Shown: piece after piece, positions 1 through 64,000 of the stretch
Layout: each line of letters begins with the position of its first letter
How positions within the stretch are numbered: the first letter of the stretch is position 1
NCBI GenBank assembly: GCA_951406725.2
Contig: OX597827.1
Coordinates: 59,892,001-59,956,000, forward strand
Reading direction: 5' to 3'
From: Octopus vulgaris
Taxonomy: Eukaryota
Length of the DNA: 64,000 bases
Notes under the pieces: generated by a model
What the model saw: the letters and a program-made list of their open reading frames with translations, nothing else
What the model was told of the DNA's origin: nothing
Database searches by the model: none
Made by a program: the position numbers and the translations under genes

Positions 1-2070
<2,070 letters not shown>

Positions 2071-2087
2071 TTCTTTTACTATATATA

Positions 2088-2998
2088 TAAATTAAATAAT
2101 AAGGGTAGAAATTGATATTAATCAATTAAAACCAGTGGCTTAGCATATTTTAAAAAATCCGAAGATTAAAAATTGTGTTACATACAAAATTAAGAGGAAT
2201 GACCACTAAAAGTGGACAGCCTATATGCTAAACATAGACGTCAAATCGCCATTACCACGAAGAATGTGTTCTCAAGAATACGTAGATATTAAAATGTGAA
2301 ACCAATTGGTACGTAGGTAATCGTTTGTATTTCCTATGTTTTTATTTGTCTTGCGTTTTGCTGAGAATTTTTTTTCTTGAGAACACATTCTTCGTGGTAA
2401 TGGTGATTTGACGTCTATGTTTAGCACATTAGGTGTCCAATTTAGTGGTCATTCCTCTTAATTTTGTATGTAACACAATTTTTAATCTTCGGATTTTTTT
2501 AAATATGCTAAGCCACTGGTTTTAATTGATTAACATCAATTTCTACCCTTATTTAATTTTAAATAAGAAAATGTTCTCCAGCCGGTACGTTGGCTGCTGA
2601 AATTTATTAACTGCAGAGTAATTTCCGGCCTCAGCGCGCCAAAGTGAAGGCATTTGAAAAAATACACCCAAATATAATTTGTAGAACATTACACATACTC
2701 GACTTCGGTTGAGCGTTCTGTATCAAGTTCTGGAAATTGTGTTTTATCAGCGACAGACTACGCTGACGATCTTGCAGATATCTGCGTGTTTATATACGTA
2801 GATATTAACAAGTGAAACCAATTGGTACACAGGTAATCGATTTTATTTCGTATGTTTTCATTTGTCGTGCTCATTTTTTACATTTTGGCATTTTGCTGAG
2901 ATTTTTTTTCTCGAGAACACATTCCTTGTGGTAATGGCGATTTGACGTCTATGTTTAGCATATAGGATGTCCACTTTAGTGGTCAGTCCTCTTAATTT

Positions 2999-3000
<2 letters not shown>
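2088..3000 (+). mobile_element. (TA)n-flanked hammerhead-containing element (Penelope-like or retrozyme-like) with partial tandem duplication and an inverted 5' arm
   Basis: 2090-2277 is the reverse complement of 2376-2556. 2278-2470 recurs at 2794-3000 (period about 516 nt). (TA)n on both sides. Confidence 0.75.
2758..2832 (+). ncRNA. Type I hammerhead ribozyme motif with long stem II
   Basis: ctacg CTGACGA [t cttg..atatctgcgtgt ttat atacgtagatat..caag t] GAAAC caattg GTA cacag. The duplicated copy at 2298-2316 ends GTA cgtag, which pairs perfectly with ctacg. Confidence 0.75.
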
Positions 3001-3051
<51 letters not shown>

Positions 3052-3053
<2 letters not shown>

Positions 3054-3490
3054 CACATACACAAGGTATATGTTTTGCTAGTTCGTGGGTAGGCTGTGCT
3101 TATAGGCGTAAGGGAATATATACTCATCAATGTACCTGGTGTTAAAACACCTGAAAGTGATAGACAAACGAGGTAATTCGCATGAGATCCCATTCAAAAG
3201 TGATAGTAATCGATGTTTCGTCATTTCTGTGACGTGTCAATACCGCGTATCCATAGCGGGACCCGATGTAAGCTAAATATTTCTCTATTACTATTTGAAA
3301 AATGGTGTAAGAACCATATGCCGGCATTTCCCAATGTTTCATACCGCGGAAAATATTGAAATATGACTTAGAAGCGGCTCAAAGGATATAAACAATACCG
3401 AATGCGTATACACAAGGTATGGGTTTTGCATGTTCGTTAGTAGTCTGCGCTTATAGGCGTAAGAGAATATATTCTCATCAATGTGCCTAT
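3052..3490 (-). mobile_element. Terminally redundant ~351-nt unit with degenerate hammerhead motif
   Basis: ~80-bp diverged direct repeat at 3057-3138 and 3408-3488. Minus strand 3206-3243 reads gta TTGACAC gtca cagaaa tgac GAAAC atcgat tac. Confidence 0.55.
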
Positions 3491-3734
3491 ATAAACATAA
3501 CATATATACTAGGCTTTAAACAAAATGCACTAGAGTTGATACATTTGACTAAATATTCTTCAATATATAAATATATATATATATATCCCCCTTATCTCCT
3601 CCCTCCTCCTCCCCTCTCCCCCTCATCTCCTCTCTCTACACTACACCATACGACTTTACACATCACATCATATATACATACACACGTCCAGACCTCTCAT
3701 ACGCACTACATACTCTCTCATACACACTCTTATG

Positions 3735-4035
3735 TTGGGGCGAGGTCATTTAACCCTGTTATCTCCCTAATTTTGCTCTTGCGTCTCACGTTTGATCTTT
3801 GACTTCTGGCCGAAATCAGATCGCCATGTTGATTCGCTAGCCTCTGCACGCATTTTTTTCTCTCCTTGTTTCTTTCTGTGTTTCTTTTCTGTGTATCTTT
3901 CTGTTGAAGAGCGTAGGCTCGAAACGTAAAAGACTTGTTTTATTTATATTCCTGAGCGCCATACTAAAACAATTGTTTGTTTGTATTCCACCTGCCTTCG
4001 TCTTTTGTTTATTTTCATAAAGCTTCCCGTTATAT
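3735..4035 (+). mobile_element. Hammerhead-bearing Penelope pLTR-like element (family H1) ending in (TA)n
   Basis: 3896-3933: tcttt CTGTTGA a gagc gtag gctc GAAAC GTA aaaga. Related copies at 22398-22580 (-), 26432-26630 (+), 40711-40770 (3' fragment) and 62452-62572 (-). Confidence 0.7.
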
Positions 4036-4040
4036 ATATA

Positions 4041-4169
4041 TAATCAGCCGAAATTACTACGATGATCCGGTTCTTGACTGAAGACTGAGGGTTTCGAATG
4101 TCCTGTCCGTGTTTATTGTATCGTCTTCTAAGAGTTATACGTTCTTGTCCATGTTGTATTTTTCTACAT

Positions 4170-4172
<3 letters not shown>
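4041..4172 (+). mobile_element. (TA)n-flanked structured repeat family (S1), 5'-truncated copy
   Basis: Homologous to 26121-26390 (-) and, more diverged, 17372-17620 (-). Confidence 0.7.
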
Positions 4173-4239
<67 letters not shown>

Positions 4240-4775
4240 TGTATGTATGTATGTATGTATGTATGTATGTGACACACGATGCTGATAGAATTGTAACATA
4301 CACGCGCGCGCGCACACACACTCACACACACAAACATACCTGACGCTTTATCGTGATGTCTGAGAATCCATCAACCAATTTAGTTTGGAATCTCACATCC
4401 GACATTGCCTCAACAAGAGGAAAAAATGTGGTGGCAGTTGGATGGTATAGGCAGGAGTAGAAAATGTGCCGCAGAGGGAGGTAATTCATTACAGTAATAG
4501 GAGGAGGAGGAGTGTAGGAATGGGAGGGTGGGTGGTCGAGGTCGGATGACTTGAGGAACAGTGGTGGAATGTTGTCGGGATAATGGTCCTTAAATCAACC
4601 ACGTAGTCTCCTTGTCCAGCCCCGCCTCTTCCTACCGTCTTGCATGAAGCACGCGAGGTTACACTCATAAACAGATACGCACGGGCGCGCACACAGACAC
4701 ACAGATACACACACACAAACACACATGACACACATACGCACACACACACACACTTTGAGAGGAACACATACTAGT

Positions 4776-5369
4776 TTCAAATTTGGCACAAGGCCAGCAA
4801 TTTCGGGGTAGGGAAAAGTCGATTACATTAACCCCAGTGCTCAACAAGAACTTATTTTATCGACCTCGAATGGATGAAAGGCAAAGTGGACCTCAACGGA
4901 ATTTGAAATCAGAGCGTAAAGACGGATGAAATACCGATAAGCATTTTGACCGAGGTGCTAACGATACTGCCAGAATGCCACTTTACTCAAGTTTTAGTAC
5001 AAGACCAGCATTTCGGGAGAAGGGGTTAAGCCGATTAAATCGACCCCACTGCTCAGCTGGTACTTTATTTTATCGACTTCGAAAGGAGGAAACATGAAGT
5101 CGACCTCGGTAGAATTTTGTCCGGCGTGCTGACGTTTCTTATTTCTTTATTGCCCACAAGAGGCTACACACACAGTGGATAAACAAGGACAGACAAACGG
5201 ATTAAGTGGATAACATCGACCCCCAGTGCGTAGCTGGTACTTAATTTATCGACTCCGAAAGGATGAAAGGCAAAGTCGACCTCGGCGGAATTTGAGCTCA
5301 GAATGTAAAGATAGACGAAATAACGCTAAGCATTTCGCTCGGCGTGCTAACGTTTCTGCCAGCTCGCCG
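4776..5369 (-). mobile_element. Cluster of three partial or complete tRNA-derived SINE copies (family A)
   Basis: Reverse complement of ggcgagctggcagaaacgttagcacgccg...gagttcaaattccgccgaggtcgactttgcctttcatcctttcggggtcgataaa. Many copies in the window. Confidence 0.85.
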
Positions 5370-5485
5370 CTTTTTGCAGCGATATTATGGCTGTATACTC
5401 CAACTGGTGTGTCACTTCTATGACATATTGACAGATAAACATATATGCAAACACACACACACATATACATATATCTACACATATA

Positions 5486-6180
5486 TTGGGTCCCATAAAT
5501 AATACGGTTTTTTAAGCTTTTATTTTCCAAAATTAAGATAAAAACAGTTCTTTTTTCATCTAAAATATACTCTCCTTATTTTTCTACTATGTTCTTCCAT
5601 CTATCTGATAGACTTGCAAGGCCCCTCTTCCAAAATTCACTTGTTCGCAACGAAAAATACTCCACCTCGTCTACAGAATTCATTTTTTCTGTTCAAATGA
5701 TTTTGAAGACTGCGGAATAGATGATAATCAGATGGGGCAATGTTCGGCGAATATGGTGGGTAGGGCATACTTTCTCATTCAAACTGCGCCAGTCTTTGGA
5801 ATGTTATCCTCTCTACATGTGGCTGTGCATTATCCTGATGGAAGAACACCTTTCATCTTGAAACCAAAGATGGTCGTTTTTCTACTAGCGCAGGTGTCGA
5901 TGAATGGTTGAATGACCAAATCCAAGCTTCTATGCTAGTTCCTCAACAGTTACGATGGGATTTTGTTCCACCAGGGTTTACAGGACGTCCACGTCAAGCT
6001 CTACAGATCTTCCAGGACGCGGCTCGTCTTCTAGACTGTAGTTTCCGGCTCGAAATTTCTGAAACCACCGTTGACACTGGATTATGCTTATTGTCCGATC
6101 CTCATATACTGCATTAATATTCCTCACACTTTCCGTTGCATTGTTGCCTTTATTGAACTCTTAAAGCAAAATATGCCCAT
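5486..6180 (-). pseudogene. Decayed, internally deleted mariner (DD34D) transposase and transposon end
   Basis: Minus-strand translation gives N-terminal ..CQRWFQKFRAGNYSLEDEPRPGR and C-terminal VFFHQDNAQPH..PPYSPNIAPSDYHLFRSLQNHL, with 34 residues between the two D's and in-frame stops. TIR-like ttgggtcccataaataa follows TA at 5486. Confidence 0.9.
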
Positions 6181-7108
6181 ACATAAATATATATGCACGT
6201 ATGTACAAGACTAGCTTAAATTGCCCGCCAAACATCTCCAAGCGCGATATGGTCAAAATAAACACCGCAGTGAATACAATGACGAATTATATAAATTTAT
6301 AAATAAGGATAATATCGATCTTATCAAGTGGCCAGCATGGGAATAAATACCATACAAAGGTAATAATTATTTAAAACTATAATTTAGGGTATCTGAGAGA
6401 TACCACCATGCTGAAATAGCAGGCGCGATATGAACATTTAAGGTAGTTTTAGGGGTCAGGGTTTTGAGTGCTACCAAGATTTGGTATGTTGTGTCATTTA
6501 AACCTAGATCAAATGTAGTCGAACATACCTAAAATCAAAAGCTATCTCACTATGGTCATTTCCATCATTTTCCCGTATGCAGGAGGATACCTAAAACCAA
6601 GAGGATGTCCTTTGCAGAAAAGACAAGAGAATGTCGTTCGGGAAAATTTTTGCTGTAATTTCTAGCAGATTATCTGATCTCGTATAGCCCACTTCGCTTG
6701 CTTGAATGATTTATGTAAAATGCTTATATCTAATGTGTGTATTATGATTTATACAGTTTATGTAAAATGTTTATGTATAATATGTATATGTGTTTATGTG
6801 TGTATAGTGGCTTTTTAATTCATTGTTTATGTTCGTCTCTTTGGAAGTAAAGCAAGCGGCGCCCCACTCTATTAATAACCTATTTATATATACTCATGTA
6901 CAAACAGTACATATGTATTTGTGTATATGTGTGTATAGACATGTATTCGCGTACGAGCTCACACACACACACACACACACACATTAAAATGATACACTCT
7001 GAGGCTGAGTTGTATACATTTAATCTAAATGATAACACATCTATCTATCAATCTTTACCCCACCTCTCTCACTCTCGCTCGCTTTCTCTATTTCTCTATC
7101 TCCCTATG

Positions 7109-7186
<78 letters not shown>

Positions 7187-7442
7187 TATATGTTTGTGTG
7201 CGTGGGTATCTATAACCTATATAGGTATATATTTAACGTGTGGGTGAGCGAATATATATGTTAGAATGCGTGTCGTTTGTTTGTTAAACTGAAAGCATGC
7301 TTAGATAGAAAGACTCGGGAGGTTTATATGTTACGTTCCATTCGCAGGAGGTCTACACAATAAACTTTATTATCCTGGCTGTCTACTCCATAATTTATTA
7401 TCGCTCATATTCCTTATATTTTCCATACATGCATATGCATAC

Positions 7443-7488
<46 letters not shown>

Positions 7489-7515
7489 GTGTGTATGTAT
7501 ATGTATGTATGTATG

Positions 7516-7570
<55 letters not shown>

Positions 7571-7603
7571 TTATATATTTATATATATATACATATATAC
7601 ATA

Positions 7604-7647
<44 letters not shown>

Positions 7648-7814
7648 TATGAATGTATCTTTGTGTCTGTGTTTCGTTTGTCTCTCCACCACCGCCTGGC
7701 AGCCAGTGTTGGTGTGTTAACGTCCCAGTAAACTAGCGCCAACAAACACATAAAATTTAAAATTGAACACCCAGATGAGTCCGAAACCCTCTCTCTATCT
7801 CTCTCTCTCGATTT

Positions 7815-8028
7815 CCACAATGGGCTAAACACAGAGAGGACAAACAAGGACAAACAAACGGATTAAGTCGATTATATCGACCCCAGTACTTAACTGATAT
7901 TTATTTAATCGACCCCGAAAGGATGAAAGGTATAGTCGACCTCGGCGGAATTTGAACTCAGAACGTAACGGCAGACGAAATACCGCTAAGCATTTCGCCC
8001 GACGTGGTAACGTTTCTGCCAGCTCGCC
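7815..8028 (-). mobile_element. SINE family A
   Basis: Near-full match to other family A copies. Confidence 0.9.
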
Positions 8029-8139
8029 ACTACCTTTCGCCAAACGGTTGCTGAAGTTAGTAAACCTCATAAGAAACACCGTTATCCAAGTTGGACATGT
8101 ACTTTCTAAAACTACCCTATTTCAACAACAGAACTTTTA

Positions 8140-8356
8140 TAGGGGGATGCTTAAAATTTCCTGGCTTTGGGTGAAAGAAAATACTTGAAAGTCAGTTAAT
8201 TATGATTTTATTCAGCATATTTCTCTCTCAGATTCACACACTAATTATAGTGGTCCTTTAGTGTTTCTAAGCCCTGTAAAAGAACCCGGAAGGTTGGGCC
8301 TACAACCAGGCCTTTCACGACACCCTTAAAGCCAGAAACTTTTCAACAACTTCTCG
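8140..8356. mobile_element. Mariner-type MITE
   Basis: Diverged TIRs agggggatgcttaaaatttcctggcttt and aaagccagaaacttttcaacaacttctcg, with TA adjacent. Confidence 0.65.
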
Positions 8357-8919
8357 TATTGCTATATGTTATGCAATCTGCAAAGGAGGACTTAACATAC
8401 AGTTGGGCTCACCGGGCCATCTCTGGAGAAATTTCTGTTCAGAAATTATACCACATATAGCATCGTGGGATGTACACTATATAATTAACTTACTATATAA
8501 CTTAACTTACCAGAAATGGCCTGAACTCTTTGCATGAACACGCTCCCTGTACATAACTCCATGTCCCCCTACATGGCCTTGCTTTTGCTTTTTGCGCGAA
8601 AAATTAACTTAACTTAACTTAATTGCATCATCAACAACTTCGAACTGTGCTCAGGGGCCTACGTGATATACGAGGTGGTCTTACATTAGGAGTACCACTA
8701 GAAAACTGAACATTTAGCATGAAGGAACACGTGTGCATAAACACTTCAATCAGAAATTCAGACCCAGGACTTTGTAGTATCTGTGAGGGCCACTCAACGT
8801 AAAACAAGCAATATTAGAATAGTGGACCTCTTTATTAAGAAACTGGGGCCACACATACACACACGCGCGCGCGCACACACGCACGCGCACACACACACAT
8901 GCATATATAAATATATATA

Positions 8920-8975
<56 letters not shown>

Positions 8976-8990
8976 CATGTACATGTACAT

Positions 8991-9062
<72 letters not shown>

Positions 9063-9380
9063 GTAGGTACGTACGTAGGTAAGTAGGTAGGTAGGCGGGT
9101 GGGTGGGTAGGTAGGTAGGTAGATATGTATGTATGTAGTATGAATCTTTGTGAATCTAACTCACACACACATATATATATATATATATACACACACATTC
9201 ACACACACACATATACATATATGAAATGCTTATATTTTTTCCTTTTCTTTTCCTCCTCTTCTCTCCCCATGCTTTGTTCTCTTACTAACAGCCCTTCAGA
9301 TCCCGTTCAGGATTAACGGATTAAGGATTTGATGATTCTATATGATGCTAAGATGATCAGGGATTCGGGAACACACACAG

Positions 9381-9432
<52 letters not shown>

Positions 9433-9765
9433 ACACGCACACACACTCATAGCCATACATTCATACACATACATATGCACGCTTATATGATCGTATACAC
9501 ATATACAACACATACACAACAAATATAGATGCACAGGTGCTCGCATATAATACAGGTATACATGCGTATACATAGACAATTACTCACACGTGAAAAGATG
9601 GTCGCATAATATAAGTATGTATGTACATATAAACACGTGCATGCGCCTACACACACATAATAACATACACTTGTATGTATATGTATAAGTATGAAGGTGA
9701 GTAGATAAATATAAGACATAATTGCAAGCAGGCATACGGGTATGTATGGAGAATTAGGGGTGTGG

Positions 9766-9816
<51 letters not shown>

Positions 9817-10070
9817 GAAATAGGTTTGCTTGCTTGGTGTGTACGTATACAAGTATATATACATGCATGTGACTATGTACGTAGGTATGTATGAGTATAT
9901 GTATGTAGATATATATGTATGTATGTAGGAAGGTAGTCAGGGTGATAGATTAGGCGGTATGTGTGTATGTATGTGTGTATATATGTGCATATTTTATGTA
10001 TGTCATTGGACACATATTTCTGCATGTATGTATGTGTATGTATATATATATATGTATATCAATATATACA

Positions 10071-10107
<37 letters not shown>

Positions 10108-10118
10108 GCATATATATA

Positions 10119-10171
<53 letters not shown>

Positions 10172-10557
10172 CAGGGACGTGCCGCCTAGGTAGACAAGGT
10201 AGGCTGTACCTACCTTGAATAAAATAGATCGATAGCAATATTTTCGTTTTATGGCAACCTACTTCAATAAAATTATGAAGGTTACTCGGACTACTATGCT
10301 TAAAATGCAAAATATTTTATTTTGTGGTAGATCAGGTAGGCGTAATTTGCCCCTGCTTTTCAATCTCAGTATTTCAGCTACGCATAGTACTGCTGTAGTA
10401 CATGTGCTGCGTACGCTCCTACAACAAAGTTTTCATTAAGTGTTATAAAGGCACAAGTAAATCTGCTTTCAACTCAGTAACGAGCATGTGACACGCTTAT
10501 TTTACTACATAAACGTCACCAGCTGCCTACTGAGTAATTACTGATGGCACGTGCCTG
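10172..10557. mobile_element. MITE with CAGG termini (hAT-like)
   Basis: TIRs cagggacgtgcc and ggcacgtgcctg, plus repeated subterminal ggtaggc/gcctac. No clear TSD because it sits in a microsatellite. Confidence 0.55.
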
Positions 10558-10624
10558 ATTTATATATATATATATATATATATATGGCTCAGTGGTTAGA
10601 TATATATATATATATATATATATA

Positions 10625-10948
10625 TGGCTCAGTGGTTAGATCGTCGAGCTTACGATCGTGACGTTGTGAGCTCGAATCCCGGACCGGGCTGCGTGTTGTG
10701 TTCTTGAGCAAGGCACTTTATTTCACGTTGCTGCAGTTCACTCAGCTGTAGAAATGAGTTGCGACGTCACTGGTGCCAAGCTGTATCGACCTTTGTCTTT
10801 CCCTTGGATAACACTGGTGGCGTGGAGAGGGGAGGCTGGTATGCATGGGCGACTGCTGGTCTTCCATAAACAACCTTGCCCGGACTTGTGTCTAGGTGGG
10901 TAACTTTCTAGGTGCAATCCCATGGTCATTCATGACCGAAGGGGGTCT
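10625..10948 (+). mobile_element. tRNA-derived SINE family B
   Basis: A-box tggctcagtggttaga and B-box-like gctcgaatcc. Copies at 15396-15728 (-) and split at 49155-49830 (-). Confidence 0.9.
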
Positions 10949-10949
10949 T

Positions 10950-11018
<69 letters not shown>

Positions 11019-11046
11019 AAGTTGGTTTGTGAAAGCACGTGGGTGA

Positions 11047-11423
11047 ATATATAGAAAATAGTAAAGAGTGAAAAAACTACAGAATGCTTAAATGTTAAAA
11101 AATATATATATTTGCGTCAATATGTCTGAAGAATATTAGAAAATTTTTTTTTAATTTTTTTCTCTTATAATGACATAATTTAAAAGAAAGACCGGTTTCG
11201 CGTGTAGCTTTTCAAATTTCTTGCGACGTTATATTTCTTGCGATGATAACGTCGCAAGAAATGTGAAAAGCTACACGCGAAACCGGTATTTCTTTTAAAT
11301 TATGTCATTATAAGAGAAAAACATTTTTTTTTAAATTTTCTAATATTCTTCAGACATATTGACGCAAATATATATATTTTTTAACATTTAAGCCTTCTGT
11401 AGTTTTTTCACTCTTTACTATTT

Positions 11424-11430
<7 letters not shown>
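11047..11430. mobile_element. Fold-back element with paired U3-A8 hammerhead motifs
   Basis: ~185-bp near-perfect inverted arms around 11232-11245. Minus 11186-11220 reads gaaat TTGAAAA gc tacac gc GAAAC cg GTC tttc. The mirror copy at 11258-11292 has GTGAAAA. Confidence 0.75.
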
Positions 11431-11459
<29 letters not shown>

Positions 11460-11463
<4 letters not shown>

Positions 11464-12316
11464 TTGGCCCAGGCCATATCTAACTTAACAGCACCACCTG
11501 TCGAAGTCAATCAAATCGGGATTCGAACAACATGGTACACTCAAGTAGAGAGTTATTGTGTTTTCGGAGACATATCCGGGTGCGGTCCGTGAACTTATTT
11601 CGAAATTTCCGGGCGGTGACTCCGATTAGAGCAAGTGGTATTTAACTACCCTACTGAATCTAAATTTAGCTTATATTCTGCCTGTAAAGGTGTAAACTTG
11701 CTAGCCACCTGACTATTATCATTACTACGGCGAACTGGCAGAAACGTTAGCACGCCGGGCTGAATGCTTAGCAGTATTTCGTCCGTCTTTACGTTCTGGG
11801 TTCTAATTCCGCCGTGATCGACTTTGCCTTTTATCCTTTCGGGGTCGATAAATTAAGTACCAGTTACTCACTAGGTCGATGTAATCGAATTAATCCGTTT
11901 GTCTGTCCTTGTTTGTCCTCTCTGTGTTTAGCCCCTTGTGGGTAGCAAAGAAATAGGTAATAATCCTTCTTTATTTAAATTTATACCGGCTCACGATGGT
12001 TTTGTCTTAAATATCACGGGGACGTTTAAAGTAAACAACGCACACGAGGTAATGTGATGAATATTTCAGAAATACATGCTAAAAATGTTTTTTTTCAATT
12101 GACGATTCCAGAGTATGTTTGTCATATAGACAGTGAAATCAACTGATATTGAAATATACATTCCTTACTTATGTATTCCACGCAAGGTAAGCCTGTTTCT
12201 CCTATGCTCATTGCATTGCCCGTGTGGATCTTAATAGTGAGTTACTGGTGTTTTTCAAGCGATGGCTCAGGTTATAGCAAGTGGTATCTAAATACCCTAC
12301 TAAATCTAAATTTAGT
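11460..12316 (+). mobile_element. Terminally redundant hammerhead element interrupted by a SINE
   Basis: Diverged ~55-bp direct repeat at 11613-11670 and 12259-12316. Hammerhead 12093-12154 reads tttcaa TTGACGA [degenerate stem II] GAA atca ac tgat A ttgaaa. (TA)n on both sides. Confidence 0.6.
11728..11957 (+). mobile_element. SINE family A
   Basis: Full head, core and tail ttgtcctctctgtgtttagccccttgtgggtagcaaagaaata. Confidence 0.9.
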
Positions 12317-12362
12317 ATATATATATATATATATTAGGTTTGGAGATGATGTACAGGTATTC

Positions 12363-12618
12363 TATATTAGAAGAAATAAGGTACTCAGAAATGTGGATGG
12401 TTTTATATTTACAGATATTTATTAGTATGTTACATGTTTTTATAAATCATATATCATATATCATTTATTAGCGCTTTTGTCCATTCTAGTGGAGTCTTCA
12501 ATTCGAAGACTCCACTAATATATGATATATAATATATGATGTATAAAAACATGTAACATACTAATAAATATCTGTAAATATAAAACCATCCGGATTTCTG
12601 AGTACCTCATTTCTTCTA

Positions 12619-12624
<6 letters not shown>
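12363..12624. mobile_element. Fold-back element with degenerate hammerhead
   Basis: Arms at about 12363-12455 and 12530-12624, with inner hairpin 12487-12517. Minus 12466-12504 reads TTGAAGA c tcca ctagaa tgga c AAAA gcgc TA (GAAA to AAAA, consistent with CpG decay). Confidence 0.65.
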
Positions 12625-12671
<47 letters not shown>

Positions 12672-12675
<4 letters not shown>

Positions 12676-12798
12676 ATTAAGAGAAATAACCTCTATTAAG
12701 CAATTCAATAGTGAAAGGCATTATCCGTATTAAATAGAAAAAATTTAGATATTTTCACTATTGAATTACTTAATAGAGTTTATTTCTATTAATTATAT
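12672..12798. repeat. Short AT-rich inverted repeat
   Basis: ctctattaagcaattcaatagtgaaa pairs with tttcactattgaattacttaatagag. Confidence 0.7.
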
Positions 12799-13149
12799 AC
12801 ATATATTATATATTGAGAAATTTGATTTAGAATTGCTAAATTGAATTTTTCCCTGTAAGTTTGGAATTATATTCCCTACTATTATATATATATACTGTGC
12901 AAATAATAAGGGTAGAAAATTTAGAAAAAATTGCATACCGGTGGCTAACATGCGTAATAAGGTTATTAGACAACATATTAAGGATAAGCGTATTAAAAGA
13001 GGTCCGTGAGAAAACTCATTTAAATAGTAGGGTTGGGAACCACTGCTCGAAATAATAGTATATGAATACTAGACCTTCGTGGGTTTCTATCTAAAAGGGT
13101 TCTTTATCCATCCCAATACTTACATGTTATTATTTATATGTTGTTATAA

Positions 13150-13360
13150 GGCAGCGGGTTGGCAGACTCGTTTGCACGCCGGGCGAAATATTTAGCGACA
13201 TTTATCCCATCTTTGCGCTCCGAGTTCAAATTCCGCTGCGGTCGACTTTGCCTTTCATTCTTTTGGAGATCGATAAATTAAGTACCAGTTGCGTACTAGG
13301 GTCGATCTAATCGACTAGCCCCTCTATTAAAATTTCAGGCTTTGTGCATATATTAGAAAG
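13150..13360 (+). mobile_element. SINE family A with alternative tail
   Basis: Same head and core; tail aaatttcaggctttgtgcatatattagaaag. Confidence 0.8.
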
Positions 13361-13864
13361 CATTATTCATTGCTTTGTATGTAATTCTATAATCAATATA
13401 TATATGTGTGCGTGCATAAGTATCTATCCTTTTACGTATACTTGTGAACATACATATATACACACATTCATTTGACTGTTCATAGAATCTGCATGGACAT
13501 AGACGAAACAAAGACATCAAAAATCATAGGGGAAAACAACAAAAACAACAACAAGCAAGCAAATGCAAAGAAGAAAATGTTGCGTGTGTTGAGAGTTTCA
13601 AGCAACACCTATAGATTTCATGACATCGCCCATATCTTCCTCAAACACGAAACATCAACCACGCCTTCGTCCTCACGTACATAGTCATCACAACCACAAT
13701 AACAACGACAACAACTTCAGTAACAACAAGACTATCAGGAATCTTCTAGATCAATGATTCTCAATCGGGATCGATACGCCCCCTGGGGGTCCGTTTAAGA
13801 ATTTGCTGTTAAAATTTGCGTAGTAAATTGTTTATATAGTTACAATATGCAAAATATTATCATA

Positions 13865-14700
13865 CTACCATCGCTCTCACCCCGAACCACCACCACCACC
13901 ACCACATCTCTACAACCACTGTCGCTATCACCACCATTATCACTATCATCAAAAGCATCAGAACCACCACTACCATTACTGCTGCCACTACCTCCATCAC
14001 TATCATCAACACTACCACCACCACCACTACGATCACTACCATGAGCCTTACCACTACCACCATCATTACTACCATCAACACCGTCGCCACCATCACTGCC
14101 ATCAATACCACTACCACCATCACTACCACCACAACCGTTAACACCACCACCTAAACAACACCACTACCGCAACCACCACTACCGCAACCACCACTACCGC
14201 AACCACCACTACCGCAACCACCACTTCCATCACTACCATCAACACAACCACCAATACCACTACCACTACGATCAACACCGCCATCACTACCATGACTATC
14301 GTCAACATTGCCACTACCACCATCATTGCTACCATCAACGCCGCCACCACCATCACTACCACCACAACTGCCAACACCACCACAACCGTCAACACCACCA
14401 CCGCAACAACTACCGCCGCAACCACCACCCCCGCAGTCACCACCACCGCAACCATTACCACCGCAACCACCATCACCACTTAACTACCACCACCACCACA
14501 ACCACCACCACTGCCACCACTTCCATCACTACCATCAACACTACCACCACCACCACAACCGCCAACACCACTACCATTACCTACACTACCACTACCACCA
14601 TTACTACTACCATCAACGCCACCACCACCATTACTACCGTTATCACCACCACCACTTCCATCATCAACACCACCACCGCCACTACAACCACCGTCACTAG
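13865..14700. repeat. Degenerate (CAC/ACC)n trinucleotide field
   Basis: Poly-Thr, poly-His and poly-Pro in the three frames. Similar fields at 47600-47940 and 63170-63770. Confidence 0.9.
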
Positions 14701-15395
14701 TTACCGCACATCACAAATAAACACCATAAACAAACCTTTAAAAAGATGACAACCACCTCACCCATCCACCCACTTTATTAATCTATTTATCTATTCATTT
14801 ATTTACTTTTTTTTCTCTTTTCTGCAATTTCTTGGTTTCAAGTAACCTGGGTAGCGTTTTGCCAAAACTATAAGGGGTGAGCCACCCGCCTGGATCATCG
14901 TTACACCTTGGAAAGGTTTTTGTTTTCATCTTAAGGGTGGCGGGTTGGGTTTGCACTGGTTTTTTGTATCTAGATTCAGTTTCATTGCGTGCGTTTAGAC
15001 GAGCGACCTTGGGAAAAATGAAGACCTCTAGATGGTCGCTGGCGTGCAAAAAATAGCAGCCAAGTTCTTTCTGAAATCACACCCTGCAGTCTTAGAAAAA
15101 CAAAGACATTGGATAATAAAGTTGTCTTGGGTTCATTTCATTCATTTCTTTTCTTTCTTTCTTTTTTCTTTTACCTCTTTTGGTTATTGTATTGAGGCAT
15201 TGCGGCCATGCTGGGCACCGCCTTGAAGGGCTTTGGTTAAACAGATTGATCCCAGTAGCTTATTTTTAATTTTTAATGATTTGTATTTATTCTATCGTTC
15301 ACCATAGCCGATCCGCTAAGTTACAGGAGGACGTAAACAAACCAAAACCGGTTTGGGGCCGACGAACACAGACGCAAAGACATATATATATATAT

Positions 15396-15728
15396 GAAAC
15401 CCCCTTCGGTCACGACACAGACGATGAGATTGCACCTAGAAAGATACCCTTCCAGGCACAAGTCCGGGCAAGATTGTTTATGGAAGACCAGCAGTCGCCC
15501 ATGCATAACGGCTTCCCCTCTCCACGCCACCAGTGTTACCCAAGGGAAAGGCAAAGGGGCCGATACAGCTTGGCACCACTGACGTCGCAACTCATTTCTA
15601 CAGCTGAGTGAACTGGAGCAACGTGAAAAAAGTGTCTTGCTCAAGAACACAACACGCAGCCCGGTCCGGGATTCGAGCTCACAACCGCACGATCGTAAGC
15701 TCGATGCTCTAGCCATTGAGCCATGCGC
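15396..15728 (-). mobile_element. SINE family B
   Basis: Reverse complement of 10625-10948. Confidence 0.9.
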
Positions 15729-15730
15729 CT

Positions 15731-15906
<176 letters not shown>

Positions 15907-16041
15907 TGTATTTATGTATATATATATTATATAATATAATATAATATTATATCATATTATATTATATATATCATACATATACATTTTTGTGTGGTAAGAA
16001 GCTTGCTTCCCAACCACATGGTTCCAGGTTCAGTCCCACTA

Positions 16042-16290
16042 CCGAACGACCTGCACAAACGATTTGTTTTTTGAGATTAAATGTTCATGCCGCACATTAG
16101 TTCACTCCTTCCATCAAAGCGAGTTACCTGAACAGGTGTACGATGTGCCACGCGTCAGGTGTCGAAATGATCGCAAAGCAACGTGAGATGAAGTGCTTTG
16201 CTCAAGCACACAACGCACCACTGGGTCTATGATCTGAAATCACGATCGCTGGATCGCGAGTACAACATTCTAACCACTAGGCCATGCGCT
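16042..16290 (-). mobile_element. tRNA-derived SINE (another family)
   Basis: Minus strand starts gcgcatggcctagtggttag (A box) and shares gttgtgtgcttgagcaa..cac with family B, then diverges. Confidence 0.7.
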
Positions 16291-16387
16291 CTCACCCACC
16301 ACCACATATATATACACGAGTAAGTACATAAATGCGAAACAAAGTGGAAAAAATAGTACTCGAAGCCGGAAGTAGAGTGATATGCTC

Positions 16388-16548
16388 CTTTTTTATAATT
16401 ATTAAAGCTGCAAAGCATCACAGAAAAACTGCTCCTCAGAGTTTCACGTTCCCGTTCGTCGGGCAGTAGTGTGCCTGACGAACGGTGACGTGAAACTCTG
16501 AGTAGCAATTTTTTGTGATGTGTTTGCAGCTTTAATAATAAAAAGGTA
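16388..16548. mobile_element. Fold-back element with canonical hammerhead
   Basis: Inverted arms 16388-16465 and 16472-16548. Confidence 0.75.
16472..16507 (+). ncRNA. Minimal type I hammerhead ribozyme motif
   Basis: tgc CTGACGA acg gtga cgt GAAAC tctga GTA gca: complete core, stems I-III and GUA cleavage triplet. Confidence 0.8.
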
Positions 16549-16635
16549 TATATATATTATACACACACACACACATATATATATATACATATATATGTAT
16601 GTATTTATACATATATATACATATATATGTATGTA

Positions 16636-16697
<62 letters not shown>

Positions 16698-17317
16698 CAT
16701 ACATACATACATACATACACACACACACATACACATATACATATGCATATACATATTAGGCTTCCACAGTTTTCATCAGTGAAATTCACCCACAAGGCAT
16801 TGGTTGTCTCGGAACTATAGTATAAGACATTTACCTAATTTGCTGTGCTGTGGGATTGAACCTAAACCTCACGGATGGAATGTCTTTAACAGTAGGGGTA
16901 GTGTCCATTGGATGAGTGTTAATGTGGGATTATCCAATAGGAATAACAACAATGCTAACAAGCAGAAATTTATAAAAATAATAACGATAAAGGAAACCTC
17001 TACACCAGGGGTCACCAAGCTTTTTCTTATAGCGGGCCAGATAACTGAGGGAATAACGAGCGCGGGTCGCATAACCATTTTGTTCAATACACAAAAAATA
17101 AAGAAAAGCCAAATTATTTATTTACTAAAACGTTATCAAAGAAGGTGACGTGAGCAATAAGATAATTGTATCACACCCAGTGAGCTCATATCCGAATCTC
17201 ACAAACTAAATGGCCAAAAAGGTGAGATTCGGGAAACTGGCGTTTAGCTTTTAAGATATCTTCAATATTTGCTTTGGAATTGCTGCATCCAACCAAGAGA
17301 ATTGCTTAGAGCTAAAT

Positions 17318-17370
<53 letters not shown>

Positions 17371-17371
17371 T

Positions 17372-17620
17372 ATATATAAATCAATGGAACAAAAACGCAA
17401 TAGAGGGCATTAAAACGTCCGGACAGATAGACGACACAAAGGCGGACAAGAGAAACAACAATTAGGACAGGCAAAAATAAAAGACGGGTCATTCTTGGCT
17501 TTCTTACATCAGTCAAGTACCAGAAGTCACGACCATTTCGGACAGTTACACTTGAGATTGTTCGATCTGGTTGTCCCAACAAAAGTCTAAGCTAAGTGCA
17601 TAAGAACCCGTTGCAGTAAA
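17372..17620 (-). mobile_element. Structured repeat family S1, diverged copy
   Basis: Aligns with 26121-26390 and shows compensatory changes in predicted helices. Confidence 0.6.
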
Positions 17621-18120
17621 GCTAGCGGCAACAAAGACGAAGAAAAACAAACAAACAAACAAAAAACGGAGAACATGGTACACAAACAGGAACACAACAA
17701 GAAATAACAAAAGGCGTCTTTCGACTGAGAACGATTCAAATTGAGCTGGCGTGTGTGAAGTGATGGCATATGTTTTGCTGTACCTATAATTCAAAATGTA
17801 AAGATTTAAAAGCCTTGCCTAACAATGTTACGCTTATTCTACCTCGGAATGAGTACTCATAGCAGCGTAATAAGCAAACGCTCATAAAAGAAATTGCGAC
17901 GCAGATAATTCGGTCTATCGAACAACTGAATCCACATTTTTTTTTCTCTTTTTGTCTTTTGGGTTGGGTCCAGAAAATAATCAAGCGCCTCTCCTCGATT
18001 GACTTTCCGGTCACCTGACCGACGTACCGGTTAGAATCTTTGAAACACCCGCACCTCTTAAATAAGCTGTATGTGTGTGTATATATATATACATCCATAT
18101 GTATATACATATATATGTAT

Positions 18121-18176
<56 letters not shown>

Positions 18177-18184
18177 ACATATAC

Positions 18185-18268
<84 letters not shown>

Positions 18269-18521
18269 CGTCCAGATGACTGATGAGGTGGGTGGGACGG
18301 ATGTTGTGGGATTTTCTTTGACTATGGCCCTGTGTTTCCCCCTATAGGGCTGCATTTCTGATTATGAAGGATTGGGACCTAGTAGTGTGGTTTAGTACGA
18401 AGTTCTAGAGGGTGGGCTTGAATGACAGCAGTGGTGTGGTTGGTGATGGCAGTGATGATGGTAGTGTCGGCGGTGGCGACGGCGAGTACTGAAGACACAC
18501 AAACACAAGAAAACGGATACT

Positions 18522-18606
<85 letters not shown>

Positions 18607-18673
18607 GTATATATATATATATTTATATATATATATACATATATATATACGTATATATATATGTATATATATG

Positions 18674-18730
<57 letters not shown>

Positions 18731-18821
18731 ATATAGAGAGAGAGGTTCATATATATAAACAAACATATATACATACATATATTATAAGTAAACGCACACA
18801 CACGGGATCATCTGTCGGTGC

Positions 18822-18880
<59 letters not shown>

Positions 18881-19034
18881 ATATATATATATACGTCTAT
18901 ATCCTTATACGTATGTATACATGCAAGTGTATAAATATATATGTGTATTTATGTATATATAATATATGTATACACATACACACACACACACACAAATATA
19001 TATATGTATGTGTGTATGTATGTATGTATGTATG

Positions 19035-19068
<34 letters not shown>

Positions 19069-19762
19069 TGTATATACATATAGCTATCATAGCCGCTATG
19101 TGTATATACAATCGACGTGCTCGCCACGCCATAAAATTCTAAATGATGTTGTCAATCATCGTCTCTAGGTGGCGCTGACAGTATATGGAATGTCGTGATA
19201 AATTGTCAGACGAACGGGGAGTGTGCAGGGAGTATCTGATGATGGTGTGTTTATGTGATTTAGAGGGAATGAGTCGTTAAATGAACATTACCCACACACG
19301 CACGTTCCCATTATATACACTCACTCCTGCGCGCGCAGGCATGCACACACTGCCAGACACTTGTCATACATATGTGTTCGTTCAAAATATAAGTATATAC
19401 ATATACGCATAGACATACTCATACACGCACATCCATATATATACGTATATAGGTATACGTAGCAATGTATATACGCATGTATGTATATAGACATTAAATT
19501 TCCTCCCGCACCCTCGGGCTATATAGATATCGTTCTGATGAACTCACGCCATATTCCTCTTTTTGTTTTTAGTTTTTGTGGGTTCGTTGGAATTCCAGAG
19601 GCAGTCTTGCATTTTCTTACAATGGAACCGAAGCCTGAACTTCGCATAAACCTTACCAATGATGGGTCACTATTTAGATAGAGAATTTCACTTTCATATA
19701 TATATATATATATATATATAAGAATAGATAGATAGATAGATAGATATATAGATACATTGATT

Positions 19763-19841
<79 letters not shown>

Positions 19842-19842
19842 G

Positions 19843-19874
<32 letters not shown>

Positions 19875-19878
19875 TACG

Positions 19879-19965
<87 letters not shown>

Positions 19966-19966
<1 letters not shown>

Positions 19967-20290
19967 TGCTTCTTTATTAACCACACAGGGCTGAAAACAG
20001 GGTGGACAAATTACAATGTAGAGATTTCTTTTGGGGGAGAAAAAAGGAAGAAAAGAAAAAGAAAAGTTAAAAAGGGGGTGGTTTTTCGATCAAAAGGGAT
20101 CGTAAAAAGAGAGAAAAAAACGATCAATAGGAGTCGTGTAAGGCTTATCCGTAGAAAGAAAAGCCTACGGAAAAGTCCACGGTAACCTCGGTCAATAATG
20201 TCACATGTTAACACATTTATTTGCAAGAAAGTAACTCTCTGTTTTAAGTTTTTCCGGGTTCATAGGATTATGCTCAAAGTGGCTTCGCCA
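19966..20290 (-). mobile_element. 3' end (ORF terminus and 3' UTR) of a probable LINE inserted in (GATA)n
   Basis: Minus strand reads ..EATLSIIL* then a pyrimidine-rich UTR ending ttgtccaccctgttttcagccctgtgtggttaataaagaa, similar to the SINE A tail. (GATA)n on both sides. Confidence 0.55.
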
Positions 20291-20298
20291 GATAGATG

Positions 20299-20362
<64 letters not shown>

Positions 20363-20630
20363 CATACATACATACATACATACATACATACATACATACA
20401 TACATAGCAGACTTGAAAAATAAGTTACTGGAGTCAATTTGCTCGACTAAAACCCTCCTTGGTAGTGCTCCAGCGCTGCCACAGACCAATGGCTGAAACA
20501 AGGGAAAGACAAAGAATAAAAGGCCTCTGTTCCTAAAACCTTATGCGACTCAATCTCATTGATTTTTCTCTTTTTTTGTCTTCTTGATTTAAACTCAAAA
20601 CATTCATTTGAATATAATTAATTGACAAAC

Positions 20631-20940
20631 AGGCACTGGAGTGGTGGTGTGGTAAGAAGTTTGCTTCCCAACTACATGGTTCCGGGTTCAGTCTCATTGT
20701 GTGGTACTCTCGGGCAACTGTCTTCTGCCATAGCCTCGGGGTTTGGTAGACAGAAACTGAATGAAGCCCGTCGTATATATATATATATATATTGAGTGTA
20801 TCTGTGTTTGTCCCCCCCAACTATCGCTTGACAACCGATATTGGTGTGTTTACGTACCCGTAACTTGGCGGTTCGACTAAAGGCGGTGCTCCAGTATGGC
20901 TGCTGTCATTTAACTGAAACGAGTAAAAGAATGAAAGAAT
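20631..20940 (+). mobile_element. tRNA-derived SINE family C with internal microsatellite
   Basis: gtgtggtaagaagtttgcttcccaactacatggttccgggttcagtc head, internal (TA)n, tail ggcggtgctccagtatggctgc..actgaaac. Confidence 0.85.
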
Positions 20941-21018
20941 AAACTGTTGTTCTGACAAAGAATTATCCTATAGTGATGCATTGCAAGATGCAGAAACATC
21001 TGTCCATACACATGAAAT

Positions 21019-21368
21019 ATTCTTTTCTACTCTAGGCACAAGGCCCGAAATTTTTTTGGGGAAGGGGGCCAGTCGATTAGATCCACTCCAGTACGCAACT
21101 GGTATTTAATTTATCGACCCCGAAAGGATGAACGGCAAAGTCGATCTCGGCGGAATTTGAACTCAGAATGTAACGGCAGACGAAATACCTATTTCTTTAC
21201 TACCCTCAAGGGGCTAAACACAAACGGATTAAGTCGATTATATCGACCCCAGTGCGTAACTGGTACTTAATTTATCGACCCCGGAAGGATGAAAGGCAAA
21301 GTGAACCTCGGCGGAATTTGAACACAGAACATAACGGCAGTGTTAACGTTTCTGCCAGCTCGCTGCCT
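21019..21368 (-). mobile_element. Tandem or nested pair of SINE family A copies with two different tails
   Basis: The core ttatcgaccccgaaaggatgaa..gcggaatttgaac occurs twice. Confidence 0.85.
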
Positions 21369-21543
21369 TCGTACTTATGAAATATTGAATACATACAAAA
21401 ATTGTAACGTTTAGAATCTCTTGCTGAAAATTATTTGAAAAAAAAAAGATAATATCGCGAAATAATAATTTTTTACGCTTTCATCTCTGACGGCAGGAAT
21501 AGTTAAACTCATGATTAAGCTGCTTATTTGTTTGTGTGCGCGC

Positions 21544-21608
<65 letters not shown>

Positions 21609-21737
21609 GTGCACACACACACTGACGCATGTACACATACACATATACGTATCAAAACATATTGTTTTCTTTTGTCTTGGCTTAATTATTTCTGGTGACT
21701 TTAACTACTTAAGTTATATGTATATATATATATGTAT

Positions 21738-21813
<76 letters not shown>

Positions 21814-21850
21814 GTATGTATACATATCTTATAATAATAATAACAATAAC

Positions 21851-21898
<48 letters not shown>

Positions 21899-22308
21899 CC
21901 TTATGTCATGCTCTATATAGTCCAAAGTAAATACCCCTTATACTACAAATCTCTAATTAAGTTCCATTATACCAAGCACTTGCGCTGTCAGTTTAATTTA
22001 TCATTGCTATCATCATGACAACGATGATGATGATAACAATGATGATGGTAGTGATGGTGGCGGTGCTGGTGCTGGTGCTGATGATGGTCATGGTGGTGGG
22101 TGCTGGTGGCCGTAGTCGTCGAATTGTTTCTGTGCTTGGCGCTGGTGACACGATTTTGTAACTGTGTCGGTGAGAATCACACACACACACACAAACACAA
22201 ACACACTCATGGATAGATATATTTTACCATGTATGCAGACAACAGTCAGTGGAACACCGAGACACATGTACGCACGTACACATACACAATATTTTAAAAT
22301 ATATACAC

Positions 22309-22397
<89 letters not shown>

Positions 22398-22401
<4 letters not shown>

Positions 22402-22580
22402 TAATCAAAACGGGAAAACAGAAAAAACAACAACACGTGGAACAATTACAGTATTATTATTATTAGGCGCTCAGGAAAATGGAAGAAGGAGGGTATGACG
22501 TTTCGAGCGGAGCTCTTCGTCGGAAACATAGGAGAAAGAAAGATCCCGAGACGGGAGGACAGAGGAAAAAAAATTGCAGG
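22398..22580 (-). mobile_element. Hammerhead pLTR-like element, family H1
   Basis: Minus 22494-22530 reads gttt CCGACGA a gagc tcc gctc GAAAC GTC atac. Abuts (TA)n at 22397. Confidence 0.7.
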
Positions 22581-23379
22581 TAGTCTTCACGAGGTCACAT
22601 ACTAAAAAGACGAAAGTAGTAAAAAAGGAGGAAAATGTTTTTTAAAAACAGGAGAGCTGAATCAAAGAGGGAATGGTAAAAAAGGTGTGCGAGATGAGGG
22701 TGTGTGTGTGAGTGTGTGCGTGTGTGTGTATGCGTGTGTATGGTGGACAGTGGCTAGTAGCAGGCAGTAGTAGAATTAAAGCAGTGGTGTGGGGTACCCT
22801 AGCAAGTCAGAAAGGCAGATCAGAAACAGGGAGGTATGTGTGTGTGCGTGTGTATGTTTGTGTGAGTGTGTGCGTGTGCGTGTGTGTATGTGTGTGTGAG
22901 GCGAGATAAAAAAACAAAAAATATGTCAATGTTAGTGCGTGCAGGGCGAACGGATGACATAGCAAGTCTCGAGTGAGTGGTCAGTGGTAAAAAAAAAAAA
23001 GGGAGGAAGGAGGGAAGAAGGGAAGGAGGGAAAAGGTGGGGGCGTATGTAACGTGCCAGTGTGTGTGTTGAGTGGTAGTGTGTGTGCGTCCAGTGTGCGT
23101 AGTTGTGTGTATGGCAAGTAAATTTGAAGTGTGTGTAAGTGTAATGTATATATATATGCAAATGTGTGTGTGTGAGTGGGTGTGTGTATGTGTGTGTACA
23201 AAGAGGGGGGGTTTTAAGGGAAAAACTGCAGCGGAGAGGGGGGAAAGGGGAAGATGGAAGAGTGGTCCCGCGGCGACAGGCGTGGGAGAACCCAAAGACA
23301 CGCGCCGGCCCCAGATACGTACAGGAGATCTAGTCGGTCAACCACGAGCGTGGTGCATGCATGCGTGTATGCGTGCGCG

Positions 23380-24600
23380 AACGTGCACAAGCGTGTGTGT
23401 GCGCGCGCCTGCGAGTGTGTGTGTAAGTATGTATGTGTGTGGATGTGTGAGTGTGTCTGTGTGTAAGTCTGGGTGTCAGTGTGTCCGATGAATGTATGTA
23501 AGTATGTGTGTGTATATGTGTGTATATAGATGTATGTCCGTGTGTGTGTGTATGTGTATGAGTGTGTATGTATGTACGTGTGTGTGTGTGGAAGTGTGTG
23601 TATGTGCATGTGTGTGCGCGTACATGCAGGTGTGTGAGTGAGTGTGTGTGTGTGTATGTATGTGTGAGTGTGTATGTCTGTGTGTGTAGGATGCATGTAT
23701 ATGTATGTGTGTGTGTGTATGTATGTGTACGTGCGTGTGTGTGTGTATGCATGTATGCATGTATGCGTATGCATGTGCGTATGTGTGTGTGTGTGTGTGC
23801 ATGTGTGTAGGTATATATGTATGTGCGTATATGTGTGTGTATGTGCGTACATGTGTGTGTGTATGCATGTGTGTGTATGTAGGTGTGTAGGCGTGTGTGT
23901 ATAGGTGTATGTATGTAAGTATGTATGGGTGTGTCCGTGTATGTGTGTGTATGCATGTGTGTGTAGGTGTGTAGGCGTGTGTGTATAGGTGTATGTATGT
24001 ATGTATGTATGGGTGTGTCCGTGTGTGTTTGTGTGTGTGTGTATGCATGTGTATGTAGGTGTGTGTGTACGTATGTAATATATGTATGTATGCGTGTGTA
24101 TGCGTGTGTGTGTGTATGTAGGTGCGTATGTATATGTGTGGGAGTGTAGGTGTGTGTGTGCGTGTATGTGTTGGTGTGTGTGTATGTGAGTGTGAGTGTA
24201 TGGGTCTTTGTCATGCATGTGTGTGCGCGTACAGGCGAGTGTGTGTGTAAGTATGTGTGTGTGTATGTATGTGTGAGTGTGTATGTGTGTATGTCTGTGT
24301 GTATGTATGTGCGTATAGGAGTATGTAAGTATATGTGTGTGTATGTGTGTGGGTGTATGTATGTATGTATGTGTGTGTGTGTGCATGTGTGTAAGTATAT
24401 GTGTGTGTGCGTGTGTATGTGTATGTGTATGTGTGTGTGTTTATGTATGTGTGTATGTATGTGTGTAGGCGTGTGTGTATAGGTGTATGTATGTATGGGT
24501 GTGTGTCTGTGAGTGTTTGTGTGTGTGTGTAGGTATGTGTGTATGTATGAGTGAAGGTATGGCTGTGTAGGTGTGTGTGTGTATGAATGTAAGTGTGTGA
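23380..24600. repeat. Degenerate (TG)-rich array with internal duplications
   Basis: Recurring units such as gtaggcgtgtgtgtataggtgtatgtatg..atgggtgtgtccgtg. The His/Thr ORFs are artefacts. Confidence 0.9.
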
Positions 24601-24628
24601 GAGATAGATAGATAGATACATACATACA

Positions 24629-24661
<33 letters not shown>

Positions 24662-24773
24662 GTATACACAAACACACACATACACAAATACACATATATA
24701 CATAATATTTTACTCTACAGCATGGTAAAGACGACTAGTCTTGGATATACATATATATATATATATATGTGTA

Positions 24774-24824
<51 letters not shown>

Positions 24825-25635
24825 TATGATGTCTATGTGTGTGTTTGTACGTACGCTTACCATATGTATTTGTGTGTCAAGGAGCGGGTTGGCTGGTTGT
24901 GTGTGTGTGTGTGTGTGTGTGAATGAGTGAGTGTGTGTATGGGGGTGGGGGGGCTTATTTAGGTTACAACATTTTTTTCATTCATTCGTTTAAATTTCCA
25001 GAAGTAAATTCATAAGGCACCCGAGTAGAACGTAAAGGGTGTGTTTCTGTTCCTGTTATTGCAGCATACGAACTGGTTGACTGGCAACCGCAGATGGGTT
25101 CCATTATTTCCTTCTGCCACTAATTCCAGAATCTGAAAACTGCTGCAAGTGTATCCGAAATCTTTATTCATATTTATATTATTATTATATTCATATTCAT
25201 TATTTTGTATTGTTTTATACTGTTATCTATGAACAATATTGCTTTCTTACCTCGCCGCTATTGTATACGACCGTTTCAACATTAAGCAGGACAAAATAAG
25301 TATATACAATAACACATGCAAAATAACCTACACACATATGCATATGCGTATGTGTCCGTGTGTGAGTGTGTGTGCATGCATGTCTATATGTCTATATGTA
25401 TATCTCTGCGTGGCTAAGCGTGATGCTCTTGAATTTTCCTGTGAACATGGAGAGAGAAGTAATTATAGGTCGGCACTCGTGCTGAAATTTCAGACTTGAT
25501 GATGATGATTAGAATGAGGTCAAAGGTGATGTTGGAGAGTTTCATAATGAGATGATGATGACGGCGAAGACTGTAACGATGATTATAGGAAAGGCTTATG
25601 TCATATCTATATCTATCTATCTATCTATGTATCTG

Positions 25636-25697
<62 letters not shown>

Positions 25698-25698
<1 letters not shown>

Positions 25699-26088
25699 GT
25701 TTCAATCTCATTCTGAGATTTAATTATGCTTACTGTTCGTTTTTCGACATCAGTGGCAGACGCCATTAGAAAAACTTATATATGTTTGCAAAGAGGCCTT
25801 CACTTTCATCGCGACCTGGTGGTTACCGCCCGTTGACGAGGGACAACAATCCCGAAACTAGTTCGAGCGTATCCCTCAGGCTTGCGAGGAAGGGATGGCC
25901 TCCCTTTGCAAATACTCCAAGGACACTGATATTGTGTCTAAAGCCAGCTAGAGATGAAGATCTCTTGGGGCTATAAAGCTACAGTAACACCCCCTCCCCA
26001 ATGTGGTTAGCCATGATAAGATGGCTTCTATACTTTACATTATCGAGCGATTACTGTTTCAATCTCATTCTGAGATTTAATTATGCTA
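25698..26088 (+). mobile_element. Retrozyme-like 357-nt unit with 33-bp terminal redundancy
   Basis: ctgtttcaatctcattctgagatttaattatgct at 25698 and 26055. Hairpin-rich interior. Lies between (TATC)n and (TA)n. Confidence 0.75.
25827..25869 (+). ncRNA. Type I hammerhead ribozyme motif
   Basis: cgcccg TTGACGA ggga caacaa tccc GAAAC ta GTT cgagcg, with palindromic stem III AACTAGTT. Confidence 0.8.
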
Positions 26089-26120
26089 TATATATAAATA
26101 TATATATATATATATTATAT

Positions 26121-26390
26121 GTAGAAAAATACAAACTGGGACAAGAACGTAAAACATTTTGAAGACGATACAAAAAACACGGACGGGACATTCGAAGCCT
26201 TCAATCTTCAGTCAAGAACCGGATCATCCTCGCAATTTCGGCTGATTAATCTTGAGATCGCTCCGATCCGGCCCGCCCCAAGGAAAAACTAAGCTACGAG
26301 CATTAGATTTCTTGGAAAAAGGATCGAATGTATACGAAGCAAGGACAGAAAAACGGACGATGCCACACGAATATAAATACAAAAAACAAT
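26121..26390 (-). mobile_element. Structured repeat family S1, longest copy
   Basis: (TA)n on both sides. Predicted helices gggcggg/cccgtcc, ccggatc/gatccgg and tcaaga/tcttga. Confidence 0.7.
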
Positions 26391-26431
26391 ATATATATAT
26401 ATATATATATGATCTCTTGAGCACCAACAGC

Positions 26432-26630
26432 TAAAATATTTTTTCCTCTGTCTTCCCTTCTTGGGATCTTTCCTTCTCCTTGTTTCCGACGAAGAGCTCC
26501 GCTCGAAACGTTAAACCCTCCTTCCCTTCTTTCCTGAGCGTCAATAATACTTTAATTGTTCCACGTCCTCGCATTGCTGTGCTTTTTTTCTCTCTTTTTT
26601 TCTGTGTTTTCTTGTTTTGATTAACTTTAT
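26432..26630 (+). mobile_element. Hammerhead pLTR-like element, family H1
   Basis: 26482-26516 reads gttt CCGACGA a gagc tcc gctc GAAAC GTT aaac. Ends in (TA)n. Confidence 0.75.
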
Positions 26631-26736
26631 ATATATATATATTATATATATATATAAACAATTGCATCGTGGAAGGTGTTTACAAGCGGTTTAAAAACAC
26701 AAAAACTGTTAGATTCACTTCAACATTTAAATTTAA

Positions 26737-26787
26737 TTTGCCAAAATATTTTCGTCACTTTGAGACCGCTACCTGTTCACTGACAAA
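26737..26787 (-). ncRNA. Hammerhead motif, G3-C8 core variant
   Basis: Minus strand reads tttgtca GTGAACA g gtagc ggtctcaaa gtgac GAA aa ta tt T tggcaaa, with a 7-bp stem I. Confidence 0.7.
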
Positions 26788-27101
26788 ATTCCAGATGCAA
26801 GTACATCGTAATACACAGACACACACATACGCTCACACATACATGTATTTATATATATATACATACATACATACATACATACATACACACTTACACACAT
26901 ATATTGTGTATATATATATATATGTGAGGGGGGGTACATGTATGTGTGTATGTGTGTGTATCTTCAAATGAAATTTGCCGATGACATAATATATATTGTA
27001 GACAGTACAAATTACAAATAGTCTATTTTATTATGGCTTGAGTTTCACGTCACTGTGATCTTCTAGCGTGAACTAAAATCATGAAATTAAGTTAAAGCCC
27101 A

Positions 27102-27135
<34 letters not shown>

Positions 27136-27186
27136 TATGTATGGATAGATAGATAGACAGAATGAGACGGAGACGAAGCAGTGAGA

Positions 27187-27224
<38 letters not shown>

Positions 27225-27382
27225 GAGAGAGAAAGAGAGATTTATGTTTAATACTAAGTTTAATATATATATATATATATGAAAACAATGGAAAGACCCA
27301 GTACTTAGAGCCTGTATATGTATATATTTCCGTGGGTGTATGTGTGTACGTGTGCATATGTACACACACATATACACAGACA

Positions 27383-27427
<45 letters not shown>

Positions 27428-28023
27428 TAGTATATTCATATACACACACACAAACATATATATTTGTTTATACTTCGATGTAGAGGAGTTGTACTTCTTC
27501 CAAGTAAACTGGTAAGTTGGTATATCACACAGAATGCTACAGCAACAACAACAAAAACAAATAAACTACTTATCCAACATTTTTCCTCTCAAAAGGAAAA
27601 ATAACAAAAAGGAAACAAACACCAACACAAAAAAAAAACAAAAACAACATCAAGAAAAATGGCCTCGACAGATAACATCATCGTATTTCTAATTTCTCAA
27701 GACAAGCAATTAAACAACTGCTGCGGGAGTCCTTTAGAAGGCAGATACAATGGAATTTCTCCTCGTTCTTACATGATGGTGATGGCGGCATCGCTTGCAA
27801 GGAGAAGGATGGTGGTGCTAGAATTTTGGTGAGAGGCATTAAAGGAGCTCATAGTCCTCAGCCTGTCTGCCGTTGTACTTACAGCGTATTCAGAAATTTG
27901 GCACTTGACCTGAACCTCGAGAATCTTGCATATATTTATCTTCATACATAGAGGCGCACACACACACATATATACATGCATATGTATGTATATATACATA
28001 CCGATACATACGTATATATTATT

Positions 28024-28123
<100 letters not shown>

Positions 28124-28148
28124 GTATATATATGTATGTATATATATG

Positions 28149-28203
<55 letters not shown>

Positions 28204-28912
28204 AAGTATGTATATACAAATAAACAGATAGGTAGATAGATAGACAGACAAATAGATAGATATATAGACAGATAGATTGACACATACATACATACATACA
28301 TACATACATACACACACACATACATACATACATACATACATAGATACACACATACATACATACATGCATACATACATGAACACGAAGATAGAGCCAGCAA
28401 CACACTATTCTATATCTGTCTATCAAACACTTGTCTATTAATAAGTCTCTTTCTATAAACATGTGTGTATATGTGTATGTATGAGTATTTGCTGTGTGTG
28501 CGTGTGTGGTGTGATGCGGTATATCTTGAATCTGTCTGTCTCTCTACGTTTAGTAAACCATTCCTTTTGTAATAGAGAAATATTTATCATTATAATAGCT
28601 TCTATCCACGTTTTAGGTTTCCATACATAAAATCATGCATAAAAGCTACAGAAAAAGAAGTCACTATAAAAAGCTACAGAAAGAGAAATAGCAATAAAAC
28701 AAAAAAAAGTTGAAGCATACACTCGCAGATTCTCGTATGAACACACAAATGTGGTCGCACATATACGCGCAGGCGCACTCACAATAATACTCTCACATAC
28801 ATGTATAAATGTATGTACCTACTATCTACCTATCTATCTATATCTCTGTCTATTTATTCATCTCTCCCCCTTCTCTCCCTCTCTTGATACATATATATAT
28901 ATATATATATAA

Positions 28913-28964
<52 letters not shown>

Positions 28965-29643
28965 TTACATGAAGTTAAATATATGTCCGTTCAAAGAGTG
29001 GTGAATGGCTTCATATCCATAAAGTGCTTACCCTTATAGGCGACTCGTCAGACACCAATGGTCATGGGCATATAACCGCTCTTCAAACTGGAGGTAGAAA
29101 ACCGTTATGGTAAATTAATTTGTAAACAAAAGAATAATATACATTGTCTGAGCCTCAAACGGAACGGGTTATCGCGCTTAGACCTGTCTGGTTAGCAAAT
29201 ATTATAGACCTAAAGGGCGAATGGGGAATCTCCGTCCCTAGGTTGATTCCGGTCAGCAATACGTTTTACTGCTGTAATCGACGAACGGGGAATCCTACGC
29301 CTGCAGCAGGTAGCGTTTGAAATGGGTGTAGGAGCTATAGATCTCGTATCTTGAGTTTAAAAGAGACCCCAGCTCCAGCGAGTGTTTGAGGATCCTTGCC
29401 ACTCTGCGACGCAAAGCTTGTATTTTCTGCTCTTCTTTACACAGGATCCCGGTTGCTCAATGAACTTCCATTTAATTTCGTATGGGTCGTGACGTTATAT
29501 ATCTCCAGAAACCTAAAAGAGGACCTGTGGTTGTACAGGCGTCGCTTCAATCGGTCGGAATGCTTTTAAGCGACGCCTGTACAATCAGAGGTTCATAGGT
29601 TTATGTATTTATACATCCATCGTTCAGAGATTTATAATTGCTA

Positions 29644-29691
<48 letters not shown>

Positions 29692-29697
<6 letters not shown>

Positions 29698-30240
29698 GTG
29701 AAGGAAGAACGAAGATTCTACATAATTCCTTTTATTATTTTCTACACATGTTTCAAAGGCCGCAAAATTCCAAATTCGGATTGAATAAGGAGACCATTTG
29801 CAGCATTCTCTTCAGGAAAATCCAGGAATTTAAAAATCCAAAACAAATGCGCAGCAAGGTAGAACAAGGTAGAGCAAGGTGCTTTCATGGGCTCCTAAGG
29901 AGCGCTTTGTTCTACCTTGCTGCGCATTTGTTTTGGATTTTTAAATTCCTGGATTTTCCTGAAGAGAATGCTGCAAATGGTCTCCTTATTCAATCCGAAT
30001 TTGGAATTTTGCGGCCTTTGAAACATGTGAAGAAAATAATAAAAGGAATTATGTAGAATCTTCGTTCAGCTCCATTTCTTCCCTTCACTAAATATATTGA
30101 ACTTCAATTATCCGCGCTAAGGCACGGTTGAGACACCCCAAGGTCGTAACTTCAACCGTGTCTTTTCTGTTGTGATTTTTGCTACCCGGGATCGGTTAAA
30201 TTTTGAATAATCCTTAACAAGATAATTCATTTATCCATTT

Positions 30241-30243
<3 letters not shown>
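29692..30243. mobile_element. Fold-back element with paired long-stem-II hammerheads
   Basis: Near-perfect inverted arms about 29692-29868 and 29906-30095. Minus 29738-29820 reads ttttc CTGAAGA [~55 nt stem II] GAAAC atgt GTA gaaaa. The plus copy at 29954-30036 has GAA instead of GTA. Confidence 0.8.
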
Positions 30244-30291
<48 letters not shown>

Positions 30292-30296
<5 letters not shown>

Positions 30297-30482
30297 GTAA
30301 ATATAATATGTGACATTTATTCGGTAGACATGATAAATCTCCGAGTTTCGGATGTCCGAAAATAGGAGTTTTATCAGGGCTACCGAATAATTGTCACGTA
30401 TTATATTTACAGATAAATTCCTCTATTTACCTAATATCGAGGGCTCTTTCTTTATTTTGGTGTCTTGCCATTTCTATCAACA
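30292..30482. mobile_element. Short fold-back element whose apex lies in a hammerhead-like stem II
   Basis: Arms 30292-30350 and 30355-30414, with apex tttcgga tg tccgaaa. (TA)n on both sides. Confidence 0.6.
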
Positions 30483-30696
30483 TATATATATATATGTGTG
30501 TGTGTGTGCGCGCGTAAGAGAGTATGTATACATACATGCATATATATATATATATTTGTGAACAGTGGATTATAAACCAGATGTGAAGTGCAATAATTCC
30601 TCTTAGGAACGGCGAATCTCGAAGCAAATAAAGTTATAAATAGATAGCCTGTAAATATTGGGTTAAAAACTCTTTGGATAGAAAAAATTGTAGGTT

Positions 30697-30763
30697 GTCC
30701 GTGAGACTCGAACCCATACTTCCTCTAAACATGTCAGGCTTTTTTACCACTGGACCAAAGCGA
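30697..30763 (-). pseudogene. Decayed tRNA-like or SINE head
   Basis: Minus strand tggtccagtggtaa (A box) and gggttcgagtct (B box). No intact cloverleaf. Confidence 0.45.
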
Positions 30764-31016
30764 TATATACATACCAGCCATTTCTATATTTCGATTTTAG
30801 TTCTGTTCCTTTGTCCATCTTTCACTTAAGGTAAATTAGTTGAATTGCATTTCTCATGGTTAATATGGCAATCCGTTTCTTCAGTAGAAGTTCGTTTGGA
30901 TCAACTGATGATAAATTTATTGATGTTAAACTGGCTTAAAAAGAGCAAAATAACATAAAATATATTGAATCTTTGTATAAATAGGTCACCAGTAAGTATA
31001 CGTACGTGTGTACATG

Positions 31017-31058
<42 letters not shown>

Positions 31059-31135
31059 AATACGTGTGTTTATATGTATTTATATGTATAAATATATATA
31101 TATATATATACGCACACACTCATACACACACACAA

Positions 31136-31194
<59 letters not shown>

Positions 31195-31399
31195 CGTAGA
31201 TACATATGTAAAGAGAGGGAGAGAGAGAGAGGGGGGGGAGTAAAAAAACAAAAGTTATAGGTTCTGAAGCAATAACTGGACATACACAGAGAGCAATAAT
31301 TGAAAAGGGAAATGTTAGAGAGAGACAGAGAGACAGAGAGAGGGGGTGAGAGAGAGAAAGAAACAAACAAATAAAAGAAAGAAAGAAAGAAAGAAAGAC

Positions 31400-31486
<87 letters not shown>

Positions 31487-31531
31487 AATGGACAGGACTG
31501 TTGTGAAATGGAACTAAGCTAGCTAGCTAGC

Positions 31532-31594
<63 letters not shown>

Positions 31595-31624
31595 GCAAAG
31601 AGGGAAAGGAAGAGCGTCAGTGAC

Positions 31625-31659
<35 letters not shown>

Positions 31660-32085
31660 AACTGAGAGTAAGGAGGTGCAAAATGTTATGGAACCACTGA
31701 AATGTTAATATGTAAGTATTCGCTGTTGCACCTCCGTTCCTGTATCACGTAAGCTAAGCGACAGGAGGCTGTCATATCTACGGTGTGATATTACTAAATG
31801 TCTTCGGAATGAAGTGAGATATCAAGATTATACTTGTCATACACAAAGTGATTCAAACGATATGTGTGTGTGTGTGTGTGTTTGTGCATCTTTGTATATA
31901 TATATATATATATATATATAACACTCTGTATCACTATGCACACGCAAGCACAAACACATGCACATTCACACGCACATATACATATATGTGTTGTATGTAT
32001 GTATATGCATATATATTGCATGATTGTTTTTCACATACATGCACACACATATACTTACAAATACACACATACATAAAGAGCGATT

Positions 32086-32161
<76 letters not shown>

Positions 32162-32168
32162 GGCAGGC

Positions 32169-32295
<127 letters not shown>

Positions 32296-32580
32296 TAAAT
32301 AGATTGATAGATTGATTGATTGATAGATATCTATTTCTGTATTCACATTTATATATGCACAACGCAAATACTTTTACACACGCGTATACATATATATGTA
32401 TTTGCACGAAAATAACTTAACATACAACAAACGTACATACATAAATATATACACATTAACATTATCCATCCAGCTATCTCTCTCTCTCTCTCTCTCTCCC
32501 TCACTCACACACACACACACATGCTTACATATGTATTTCTATATAACACATACACATGAACATTAAATATAATGCGCTCA

Positions 32581-32623
<43 letters not shown>

Positions 32624-32661
32624 CTGTCCTCTTATATGCACGCACAGATACATATATATAC

Positions 32662-32745
<84 letters not shown>

Positions 32746-33168
32746 GTCCTTCTCTTATATGCACGCACAGATGCACATACACACACACACACATGTATAA
32801 GAAGTCAACGAAATGTTGAACATTCAGTTTGGAAAATTAACCGATCGCTCTTATCACATTATCACCAAGACGACAAGCTGACGGTGATATACAAGATGGC
32901 ACTTCCTCGAGACTAGATTTCGGCCATATTACTTAGCAAGTCCCGCCGGAATGTATCGTGGGAACACAAGTGCCGAGGCGTCGCACGAAGTACAGAGACG
33001 CCGCACCACTCATCTGAATGAACGCTTGTGATAGCTTTGTGCTGGTGTAGTCGTAGAGGTGTTTGGACGGTGTGTAGTTGTTAATGTTGTTGTTGTTGTT
33101 GCTGTTGGAGTTGACATGTTTGTTGTTACGCGTCAATTCAAAGCGGACGTCGTCTTAAGATATCATGT

Positions 33169-33202
<34 letters not shown>

Positions 33203-33205
<3 letters not shown>

Positions 33206-33425
33206 TCTTTTATTCTTTTACATGTTTCAGTCATTTGACTGCGATCTTGTCGGAGCACCGCCTTGACGGATCTTAGTCGAACAAATCGATCCGAGGAACT
33301 TTTGAAAGCCTAGTACTTATTCTATCGGACTCTATTGCCGAACCGCCAGGCTGCAGGGACTTACACACACCAAGACCGGTTAACAAGTGATGATGGGGGT
33401 GGGAGATAAATGCAGACTCAGAAAC

Positions 33426-33473
<48 letters not shown>

Positions 33474-33588
33474 TCGGGGTCGATAAATAAAAGTTACCAG
33501 TTTCGCACTGGGGTCGATGAAATCGACGTAATCCCTTTGCCTATCCTTGTTTGTCCCCTCTATGTTTAGCCCCTTGTGGGCAATAAAG

Positions 33589-33623
<35 letters not shown>

Positions 33624-33778
33624 ACTTTCAGTTTCCGTCGACAAATCCACTCACAAGGCTTTGGTCTGTCCGAGGATATAATAGAAGATACATTCCGAAG
33701 GGGCCAGCTGGTGGAACTGAACCAGAGACCATGTGATTGGGAAGCAAGCTTCTTACCACACATCCACGCCTGCGCCCA
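33203..33778 (-). mobile_element. SINE family C carrying a 5'-truncated SINE A (33474-33592, +) in its internal microsatellite
   Basis: Family C tail and head flank the family A core and tail, which are bounded by (TA)n. Confidence 0.8.
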
Positions 33779-33909
33779 TACAAGTGCAAACAAGAGAGAC
33801 AGAGAAAGGCAGACACAAGGAAAATGCCACTTATATTTGAACACTATACAAATATTCCTTTAAAAAAACTTTTCTTTTAATTTTTCTAAATTGAATTATT
33901 CAATCGTTA

Positions 33910-33947
33910 CAGTTGAAAAGGTCTCAAAATGTCCGAAACCGGTACTG
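33910..33947 (+). ncRNA. Hammerhead motif, U3-A8 core variant
   Basis: cag TTGAAAA gg tctcaaaatgt cc GAAAC cg GTA ctg, about 50 nt upstream of (TA)n. Confidence 0.75.
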
Positions 33948-33995
33948 AAATGTTCTTTATAAAATTATTTTAGCATTTTCTATCTTAACTTGTTT

Positions 33996-34032
<37 letters not shown>

Positions 34033-34311
34033 TACTTGGAAATTGATGCGTGGTGTTCAATCATATATATATATATAAACTTACTTGGAAATTGATGCGT
34101 GGTGTTCAATCATATAATAATATAATTAGTATATATGCATACATATATATATGCATATATACATACGTATGTATAAGTTTTATCTATTTTATTTTTAGAT
34201 TTCACATATATTTTTCTTGTAAGCATTATTTGTAGTTGTTTTGGAGCAATAAAGTTCCTAAATTCATAATCGACATTTCCAGACCTTCACAGACCCATTT
34301 CTAAGAATTAA

Positions 34312-34374
<63 letters not shown>

Positions 34375-34563
34375 GCGTCAATGCAGTTACTTTTATACAC
34401 TAGTTGAATTCATGTAGACATTCTCGCCAAAGGTTGCTTTTTACTGTTAGCTCCAAATGTGTGTGTGTGTATGCGTGCTCGCGCGTGTTTACATATGTTA
34501 GTATATGTGCCTCAGACATAAGTGTATACATAAATATCATAATCGAGCGGTAAAAATTGACAA

Positions 34564-34686
<123 letters not shown>

Positions 34687-34706
34687 AAGAATAGGAACAC
34701 CAGCAG

Positions 34707-34833
<127 letters not shown>

Positions 34834-34852
34834 TATTGTAGTAGTTATTGTT

Positions 34853-34917
<65 letters not shown>

Positions 34918-35169
34918 CAGAATACAAGACAAGAAGATTTTAAAAAGACGAATGTAGATATGTCACGTGTTCCCTATCTGAAACATAACATCTGCTTCGA
35001 ACCGTGTGTTGGGCTTTTAAATTGTGGCAAGTTTTTGCTGGGGTCTCTTTGGTGTCTTTCTGCCTCCTTAGGGACCTTTAGCCCGAATATGCTTTGACAC
35101 TTATTTAGATCGAGAGGATTTGTGTGTATGTGTTTAGTTTGCGGAGATTTTTTCGGTGACCTTTTACTA

Positions 35170-35206
<37 letters not shown>

Positions 35207-35214
35207 CGCTACTG

Positions 35215-35248
<34 letters not shown>

Positions 35249-35301
35249 CGCCGCCGCTACTGCTACTACTGCTACTACTGCTACTGCTGCTGCTGCTACT
35301 G

Positions 35302-35366
<65 letters not shown>

Positions 35367-35367
<1 letters not shown>

Positions 35368-35893
35368 TTATTCAGTAGTTTTATTTTTATAGCGTGCTTT
35401 CACTTCACTACCGAGTGAAGCTCTGTGTGCCTTTGGTATGTGTTGTGATTTGTTGTAATACTTTGATGGTTACTGTATTGAAAGCGTTTTGCGTGGAATG
35501 TGTGCAGTGCCCAATAGTGCAATTTTCTGTATGTTATATATATTTGTAAGTCCTGGTGCTTTTGTTATGTATTTGTCTGAATATTTTTTTTAACATACCT
35601 AATGCGCCTACTATGATAGAAATTGTTTCTGTTTTTAGACTCCACATTCGAGTTACCTCTATTTCCAAGTCTTTGTATTTTGAAAGTTTCTCCTTTTCTT
35701 TTAGAGACACGTTGTCATCTGCCGGTATTGATACATCAATTATAAAGCATTTTTTTCTTCATGATTTCTGACAACTATATCTGGTCTGTTGGCCTTAATT
35801 TCTCTATCTGTGTGTATTGGTATACCCCAGAGTATGGTTGCTTTCTCGTTTTCTGTGACCTTTTCTGAGGTGTGACTATACCATCTTTTTTTC
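35367..35893 (-). mobile_element. 3' fragment of an R4/Dong-clade non-LTR retrotransposon (restriction-like endonuclease domain and 3' UTR)
   Basis: Minus translation WYSHTSEKVTENEKATILWGIPIHTDREIKANRPDIVVRNHEEKKCFIIDVSIPADDNVSLKEKEKLSKYKDLEIEVTRMWSLKT..IVGALG..KIALLGTAHI..* (RPD..D..K..KY motif; small frameshifts possible). Embedded in (TAA)n/(TAG)n. Confidence 0.85.
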
Positions 35894-36022
<129 letters not shown>

Positions 36023-36276
36023 CGACACGTGACACACGTCGCTGCATAAGTTTTGCTGTTATTCATATTGTTATACGTTGTTTTACATTGTACATTTGTT
36101 ATGGTTACTTAGTTAAACAAACCAGGACCTCGGGGGAACTGGTTAGTTCTTTCCTATTTGTAGCCCCTATGGACTACTTTGGTATTTGTTCAGGTTACCA
36201 CACCCCTCTTTCTTTTTTATTTTGCTAAAATCAAAGATTTCTCCTATTTCTTACTCTCCCTGTGTTTAACATAACT

Positions 36277-36645
36277 ATGCTAAGGATAGACAGTATAAAT
36301 GCTCGTGGCCTAGAGTCACCTGGGAAGCAGGGACACTTGCTCAATCACCTCAGGTCACTACGTTTGGATGTGATAGTCGTCAGCAAAACCAGGGTTTTCG
36401 ACTCACGCAACTTTGCTCCCATTTTTGACGAATTTGAGATTTACGCATCTCTCAGTCGGTTTGGAATGGGAGGAGGAGAGGCAGTGCTGCTCAGGAAAGG
36501 ACTGGATCTCAAGGTACGGACGATCTTCCTGGATCCTGGATCCTGGAAGGCAAGTTAGTCCTGGACGTGAGTAATAGCGAAGGTTGTGCTTTTAGACTGG
36601 TCGCTGTCTATGCCCCGACAAGGACGGGGCAGCCAGATTTCTGTT
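36277..36645 (+). pseudogene. APE endonuclease N-terminus of a Tx1/L1-type LINE ORF2 (frameshifted, truncated)
   Basis: MLRIDSINARGL..LRLDVIVVSKT..GGGEAVLLRKG..DP, then EGKLVLDV..FRLVAVYAP. The duplicated ggatcct at about 36531-36545 disrupts the frame. Confidence 0.8.
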
Positions 36646-36717
36646 TGGCATATTTAAAAAAGATTTCTAAGTGAAAATTACTTTAAAAATTCAAGGTAAA
36701 CAATTCGTAAAGGGCCC

Positions 36718-37320
36718 GTTCGTACTTCGGTGTGAAATAATTTTTTCCACAGGTTTTTTCGACTGCATTCAACGTAGCTCATCTCCAAACCCACTACAAG
36801 CCAGAAAAAAGTGGTGGTGGCGACTTCGGGGTTTCCCATCAACGGAGTTTTGTTTCGCAGATATTTTCTTTTCCAGGTTATTTTGCATGCTCTCAACGAA
36901 TGTGACATCGAAATCACGCGCAAGCCGCTCCTTTCTCCAGAAGAGGAAAGATTTAGCTGCTGTTTCTAGCACGTCATGCTGCCATGTAACAGCTATTTGC
37001 GATAAAGGACCCGAAACAGAAGTTACGTGGTAACAGGGCGTACCAGAAATAGCAGCCAAATCTTACCTTTTCCTGGGAAAGGAGCCATTTATGCGTGATT
37101 TCGATGTCACATTCGTTGAAATCATGCGAAATAACTTGGAAAAGGAAAAGAAAATATTCAAAACAAAACTCAGTTGTTGGGAAACTCCGAGGTCCCCATC
37201 ACCCTTCCCTCTTTCCTTTCAGGAAAAACGTAAGTTGCGGTGGGTTTGCAGGTGAGATATACGTTGAATGTACTCGAAAAACCCTGTGGAAAAAAAATCA
37301 TTCCATACCGAAGTACGAAC
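36718..37320. repeat. Diverged ~600-bp fold-back inverted repeat
   Basis: 36718-36990 is the reverse complement of 37021-37320, for example caacgaatgtgacatcgaaatcacgc and gcgtgatttcgatgtcacattcgttg. Confidence 0.85.
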
Positions 37321-37970
37321 AAAATATTACAAAATATTTACAAAATATTTACCCAAGATTGGGACGGGGATGCAAACAGAAGGATCGATGAGACTGATAA
37401 AGCAAGGGCTCAGCATCTGGCGTAAGTGTAGGAAAGGGACAGAAGCAGGAAACATCGTGAATCAGATTCTCCTGTGATATACAAAAGGAATAAAACAAGT
37501 TTCGCGTAAATCGGACCACGGGTTACCGAGATACGTGGTTTTTTCGGGTACCTTTATATAAATAGCCAAGCGGGCTATTTATATGATAATGATAGCTGTC
37601 CATTTGCGATCTAAGAGCACTTTGTTGTTGTTTATATTTTTTTGTTCTTTTTAAAAAGAACTGATGCATATTGGATAATGTAATCTTACGATATTTTTAA
37701 ATATGAAAGAAATGATGGCGTGGCATCATTTCTGCATATATGAAAGTGTGTACGCGTGTATGTGTGGGTGTTTGCATGCTCACAAGTAATACACATACAC
37801 ACACACGCACACACAGAAAAAGAAAGAAAGAAAGAAAGAAAGAGAAAGAGAGAAACAGATAGACAGGCAGTCAGACAAGCAGACAGACCGATACGCTAAC
37901 AGATAGCTAAACAAGAAGATAAATATATAGATAGATCGATAGATAGATACATAGATAGATAGATAGATAC

Positions 37971-38042
<72 letters not shown>

Positions 38043-39374
38043 ATAGATAGACAGACAGGCAGGCAAAATTGACATGTATAAATATAGCTGTATAGATGCA
38101 TACGTACATTCATACATACATACATACATGCATACATGCATACATTCATAGATACATGCATGCAAATACTTATACATTCATGTAGGCACACATGCATGCA
38201 GGCATGTATATATATATATATACATGGATATATATATACATGCTTGTACACATACATACATACGTACATACATTGAACATGTCTAGATATGCAACTATAT
38301 GCATAAGAATACATACATAAAACATACAAATCTGCACATATATACATACATACATGCATACATACATACACAATACATACATACATACATACATACATAC
38401 ATACATGCATGCATACATACACAATACATACATACATACATACATACATGCATACATACATGCATACATACATGCATACATACATACATACAAATCTGCA
38501 CATATATACATACATACATGCATACATACATACATACATACATACATACATGCATACATACATACATACATACATACATGCATGCATGCATACATACATA
38601 CATACATACATACATACATACATACATACATACATACATGCAAAAATACCCTGTTGTTGATGTTGAAATTCCAATGAGGGAGCCTTGGATCTAGGTTAGA
38701 AACCGGCCCTTTCTCTATTGGTGAGAAATCTTGAAATAAACTGAATAACGACATACATACGAACATATATACATACATACGAGCATAAATATTATCATGT
38801 ATGGATACATACAAACGTACATACATCCATACACAGATAAATACATACATGCATAAACGCAGAAATCCTTATATACAAGCATATATATACACAAGCATAC
38901 TGCATTGCATACTTCGACGAAAGACATGAACAGATTCACTGTTCACTGGATTAATAAATAAATAATCAAGGTCTGCAAACTGACTGACAGACCAACCGAT
39001 AGATAGATAGAAAGAGAGAGAGAAAGCGAGAGAGAGAGAGAGCAATAGAGTGAAAGAGAGAGAGAAAAGAGAGAGAGCAATAGAGTGAAAGAGAGAGAGA
39101 TAGAAAGAGAAAGAGATAGAGAAAGAGAGAGAGATAGAGAAAGAGAGAGAGAGAGAGAGAGAAACAGACAGACAGATACTGGCATGATAACACTGCATTC
39201 ACGTGCACGCCAAGACAAATTTTATGTGTATGTGTATGTTTACTAACATGCCTATTTCTTGTGTGAATGTGTGTGTGTGTGTGTGCTTGTGTATGAATGT
39301 GTGTGAATGCGTGTGTATTTATGAATGTATGTATGTGTGAATGTGCTTATATATATATGTATATATATTATATA

Positions 39375-39498
<124 letters not shown>

Positions 39499-40513
39499 CA
39501 TACATACATACATGCATATATACATACTTACGTAGATACACATATACATATATACACGCATGCACAGTATAAAAAATAGATGACAAACTTTTTTGCTCGC
39601 CAACCTTGGATTCAATTTAACGGAACGGCCAAACATTACGACTGCATGCTGGGATTGACACTATTCACTGCTTACCCCAGCACGCACACACACACACCAT
39701 ACACACACACACCATACACACACACACCATACACACACACATACATACATGTGCACAGATGTACACACACGTGCACAAATGTAACACACAATAGTATCAC
39801 AATCGCCAGCATCGCCTTCAAAATTGAAAATCTATTATTTTTTACCTTCCCTTCATATATGCAGATTTTCTACATTTATATATATTTACCAATTATTTTT
39901 TTCCTAAATCTACCTTGCATCATTTTCTTTCTCTTTTTCAGTCATCTGTCTTCTCGTCTGACAAACCTGACTCACTCATTCACTTGCCTGATTGGGTCGT
40001 CTGCCGTGAATATACTGACATCCTGCCATTTTGCCTTCTTGCCTTCTTGCCTGTCTTGCAGTTTGAATATATATCGCTTGATGTTCAGTCACCTTGCATA
40101 TCTCAGTCGAAAGGTTCGAGCAGAAAGTGCATACACAAACATTTATTTAAAATAAAGGAAGAACACGTACATTGCAACAACAACAAAAAAGAAAAGAAAA
40201 GAAGTAAAATAAATGGGAAGGTAAAATATTATTTCAAGCAAACAAAAACTAACGGAACAAAACTTATTCGGGTGATAATCTTTTATCAAAGCATACATAT
40301 ATATATATATATATATATATACATACATGAATGCATGCATACATATATACATGCTTACATACATATGTATATATGTCTGTATGTATATAATATATATATA
40401 TATATATGTGTATATCATGTACATTATATGTATATATAGATACAAGTTTATACATGTGAATATATATGTATATATGTATACACACATATCTATGTCTATC
40501 TACCTATCTATTA

Positions 40514-40713
<200 letters not shown>

Positions 40714-40811
40714 CTTGTTTGTACTCCACCTGCCTTCGTCTTTTGTTTATTTTCATAAAGCTTCCCGTTATATATATATATATATATTGAGCGAGAGAGA
40801 GACAGAGAGAT

Positions 40812-41045
40812 GATCAAAAACAACGTACGAAATAAGACAAAACACGAACATTTCAGAGAGTGTGGCTGTCAATCTGAGGACAGTGCAGAAGATTCAGAAA
40901 CAGTTGTAGAAGATTCCGAAGTTCTCTGGAATATTGAATAAATTTACTCTTTAGTATTTCAAGATATTTTTATGTAATTTTGGTAAATATATCTGTGAAA
41001 ATGAGATGTCAGTGTTACTTTCCTCTGTCGGTAATTTAGACAATA
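40812..41045 (+). mobile_element. Possible deleted Tc1/maT remnant
   Basis: Short HTH-like peptide NISESVAVNLRTVQKIQKQL followed by an AT-rich tail. Confidence 0.35.
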
Positions 41046-41188
41046 ATTTATGTATATGGCACATACAGGAGTGGTGATGTTAAACATCCCTGACTGATGA
41101 AATCAACAAAAGCGCAGTGGTGCTCCAGCATGACCGCAGACGTATGACTGAAACGAATAAATGAATAATAGAATATATATATCTATAC

Positions 41189-41219
<31 letters not shown>

Positions 41220-41267
41220 TATATATATACACACACATATATGCACACATACCTATATACACACATA

Positions 41268-41490
41268 GGCGGCGAGCTGACAGAAACGTTTGCGAGCCGG
41301 GCGAAATGCTTAGCGGTATTTTTGTCTGCCGCTATGTTCTGAGTTCAAATTCCGCCGAGGTCAACTTTGCATTTCATCCTTTCGGGGTCGATAAAGTACC
41401 AGTTACGCACTGGGGTCGATGTAATCGACTTAATCCCTTTGTCTGTCCTTGTTTGTCCCCTCTATGTTTATCCCCTAGTAGGCAATAAAG

Positions 41491-41493
<3 letters not shown>
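41268..41493 (+). mobile_element. SINE family A
   Basis: Full-length match. Confidence 0.9.
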
Positions 41494-41561
<68 letters not shown>

Positions 41562-41961
41562 CTGTCTCTCTCACTCTTACTCTCACTTTTCTTTCTCTCT
41601 CACTAAGACATACTACAGTTATCAAGAACTCAACTGTCAGTTAAATACATTTTGAAATTTGATGATTACTACTAACGTATGAAAGCGCTAATTGTGCCTT
41701 ATGATCATTACAAAATATTTTTTAATGTTAAAATACCATGATAAAAACGTGAAAACCAGATCATGTTTTAACTTTATTCATCTGATATATTATTCTATAT
41801 AAAATCACACAAATTCACGAAAAAGGTATATATGTATATATGTATTCTTTTCTTTTCATTCTTTTATATATTTCAGCCCTAAGACTGAGGCCATGGTGGA
41901 GCACTCCTAGTTTAATCACGTGTATGTCTGTTGTATGTATATATTTATTTATGTACGTACG

Positions 41962-42037
<76 letters not shown>

Positions 42038-42133
42038 AAAATATATACACACAAACTCACGTATAAATCAGTTATATTTTTCTCTGCTTGCTTGAGTATG
42101 TACTTGTGTGTGTGTGTGCGCGGTTGTGTGTGC

Positions 42134-42182
<49 letters not shown>

Positions 42183-42312
42183 CCTGCACATGTGTCTGTG
42201 TATGTGTGTGTATGCGTCTGTGTGTGTGTTTAGGCTCACAAACCCGTGTGCCTGTGATCATTTTCTCTCAGACAAAATAAAAATAGATAGATAGAGAGAC
42301 AAATAAATAGAC

Positions 42313-42343
<31 letters not shown>

Positions 42344-42810
42344 CAATCGAAGGTACAGATAGTAATAAATTGCGCATTGACTTAAAGCATTAAACATGGA
42401 TAACCTTCCATCATAAATGCATAGAAAGAAAAAGCAAGTCAGCAAATTTCCCGACTTCCGTTTTAAACCCTGTCTGATATACTCCGTCATTGCAACAATG
42501 ATGGAGTATATCACCAATGTTTTTAAAATGGAGGTTACTTGTAACAAAATTCATATGGCATAGTATAGCCGCCATTTTGTTTTGTTCTTTTCACTGCATA
42601 CAAAACTATAGACGTTGAGGCATGATTCACGATCAATATAACATTATTTGATTATAATTACTTAAAGAAATATGTCATAATAAATTTAGCCAGACTCTAA
42701 TCTTTGTTGCATATCTTGTGTACGCAAGAAATACAAGGATAAGATTACGTACAGGAATATTTCGTTTGCACATATCTATGCATGTATGCGCATGTATATG
42801 CGTGTGTGTA

Positions 42811-42860
<50 letters not shown>

Positions 42861-42922
42861 TTTGTTTGCGCAGGTGTGTATGTATGTATGTGTGTATGCA
42901 TGTATGCATATGTGTGGGTGTG

Positions 42923-42963
<41 letters not shown>

Positions 42964-43238
42964 ATGTATGCGTATGAATGTATGTGTGCATGTATATATA
43001 GATTATATCCGAAAACATGGTATTATATGAGCACACACACACAAACATATACTTATTCATGTATCTGTCTTTAAATATATATATATATATATTTAGGCAA
43101 ATCCAATTGTATAAACCATATTTCATGCTCATATATGTCAAAGTGTATATGAATATTTCTTACATACCATAGCATATTGTATATATTATATATAAATGCA
43201 TATTTTTCATACGTACTATGCATATCATAAATATCATA

Positions 43239-43304
<66 letters not shown>

Positions 43305-43376
43305 CATATAATATACATGTATATGTATATAGATAAACATATATAGATATAGATAGACATATATAGATAGACAGAT

Positions 43377-43435
<59 letters not shown>

Positions 43436-43531
43436 TTCTTGCGAATTGATAATATGATAGTATCTGTTTGTCATACATGTGTGGGTGGTTGAGTGGGGGT
43501 ATATGTATATATGCACATTGTATGAATATAA

Positions 43532-43583
<52 letters not shown>

Positions 43584-43782
43584 TACATATATATGTAGGT
43601 TTGTGTATGTGTCTAATCAGATAGATACGTATACACAAAAAATCATATACATTACAAAGAACACACATGGCAACATGACACAAACACAGCCTAAGAGAGA
43701 ATCCACTGTATTGCTGATCTAAGCACTTCATGCTTGGATGTGATTAAGAAAGAGTCTGTTCGTTTGCGTATATATGTGTTTA

Positions 43783-43849
<67 letters not shown>

Positions 43850-44193
43850 GCGTGTGTATTTGTGTAGGAGTTGGTGTTAGACGGCTTTCTGAGACAGTCG
43901 TTGATATCATTTGATTAAGAGGATAATTCAGTAAGGTTTCCTCTGCTAAAGCGGATGATGGGTATTAGTGAAACAATGTTTGTATGTATGCATGTGTGTG
44001 TGTGTGTGTGTGTGTGTGTAACTGTGTGCGTATGCGGGTGTAGGGTACGTGTGTGGGTGTGTGGGTGTATGTGTGTACGTGCGCGTTTGTATGTATACAG
44101 GCATATGTGTATATATGCATATATTTGTGTGTTATGTATATGCAAATATTTATATATATATGGAAAACACCTGTATATATTTATGTGTGTACG

Positions 44194-44259
<66 letters not shown>

Positions 44260-44354
44260 TATATGAACATATGTATATACTTGTGTGTTAGTGTATTTAC
44301 ATAGATAAATATTTCTTTGTATATCAACATGTAGTAATAGCAGTAGTTGTTGTT

Positions 44355-44433
<79 letters not shown>

Positions 44434-44627
44434 CAGCGGCGGCAGCGGCGGCAGCAGCGGCAGCAGCTGTAGTATTTGTTTTTGTTGTTTCTATTCTTAT
44501 TTTTATAAGAAAGTAATGCAATAGATGACATTTTTACTTGAGTAAGGACGTGCACATATACGATATATTTATATGTACACCTCTCTGAATATGTATGTTC
44601 CCCCCTCTCTCTCTCTCTCTCTCTTTC

Positions 44628-44688
<61 letters not shown>

Positions 44689-44691
<3 letters not shown>

Positions 44692-45917
44692 GGTGCGTAA
44701 CGTAGTTGTAGACATACCTTTTTTGGGTCATTGCTGCATTCATTGCTAACTCTCTATAATCTTTGTTTCAGAAAATAATAATGGCAGATCCTCAGCTTAC
44801 TCGGGAAATGAAGAGGTATGCTGTCATTGTTATTATAAATGCTGAGCATAACGATTTAGAAATATCTCGTTTTTAAAAGTTGCCTGATGTTTCGTCTGCA
44901 ATGTTTGTAAGGGGCTAGAGACTGAAGATGGAAACACATCACCAGTATCAAAGCATGAAAAGCATTCTAAACGCTCTGAAATCATCTGAACACTTGAATT
45001 TATCCAGCAAGTTCAACAGAGCATTGATTACAATCCCAGAAAGTCAATGAGGTCAATTGCAAAAGATTTCCATGTGTCAGAAGGAACAATCAGAAATGAT
45101 GTCCACGAAGACATCAGATATAAATTTAATATGATGAGGAAAGGTCAGGAAAAATAAAAAAAAATCACTACACCAGATCTAAAAAGGCTCTTAAATAAAC
45201 TGAAAAATTCAGCAGAAGATTTGATTTGGTTTTTCTCAAGCGAGAAAAGCTTCGACCAAGATCAAAAAGTGAACAGAAGAAATGACAAATGGTTATGTGC
45301 AGACCCTTTTGAAGTTCCAAGTGCCAAGCATACACAATTTCCTGCAACTGTCATGGTTTTAGAGGTTGTCAGCAATGAAGGACACACGGCTTTAGAGTTA
45401 ACTGCTGTCTACATTGAGGTCCTGGAAATAACTGTTAAGCCCTGGATAGACAGTGTATGTAATGGAAGGCCATATGTGTTTCAGTAAGACTCTGCACTAT
45501 CACACATGGCTCTAGTAACACAGGAATGACTGGCTGAACATTTTCATTATCACATAACTCCTAACGTTTGGCCTCATAATTCCCCAGATCTTAATCCATT
45601 GGACTTTTACCTGTGGGGCGTTGTTGAAAGAGAGGTCAATTAACACGCCCATAAAACTAAAGATTCTTTGAAAGCTGCCATAGTCAGACTAATGTCCAAA
45701 ATGAACAAGGACCACTTGATTCGAGCATGTAGATGATTTAGATCTCGTATAGAAGCAGTTGTTGAAGCTGAAGGTGGCTTAATTGAAAGGGTTTATTGAA
45801 AAGGTTTAAAATATTTTCCTCAAAACATTTTTTTGTTAAATAAGAATATTATATGTTATATATATCTGTTTGCTTTTTATAATCATAAATCTGTCGTCAA
45901 ATACCTTACGTACCCTG
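44689..45917 (+). mobile_element. Decayed maT (DD37D) Tc1/mariner-superfamily transposon
   Basis: Diverged TIRs gggtgcgtaacgtagttg and caaataccttacgtaccctg, flanked by TA. Disrupted transposase from ATG 44781 includes WFFSSEK, VFQ*DSALSH and WPHNSPDLNPLDF, with 37 residues between the last two D's. Confidence 0.9.
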
Positions 45918-46179
45918 TATATATTTTTAAAACAAGTTTTAAAACGGCGGTGCCTCAGCATGGCCGCAGTTCTTGGACTGAAACTTAAAAGAATATATAT
46001 ATACGTTTATATATTTGTTTTGCAAGATTTTTGATGTGAAATCGTGTGTTGAAACAGATATTGTTGTATTTAGGAATGGTCATTTTGCCAATTTAGCCAA
46101 TAAAAACACACGCACTATATATTTGGTGTTACTTTGCTTCAGCGTTATTTATTTTTTACATTAATCTTAATCTTATTTC

Positions 46180-46223
46180 GGCCAGAGTTCTTTCGTCACA
46201 CTCCTGTGACCTCATCAGTGGTC
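46180..46223 (-). ncRNA. Minimal type I hammerhead ribozyme motif
   Basis: Minus strand reads cca CTGATGA g gtcaca ggag tgtgac GAAA g aa CTC tgg: canonical core with a 6-bp stem II. Confidence 0.8.
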
Positions 46224-46464
46224 TTTTGCTTTCTTCTTTCTTATTTGTGTGTCTCTCTTTACTAACGGTCAGCCATTTTGTATTCCTATTGTATGTGTCT
46301 TCATTTGCGCATGCGTATATCTCTATGTGTGTCTATGTTTAGTTAGTGTGTGTGTGGGGGTGGAGTGCCTGTAATATTTGTATCTCCTGTATATATACGT
46401 TCGTGTAATTTGTTTTTGTTTTTGTTTATTTTTATTATTATACATACATACATACATACTTACA

Positions 46465-46770
46465 TAAATCAAGAAATTCCAATCAAGTATGATTTTTACG
46501 TTTTCTCTATTGCAATTCTTAATATTTTGCAATTTTACAATTTTACAATATTGAAAGAAACAAGGACTTCCATGCGTTACACAATCATCAGGTTTATCTA
46601 GTGACAGCCGTGTTCCAGGAACACGACTGTCACTACATAAACCTGATGATTGCGTAATGTATGAAAGTACTAGTGTATTTTAATATTGTAGAATTGTAAA
46701 ATATATTGTAAAACTTGCAAGTAGTAAAACGTGAAAATTAGATTAAATTGGAATTTCATTGATTAATATA
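46465..46770. mobile_element. Diverged fold-back element with paired hammerheads
   Basis: Apex gtgttcc a ggaacac at about 46610-46624. Plus 46639-46676 reads aaac CTGATGA t tgcg taa tgta t GAAA gtac TA gtgt. Mirror copy at 46558-46595. Confidence 0.75.
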
Positions 46771-46796
46771 TCCTTCTATACACAATCATACAAACT

Positions 46797-46867
<71 letters not shown>

Positions 46868-47030
46868 AAAGTGAGCGGGAAAGGATGTGTATATATGGGT
46901 GGTTTTGTATGTGTGTGTAGTTAAATAACTACTTACATGCACATAACTGCTGCAATGTTAAGTCCATGTTTGAACTATGATCTTCCCAGCTCCATTCTAT
47001 GCATATTCAACACACATACATGTATGTATG

Positions 47031-47157
<127 letters not shown>

Positions 47158-49154
47158 CCTACACATACATTCGCGCGCAAACACACTCGCACACATATAC
47201 ACTCACATACACGTATGAGTATTGGAGTATACGCATGTAGATGTATACATGTATGCATGTGTATGAACGAGTGTATAAAAGCCACACGTATACTGAGAAA
47301 CGGCAACGTATATACATACGTCCATTTAGACAGACACGGTAGTGCGTGCCTCTGTGTGTGTGCGTATGTGTGTGTGTAAGTGTGTGTGTGTGTGTGTGTA
47401 TGTGTGTGTGTGTGTGTCTATTGTTGACTTTAGAAGCTCCATTGGATAGCTGTGAGTGACATGTCTATGTTTATAGGCTACAGGCGTGACATCGCCCGGT
47501 GCTAATGTTTACACTTCTGGTCAGGTGACAGTGGTCATGGGGGTGGGGAGGTGTTAATGAGGGATAATGTGGTGGTAGACGGGAGCTTAATGGAGGTGAT
47601 GCAGGGGCTTAAACGGAGTTTGGAATGATTTAGGAGGGTGGCGATGACGATGGTGGATGTGGTGGTGGTGGTGGTGGTGCTAGCGGCGGTGATGCTGACA
47701 GTGGTCGTGGTGTTGGCGGTGGTCGTGGTGTTGGCGGTGTTCATGGTGTTGGTGGTAGTCGTGGTGTTGGCGGTGATGATGATGGTGGTGGTGATGGTGG
47801 TGGTGGTCGTCGGAATGTGCTAGCGGTGGTGATGCTGACAGTAGTCGTGGTGTTGGCGGTGGTGTTGGCGTTGGTCGTGGTGATGGTGTGATGGTAGTGG
47901 TGTTGGTGGTAGTATTAGGAGTTGTTGGTGTGGTGTTCAAGAGAGGCTGGAATTGTTTGGGGTTGGATGGAACGTCTGGACATGTAAGGAGTGAATGTGA
48001 GAAACGGAAGAGGTGGGGGGAAAGAGTCAGAAATAGTGGTGGAGGTGAAGATTAAATGATAGGGAGAGAGAAATATAGAGAAAAGGGCGAAAGGGTAAGA
48101 GTGGTAGGAAGAGGAAACAAGAAGGAATCGGTTGAAGAAAAGGTATACATCGAGTGGGAGCACGGGGGAGATGGATTGATACACAGCGAGGGGGAAGGGA
48201 GTGGAAAGAAAGAGAGGGGAAGAGGGGAGGAGGAAAGAGAGAGGGTGGAAGAGAGAGGCATGGGAAGATAGAGGGATGGGAAGATAGAGAGAGGGAGAGA
48301 GGGGTGGGGAAGAGGGGGAAAGGGGGAAAAGAGGGGGAGAGAGGGGGTGGGGAAGAGGGGGAAAGCGAAAAAAGAGGGGGAGAGAGGAAAAAAAGAGGGG
48401 TGGGAGAGGGGGGGGGAAAAGAGGGGCTGAGAGGGGGAAAGAGAGAAGGGGAGAAAGAAGAAGGTTAGGAGTAATAAGACGCGAGAGAATGAGAGTGAGA
48501 ATGAATGAAATGGAATGAAATACTGAATGAAATATTGAATGAAATAGACGGGAATGTCGGGGGGGGGGGGAGGAAAAGACGTATATAGATCCCTTTCATA
48601 TATGTATGTGTTTATGTGTAGACATGTGTATGTGTGTGTGTGTGTGTGTGTATGTATGTTTGCTTGTCAGAATGTGATTGTGTATGTGCGTGTATCTTCA
48701 TGTTAACATATGTTATTATGCGTGTATGTGTGTGTTTGCATGTTAGCATGTGTGTCTGTGTGTATATGCACATCAACGTGTGTGTGTGTGTGTGTGTGTG
48801 ATCATGTCAGCAGGTGTCTGTATGCGGGTGTATGTGTGCATGCCAGCATTTGTGCACATGCACATATACGTATACTAGTGTGTATATGTGAATAAATGTA
48901 TTTGATTGTATGTAAGCATGTATGCGCATGCGCATCTTTGTATGTGTATGTGTGTGTATGTACATACTGCGCATACGTATCATACGTATACTTGTATCCG
49001 ATGTTTTCAATGTATACGCACGTTTATTCGAACAAATTTTCAGCAGAAAATATGTAATAGAGAAGAAAAAAAATGTTTCCCTAATGAGACTAGTATACGG
49101 CAGAAACTCCGAGTAACGGTGCAAAAAATAACAGCGAAGTACATTAGGGTAAAG

Positions 49155-49830
49155 AACCCCTTATGCCATGAACAACCATGGAATTACACCAAGAAAGTTC
49201 CTCCTCGAAGCAAAAGTCCGGGTAAGGTTGTGTATGGAAGACGAGCAGTCGTCCATGTGGTAAGTAGCTTGCTTTCCATCCACATGGTTCCGGGTTCAGT
49301 CCCACTGCGTGGTACCTTAGGCAAGTATCTTCTACTATAGCCTCGGACCGACCAAAGTCTTGTGAGTGGATTTGGTAGGTGGAAACTGAAAAAAGCCCAT
49401 CGTATATATGTATACATATGTGTGTGTGTGTGTGTGTGTGTGTCTGTGTGTCTGTGTATGTTTGTGTGTCTGTGTTTGTCTCCCCAACATCGCTTGGCAA
49501 CCGATGCTGGTGTCAAGTACTAGGCTTACAAAGAATACGTCCTGGGGTCGATTTGCTCGACTAAAGGTGGTGCTCTAGCATGGCCACAGTCAAATGACTG
49601 AAACAAATAAAAGAGTAAAGAGTAAAGACTAAGAGAGAGAGCATACTACCCTCCGCTCTTCATGCCACTGATATTGTCCAAGAGAAAAGCAAAAACCGAA
49701 AACGCATTTCTACAGGTGAGTGAACTGGAGCAACGTGGAATAAAGTGTCTTTGACAAGAACACAACACACAACTCGGTTCGGGATTCGAACTCACTACGT
49801 TATGACTGCGAGCTCGACGCTCTAACCAAT
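49155..49830 (-). mobile_element. SINE family B split by insertion of SINE family C (49257-49630, +)
   Basis: The B halves ..gcagtcgtccatg and gcatactaccctcc.. are contiguous in the other B copies. Confidence 0.85.
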
Positions 49831-50252
49831 GATCCAGTAAGCCATGCGAAGTTAATTAAATAAATATATTTATCAACAGTCGCAGGTGTGGGACTGTGGT
49901 TCAGAAACTTGCTTCCCAACCATGTGATCTTGGATTCAGTCCCAATGAGTGGCACCAGTGTGTGAGTGTGTGTGTGTGTGTGGTACTAAAATGAGTTTGG
50001 TCAGAAGGGCAAACGGTTGGATGTGGACAGATGAACAGATAGGTGGATGAATGAGATGGATGGATACGAAAGGAGAAGCAGATTGTGGCGTGATGATAAA
50101 GAGTGACGATAATGATGAGTGATGAATGATAATGCAGGAGGTAATAATAATGATGATCATCATCATCATAATCATCAGCAGCAGATTCACCATTATCTTC
50201 ATTATCATCATCACCATGAAAAAGATACAGTTACACGCCCAAAAGCAATAAT

Positions 50253-50342
<90 letters not shown>

Positions 50343-50631
50343 TGAGGAAATACACAAATAAATAAGTATAAAAGTAAATAAATCAAAATGTCTTCTGGTG
50401 TTGAGCCTCCGCCAAATTTCAGTGACCTTATAGGAATGTGGAGGACAGGTCAACATTGTGGAAAGTAAGTAAAATAAATAAACAGACGGGTAGATGTATA
50501 TCTATATATAAGAATACACAAACACATACACACACACACACATACACACACATATTATACAGAGAGAGAAGGGAGAGAAAGAGAAACAGAGCGATACTTA
50601 CAAACAGGTCAACAGACCGATATACAGTATA

Positions 50632-50689
<58 letters not shown>

Positions 50690-50690
50690 A

Positions 50691-50901
50691 GGCGGCGAGC
50701 TGGCAGAAACGTTAGCGCGCCGGGCGAAATGCTTAGCGATATTTCGTCTGCCGCTAAGTTCTGAGTTCAAATTCCGTTGAGGTCGACTTTGCCTTTCATC
50801 CTTTCGGGGTCGATAAATAAAGTACCATATAATCGACCTAATCCCTTTGTCTGTCCTTGTTTGTCCCCTCTATGTTTAGCCCCTTGTGGACAATAAAGAA
50901 A
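50691..50901 (+). mobile_element. SINE family A
   Basis: Match with a small internal deletion. Confidence 0.9.
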
Positions 50902-51027
50902 TATATATATATACATGGGCGTAGGCGTGGCTGTGTTGTAAGTAGATTGCTTCCCAACCATATGATTCCAAACCCTTGTGAGTGGATTTGGTTGACGGAA
51001 ACTGAGAGACGCCCTTTTATATATATA

Positions 51028-51415
<388 letters not shown>

Positions 51416-52169
51416 CTGTTCGAGATAAATCTTTTAGATAGAAATACGTCGTCAGACGAGCCTAACCGAACATAGAGCAACGAAAGCGTACTGGACACAT
51501 TCCTTTAGAGTTCCAGTATTACTTACATGTTGAATGACGTCGAAACGGCTGTTGTGATGAATAAGATGTATCCCTCTCCCGTCGAAGTCCTGAAGATCGC
51601 TCGCCACCTTCCGTTTATTGCGAAGTTCAAGCAGTTTCCTTTCAAGAATAAGCAGCCGTGTGGTGAACCAATCAGAAAGGACTGCAGAGAAACGCGAAAC
51701 GTTTTCTTCTTCCTACACATCTTCAGACAACCGTCTTCTGTATCTCTAGATGTATCTCCCCTTTCCTGAGATCTATGTATCAGCACTGTACCTTTAGCGG
51801 GTTGGAGAATACACGCTATGTGAGAATTGTTATTTTATTTCATGATAATTGCGATTCACAATTACGGTGTGAATTGTTCTTTGAGTTTATGGTGTTATGT
51901 GGCAAATGTGTGGAGTATATGTTGTCGGGCGGGTCTTGTTGTATTATTGGATGGCGGTTTTGTAGAGTATGAATTATAATAGTTATTGCTGGTGTATGAG
52001 TTTCGCTATAGTATCAAGTGTGGATTGTGTAAGATTATCCGTTCAGGGGTGGGTTTTCTTTTGTTGGTTTCAGGTGGATGGGTTCACAGTGAATATAACG
52101 TGTTACGTTGGTTATATCATTTTACTGGCTCGCGATTCTGTATTATTTTTATTTGTTATTATTATTGTT

Positions 52170-52722
52170 AGTGAATGAGAGAGCAGCGCATGCCATCAAA
52201 GTGACACTGGGGTACAAATATACGAAGCCTAATATACCCAGCATGACTACACGTCTGATAAGGGTACACCAGACACATGCATCACAACCATATGTGCGCG
52301 AAATGGTGATTTCATATCAAGGTTAACAGCGCATGACCTTGCAGGTGGGGCCCACTTAGAATTATTTTTCAGATCGAGTAGCCCATCCTGCTCAAAAGGT
52401 CCCTGATTAAGGGTTGTTTAAGGATGTTGAACGAAACATCCCTGTTTCCAGAGGTTAATTATTCAAGCCACAAATAATTCCTCTCACCACATGGGTATGA
52501 TGCTCTCCTACTACTTCTGCTCGTGGTCAGAGATTCACATATTGTCAGCTACCAAGGACTTGCTCAACAGATTCAGGTAAAAAAAAACTGACAAGCAAAT
52601 CTGTGATATTGAGCAGAATTTTTGTTGTAGCCCATCTTTTACACCAAGACAAAACATACATAGCACTTTCAATCAGTTCACATCAGACGCCATGAGAGCC
52701 ACTGCCTGGTACTGCATTAGGG

Positions 52723-52723
<1 letters not shown>
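52170..52723 (-). mobile_element. ~550-bp non-coding insert within a (TAA)n tract
   Basis: Complex sequence bounded by (TTA)n on both sides, with no ORF. Only one copy here, so repeat status and orientation are inferred. Confidence 0.5.
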
Positions 52724-52797
<74 letters not shown>

Positions 52798-52804
52798 CAT
52801 TATT

Positions 52805-52927
<123 letters not shown>

Positions 52928-53161
52928 GAATATAAAGATCAAGTAGATTGAGATGATTGATTTTTATGGTACACAGAATAAGAATTGGAACATATAGAAA
53001 TACTTTACGTTTAAATTTCTGTAATTTTGAATTTCATCACTGCTTATTTTGAACTTGAGAAAGACAAACGTACTTTTGAAATATCGTTCAACTAATAAAA
53101 TATCTTATAATCGAATCGTGCTCTTCCTCTTGACTATTATTATTAGTACTACTACTACTAC

Positions 53162-53218
<57 letters not shown>

Positions 53219-53282
53219 CATTATTATTATTTTTATTATTATTATTGTCATCATCACCATCATCATCATTATTATTATTATC

Positions 53283-53315
<33 letters not shown>

Positions 53316-53489
53316 GTTGTTGTTGTTATTATTATTATTATTAATGTTACACTGACATCCTCATTGAAAATTATTGTTTTCCATTATTTCTACATTTTGC
53401 CTATGCTGCAAACACACTTCTTACCCACCGAAATCTTTTTAAATCTGTGAATCAATACACCATTTTACCGGCTTCACGCTGTATTTTGG

Positions 53490-53536
<47 letters not shown>

Positions 53537-53628
53537 GACGTTTACGCCATCTTTCCTCATATTCTTCTTTCTGTTGTTGCAGTCATTGTCGCTGCGTAGT
53601 TGATGGTATCCAAGGCGTTGTTGCTGTG

Positions 53629-53660
<32 letters not shown>

Positions 53661-53782
53661 CATAGGAGATATCGTTAATGTGGTTCCTAAAGATGGCTTT
53701 TGCATGTTCTTGGTGTACGTCTTAAACACGATGCGCACATACATATGTGAGCGCACGCACATACGTAGACAAGCACACACAC

Positions 53783-53824
<42 letters not shown>

Positions 53825-53878
53825 TAATTCATATTTCTATGCGTGAGCAAGAGAAGTTCATACGGATAGTGAGTGCGC

Positions 53879-53924
<46 letters not shown>

Positions 53925-54078
53925 GTATGAGTGCATGTATGTATGTGTATATATGTATATGTATATATATATATATAGATAGATAGATAGATATAGATAT
54001 ATATATATACGTACATGTATTCATACGCACGCCCACACATATCTCATCACGCATAGATTTATACATACATACCTCTCC

Positions 54079-54152
<74 letters not shown>

Positions 54153-54292
54153 CTATATATCTATATATACATATATACATAGACATATGTACGTATTTAT
54201 TATGTGACACATACGCACAAACACACATATATGTATGTATATATTCACACATACGTGTGTGCACATAATTAAACACATACAAAAATACATCA

Positions 54293-54339
<47 letters not shown>

Positions 54340-54623
54340 GTACAAATATATTTATGTATAACATGTATTTACATATATACATATTCATGCATGTATATGT
54401 ATACATATGCCCGCCCACACGCACAAATACCCATATATGTATGTATATATTCGCACATATGTGTGTACACATAATTACACACATACAAAATACATCAATA
54501 CATACACACACACGCACACACACGTGTATATATATATATATTATGTACAAATACATTTATGTATAACATGTATTTACATATTCATGGTTCTATATGCATA
54601 CATATGCACGCCCACACGCTCAA

Positions 54624-54674
<51 letters not shown>

Positions 54675-55084
54675 TACATACACATAATAGGATTAAGCAA
54701 AGCCGTCGGGACGTTAGCAAATCCCTATATCTGCTGAAATATGCTAGATACATCTGCGCAGTCATCGTTCTATCTGGCCGACCATTCAACCATCCATCTA
54801 ACCATCCTCTCACACACCTTTCACGTATCCATACATCCAGCCGTACACACACTCTTCTAGCCGACTTGATAGCTATCTGAATAACGGAGTTTATTTTATT
54901 ATCTCTGCTGCGTATGTATTTGTGTGTATGTATAATCTAAGTGTGTGTATATGTGTGTGTATGAATATACGTACGTCTGCGTATGGCTGTGTGCGTATCT
55001 ATCTCACTATATACAAATGGATGTTTGTATACATGTATGTGTGCGTATGTGTGTGTTTTTGTGTGTATACATATATATATATAC

Positions 55085-55146
<62 letters not shown>

Positions 55147-55300
55147 GTATATATACATATATATGTATATATATATATACATATGTATACATATAAGTTT
55201 TATATATACATATATTATATATATATATATATATATACATACTTACATATATATACGCACATGCTTATATTTACGTTCTACTTTTCTGTAGTCATATATT

Positions 55301-55337
<37 letters not shown>

Positions 55338-55348
55338 GTAATATACAT

Positions 55349-55410
<62 letters not shown>

Positions 55411-55411
55411 C

Positions 55412-55450
<39 letters not shown>

Positions 55451-55451
55451 C

Positions 55452-55503
<52 letters not shown>

Positions 55504-55852
55504 CATACATACATACATACATACATACATACATACATACATACATAAACAGACAGAAAGAAAGAACGAAAGAAAGAAACAAACAAACAAACAAACAAAG
55601 GTAAGGATATATACACCTTGTATTAAAAGACAATTTTTCTATGTACACATAACATACATACATACGTGCACGTACATTTGTGTATGCGTGTATGTATACA
55701 TAATATGTTATATACGTATAAGTATGTATGCATGTATATATCCGTATATGTGTCCGTATGCGTGTGCGTGTGCGTATATGCGTGTGTTTCTGTTTGTATG
55801 TTTGGCGTGTGCTCGCGTGTTTCTAGATTATACGCGCATATGTGTGTGTATA

Positions 55853-55913
<61 letters not shown>

Positions 55914-56315
55914 CAATAGAAAGATAAGAGAGAGCGGGATGTGAGGATGAAAATGTGAAGTGAAAGATGGGTTAAAGATAGGAAAGGGTCTAAGAGTTGA
56001 ATGTTTTTCGTTTCAATTAGGGTAAGGTATTTGGTGTTATTATTTGCCTATAATCCGTTAATAGATTGAGAGGTGAAAATATTAGCGACTAAACAGTAAC
56101 AGCAGCAGCAACGACAACAACAGCAACAAAAACAACGACAATAGCAACAACAACAATATATGAAAACCAACATGTCCTCTGGTGAAGTATTAACCGAATT
56201 AAATGAGAGAAACACGAACGCATGTTTGTACGTGTCTTTGAATGCCTCACGATATAGAAGTATATATACATCTGTTATAGATATACATACATACATACAT
56301 ACATACATACATACA

Positions 56316-56368
<53 letters not shown>

Positions 56369-56641
56369 GTTTGCATATATATATATATATATATATATAC
56401 ATTTGTATATATATCCATATATATGCATATGCACATATATATCCATATATATGCATATGCACATATATACGTATATTTCTGTGTGTGTGTGTGTGTGTTT
56501 GCGAGTATGCATGTATAATATAACACATACATGGAATATTAAGATACATATAAATGCATATGCATATATTTTTATAGTCAAACACGAAAGTTTATAGAAA
56601 GTTTATTCACATATGTATGTGCACAGCCAAACTCACACACA

Positions 56642-56699
<58 letters not shown>

Positions 56700-56844
56700 T
56701 ATATACATGTATATATATTCCTACGTACATACATGCATATATACATACAAATATGCTTTTGTAGGTTCCATCACATACTTTTATACAATCTCGTATTTCG
56801 GGAGTGTAAACCCCAAAATCCATAAACACCATATATATTTTTTT

Positions 56845-57300
56845 TTCTCTATTTTCAGCTCTGAGCCGTGGCTATGCTGATGCACCGCCGTTTTGCTACA
56901 CTGTTATTACTAAGAGCCTCCTCTAATATGTGGCACTTGGTGAAGAATGGAGTTTGATATAGCTACCCTGATTTGCACCTCTTGCCGTGAGGTAGGTTCA
57001 TCTGGGACTCTCAACAAGAAGAGGTCAAGCTTTGATTTAAAAAACCCTACATCTACTTTGTGCAAGTTCCTCAGACTCTTCAGGAGAACATTAAAAAGCT
57101 GTGGGCCCTTAAAACCCAGGTTGTTGCAGTAACTGGTCCTGAAGTGTGATGGCATTGCTGTGACCTTTGGCACTATGCAGTGTCGTCCCGTTCTGGTATT
57201 GGTGTAGCTTTCAATGTCAAAATTTGGCACTATTCCTTCCAGGATCTTCCAGATATACATCACTGCATACCTCTCCCGTCTTCTCTCCATAGAGTAGAGT

Positions 57301-57302
<2 letters not shown>
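56845..57302 (-). mobile_element. 3' end of a CR1-like LINE (ORF2 C-terminus and 3' tail)
   Basis: LYSMERRRERYAVMYIWKILEGIVPN..GPQLFNVL..FKSKLDLFLLRVPDEP..SNSILHQ is typical of post-RT C-termini of the CR1 group. The tail is ggcggtgcatcagcatagccacggctcagagctgaaa. Confidence 0.8.
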
Positions 57303-57334
<32 letters not shown>

Positions 57335-57551
57335 ATGTATGTATGTATGTATGTATGTATGTATGTATGTATAAATGAAATAAAAATTGCAATGTGTGAA
57401 ATAAGTATTTATTTTCATTGACTACAAAAAGAATTCTAACAAGATCTATATAAATGAGCAATCTGATTTGTCTTCATTGGAATAGCATTAAAAGACAAGG
57501 CATGCTGGAGTCTGCTGCTGATTACAGAAATATTTGTAGGTTTATATGTAA

Positions 57552-57672
57552 CTAGCAGTATAACCCGGCCTTGCCCGGGGTTAAGTTACGATTATTAAGC
57601 TAATCAAGTTCTTTATTTCAAACCAAACTAAGTATATCGACGTCAAATTTGGGCAAAATCCGTTGTAATTGG

Positions 57673-57733
<61 letters not shown>

Positions 57734-58729
57734 TATATATTATATATATATAATATAATATAATTATATATATATAATATAATATAAATATATATGAGCA
57801 ACAGACACGAACACACATGTACGTACGTACACCTATTGCATGTTTTGTGCATGCATACATGTTCATAAACAGAAATGAATGGAAAAATGTTGTTAAATTT
57901 GTAGATTAACACTCGCACGATTTTCACTAAGAAGAATAATCGGTTTTTTTTTATGCATGGCATCAACTACTCTGGCCTCCTAATATGCTACAAAACCCTT
58001 TTTGTGGTCCGTGAAACGGAGTGGGTGTGGTGGAAGCCTCGGAAATTGTACCCATTTATATTGTGCAATTCACTGACAAATTGCTATTCACCTCTTTGTT
58101 TCTTTACTGTTAAATAAATGGATTGTCAACAAAACACTTTTTTACTCGGCGTAAAATAAAAACAAAACTCTTTCGCACCCGAAGTAATGTGTGAGAGAGA
58201 GGGGGAGAGAAAGATGAACGATTTAAAATAAATAAATGATTTAAAATAAATATATTGTAATTGTTGTGTGAGAAAGTATATATACTATGATTATAAAATA
58301 TAGTGGCTTTCAAAAACATCCTGAATTTGAACACTATACCTCGTGTTTAAGAAAAGACAAGACATTTTACATTTTGCATTTTATGAACGTCGTCACTTAC
58401 TCGCTCTCTCTCTCCCTCTCTTGCTTTGTCTTTCCAGTGAAACTCTCTGCCTCTCTTCTTCCACTTTTCTTTATCTTTTTTTTGTTAGACGCCGTCAAAA
58501 AGCTATGGCTGAAAATAGATCTTTACCGCTAAAAGTTATGGCTGAAAATAGATTTTTACCGCTATCCGCGGGTGCCTCGGGAAAAAAATAAGTTGAAAAA
58601 ACCCAGATAGGATGTTAACGAATGTCCTCCTAAAATTTAAGCGACATGTGTGCTAATTTGTGGATGTGCATAAACTACAATCACGTAGACACACACACAC
58701 ACACACATCTTGCCGTATATATATACAGA
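57552..58729 (-). mobile_element. Non-autonomous Helitron
   Basis: Minus strand starts A|TC(tgtatatatata) and ends with hairpin ccgggcaaggccggg then CTAG|T. Internal ~31-bp tandem repeat at 58499-58563. Confidence 0.75.
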
Positions 58730-59194
58730 TATATATAAATATATATGTATTCCCAACCACATGGTTCTGGGTTCAGTACTATTGTGTGACACCTTGGGCA
58801 AGTGTCTTCTGCTATAGACTCGGGCCGACCAAAGACTTGTGAGTATATCTGTTTGAAGTAAACAGTAAGAAGCCCGTCTTATATATGTGTATATATAATT
58901 ATAGTATATTCTGTTAAGAACATAGTAGAATACAGTATAAAGCTCGCTCGTCCACTTTCACCTTTAAACTGTGCTTTCCAGTAGTAGTATTATATGTATT
59001 TCCAAGTTTGCGTTTGGGCATCTGTCGTGTATGAATAGATAATTGAAAAAATTGGAGTCAACAAGAAGGGTACGGTTGGACATTTATTTTTTAATCACTA
59101 CAATAGTTTGCACGCAACGTAGTTCTCCAAATGTGCAGGTACTTGATTAAGAAACTATTTCCCTGCATTATAAGATCTAGTTGTGTTTCCTCCA

Positions 59195-60370
59195 AATTTC
59201 CCGAAAATTTTTGAAAAACTTTTTGAAAATATTTTGAAAATTTTCCACAAAAATTTTTCAAAAGTTTTCGGGAAAATTATCAAAAACTTTTTCAAAAATT
59301 TTTGAAAATTTTCTCACAAAATTTTAGAAAAATTTTCCCCAAAAATTTTTCAAAATTTTTTGAAAATTTTTTGAAGATTTTCCCCAAAATTTTCAAAAAT
59401 TTTTCAAAAATTCTTTGAAAATTTTCCTCAATAATATTTTTGGAAAATTTTCTGAAAATTTTCCCCAAAATTTTTTTTAATTTTTTGAAAATTTTCCCCC
59501 AAATTTTTTTTTAAGTTTTTGAAAATTTTCCACAAAATTTTAGAAAAATTTTTAAAAACATTCCCCAAAAATTTTTCAAAATTTTTTGAAAATTTTCCAA
59601 AAAAATTTTGAAAAGTTTTTCCCAAAAACTTTAGAAAAATTGTTTGAAAATTTTTTGAAAATTTTCCTAGAAAATTTAGAAAAATTTTTTTGAAAGTTTT
59701 CCCCAAAAATTTTTTGAAAAATTTTTGAAAATTTTCCCCAATACTTTCAAAAGATTTTTTGAAAATTTTTTTTAAATTTTCCCCAAAAGTTTTAGAAAAA
59801 TTTTTTTTTAAATTTCCCCTAAAAATATTTGAAAAATTTTTCGAAAAATTTCCCCCAAATTTTTTTTTAATTTTTTGAAAATTTTCCACAAAAATTTTTC
59901 AAACTTTTTGGAAAATTTTGCCCCGAAATTTTAGAAAAATTTTTTGAAAATTTTCCCCAAATATTTTTCAAAATTTTGTGAAAGTTTTCCCCAAAAGTTT
60001 TGAAACATTTTTTGAAAATTTTCCCAAAAAATATTTGAAAAGTTTTTCCCCAAAATTTTTTTTTAAATTTTCACCAAAATTTTTTGAAAATTTTTTGAAA
60101 ATTTTCCTCGAAAATGAAAAAAAATCTTTTGAAGTTTCCCCCAAAATTTTTTTTTAATTTATTGAAAATTTTCCCCCAAAATTTTAGAAAAATTTTTTTG
60201 AAACTTTTCCCAAAAAATTTTTGAAAAATTTTTTGAAAATTTTCCCAAAAAATTTTTCTAAAATTTTGGGTGAAAATTTTCAAAAAAAGTTCAAAAAATT
60301 TGTGAAAAATTTTGGAAAATTTTGGAAAAATTTTTCAACATTTTGTGGAAAATTTTCAAAACATTTTTGA
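59195..60370. repeat. AT-rich A-tract/T-tract minisatellite (aaaatttttg / aaaattttcccc)
   Basis: Degenerate, locally palindromic repeat. Its K/F/N ORFs are artefacts. Confidence 0.9.
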
Positions 60371-61257
60371 ATCGCTGTTATTTTCCATAATTAGAATCTA
60401 CCCCCACCCTTTTGACACAATTCAATGATGTAAGCGATCTCTTTGAGAATGTGATCTTTTGACCATATTGTGTGTGTCCTTTTAATTAGTGTTTTTATAA
60501 CTAAACACTTACAAACTTCCGTTACTGGTAGAATGTGTCACATAGAACAGGGTATACTCTTAACATTTTGGATAAAATTTTGTACTTTAGAAGTTATTTC
60601 GTCTGAAGTTACAGAGTGACAATGGACAAATTCGTGTTTGATAAGTGCCAGTACACGAAACTCTCAGTTTTTGACTTACTCTCAGACTTGTAAGTGTGTA
60701 TTGTGCCGGGAAGAGAATGCATTACCTGTTGATTAATTTTGTTAACAGCGACGTTTTTTGGAGCTAATATTGCTCTTTTACACAGCCAATTGTGATTTTG
60801 GTAGTTTCGTGTGAAGTTGGGAAAGACTTTGTTTTTGAGGTCATCTACAGAATTAACAACAGAGTAATCTATAGAAAAATCATGCTACTATCTGTGAACC
60901 CCATACTGGATTCAACGCTCAATTTTTGTATAAATTATGTAAATTACCTAGGCTATAAATGTCTTCTGTCATATATGCCACAACGATCCTATTCAGTACA
61001 TATTACATGCTCAACGTCTAATAGAAGTCTACCTGACGAAGTGGCAATGTTATGTAAACACGTAATTATATAATTTTATGTAATTTTGAATGTCGAGTTC
61101 TCTAACCTTAATGAGTTAGTAAGAATAAAATTTTGCTATTGAAGCTCGTGTAGTAGAGCCCAAATTATCCATTCGTTTCATCTCTATTACCTTCTCCACA
61201 CTCCTTCTCCCTCTATCACACTCTCTCTCACTATATATATATATATATATATATATA

Positions 61258-61624
61258 CTAGCAGTATCGCCCGGCGTTGCTCAGGTTTGTAAGGGAAATA
61301 ACTATAAAGCATTTTTAGAGAGTTATAGCCAAAAAATAGCAAAAAAATGGAAAAAAAATGATGGTAAATTTTTTTTGAGAGTTAAAAAAGGTGGAGTTGC
61401 GTCCCCTAGACGGTCTGTGGTTTGGGTTTCTGATTCTCGACCCCATGTCGAATTTATCGATTTTTTTCAGAACTGGGGGAACTTTTCAAAATTTTCGCTG
61501 CGTTAGTTTTGAATTATGACATTGGGCTATGTGTGTGTCAAGTTTCATCAGAATCGGTTGAAAGCCGTGGTCAGAGTGAGGGTTCGAGAAAACAGACACA
61601 CAGAAAACGCACAGACAAACTGCC

Positions 61625-61640
<16 letters not shown>
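61258..61640 (-). mobile_element. Non-autonomous Helitron
   Basis: Plus strand ctagcagtatcgcccggcgttgctc is the reversed hairpin and CTAG 3' end, related to 57552. The other end is ..tgccgtttatatata. Confidence 0.75.
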
Positions 61641-61688
<48 letters not shown>

Positions 61689-61759
61689 ATATATCTGTAT
61701 GTATGTATGTATGTATGCATGTATGTATGTATGTATAATTCTATTTTTATAATATAGCT

Positions 61760-62391
61760 GTTTGGCAAAATGCTTGCTTCGCAACCACATGGTTTCTGGT
61801 TCACTCCCACTGCGTGGCACCTTGGGCAATTGCCTTCTACTATAGCCTCGAGCCGACCAAAGACTTGTGCTTGGATTTGGTAGACGGAAACTCAAAGAAG
61901 CCCGTGGTATATATATATGTGTATGCATGTGTGTGTGTGTGTATGTATATATATATATATGTGTGTGTGTGTATGTGTGCGTGTGTGCGCGTGTGTGCGT
62001 GTGTGTGTGTTTGTTTGTTTCCTCCCCCTATCGCTTGACAACCGGTACTGGTGTCATTATGCCCCCGTAACATAGCGATTCGGCAAAAGAGACTGCTAGA
62101 ATATGTACTAAGCTTACAGAAAATAAGTCTTGGGGTCAATTTCATTGACTAAAAATCCCTTTCAGCTGGTGGTCCAGCGTGGCCGCAGTCATATATACAC
62201 ACATATATATACACACATATATATATATATACGACGAGCAGTCATATATACACACACATATACACACACATATATACACACACATATATACACACACATA
62301 TATATATATATACGACGGGCTTCTTTCAGTATTCTTTTATTCTTTTACCTGTTTCAGTCATATGACTGAAACAAGTAAAAGAATAAAAGAA

Positions 62392-62394
<3 letters not shown>
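61760..62394 (+). mobile_element. SINE family C with rearranged, fold-back 3' end
   Basis: Head, internal microsatellite and tail, plus a palindrome at 62329-62394. Confidence 0.8.
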
Positions 62395-62441
<47 letters not shown>

Positions 62442-62451
62442 TGTAGTTGAA

Positions 62452-62572
62452 ATTTAAAGAAAAACAAAAGACGAGGACTGGTGTATGAACAACAAGCAAG
62501 TGTATTAGTTTGACGGTAGGGAAAATGAAGAAGCCTTTTACGTTTCGAGCCTACGCTCTTCAACAGAAAGGA
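62452..62572 (-). mobile_element. Hammerhead pLTR-like element, family H1
   Basis: Minus 62534-62571 reads ccttt CTGTTGA a gagc gtag gctc GAAAC GTA aaagg, the same core as 3896-3933. Confidence 0.75.
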
Positions 62573-62614
62573 ATATATACATATATACATACATGCATAT
62601 ATACATATATATAT

Positions 62615-62659
<45 letters not shown>

Positions 62660-64000
62660 TGTATATGTATGTTTGTGTATGTATGTGCGTGTGTGTGTGT
62701 AGATATATAGATATATATAGACACGCATATATACACATATCATATATGCATGTATTTAATATGCAGAAGTGTATACAGTCACACTTATTTTTATGTGGAC
62801 GTAGATGCAATATACGTACATGCATGCGTTCATGCTCCAGCACATAACCCCCCGACTCACACACACACACACAGATTTATACATGTCATATATATCCCAT
62901 GTAGTGCCATGAATCAACAACACAAAAAAAAACGACACAGAAAAAAATTATCTAAAACAATACAGGCCTCCAAAAATGATTTTTATAAAATAACATTCGT
63001 TCTAATGAGATTATTTTGCTGAAGGGTTTCAGAAAATAGGTTCGTTAAGAGAATCAGTTGCTCTTCTGACGTCACAAGACAAGCCGCCGTCTTGGACATT
63101 GTGTAAAAATATAACATTCTAATGGTAATATCATATACAGCATTTATTTTGGCAGACTGGCGTTGCTGTTGATGTTGATGTTAGTGATGGCAGCGGCGAC
63201 GGCGGTGGTGGTGTTGGTGGTGGTGGTGAAGTTGTTGATGATGGCCGGGGTGTGGTAATGTTGGTGGAGGTGAGCTTGTTAACAACGATGCTGTTGGTGG
63301 TGGTGATGGTGGTGAGGTTGTTGTTGTCAGTGGCACTGGTAGTGGTGGTGGTGGTGGTAGTGATGGTGCAACTGCTGCTTATTATTATTATGATGATGAT
63401 AGTGTGGTAATGGTACTGGAGGTGGTAGTGATGGTTATTGTAGTAGTGTTAGTGATGGCTATGGTCGTGGTAATGGTGGTGGTAATGGTGGTGGTGGTGG
63501 TTGTAGTGGTGTTGGTGGTAGTGGTAGCGGTGGTGGTGGTGGTGGTGGTGCTGGTGGTGCTGGTGCTTGTGCCGGTGCTGGTGGTGGTGGTGATGATGGT
63601 GCCGCTGCTTGTGGTGATGGTGGTGGTGCCGGTGGTGCCGGTGGTGCCCGTGGTGCCCGTGGTGGTGTTGGTGGTGGTGGTGCTGCCGGTGCTGGTGGTG
63701 ATGGTGGTGATGTTTGTGGTGGTGGTGGTGCTGCTGCTGATCTTGGTGGTAGTGGTGATCTTGATGCCACCACAGTAGTTCTTGTCATTTTTTGCTGCCG
63801 TGGTGGTCACCAACACCGTCGTTGCTGTGATCGTTACTGTTTAACTCTCGGTCGACCCAATATTTGAACCGACCCATGATCAATGACTTTCCAACCACGA
63901 CTATCTAGATTAGTTTCTTTCTCATGTAATATGGTAGGTTATGCCATTAGAGAGACTTGGCCTCTATTTATGGTACGTTAACAAACTTAGTAGTAGTAGT

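Follow-up and report, generated by a model that had tools for sequence, protein, structure and literature searches.

Introduction

Penelope-like elements (PLEs) typically lie in genomes as partial tandems with inverted 5' copies and a 30–40-bp tail that is often found at one end only (Craig et al. 2021, PMC8557442), and how they make these tandem and inverted insertions is described there as an open task. A CX4CX2C linker marks their Neptune and Nematis clades (PMC8557442). Work with the purified Penelope-like protein of the anole (Frangieh et al. 2024, PMC11167929) showed that it nicks both strands, extends each of them, and begins cDNA at a pair of internal sites by which the genomic tail is defined; the protein is predicted to be a dimer (PMC11167929). 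One proposal derives animal retrozymes from PLEs and regards them as non-autonomous (Li, Clavereau and Pollet 2026, 10.64898/2026.07.22.740005), and the link between the two has so far been drawn from distribution and pLTR trees.

Here, we describe a locus in a 64,000-nucleotide stretch of the Octopus vulgaris genome (contig OX597827.1; this whole stretch is called the window, and positions are counted from its first letter), where an earlier note, written from the letters, had seen an insertion of Penelope type around a long-stem hammerhead. We favor, at a probability of roughly 0.8, the reading that the locus is a decayed copy of a ~530-nt non-LTR retrozyme whose arms lie at two fixed ends and which was likely written in trans into TA by a Neptune-type enzyme. 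The class of repeat and the insertion geometry are already published; added here are one more family, a longer tail, and counts on two-ended priming versus fold-back. Our literature search returned no paper on the ~530-nt family and none that counts a rule of one start site per arm, and supplements and repeat libraries may hold the family. A term search of the main text of an octopus repeat annotation paper gave no mention of a hammerhead or ribozyme (PMC13282606).

Results

Layout of the locus in the window

The insertion is a block flanked on both sides by TA microsatellites, which were delimited from the sequence and given no strand (the (TA)n-rich target flank at 2013–2088 on the left and the (TA)n flank at 3000–3051 on the right). 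It consists of an inverted arm (2089–2278) that lies head-to-head with a forward array of 1.36 units (2278–3006), and a single base, 2278, is common to the two arms. The inverted arm, on the minus strand, covers unit positions 78 to 263, contains the ~90-nt tail, has its 3' end (2089) at the distal start site L, and is 93.7% identical over 190 nt to 2374–2559; the earlier note was right to place an inverted copy of ~190 bp ahead of the array. On the plus strand, the forward arm opens 5'-truncated with the 3' strand of stem II, GAAAC, stem III and GUA at 2309–2311, a segment (2278–2311) that has no CUGANGA core. It continues with a full non-coding unit from cut site to cut site (2312–2827, 516 nt), whose end is spanned by a type I hammerhead (2758–2832, plus strand), and with a terminal partial pass (2828–3006; unit positions 1 to ~175) that ends at the proximal start site S and is followed by (TA)n. 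The locus carries its L end on the inverted arm and its S end on the forward arm, and so keeps the one-site-per-arm rule described below.

The motif GAAACCAATTGGTA occurs at 2298 and 2814 and leads to GTA at 2309–2311 and 2825–2827, 516 nt apart, which confirms the coordinates of the two GAAAC/GUA sites noticed before. The 516-nt period claimed from them is correct at the GUA sites and gives way further on, where the distal part of the direct repeat has a spacing of 534 (repeat D18) because the upstream pass lacks 19 nt through a deletion near 2355; the unit is 530 nt long in the copy at locus L002. In a self-comparison, the two copies of the direct repeat (2278–2472 versus 2794–3006) have an identity of 80.8% in an alignment of 214 columns that includes 20 gap positions, in agreement with the divergence of the two copies that had been remarked on.

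Other repeats lie in the same part of the window. A direct repeat at 3057–3137 and 3408–3488 (86% over 81 nt, spacing 351) sits between TA runs and may represent a further passenger in partial tandem. A SINE-like repeat (D14, D16, D17), which we take to be the common octopus tRNA-derived SINE, is present in several copies at 4816–5373 and 7865–8000.

The repeat family

The window locus is one old, decayed copy of a ~530-nt repeat that is dispersed over many chromosomes, is non-coding and carries a hammerhead motif. A first look at the genome gave 1346 and 4105 candidates, and a 35-nt motif of the tail has 892 exact genome matches and none in the reversed control; searched as a pattern, the tail gave, in 30 loci, matches to the hammerhead-repeat family alone. 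Four contig sets cover the stretch, and in run X19 the contig depth was several-fold higher over the tail (2503–2552 in the window) than over the rest of the unit. The distance of the copies from the family majority has a median of 6% (187 segments), and the family is therefore not young. All six frames of the unit contain stop codons, and a comparison with four PLE proteins of the same genome gave no significant match. Having no ORF for RT/GIY-YIG, the unit falls outside the autonomous Penelope-like elements, and in being a non-coding, low-GC unit (34% GC in window 2001–4000) with one hammerhead each it agrees with the non-LTR retrozymes. The loci counted below were chosen by similarity or by exact pattern and are a non-random sample.

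The hammerhead in the window copy and across the family

In the window copy, the hammerhead is composed of the 5' strand of stem I (2758–2762), CUGACGA (2763–2769), a long stem II (2771–2812) with a U-U at its base, GAAA (2814–2817), a stem III of 3 bp with a palindromic loop, GUA (2825–2827), and the 3' strand of stem I (2828–2832), which has two substitutions. The forward arm does begin at the apex of stem II, as had been proposed: its start is the equivalent of 2794, the first base past the 4-nt loop (fold z = −3.5, with 1 of 200 shuffles equally good). It is also true that the perfect stem I partner is found in the upstream copy only, where CGTAG pairs with CTACG, while the downstream site reads CACAG. 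CTGACGA has a single occurrence, at 2763, so that the upstream GUA site is half a ribozyme; neither GUA site carries a whole one, and the window holds one and a half motifs. The copy does not fold as a hammerhead and its stem I is broken, and an Rfam scan of the window returned no match at gathering thresholds. The proposal that the two GUA sites delimit one monomer thus holds geometrically and breaks down at the ribozymes themselves, with no catalytic core at the upstream site and a broken stem I at the downstream one, which makes the release of a 516-nt circle from this locus unlikely. A co-fold predicts that the palindromic stem III would let the downstream core take the upstream site as its partner, at an energy of −32.8 kcal/mol versus −30.9 kcal/mol with its own site. 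Both ribozyme halves have the same rare stem III loop, which is found in 6 of 81 motifs.

The alignment of 81 full motifs from family copies indicates that the type I hammerhead is kept family-wide, with compensatory changes in all three stems. The earlier note had staked its reading on the conservation of the core and of the stem pairing in other genomic copies, and both are conserved. The named type I structure has 94.8% of its cells paired, and 83 double-changed cells were observed, compared with 21.7 in shuffles and 5–13 in slid controls. Three pairs, one each in stems I, II and III, show subfamily-wide changes of both sides from C-G to U-A (34 U-A versus 31 C-G; 33 C-G versus 32 U-A; 9 U-A). 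Each of these changes is one event on a related lineage and not 30 independent ones, and the derived alleles are linked across the stems, so the Fisher p-values overstate the covariation. All 11 core bases are intact in 58 of the 81 copies, and 30 of the 81 keep the key pairs as well; the core, in which N7 is the sole polymorphic base, departs from the consensus at 2.7% per site, against 4.1% at those sites of the unit that are not polymorphic. The long stem II has about 17 bp and includes an internal loop. The predicted fold of the copy at L016 is a textbook hammerhead, and some copies (L002, L176, L097) carry two complete motifs in tandem. The ribozyme pattern has 339 + 5 exact matches in the genome and 0 in the reversed control.

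The arms end at two fixed sites, one per arm

The 3' ends of 141 arms from 94 loci fall into two classes, S (63 arms; unit positions 158–190, almost all 166–176) and L (60 arms; unit positions 236–280, mostly 254–269), with 18 arms ending elsewhere. S thus lies near unit position 170–175 and L near 262, and the distance between them, about 92 nt, is the length of the tail. A microsatellite adjoins 113 of the 123 canonical ends, and a TA run adjoins 104 of the 123. We rejected plain homology to TA as an explanation of the start sites, since the stem II apex has a perfect TATATA that does not serve as a 3' end. The 5' ends of the arms, by contrast with these fixed 3' ends, are scattered. Among the 52 that fall in the upstream half of the unit, eight lie at unit positions 486–502, a weak excess in a range at the stem II apex that was chosen post hoc (about 3 expected, p = 0.016).

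The addition of 28 further loci, taken in chromosome order, brought the set from 94 to 122 loci, in which 58 pairs of arms are head-to-head and none is tail-to-tail. Both ends are canonical in 40 of these pairs, and 39 of them combine S with L, one is S+S, and none is L+L; in the remaining 18 of the 58, one end is non-canonical, and these pairs were not scored for S and L. Query sets that do not require the tail gave S+L in 23 of 24 pairs (p = 1.5e-6). A further 23 loci, read by eye, provided 11 pairs, of which seven have both ends canonical and all seven are S+L, with one L end at the edge of its class. In total, 46 of the 47 two-armed insertions with both ends canonical have one S and one L. 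The single S+S exception is the copy at L126. We also observed that L120 and L126 carry the same internal inversion of unit positions 367–423.

In 13 of 30 two-armed insertions, each arm includes sequence that its partner lacks, so that neither can have been made from the other by fold-back there. The junctions between the arms occur throughout the unit, and the gaps at them range from −33 to +26. More than one unit is covered by 40 of 186 arms and none reaches two full units, the longest measuring 987 nt, so that a circle is not required. Most one-armed copies are without a second arm or a TA run upstream (45 of 62 without TA). A crude pattern search for very short second arms beside them gave p = 1; by eye, a stub of the opposite end lies beside about nine of them, and these were kept outside the counts. 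The partial tandem with an inverted 5'-truncated copy, the two 3' ends and the targeting of (TA)n are the marks of Penelope-like insertions, and the Penelope-type geometry that the earlier note had claimed for the locus is borne out by the 58 head-to-head pairs among the 122 loci.

Subfamily markers within insertions

Of 272 comparisons of non-CpG subfamily markers between arms of the same insertion, 244 agree (167 expected), as do 224 of 240 between tandem passes (146 expected), while random pairs of copies agree at 60%. The passes show no pass-specific marker bias except at the target junction. The agreement between arms could also arise from two RNAs of the subfamily that was active at the time. 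The agreement between passes favors a unit-length intermediate; the absence of multimers does not demand one.

The window copy departs from this pattern. Its inverted arm and its forward passes agree at just 3 of 8 marker comparisons, and its two passes are no closer to each other than random copies are (d = 0.122 versus 0.111). The full pass carries the linked two-base marker of one subfamily, and the terminal pass and the inverted arm carry that of the other, which makes this the only full subfamily switch among 26 tandem arms. The divergence of the passes is therefore partly due to two subfamily variants that were joined in one insertion. The simplest reading of these few markers is that both primings took place on one RNA and that synthesis of the S-primed cDNA likely switched afterwards to a second RNA variant, of which a further 1.1 units were copied.

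At L256 (1430–1835), ~65 nt that resemble the hammerhead family of L039 are joined directly to stem I of the ribozyme of the ~530-nt family. This one case, seen by eye, suggests a template jump between families.

A Neptune-type element in the same genome

The octopus genome contains an autonomous element with a 781-aa ORF that includes RT, a CX4CX2C linker and GIY-YIG, and we call its family Neptune-type as a label based on the linker motif and the target. This family (L077, L078) is young, with 800 exact matches to its end motif, and its copies stop in (TA)n at either of two sites that are separated by about 36 nt, which gives a tail of ~36 nt. Among 50 stretches, all of its nine head-to-head pairs (9/9) are S+L, though S is the end in 27 of the first 30 motif matches. 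By eye, the 3' ends of L077 and L078 have a hammerhead-like core, UUGAUAA, with U3/A8 in place of the usual C3/G8.

No DNA common to the unit and 50 GIY-YIG loci (30 + 20) was found, and the 781-aa element, which likewise shares no DNA with the unit, therefore shows the mechanism and not the partner. Beside the family copies examined, we found no autonomous element that shares DNA with the family. Fragments of PLEs beside the copies at L100, L106, L142, L200 and L256, and on a less detailed look at L265, were considered as the partner and rejected as neighbors or targets, discontinuous with the unit. We infer, from geometry only, that the partner enzyme of the ~530-nt family is Neptune-type.

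Several further observations concern the neighborhood of such elements. At L142 (1096–1640), a family copy in the opposite orientation and with a non-canonical end interrupts the RT ORF of a PLE. Two further hammerhead families with a long stem II and the same head-to-head geometry were seen at L077 (5032–5454) and L039, where they sit in TA runs at Neptune 3' ends. Within the window, 3580–4035 resembles by eye the Neptune-type 3' end in L200 (GIY-YIG C-terminus, CT-rich tract, TA end) and has a hammerhead-like motif whose core starts with U.

Discussion

Proposed mechanism

We propose that an enzyme, probably a dimer, would cut both strands of the target, and that a single RNA would serve as template for extending both DNA ends, with S as the start for one and L for the other. 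Each cDNA would stop at a variable point, and the two would then be joined 5'-to-5' through short overlaps or fill-in. Where an arm exceeds one unit, its template might be a unit-length circle or a homogeneous tandem RNA in which the ribozyme junction is still uncut. The counts favor priming from both target ends over fold-back.

A more specific version, which we hold tentatively and with slightly more doubt than belief, is that a dimer sits on one RNA with one active site at each start point, extends both cut ends at once, and jumps between variants and even between hammerhead families. If this is true, a single rule would account both for the inverted arm and for a tail that is confined to one end, and it would apply to a coding element whose tail has 36 nt as well as to a protein-free circular passenger whose tail has 92 nt. 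The window locus itself is a dead copy. The family provides a countable footprint, 46 of 47 insertions plus 9 of 9 in the coding element, and a prediction for an existing in vitro assay, namely that the paired products of one target should use different start sites.

Alternative explanations

The alternative that survives best, unlikely as we judge it, is that the repeat is a solo pseudo-LTR or a deletion product of an autonomous Penelope-like element, inserted from linear read-through transcripts, and that the ribozyme has no role in a circular cycle. It differs from the preferred retrozyme reading only in the template and the origin. It accords with the fact that no multimer of at least two units was seen, with the finding that ribozyme cleavage is dispensable for insertion in vitro (PMC11167929), and with a preprint that derives animal retrozymes from pLTRs (10.64898/2026.07.22.740005). 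It is harder to reconcile with a unit that retains no ORF remnant and has no DNA in common with any PLE sampled, or with compensatory change that kept the fold through several non-coding subfamilies. The passes are, moreover, usually alike in their subfamily markers and show no pass bias, which would follow automatically from the unit-length intermediate of the retrozyme reading.

Much less probable is that the inverted arm was produced at the stem II hairpin within one round of cDNA synthesis, whether the cDNA folded back, primed itself or switched template, of which the last was the suggestion of the earlier note. A related self-priming model has been proposed in which the tail is placed on one of the inverted pLTRs (Arkhipova et al. 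2013, PMC3846280). The window copy by itself invites such a view, for its forward arm starts exactly past the stem II loop and its inverted arm is nested in the forward arm, and the eight 5' ends at 486–502 (p = 0.016 for the post hoc range) point the same way. In the family at large, however, each arm has sequence of its own in 13 of 30 pairs, the inverted arms end at a fixed S or L beside (TA)n, and the junctions occur over the whole unit with gaps of either sign; even in the window, the inverted arm differs in its subfamily marker from the pass that adjoins it. The suggested switch at an RNA hairpin therefore does not account for the fixed 3' ends at (TA)n and the non-nested pairs, which priming of the retrozyme RNA from both target ends would explain.

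Two independent insertions into one TA microsatellite, or a later local duplication with inversion, are very improbable, because even though TA runs do collect nested insertions and the segments in the window differ at subfamily markers, this would leave unexplained the 58 head-to-head against 0 tail-to-tail pairs, the lack of a TA run between the arms, the S+L combination in 46 of 47, and a marker agreement between arms far above chance.

Comparison with known systems

Metazoan non-LTR retrozymes are likewise made of a non-coding, AT-rich unit with one type I hammerhead each and occur in many dispersed copies (PMC7229834; 10.64898/2026.07.22.740005). The U-U pair at the base of stem II in the ~530-nt family is also present in HHR_Amex2 of the axolotl (PMC7229834). 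The 530-nt unit lies within the retrozyme range of 51–972 bp given in the preprint (10.64898/2026.07.22.740005) and above the 170–400 nt of Cervera and de la Pena 2020 (PMC7229834). The ~530-nt family differs from these retrozymes in its long stem II and in forming partial tandems of under two units instead of multimers.

The in vitro behavior of Poseidon from the green anole is similar in that there are two internal starts downstream of the hammerhead and the copies cross the uncut ribozyme site (PMC11167929). In the Poseidon study, the strands showed no difference in start site, and no sharing of one site per arm within an insertion is reported (PMC11167929). Site S of the ~530-nt family is a near match to (TA)n, whereas the start sites of Poseidon are not homologous to the target (PMC11167929).

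Compared with the Neptune-type endonuclease PLEs, the ~530-nt family has no ORF, has a tail of about 92 nt and not 30–40, and shares no DNA with the families sampled. What it has in common with them is the partial tandem, the inverted 5'-truncated copy at the 5' end and the one-ended tail (PMC8557442; PMC3846280), together with a hammerhead upstream of the 3' end and (TA)n targets (PMC8557442; PMC3846280).

Follow-up and report, generated by a model that had tools for sequence, protein, structure and literature searches.

The window, the whole 64,000-nt stretch of Octopus vulgaris contig OX597827.1 that was analysed, contains three copies of a structured repeat (S1). With the 26121 copy as query, nhmmer returned exactly three matches within it: 26121(-) (E 8e-65), 17372(-) (6e-11) and 4041(+) (9e-19). 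These belong to three repeat families, designated A, B and C, and their features are collected in Table 1. The family A copy, whose 5' end lies 137 nt upstream of the predicted cut, holds a structured region at ~26189-26330, with four further helices beyond the two described in the first-pass annotation; its stem II carries one G.A mismatch where the family majority has U-A. The 17372 copy shows decay in the form of U at position A9, one stem III mismatch and an upstream deletion. The 4041(+) copy, which had been thought to keep both helices, is 5'-truncated and lacks the 5' strands of the two.

Table 1. Features of the structured repeat in the window; strands of the 26121 copy are listed 5' to 3' along the minus strand after the whole copy.
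Feature	Position	Strand	Remarks
Family A repeat copy, 5'-truncated	26121..26392	(-)	(TA)n on both sides; 3' end fixed near 26121
Outer helix P0, 5' strand	26325..26330	(-)	partner 26189-26194, containing GAAU
Helix y, 5' strand	26318..26322	(-)	partner 26198-26202, two nt past A9
Hairpin z	26278..26315	(-)	flush with G10.1 at its end
Stem II 5' strand (10.1-10.6), moved upstream	26272..26277	(-)	
Helix a, 5' strand (ccgga)	26265..26271	(-)	partner 26219-26225
Predicted kink-turn, non-bulged strand	26262..26264	(-)	partner 26226-26231: 3-nt bulge + tandem G.A/A.G; by eye
Block S	26250..26261	(-)	stem III strand 16.5-16.1 (26261-26257), C17 (26256), stem I strand (26255-26250)
Predicted cut	between 26256 and 26255	(-)	after AUC
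Block G	26232..26244	(-)	stem II 3' strand (26244-26240), G12-A13-A14 (26239-26237), stem III strand from A15.1 (26236-26232)
Block C without its stem II strand	26205..26217	(-)	stem I strand (26217-26212), CUGAAGA (26211-26205)
Older family B copy, decayed	17383..17757	(-)	core 17506-17580
Family C copy (very young family)	4041..4167	(+)	start 9 nt past predicted cut; blocks G and C only

Read on its minus strand, the 26121 element contains a whole hammerhead core (CUGANGA, C-GAAA and U-H) together with the three stems I, II and III, in the strand order y-z-II5'-a-III'-UH-I'-II3'-GAAA-III-a'-I-CUGANGA-y' as taken from the sequence. The blocks follow one another as S-G-C with crossing stems, and the 5' strand of stem II lies upstream, so that A9 and G10.1 are separated; helices y and z bridge the gap. 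All 11 conserved core nucleotides and H17 are present once the strands are read II5'-S-G-C. The core C3-U4-G5-A6-N7-G8-A9, G12-A13-A14, A15.1-U16.1, H17 is found in six of six family majorities, which read CUGA[A/U]GA, CGAAA and U-[C/A]; per copy it is intact in 24/26 (A), 24/30 (B), 17/20 (C), 9/25 (D), 10/20 (E) and 10/15 (N), truncated copies being counted as misses. No stem II strand follows within 0-2 nt after A9; its partner lies upstream in all six families, forming 5-6 bp, and helix a (4-9 bp) is likewise present in each. The links A9-y', y-z and z'-II measure 0-2 nt (0, 0 and 0 in D and E), which gives the layout of a four-way junction. For family N the automatic calls of y and z failed, and parsing by eye gave a flush z hairpin and a short y. 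Folding the window copy to its nested MFE recovers P0, y, z, a and III, at unremarkable stability (z -0.72; other strand -0.77).

Several elements of this architecture had been recognized in the first-pass annotation. Its two interleaved helices with compensatory changes are borne out in the sequence of 26121(-) and 17372(-), and the AUC, ccGAAAu and CUGAAGA/CUGAUG words are all in place. Its description of the hammerhead resemblance as only partial no longer holds, given the 11 core nucleotides, H17 and stems I-III. The later GAAU, which it had listed after CUGAAGA/CUGAUG, belongs to the outer closing helix P0; the core GAAA is that of ccGAAAu, and when GAAU is taken as the core GAAA of a type I or type III hammerhead, the stems do not close. 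Of the two interpretations it offered, a variant hammerhead is supported by the core and stems, and an unrecognised ribozyme class is not needed.

A kink-turn consists of a 3-nt bulge followed by tandem G.A/A.G pairs between two helices. The segment linking helix a to stem III has a 3-nt bulge and tandem G.A in families A, B and N; in families C, D and E the GA pairs are retained and the bulge amounts to a net 2 nt. From comparison by eye with the consensus, the stem III arm is predicted to contain a kink-turn; none was seen by eye in the Acropora Naiad ends among the supplement passages covered.

Support for the stems comes from comparison of six family majorities, built from 26 (A), 30 (B), 20 (C), 25 (D), 20 (E) and 15 (N) copies. 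MAFFT alignment across families recovered the core words and misaligned the stems, so pairs were counted by core-anchored parsing. In stems I-III, 96/96 cells pair over the six families, as against 25-45/96 when strands are slid by 1-3 and 0.54-0.59 across families, a score that overstates independence because it is partly by construction (partners were chosen for best pairing) and because A, B and C are related to each other, as are D and E, leaving ~3 or 4 independent lineages. The genomic copies, whose collection had been proposed in the first-pass annotation, show two-sided changes at 14/16 stem pair positions across the six majorities, the exceptions being G10.1-C11.1 and A15.1-U16.1. A pairing descriptor found 4 matches in 741,776 bases, 3 of them from sequence-unrelated families; five shuffles gave 1, 0, 0, 1 and 0. 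In the proposed Rfam search, nothing in the window reached gathering score, and at four loci nothing covered the motif at E<=5. The fold is very probably real, with the hammerhead split between A9 and G10.1.

Other known ribozymes were considered and rejected. HDV-like, twister, pistol and hairpin ribozymes and the group I intron have their own strand order and conserved words. Rfam gave no match to any of the four ribozymes or to the group I intron core, and the word resemblances seen in one family are missing in the other. Hammerhead types I, II and III (CGS, GSC and SCG, without crossing stems) were set aside likewise: the order here is S-G-C with crossing stems, as the first-pass annotation had rightly sensed in finding a misfit to the type I layout, and no Rfam match covers the motif.

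Genomic context places the motif within a mobile element, which the first-pass annotation had missed: it is the 3' part of a high-copy Penelope-type element. Six repeat families in the genome (A, B, C, D, E and N) keep the split layout; the elements are 5'-truncated Penelope-type ones, arranged in tandem and inserted in (TA)n, with the motif ~135 nt from their fixed 3' end. First-look candidate matches, which are not copy numbers, amount to 2144 for A, 2346 for B, 1072 for C, 5775 for D and 4128 for E, and 40 candidates were scored for each of these five. Copies share a common 3' end, mostly followed by (TA)n, and vary at their 5' ends. The full unit of family A is ~830 nt long and non-coding; units stand head to tail at a spacing of 830-857 nt, with an eight-unit array on C6. 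The features of a derivative of a Penelope-like element are all found, namely a fixed 3' end, variable 5' truncation, head-to-tail partial tandems and microsatellite targets. In family C, 40/40 scored matches are 100% identical to the query, which points to recent movement. Contigs from seven different runs cover parts of units, in a form from which ends, strand and circles cannot be read. A short GNRA-type hairpin is common to A, B and C, lying in A and B ~100-150 nt upstream of P0, and in the 5' part of the unit (L028, L181) a word resembling a splice donor stands close to the unit start, ahead of a long pyrimidine tract; these are possibly a second structural signal and an intron, respectively.

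Coding capacity was sought around these copies. No ORF is attached to copies of A-E within 1.5 kb. One family N copy has ORF remnants upstream that look by eye like a Penelope RT thumb, with no significant Pfam match. Naiads have a characteristic ORF type (N-terminal GIY-YIG, CxC linker, C-terminal RT); with no ORF beside A-E, this comparison falls to family N, which matches a Naiad end and whose remnants have no Pfam match. Penelope-type families with intact ORFs are present in the genome. Among GIY-YIG loci (30 of 150 matches), nearly all are elements with a C-terminal nuclease. A young Penelope-type family (L196-L205) has intact 781-aa ORFs (RT and C-terminal GIY-YIG), a tandem-repeat 3' region, a degenerate minimal hammerhead and (TA)n ends; no split hammerhead was found in this family among the matches listed, and it is a candidate mobiliser of the split-hammerhead units. 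Directly behind HERO-type RT ORFs, the split-hammerhead descriptor found nothing in 20 of 150 matches to one RT fragment; the 20 loci, which may represent other families, include one E-like copy 1.4 kb away and one weak match inside an ORF. Several further families (L366-L385) have ORFs of ~720-900 aa with an RT, which we take to be HERO/Hydra-like from its look, and a GIY-YIG-like C-terminus, many of them arranged as inverted pairs.

The window also contains other repeats. A type I hammerhead-like motif with UUGACGA at 25815-25884 (+), matched by Rfam Hammerhead_HH9 at 29.9 bits (gathering score 52, E 4e-4), probably marks where another Penelope-type repeat ends. At 3903-3930 (+), 26484-26512 (+), 22435-22575 and 62462-62570, the 3' ends of another repeat family carry minimal hammerhead-like words whose first core word is a variant; two of them adjoin S1 copies, and one such family ends a C-terminal GIY-YIG ORF (L208, L005). 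Long inverted repeats at 29689-30097, 2089-2559, 36718-37320 and 46461-46770 are probably MITE-like DNA elements. LINE ORF fragments lie at 56910-57473 (-), presumably a CR1/L2-like 3' end, and at 36229-36558 (+), presumably an APE-like N-terminus.

Among the closest described systems are the Naiads, which insert in (TA)n and form 5'-truncated, tandem units (PMC8557442). According to that study, the canonical hammerhead is absent from Naiads, an 'HHR_half_core' occurs in eight, Naiad_Ovul included, and cephalopod Naiads are long inactive. Within the passages of its supplement covered here (58/62 matches of one core word and 10 each of the 43, 23 and 25 for three others, hence not a census of the 54 entries), the split layout with unrelated stems was recognized by eye in Naiad_Obim, Naiad_Ovul, three Acropora entries and ~five more, the last without visible headers (file parts 8, 9, 12, 12 and 19). 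Published Naiad consensus ends from corals, jellyfish and octopus carry the split form by eye. Six nematode-region entries in file parts 13-16 contain an intact CSG hammerhead, also by eye, and several passages in parts 16-18, 25 and 26 fit neither form. In the genome, 301 exact matches were obtained for a 20-nt motif taken from the octopus Naiad end (control 0), and these loci, family N, carry the split layout. Families A-E share with Naiads the (TA)n targets, 5' truncation and tandem units, and their 3'-end RNA layout is identical to that of Naiad_Obim, Naiad_Ovul and Acropora; unlike Naiads they are non-coding, and their relation to a given Naiad rests on layout, not sequence descent. The element is a non-coding one of Penelope type and is likely Naiad-related.

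The positions of 5' ends bear on whether the RNA is cut. Queries ran from CUGANGA to the 3' end only, at 30 loci for each of families A, B and C, so that 5' ends fall freely. The set comprised 89 loci, C locus L277 having been dropped for failed alignment; among the A loci are the window copy and one pair of duplicates, and two C ends were reassigned from -3 to 0, their three letters being part of the TA tract. Between -45 and +43 relative to the cut lie 38 5' ends, 25 of them in -1..+12, 7 in +13..+43 and 6 upstream (binomial p 5e-12); in the same order, C contributes 9, 3 and 2, A 13, 2 and 2, and B 3, 2 and 2. In family C, 4/14 ends fall exactly at the cut (p 1.5e-5; 2e-4 if a shared T is allowed), and two more (L177, L178) come from a separate locus set. 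The pile-up in the old family B is weak (p 0.08), and family A has zero ends exactly at the cut. TA-type microhomology at +7, +9 and +11 can account for part of the family A cluster; of 31 A and C ends, no more than 2 fall at equivalent sites closer to the 3' end (+21 to +33). The 5' ends of young copies, at or just past the predicted cut, would fit an RNA whose own 5' end is the cut.

These observations can be assembled into a mechanism. The transcript would fold P0, y and z around the knot, and the junction would bring G10.1 beside A9, leading to a cut after AUC. Helices y and z, stem II and the core may form a four-way junction, with y stacked on z and stem II stacked against the A9.G12 face in the manner of all hammerheads; helix a and the kink-turn would bend the arm of stem III back so that it reaches the tips of stems I and II. 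From a fixed site ~135 nt downstream of the cut, a Penelope-type reverse transcriptase may then start. If the RNA is cleaved, the enzyme would run off at the cut and yield short copies like 4041(+); if the RNA is uncleaved, or circular after re-ligation, the enzyme would read through and yield long and tandem copies, along the lines of the model in PMC4209133. From the sequences, we consider it probable that a complete SGC-order hammerhead core, broken between A9 and G10.1, self-cleaves after AUC in transcripts of this non-coding Penelope-type element. Against this speaks the anole Penelope, where insertion in vitro did without hammerhead cleavage and zero RNA-seq read ends fell at the cut (PMC11167929).

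It is unlikely, at a chance we regard as small but real, that the fold is genuine and has lost its catalytic activity or keeps it only under certain conditions, serving as a scaffold of hammerhead origin that binds or blocks the reverse transcriptase, with the 5' ends clustered by structure and TA microhomology. Such a scaffold would accommodate the broken A9-G10.1 step and the microhomology sites at +7 to +11, and it has parallels in the anole Penelope, where hammerhead cleavage is dispensable for insertion in vitro (PMC11167929), and in metazoan PLE hammerheads, which have low activity (PMC4209133). It sits poorly with core nucleotides that do not change as the stems are replaced, both among the six families and between phyla, and with the sparse ends at the like sites from +21 to +33; moreover, a reverse transcriptase would first meet the knot at +38 to +44, not at 0.

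The dimers in which PLE hammerheads often work (PMC4209133), the commonness of tandem units and the downstream stem II of 4 bp that D and E allow (with a one-nucleotide bulge) would each agree with an active form that is an ordinary intact SGC hammerhead, in which the bases following A9 pair with the strand ahead of GAAA, or a strand-swapped dimer of two units, the upstream stem II pairing being its off state. We hold this to be somewhat less probable than an inactive scaffold: in A, B, C and N downstream pairing does not exceed 1-2 bp, and it misfits the Acropora and octopus Naiad ends covered, as judged by eye, and the helix a partner follows the upstream stem II strand, just as it follows stem II in the intact nematode CSG forms seen in the supplement. 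An unrelated structured RNA or new ribozyme class, with hammerhead words arising by chance, would explain why zero Rfam hammerhead models match the motif. The tested models are not expected to match a crossed strand order, and in 6/6 families all three stems join the three core words in the register of a hammerhead, making this reading very improbable. The self-cleaving split hammerhead stays the preferred reading of the motif.

If this split hammerhead is active, the stated rule that the CUGAnGA block is uninterruptible would be broken, and non-circular hammerheads, until now rare finds in metatranscriptomes, would number many thousands of copies in animal genomes. It would also offer an answer to why Naiads seemed to lack the hammerhead of other Penelope-like elements. 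Extending this, we lean slightly towards the view that across animal phyla Naiads, like the non-coding passengers they carry, employ hammerheads permuted in a non-circular way: the intact CSG form in nematodes and, in cnidarians and molluscs, the split-core form, whose catalytic strand incorporates a four-way junction. The junction may be a stacking switch that sets the fraction cut, and the cut and re-ligated RNA would serve as template for genomic copies, short as well as tandem. Neither a split-block hammerhead nor a permuted hammerhead in a Naiad is described in the literature covered, with subscription journals mostly outside it.

Animal non-LTR retrozymes and minimal PLE hammerheads provide one point of comparison, being non-autonomous tandem repeats for which an origin from PLE pLTRs and circular-RNA copying are proposed (PMC4209133; bioRxiv 10.64898/2026.07.22.740005). 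The octopus families resemble animal retrozymes as hammerhead-bearing non-autonomous tandem repeats; those carry type I or minimal hammerheads, whereas the units here are 830-857 nt long with a knotted split hammerhead. An internal fixed-site start of reverse transcription, of the kind proposed here, has been shown for the anole Penelope (PMC11167929).

Hammerhead types are defined by the order of the blocks C, G and S (PMC10085705; Eckert et al. 2023). As described there, SGC and CSG hammerheads cleave in vitro, SGC is known only from metatranscriptomes and CSG from two metagenome sequences, and genomes of known organisms have none of such RNAs save one bacterial GCS candidate; its supplement has no match for octopus, Acropora, nematode or kink in the portion covered. 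The same study assumes uninterrupted blocks, with at most 1-2 nt inserted between CUGAnGA and its stems in known alignments, which leaves the break after A9 without tested precedent there; single-nucleotide insertions are known at the A9-G10.1 step (PMC4209133). The octopus RNA is like type SGC (HRIMA-1 and variants) in its S, G, C block order and full core, in its short stem I-stem II link (1-5 nt here, typically 3 there) and in the extra helix that joins the far ends of stems I and II; helix a is the counterpart of the 'I' helix (stem I-II) of SGC and CSG hammerheads. It is unlike type SGC in that block C is broken after A9, which PMC10085705 assumed to be impossible, that the strands of stem II and helix a lie on the 5' side, that y, z, P0 and a predicted kink-turn in the stem III arm are added, and that it resides in an animal genome. 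The predicted kink-turn suggests how stem III could reach the stem I-II helix, a geometry left open in PMC10085705. With SGC order and an interrupted block C, the RNA has hammerhead-like core and stems and falls outside each named type. Compared with type CSG, the circle of strands is identical, and it is opened here between A9 and G10.1 rather than between blocks.
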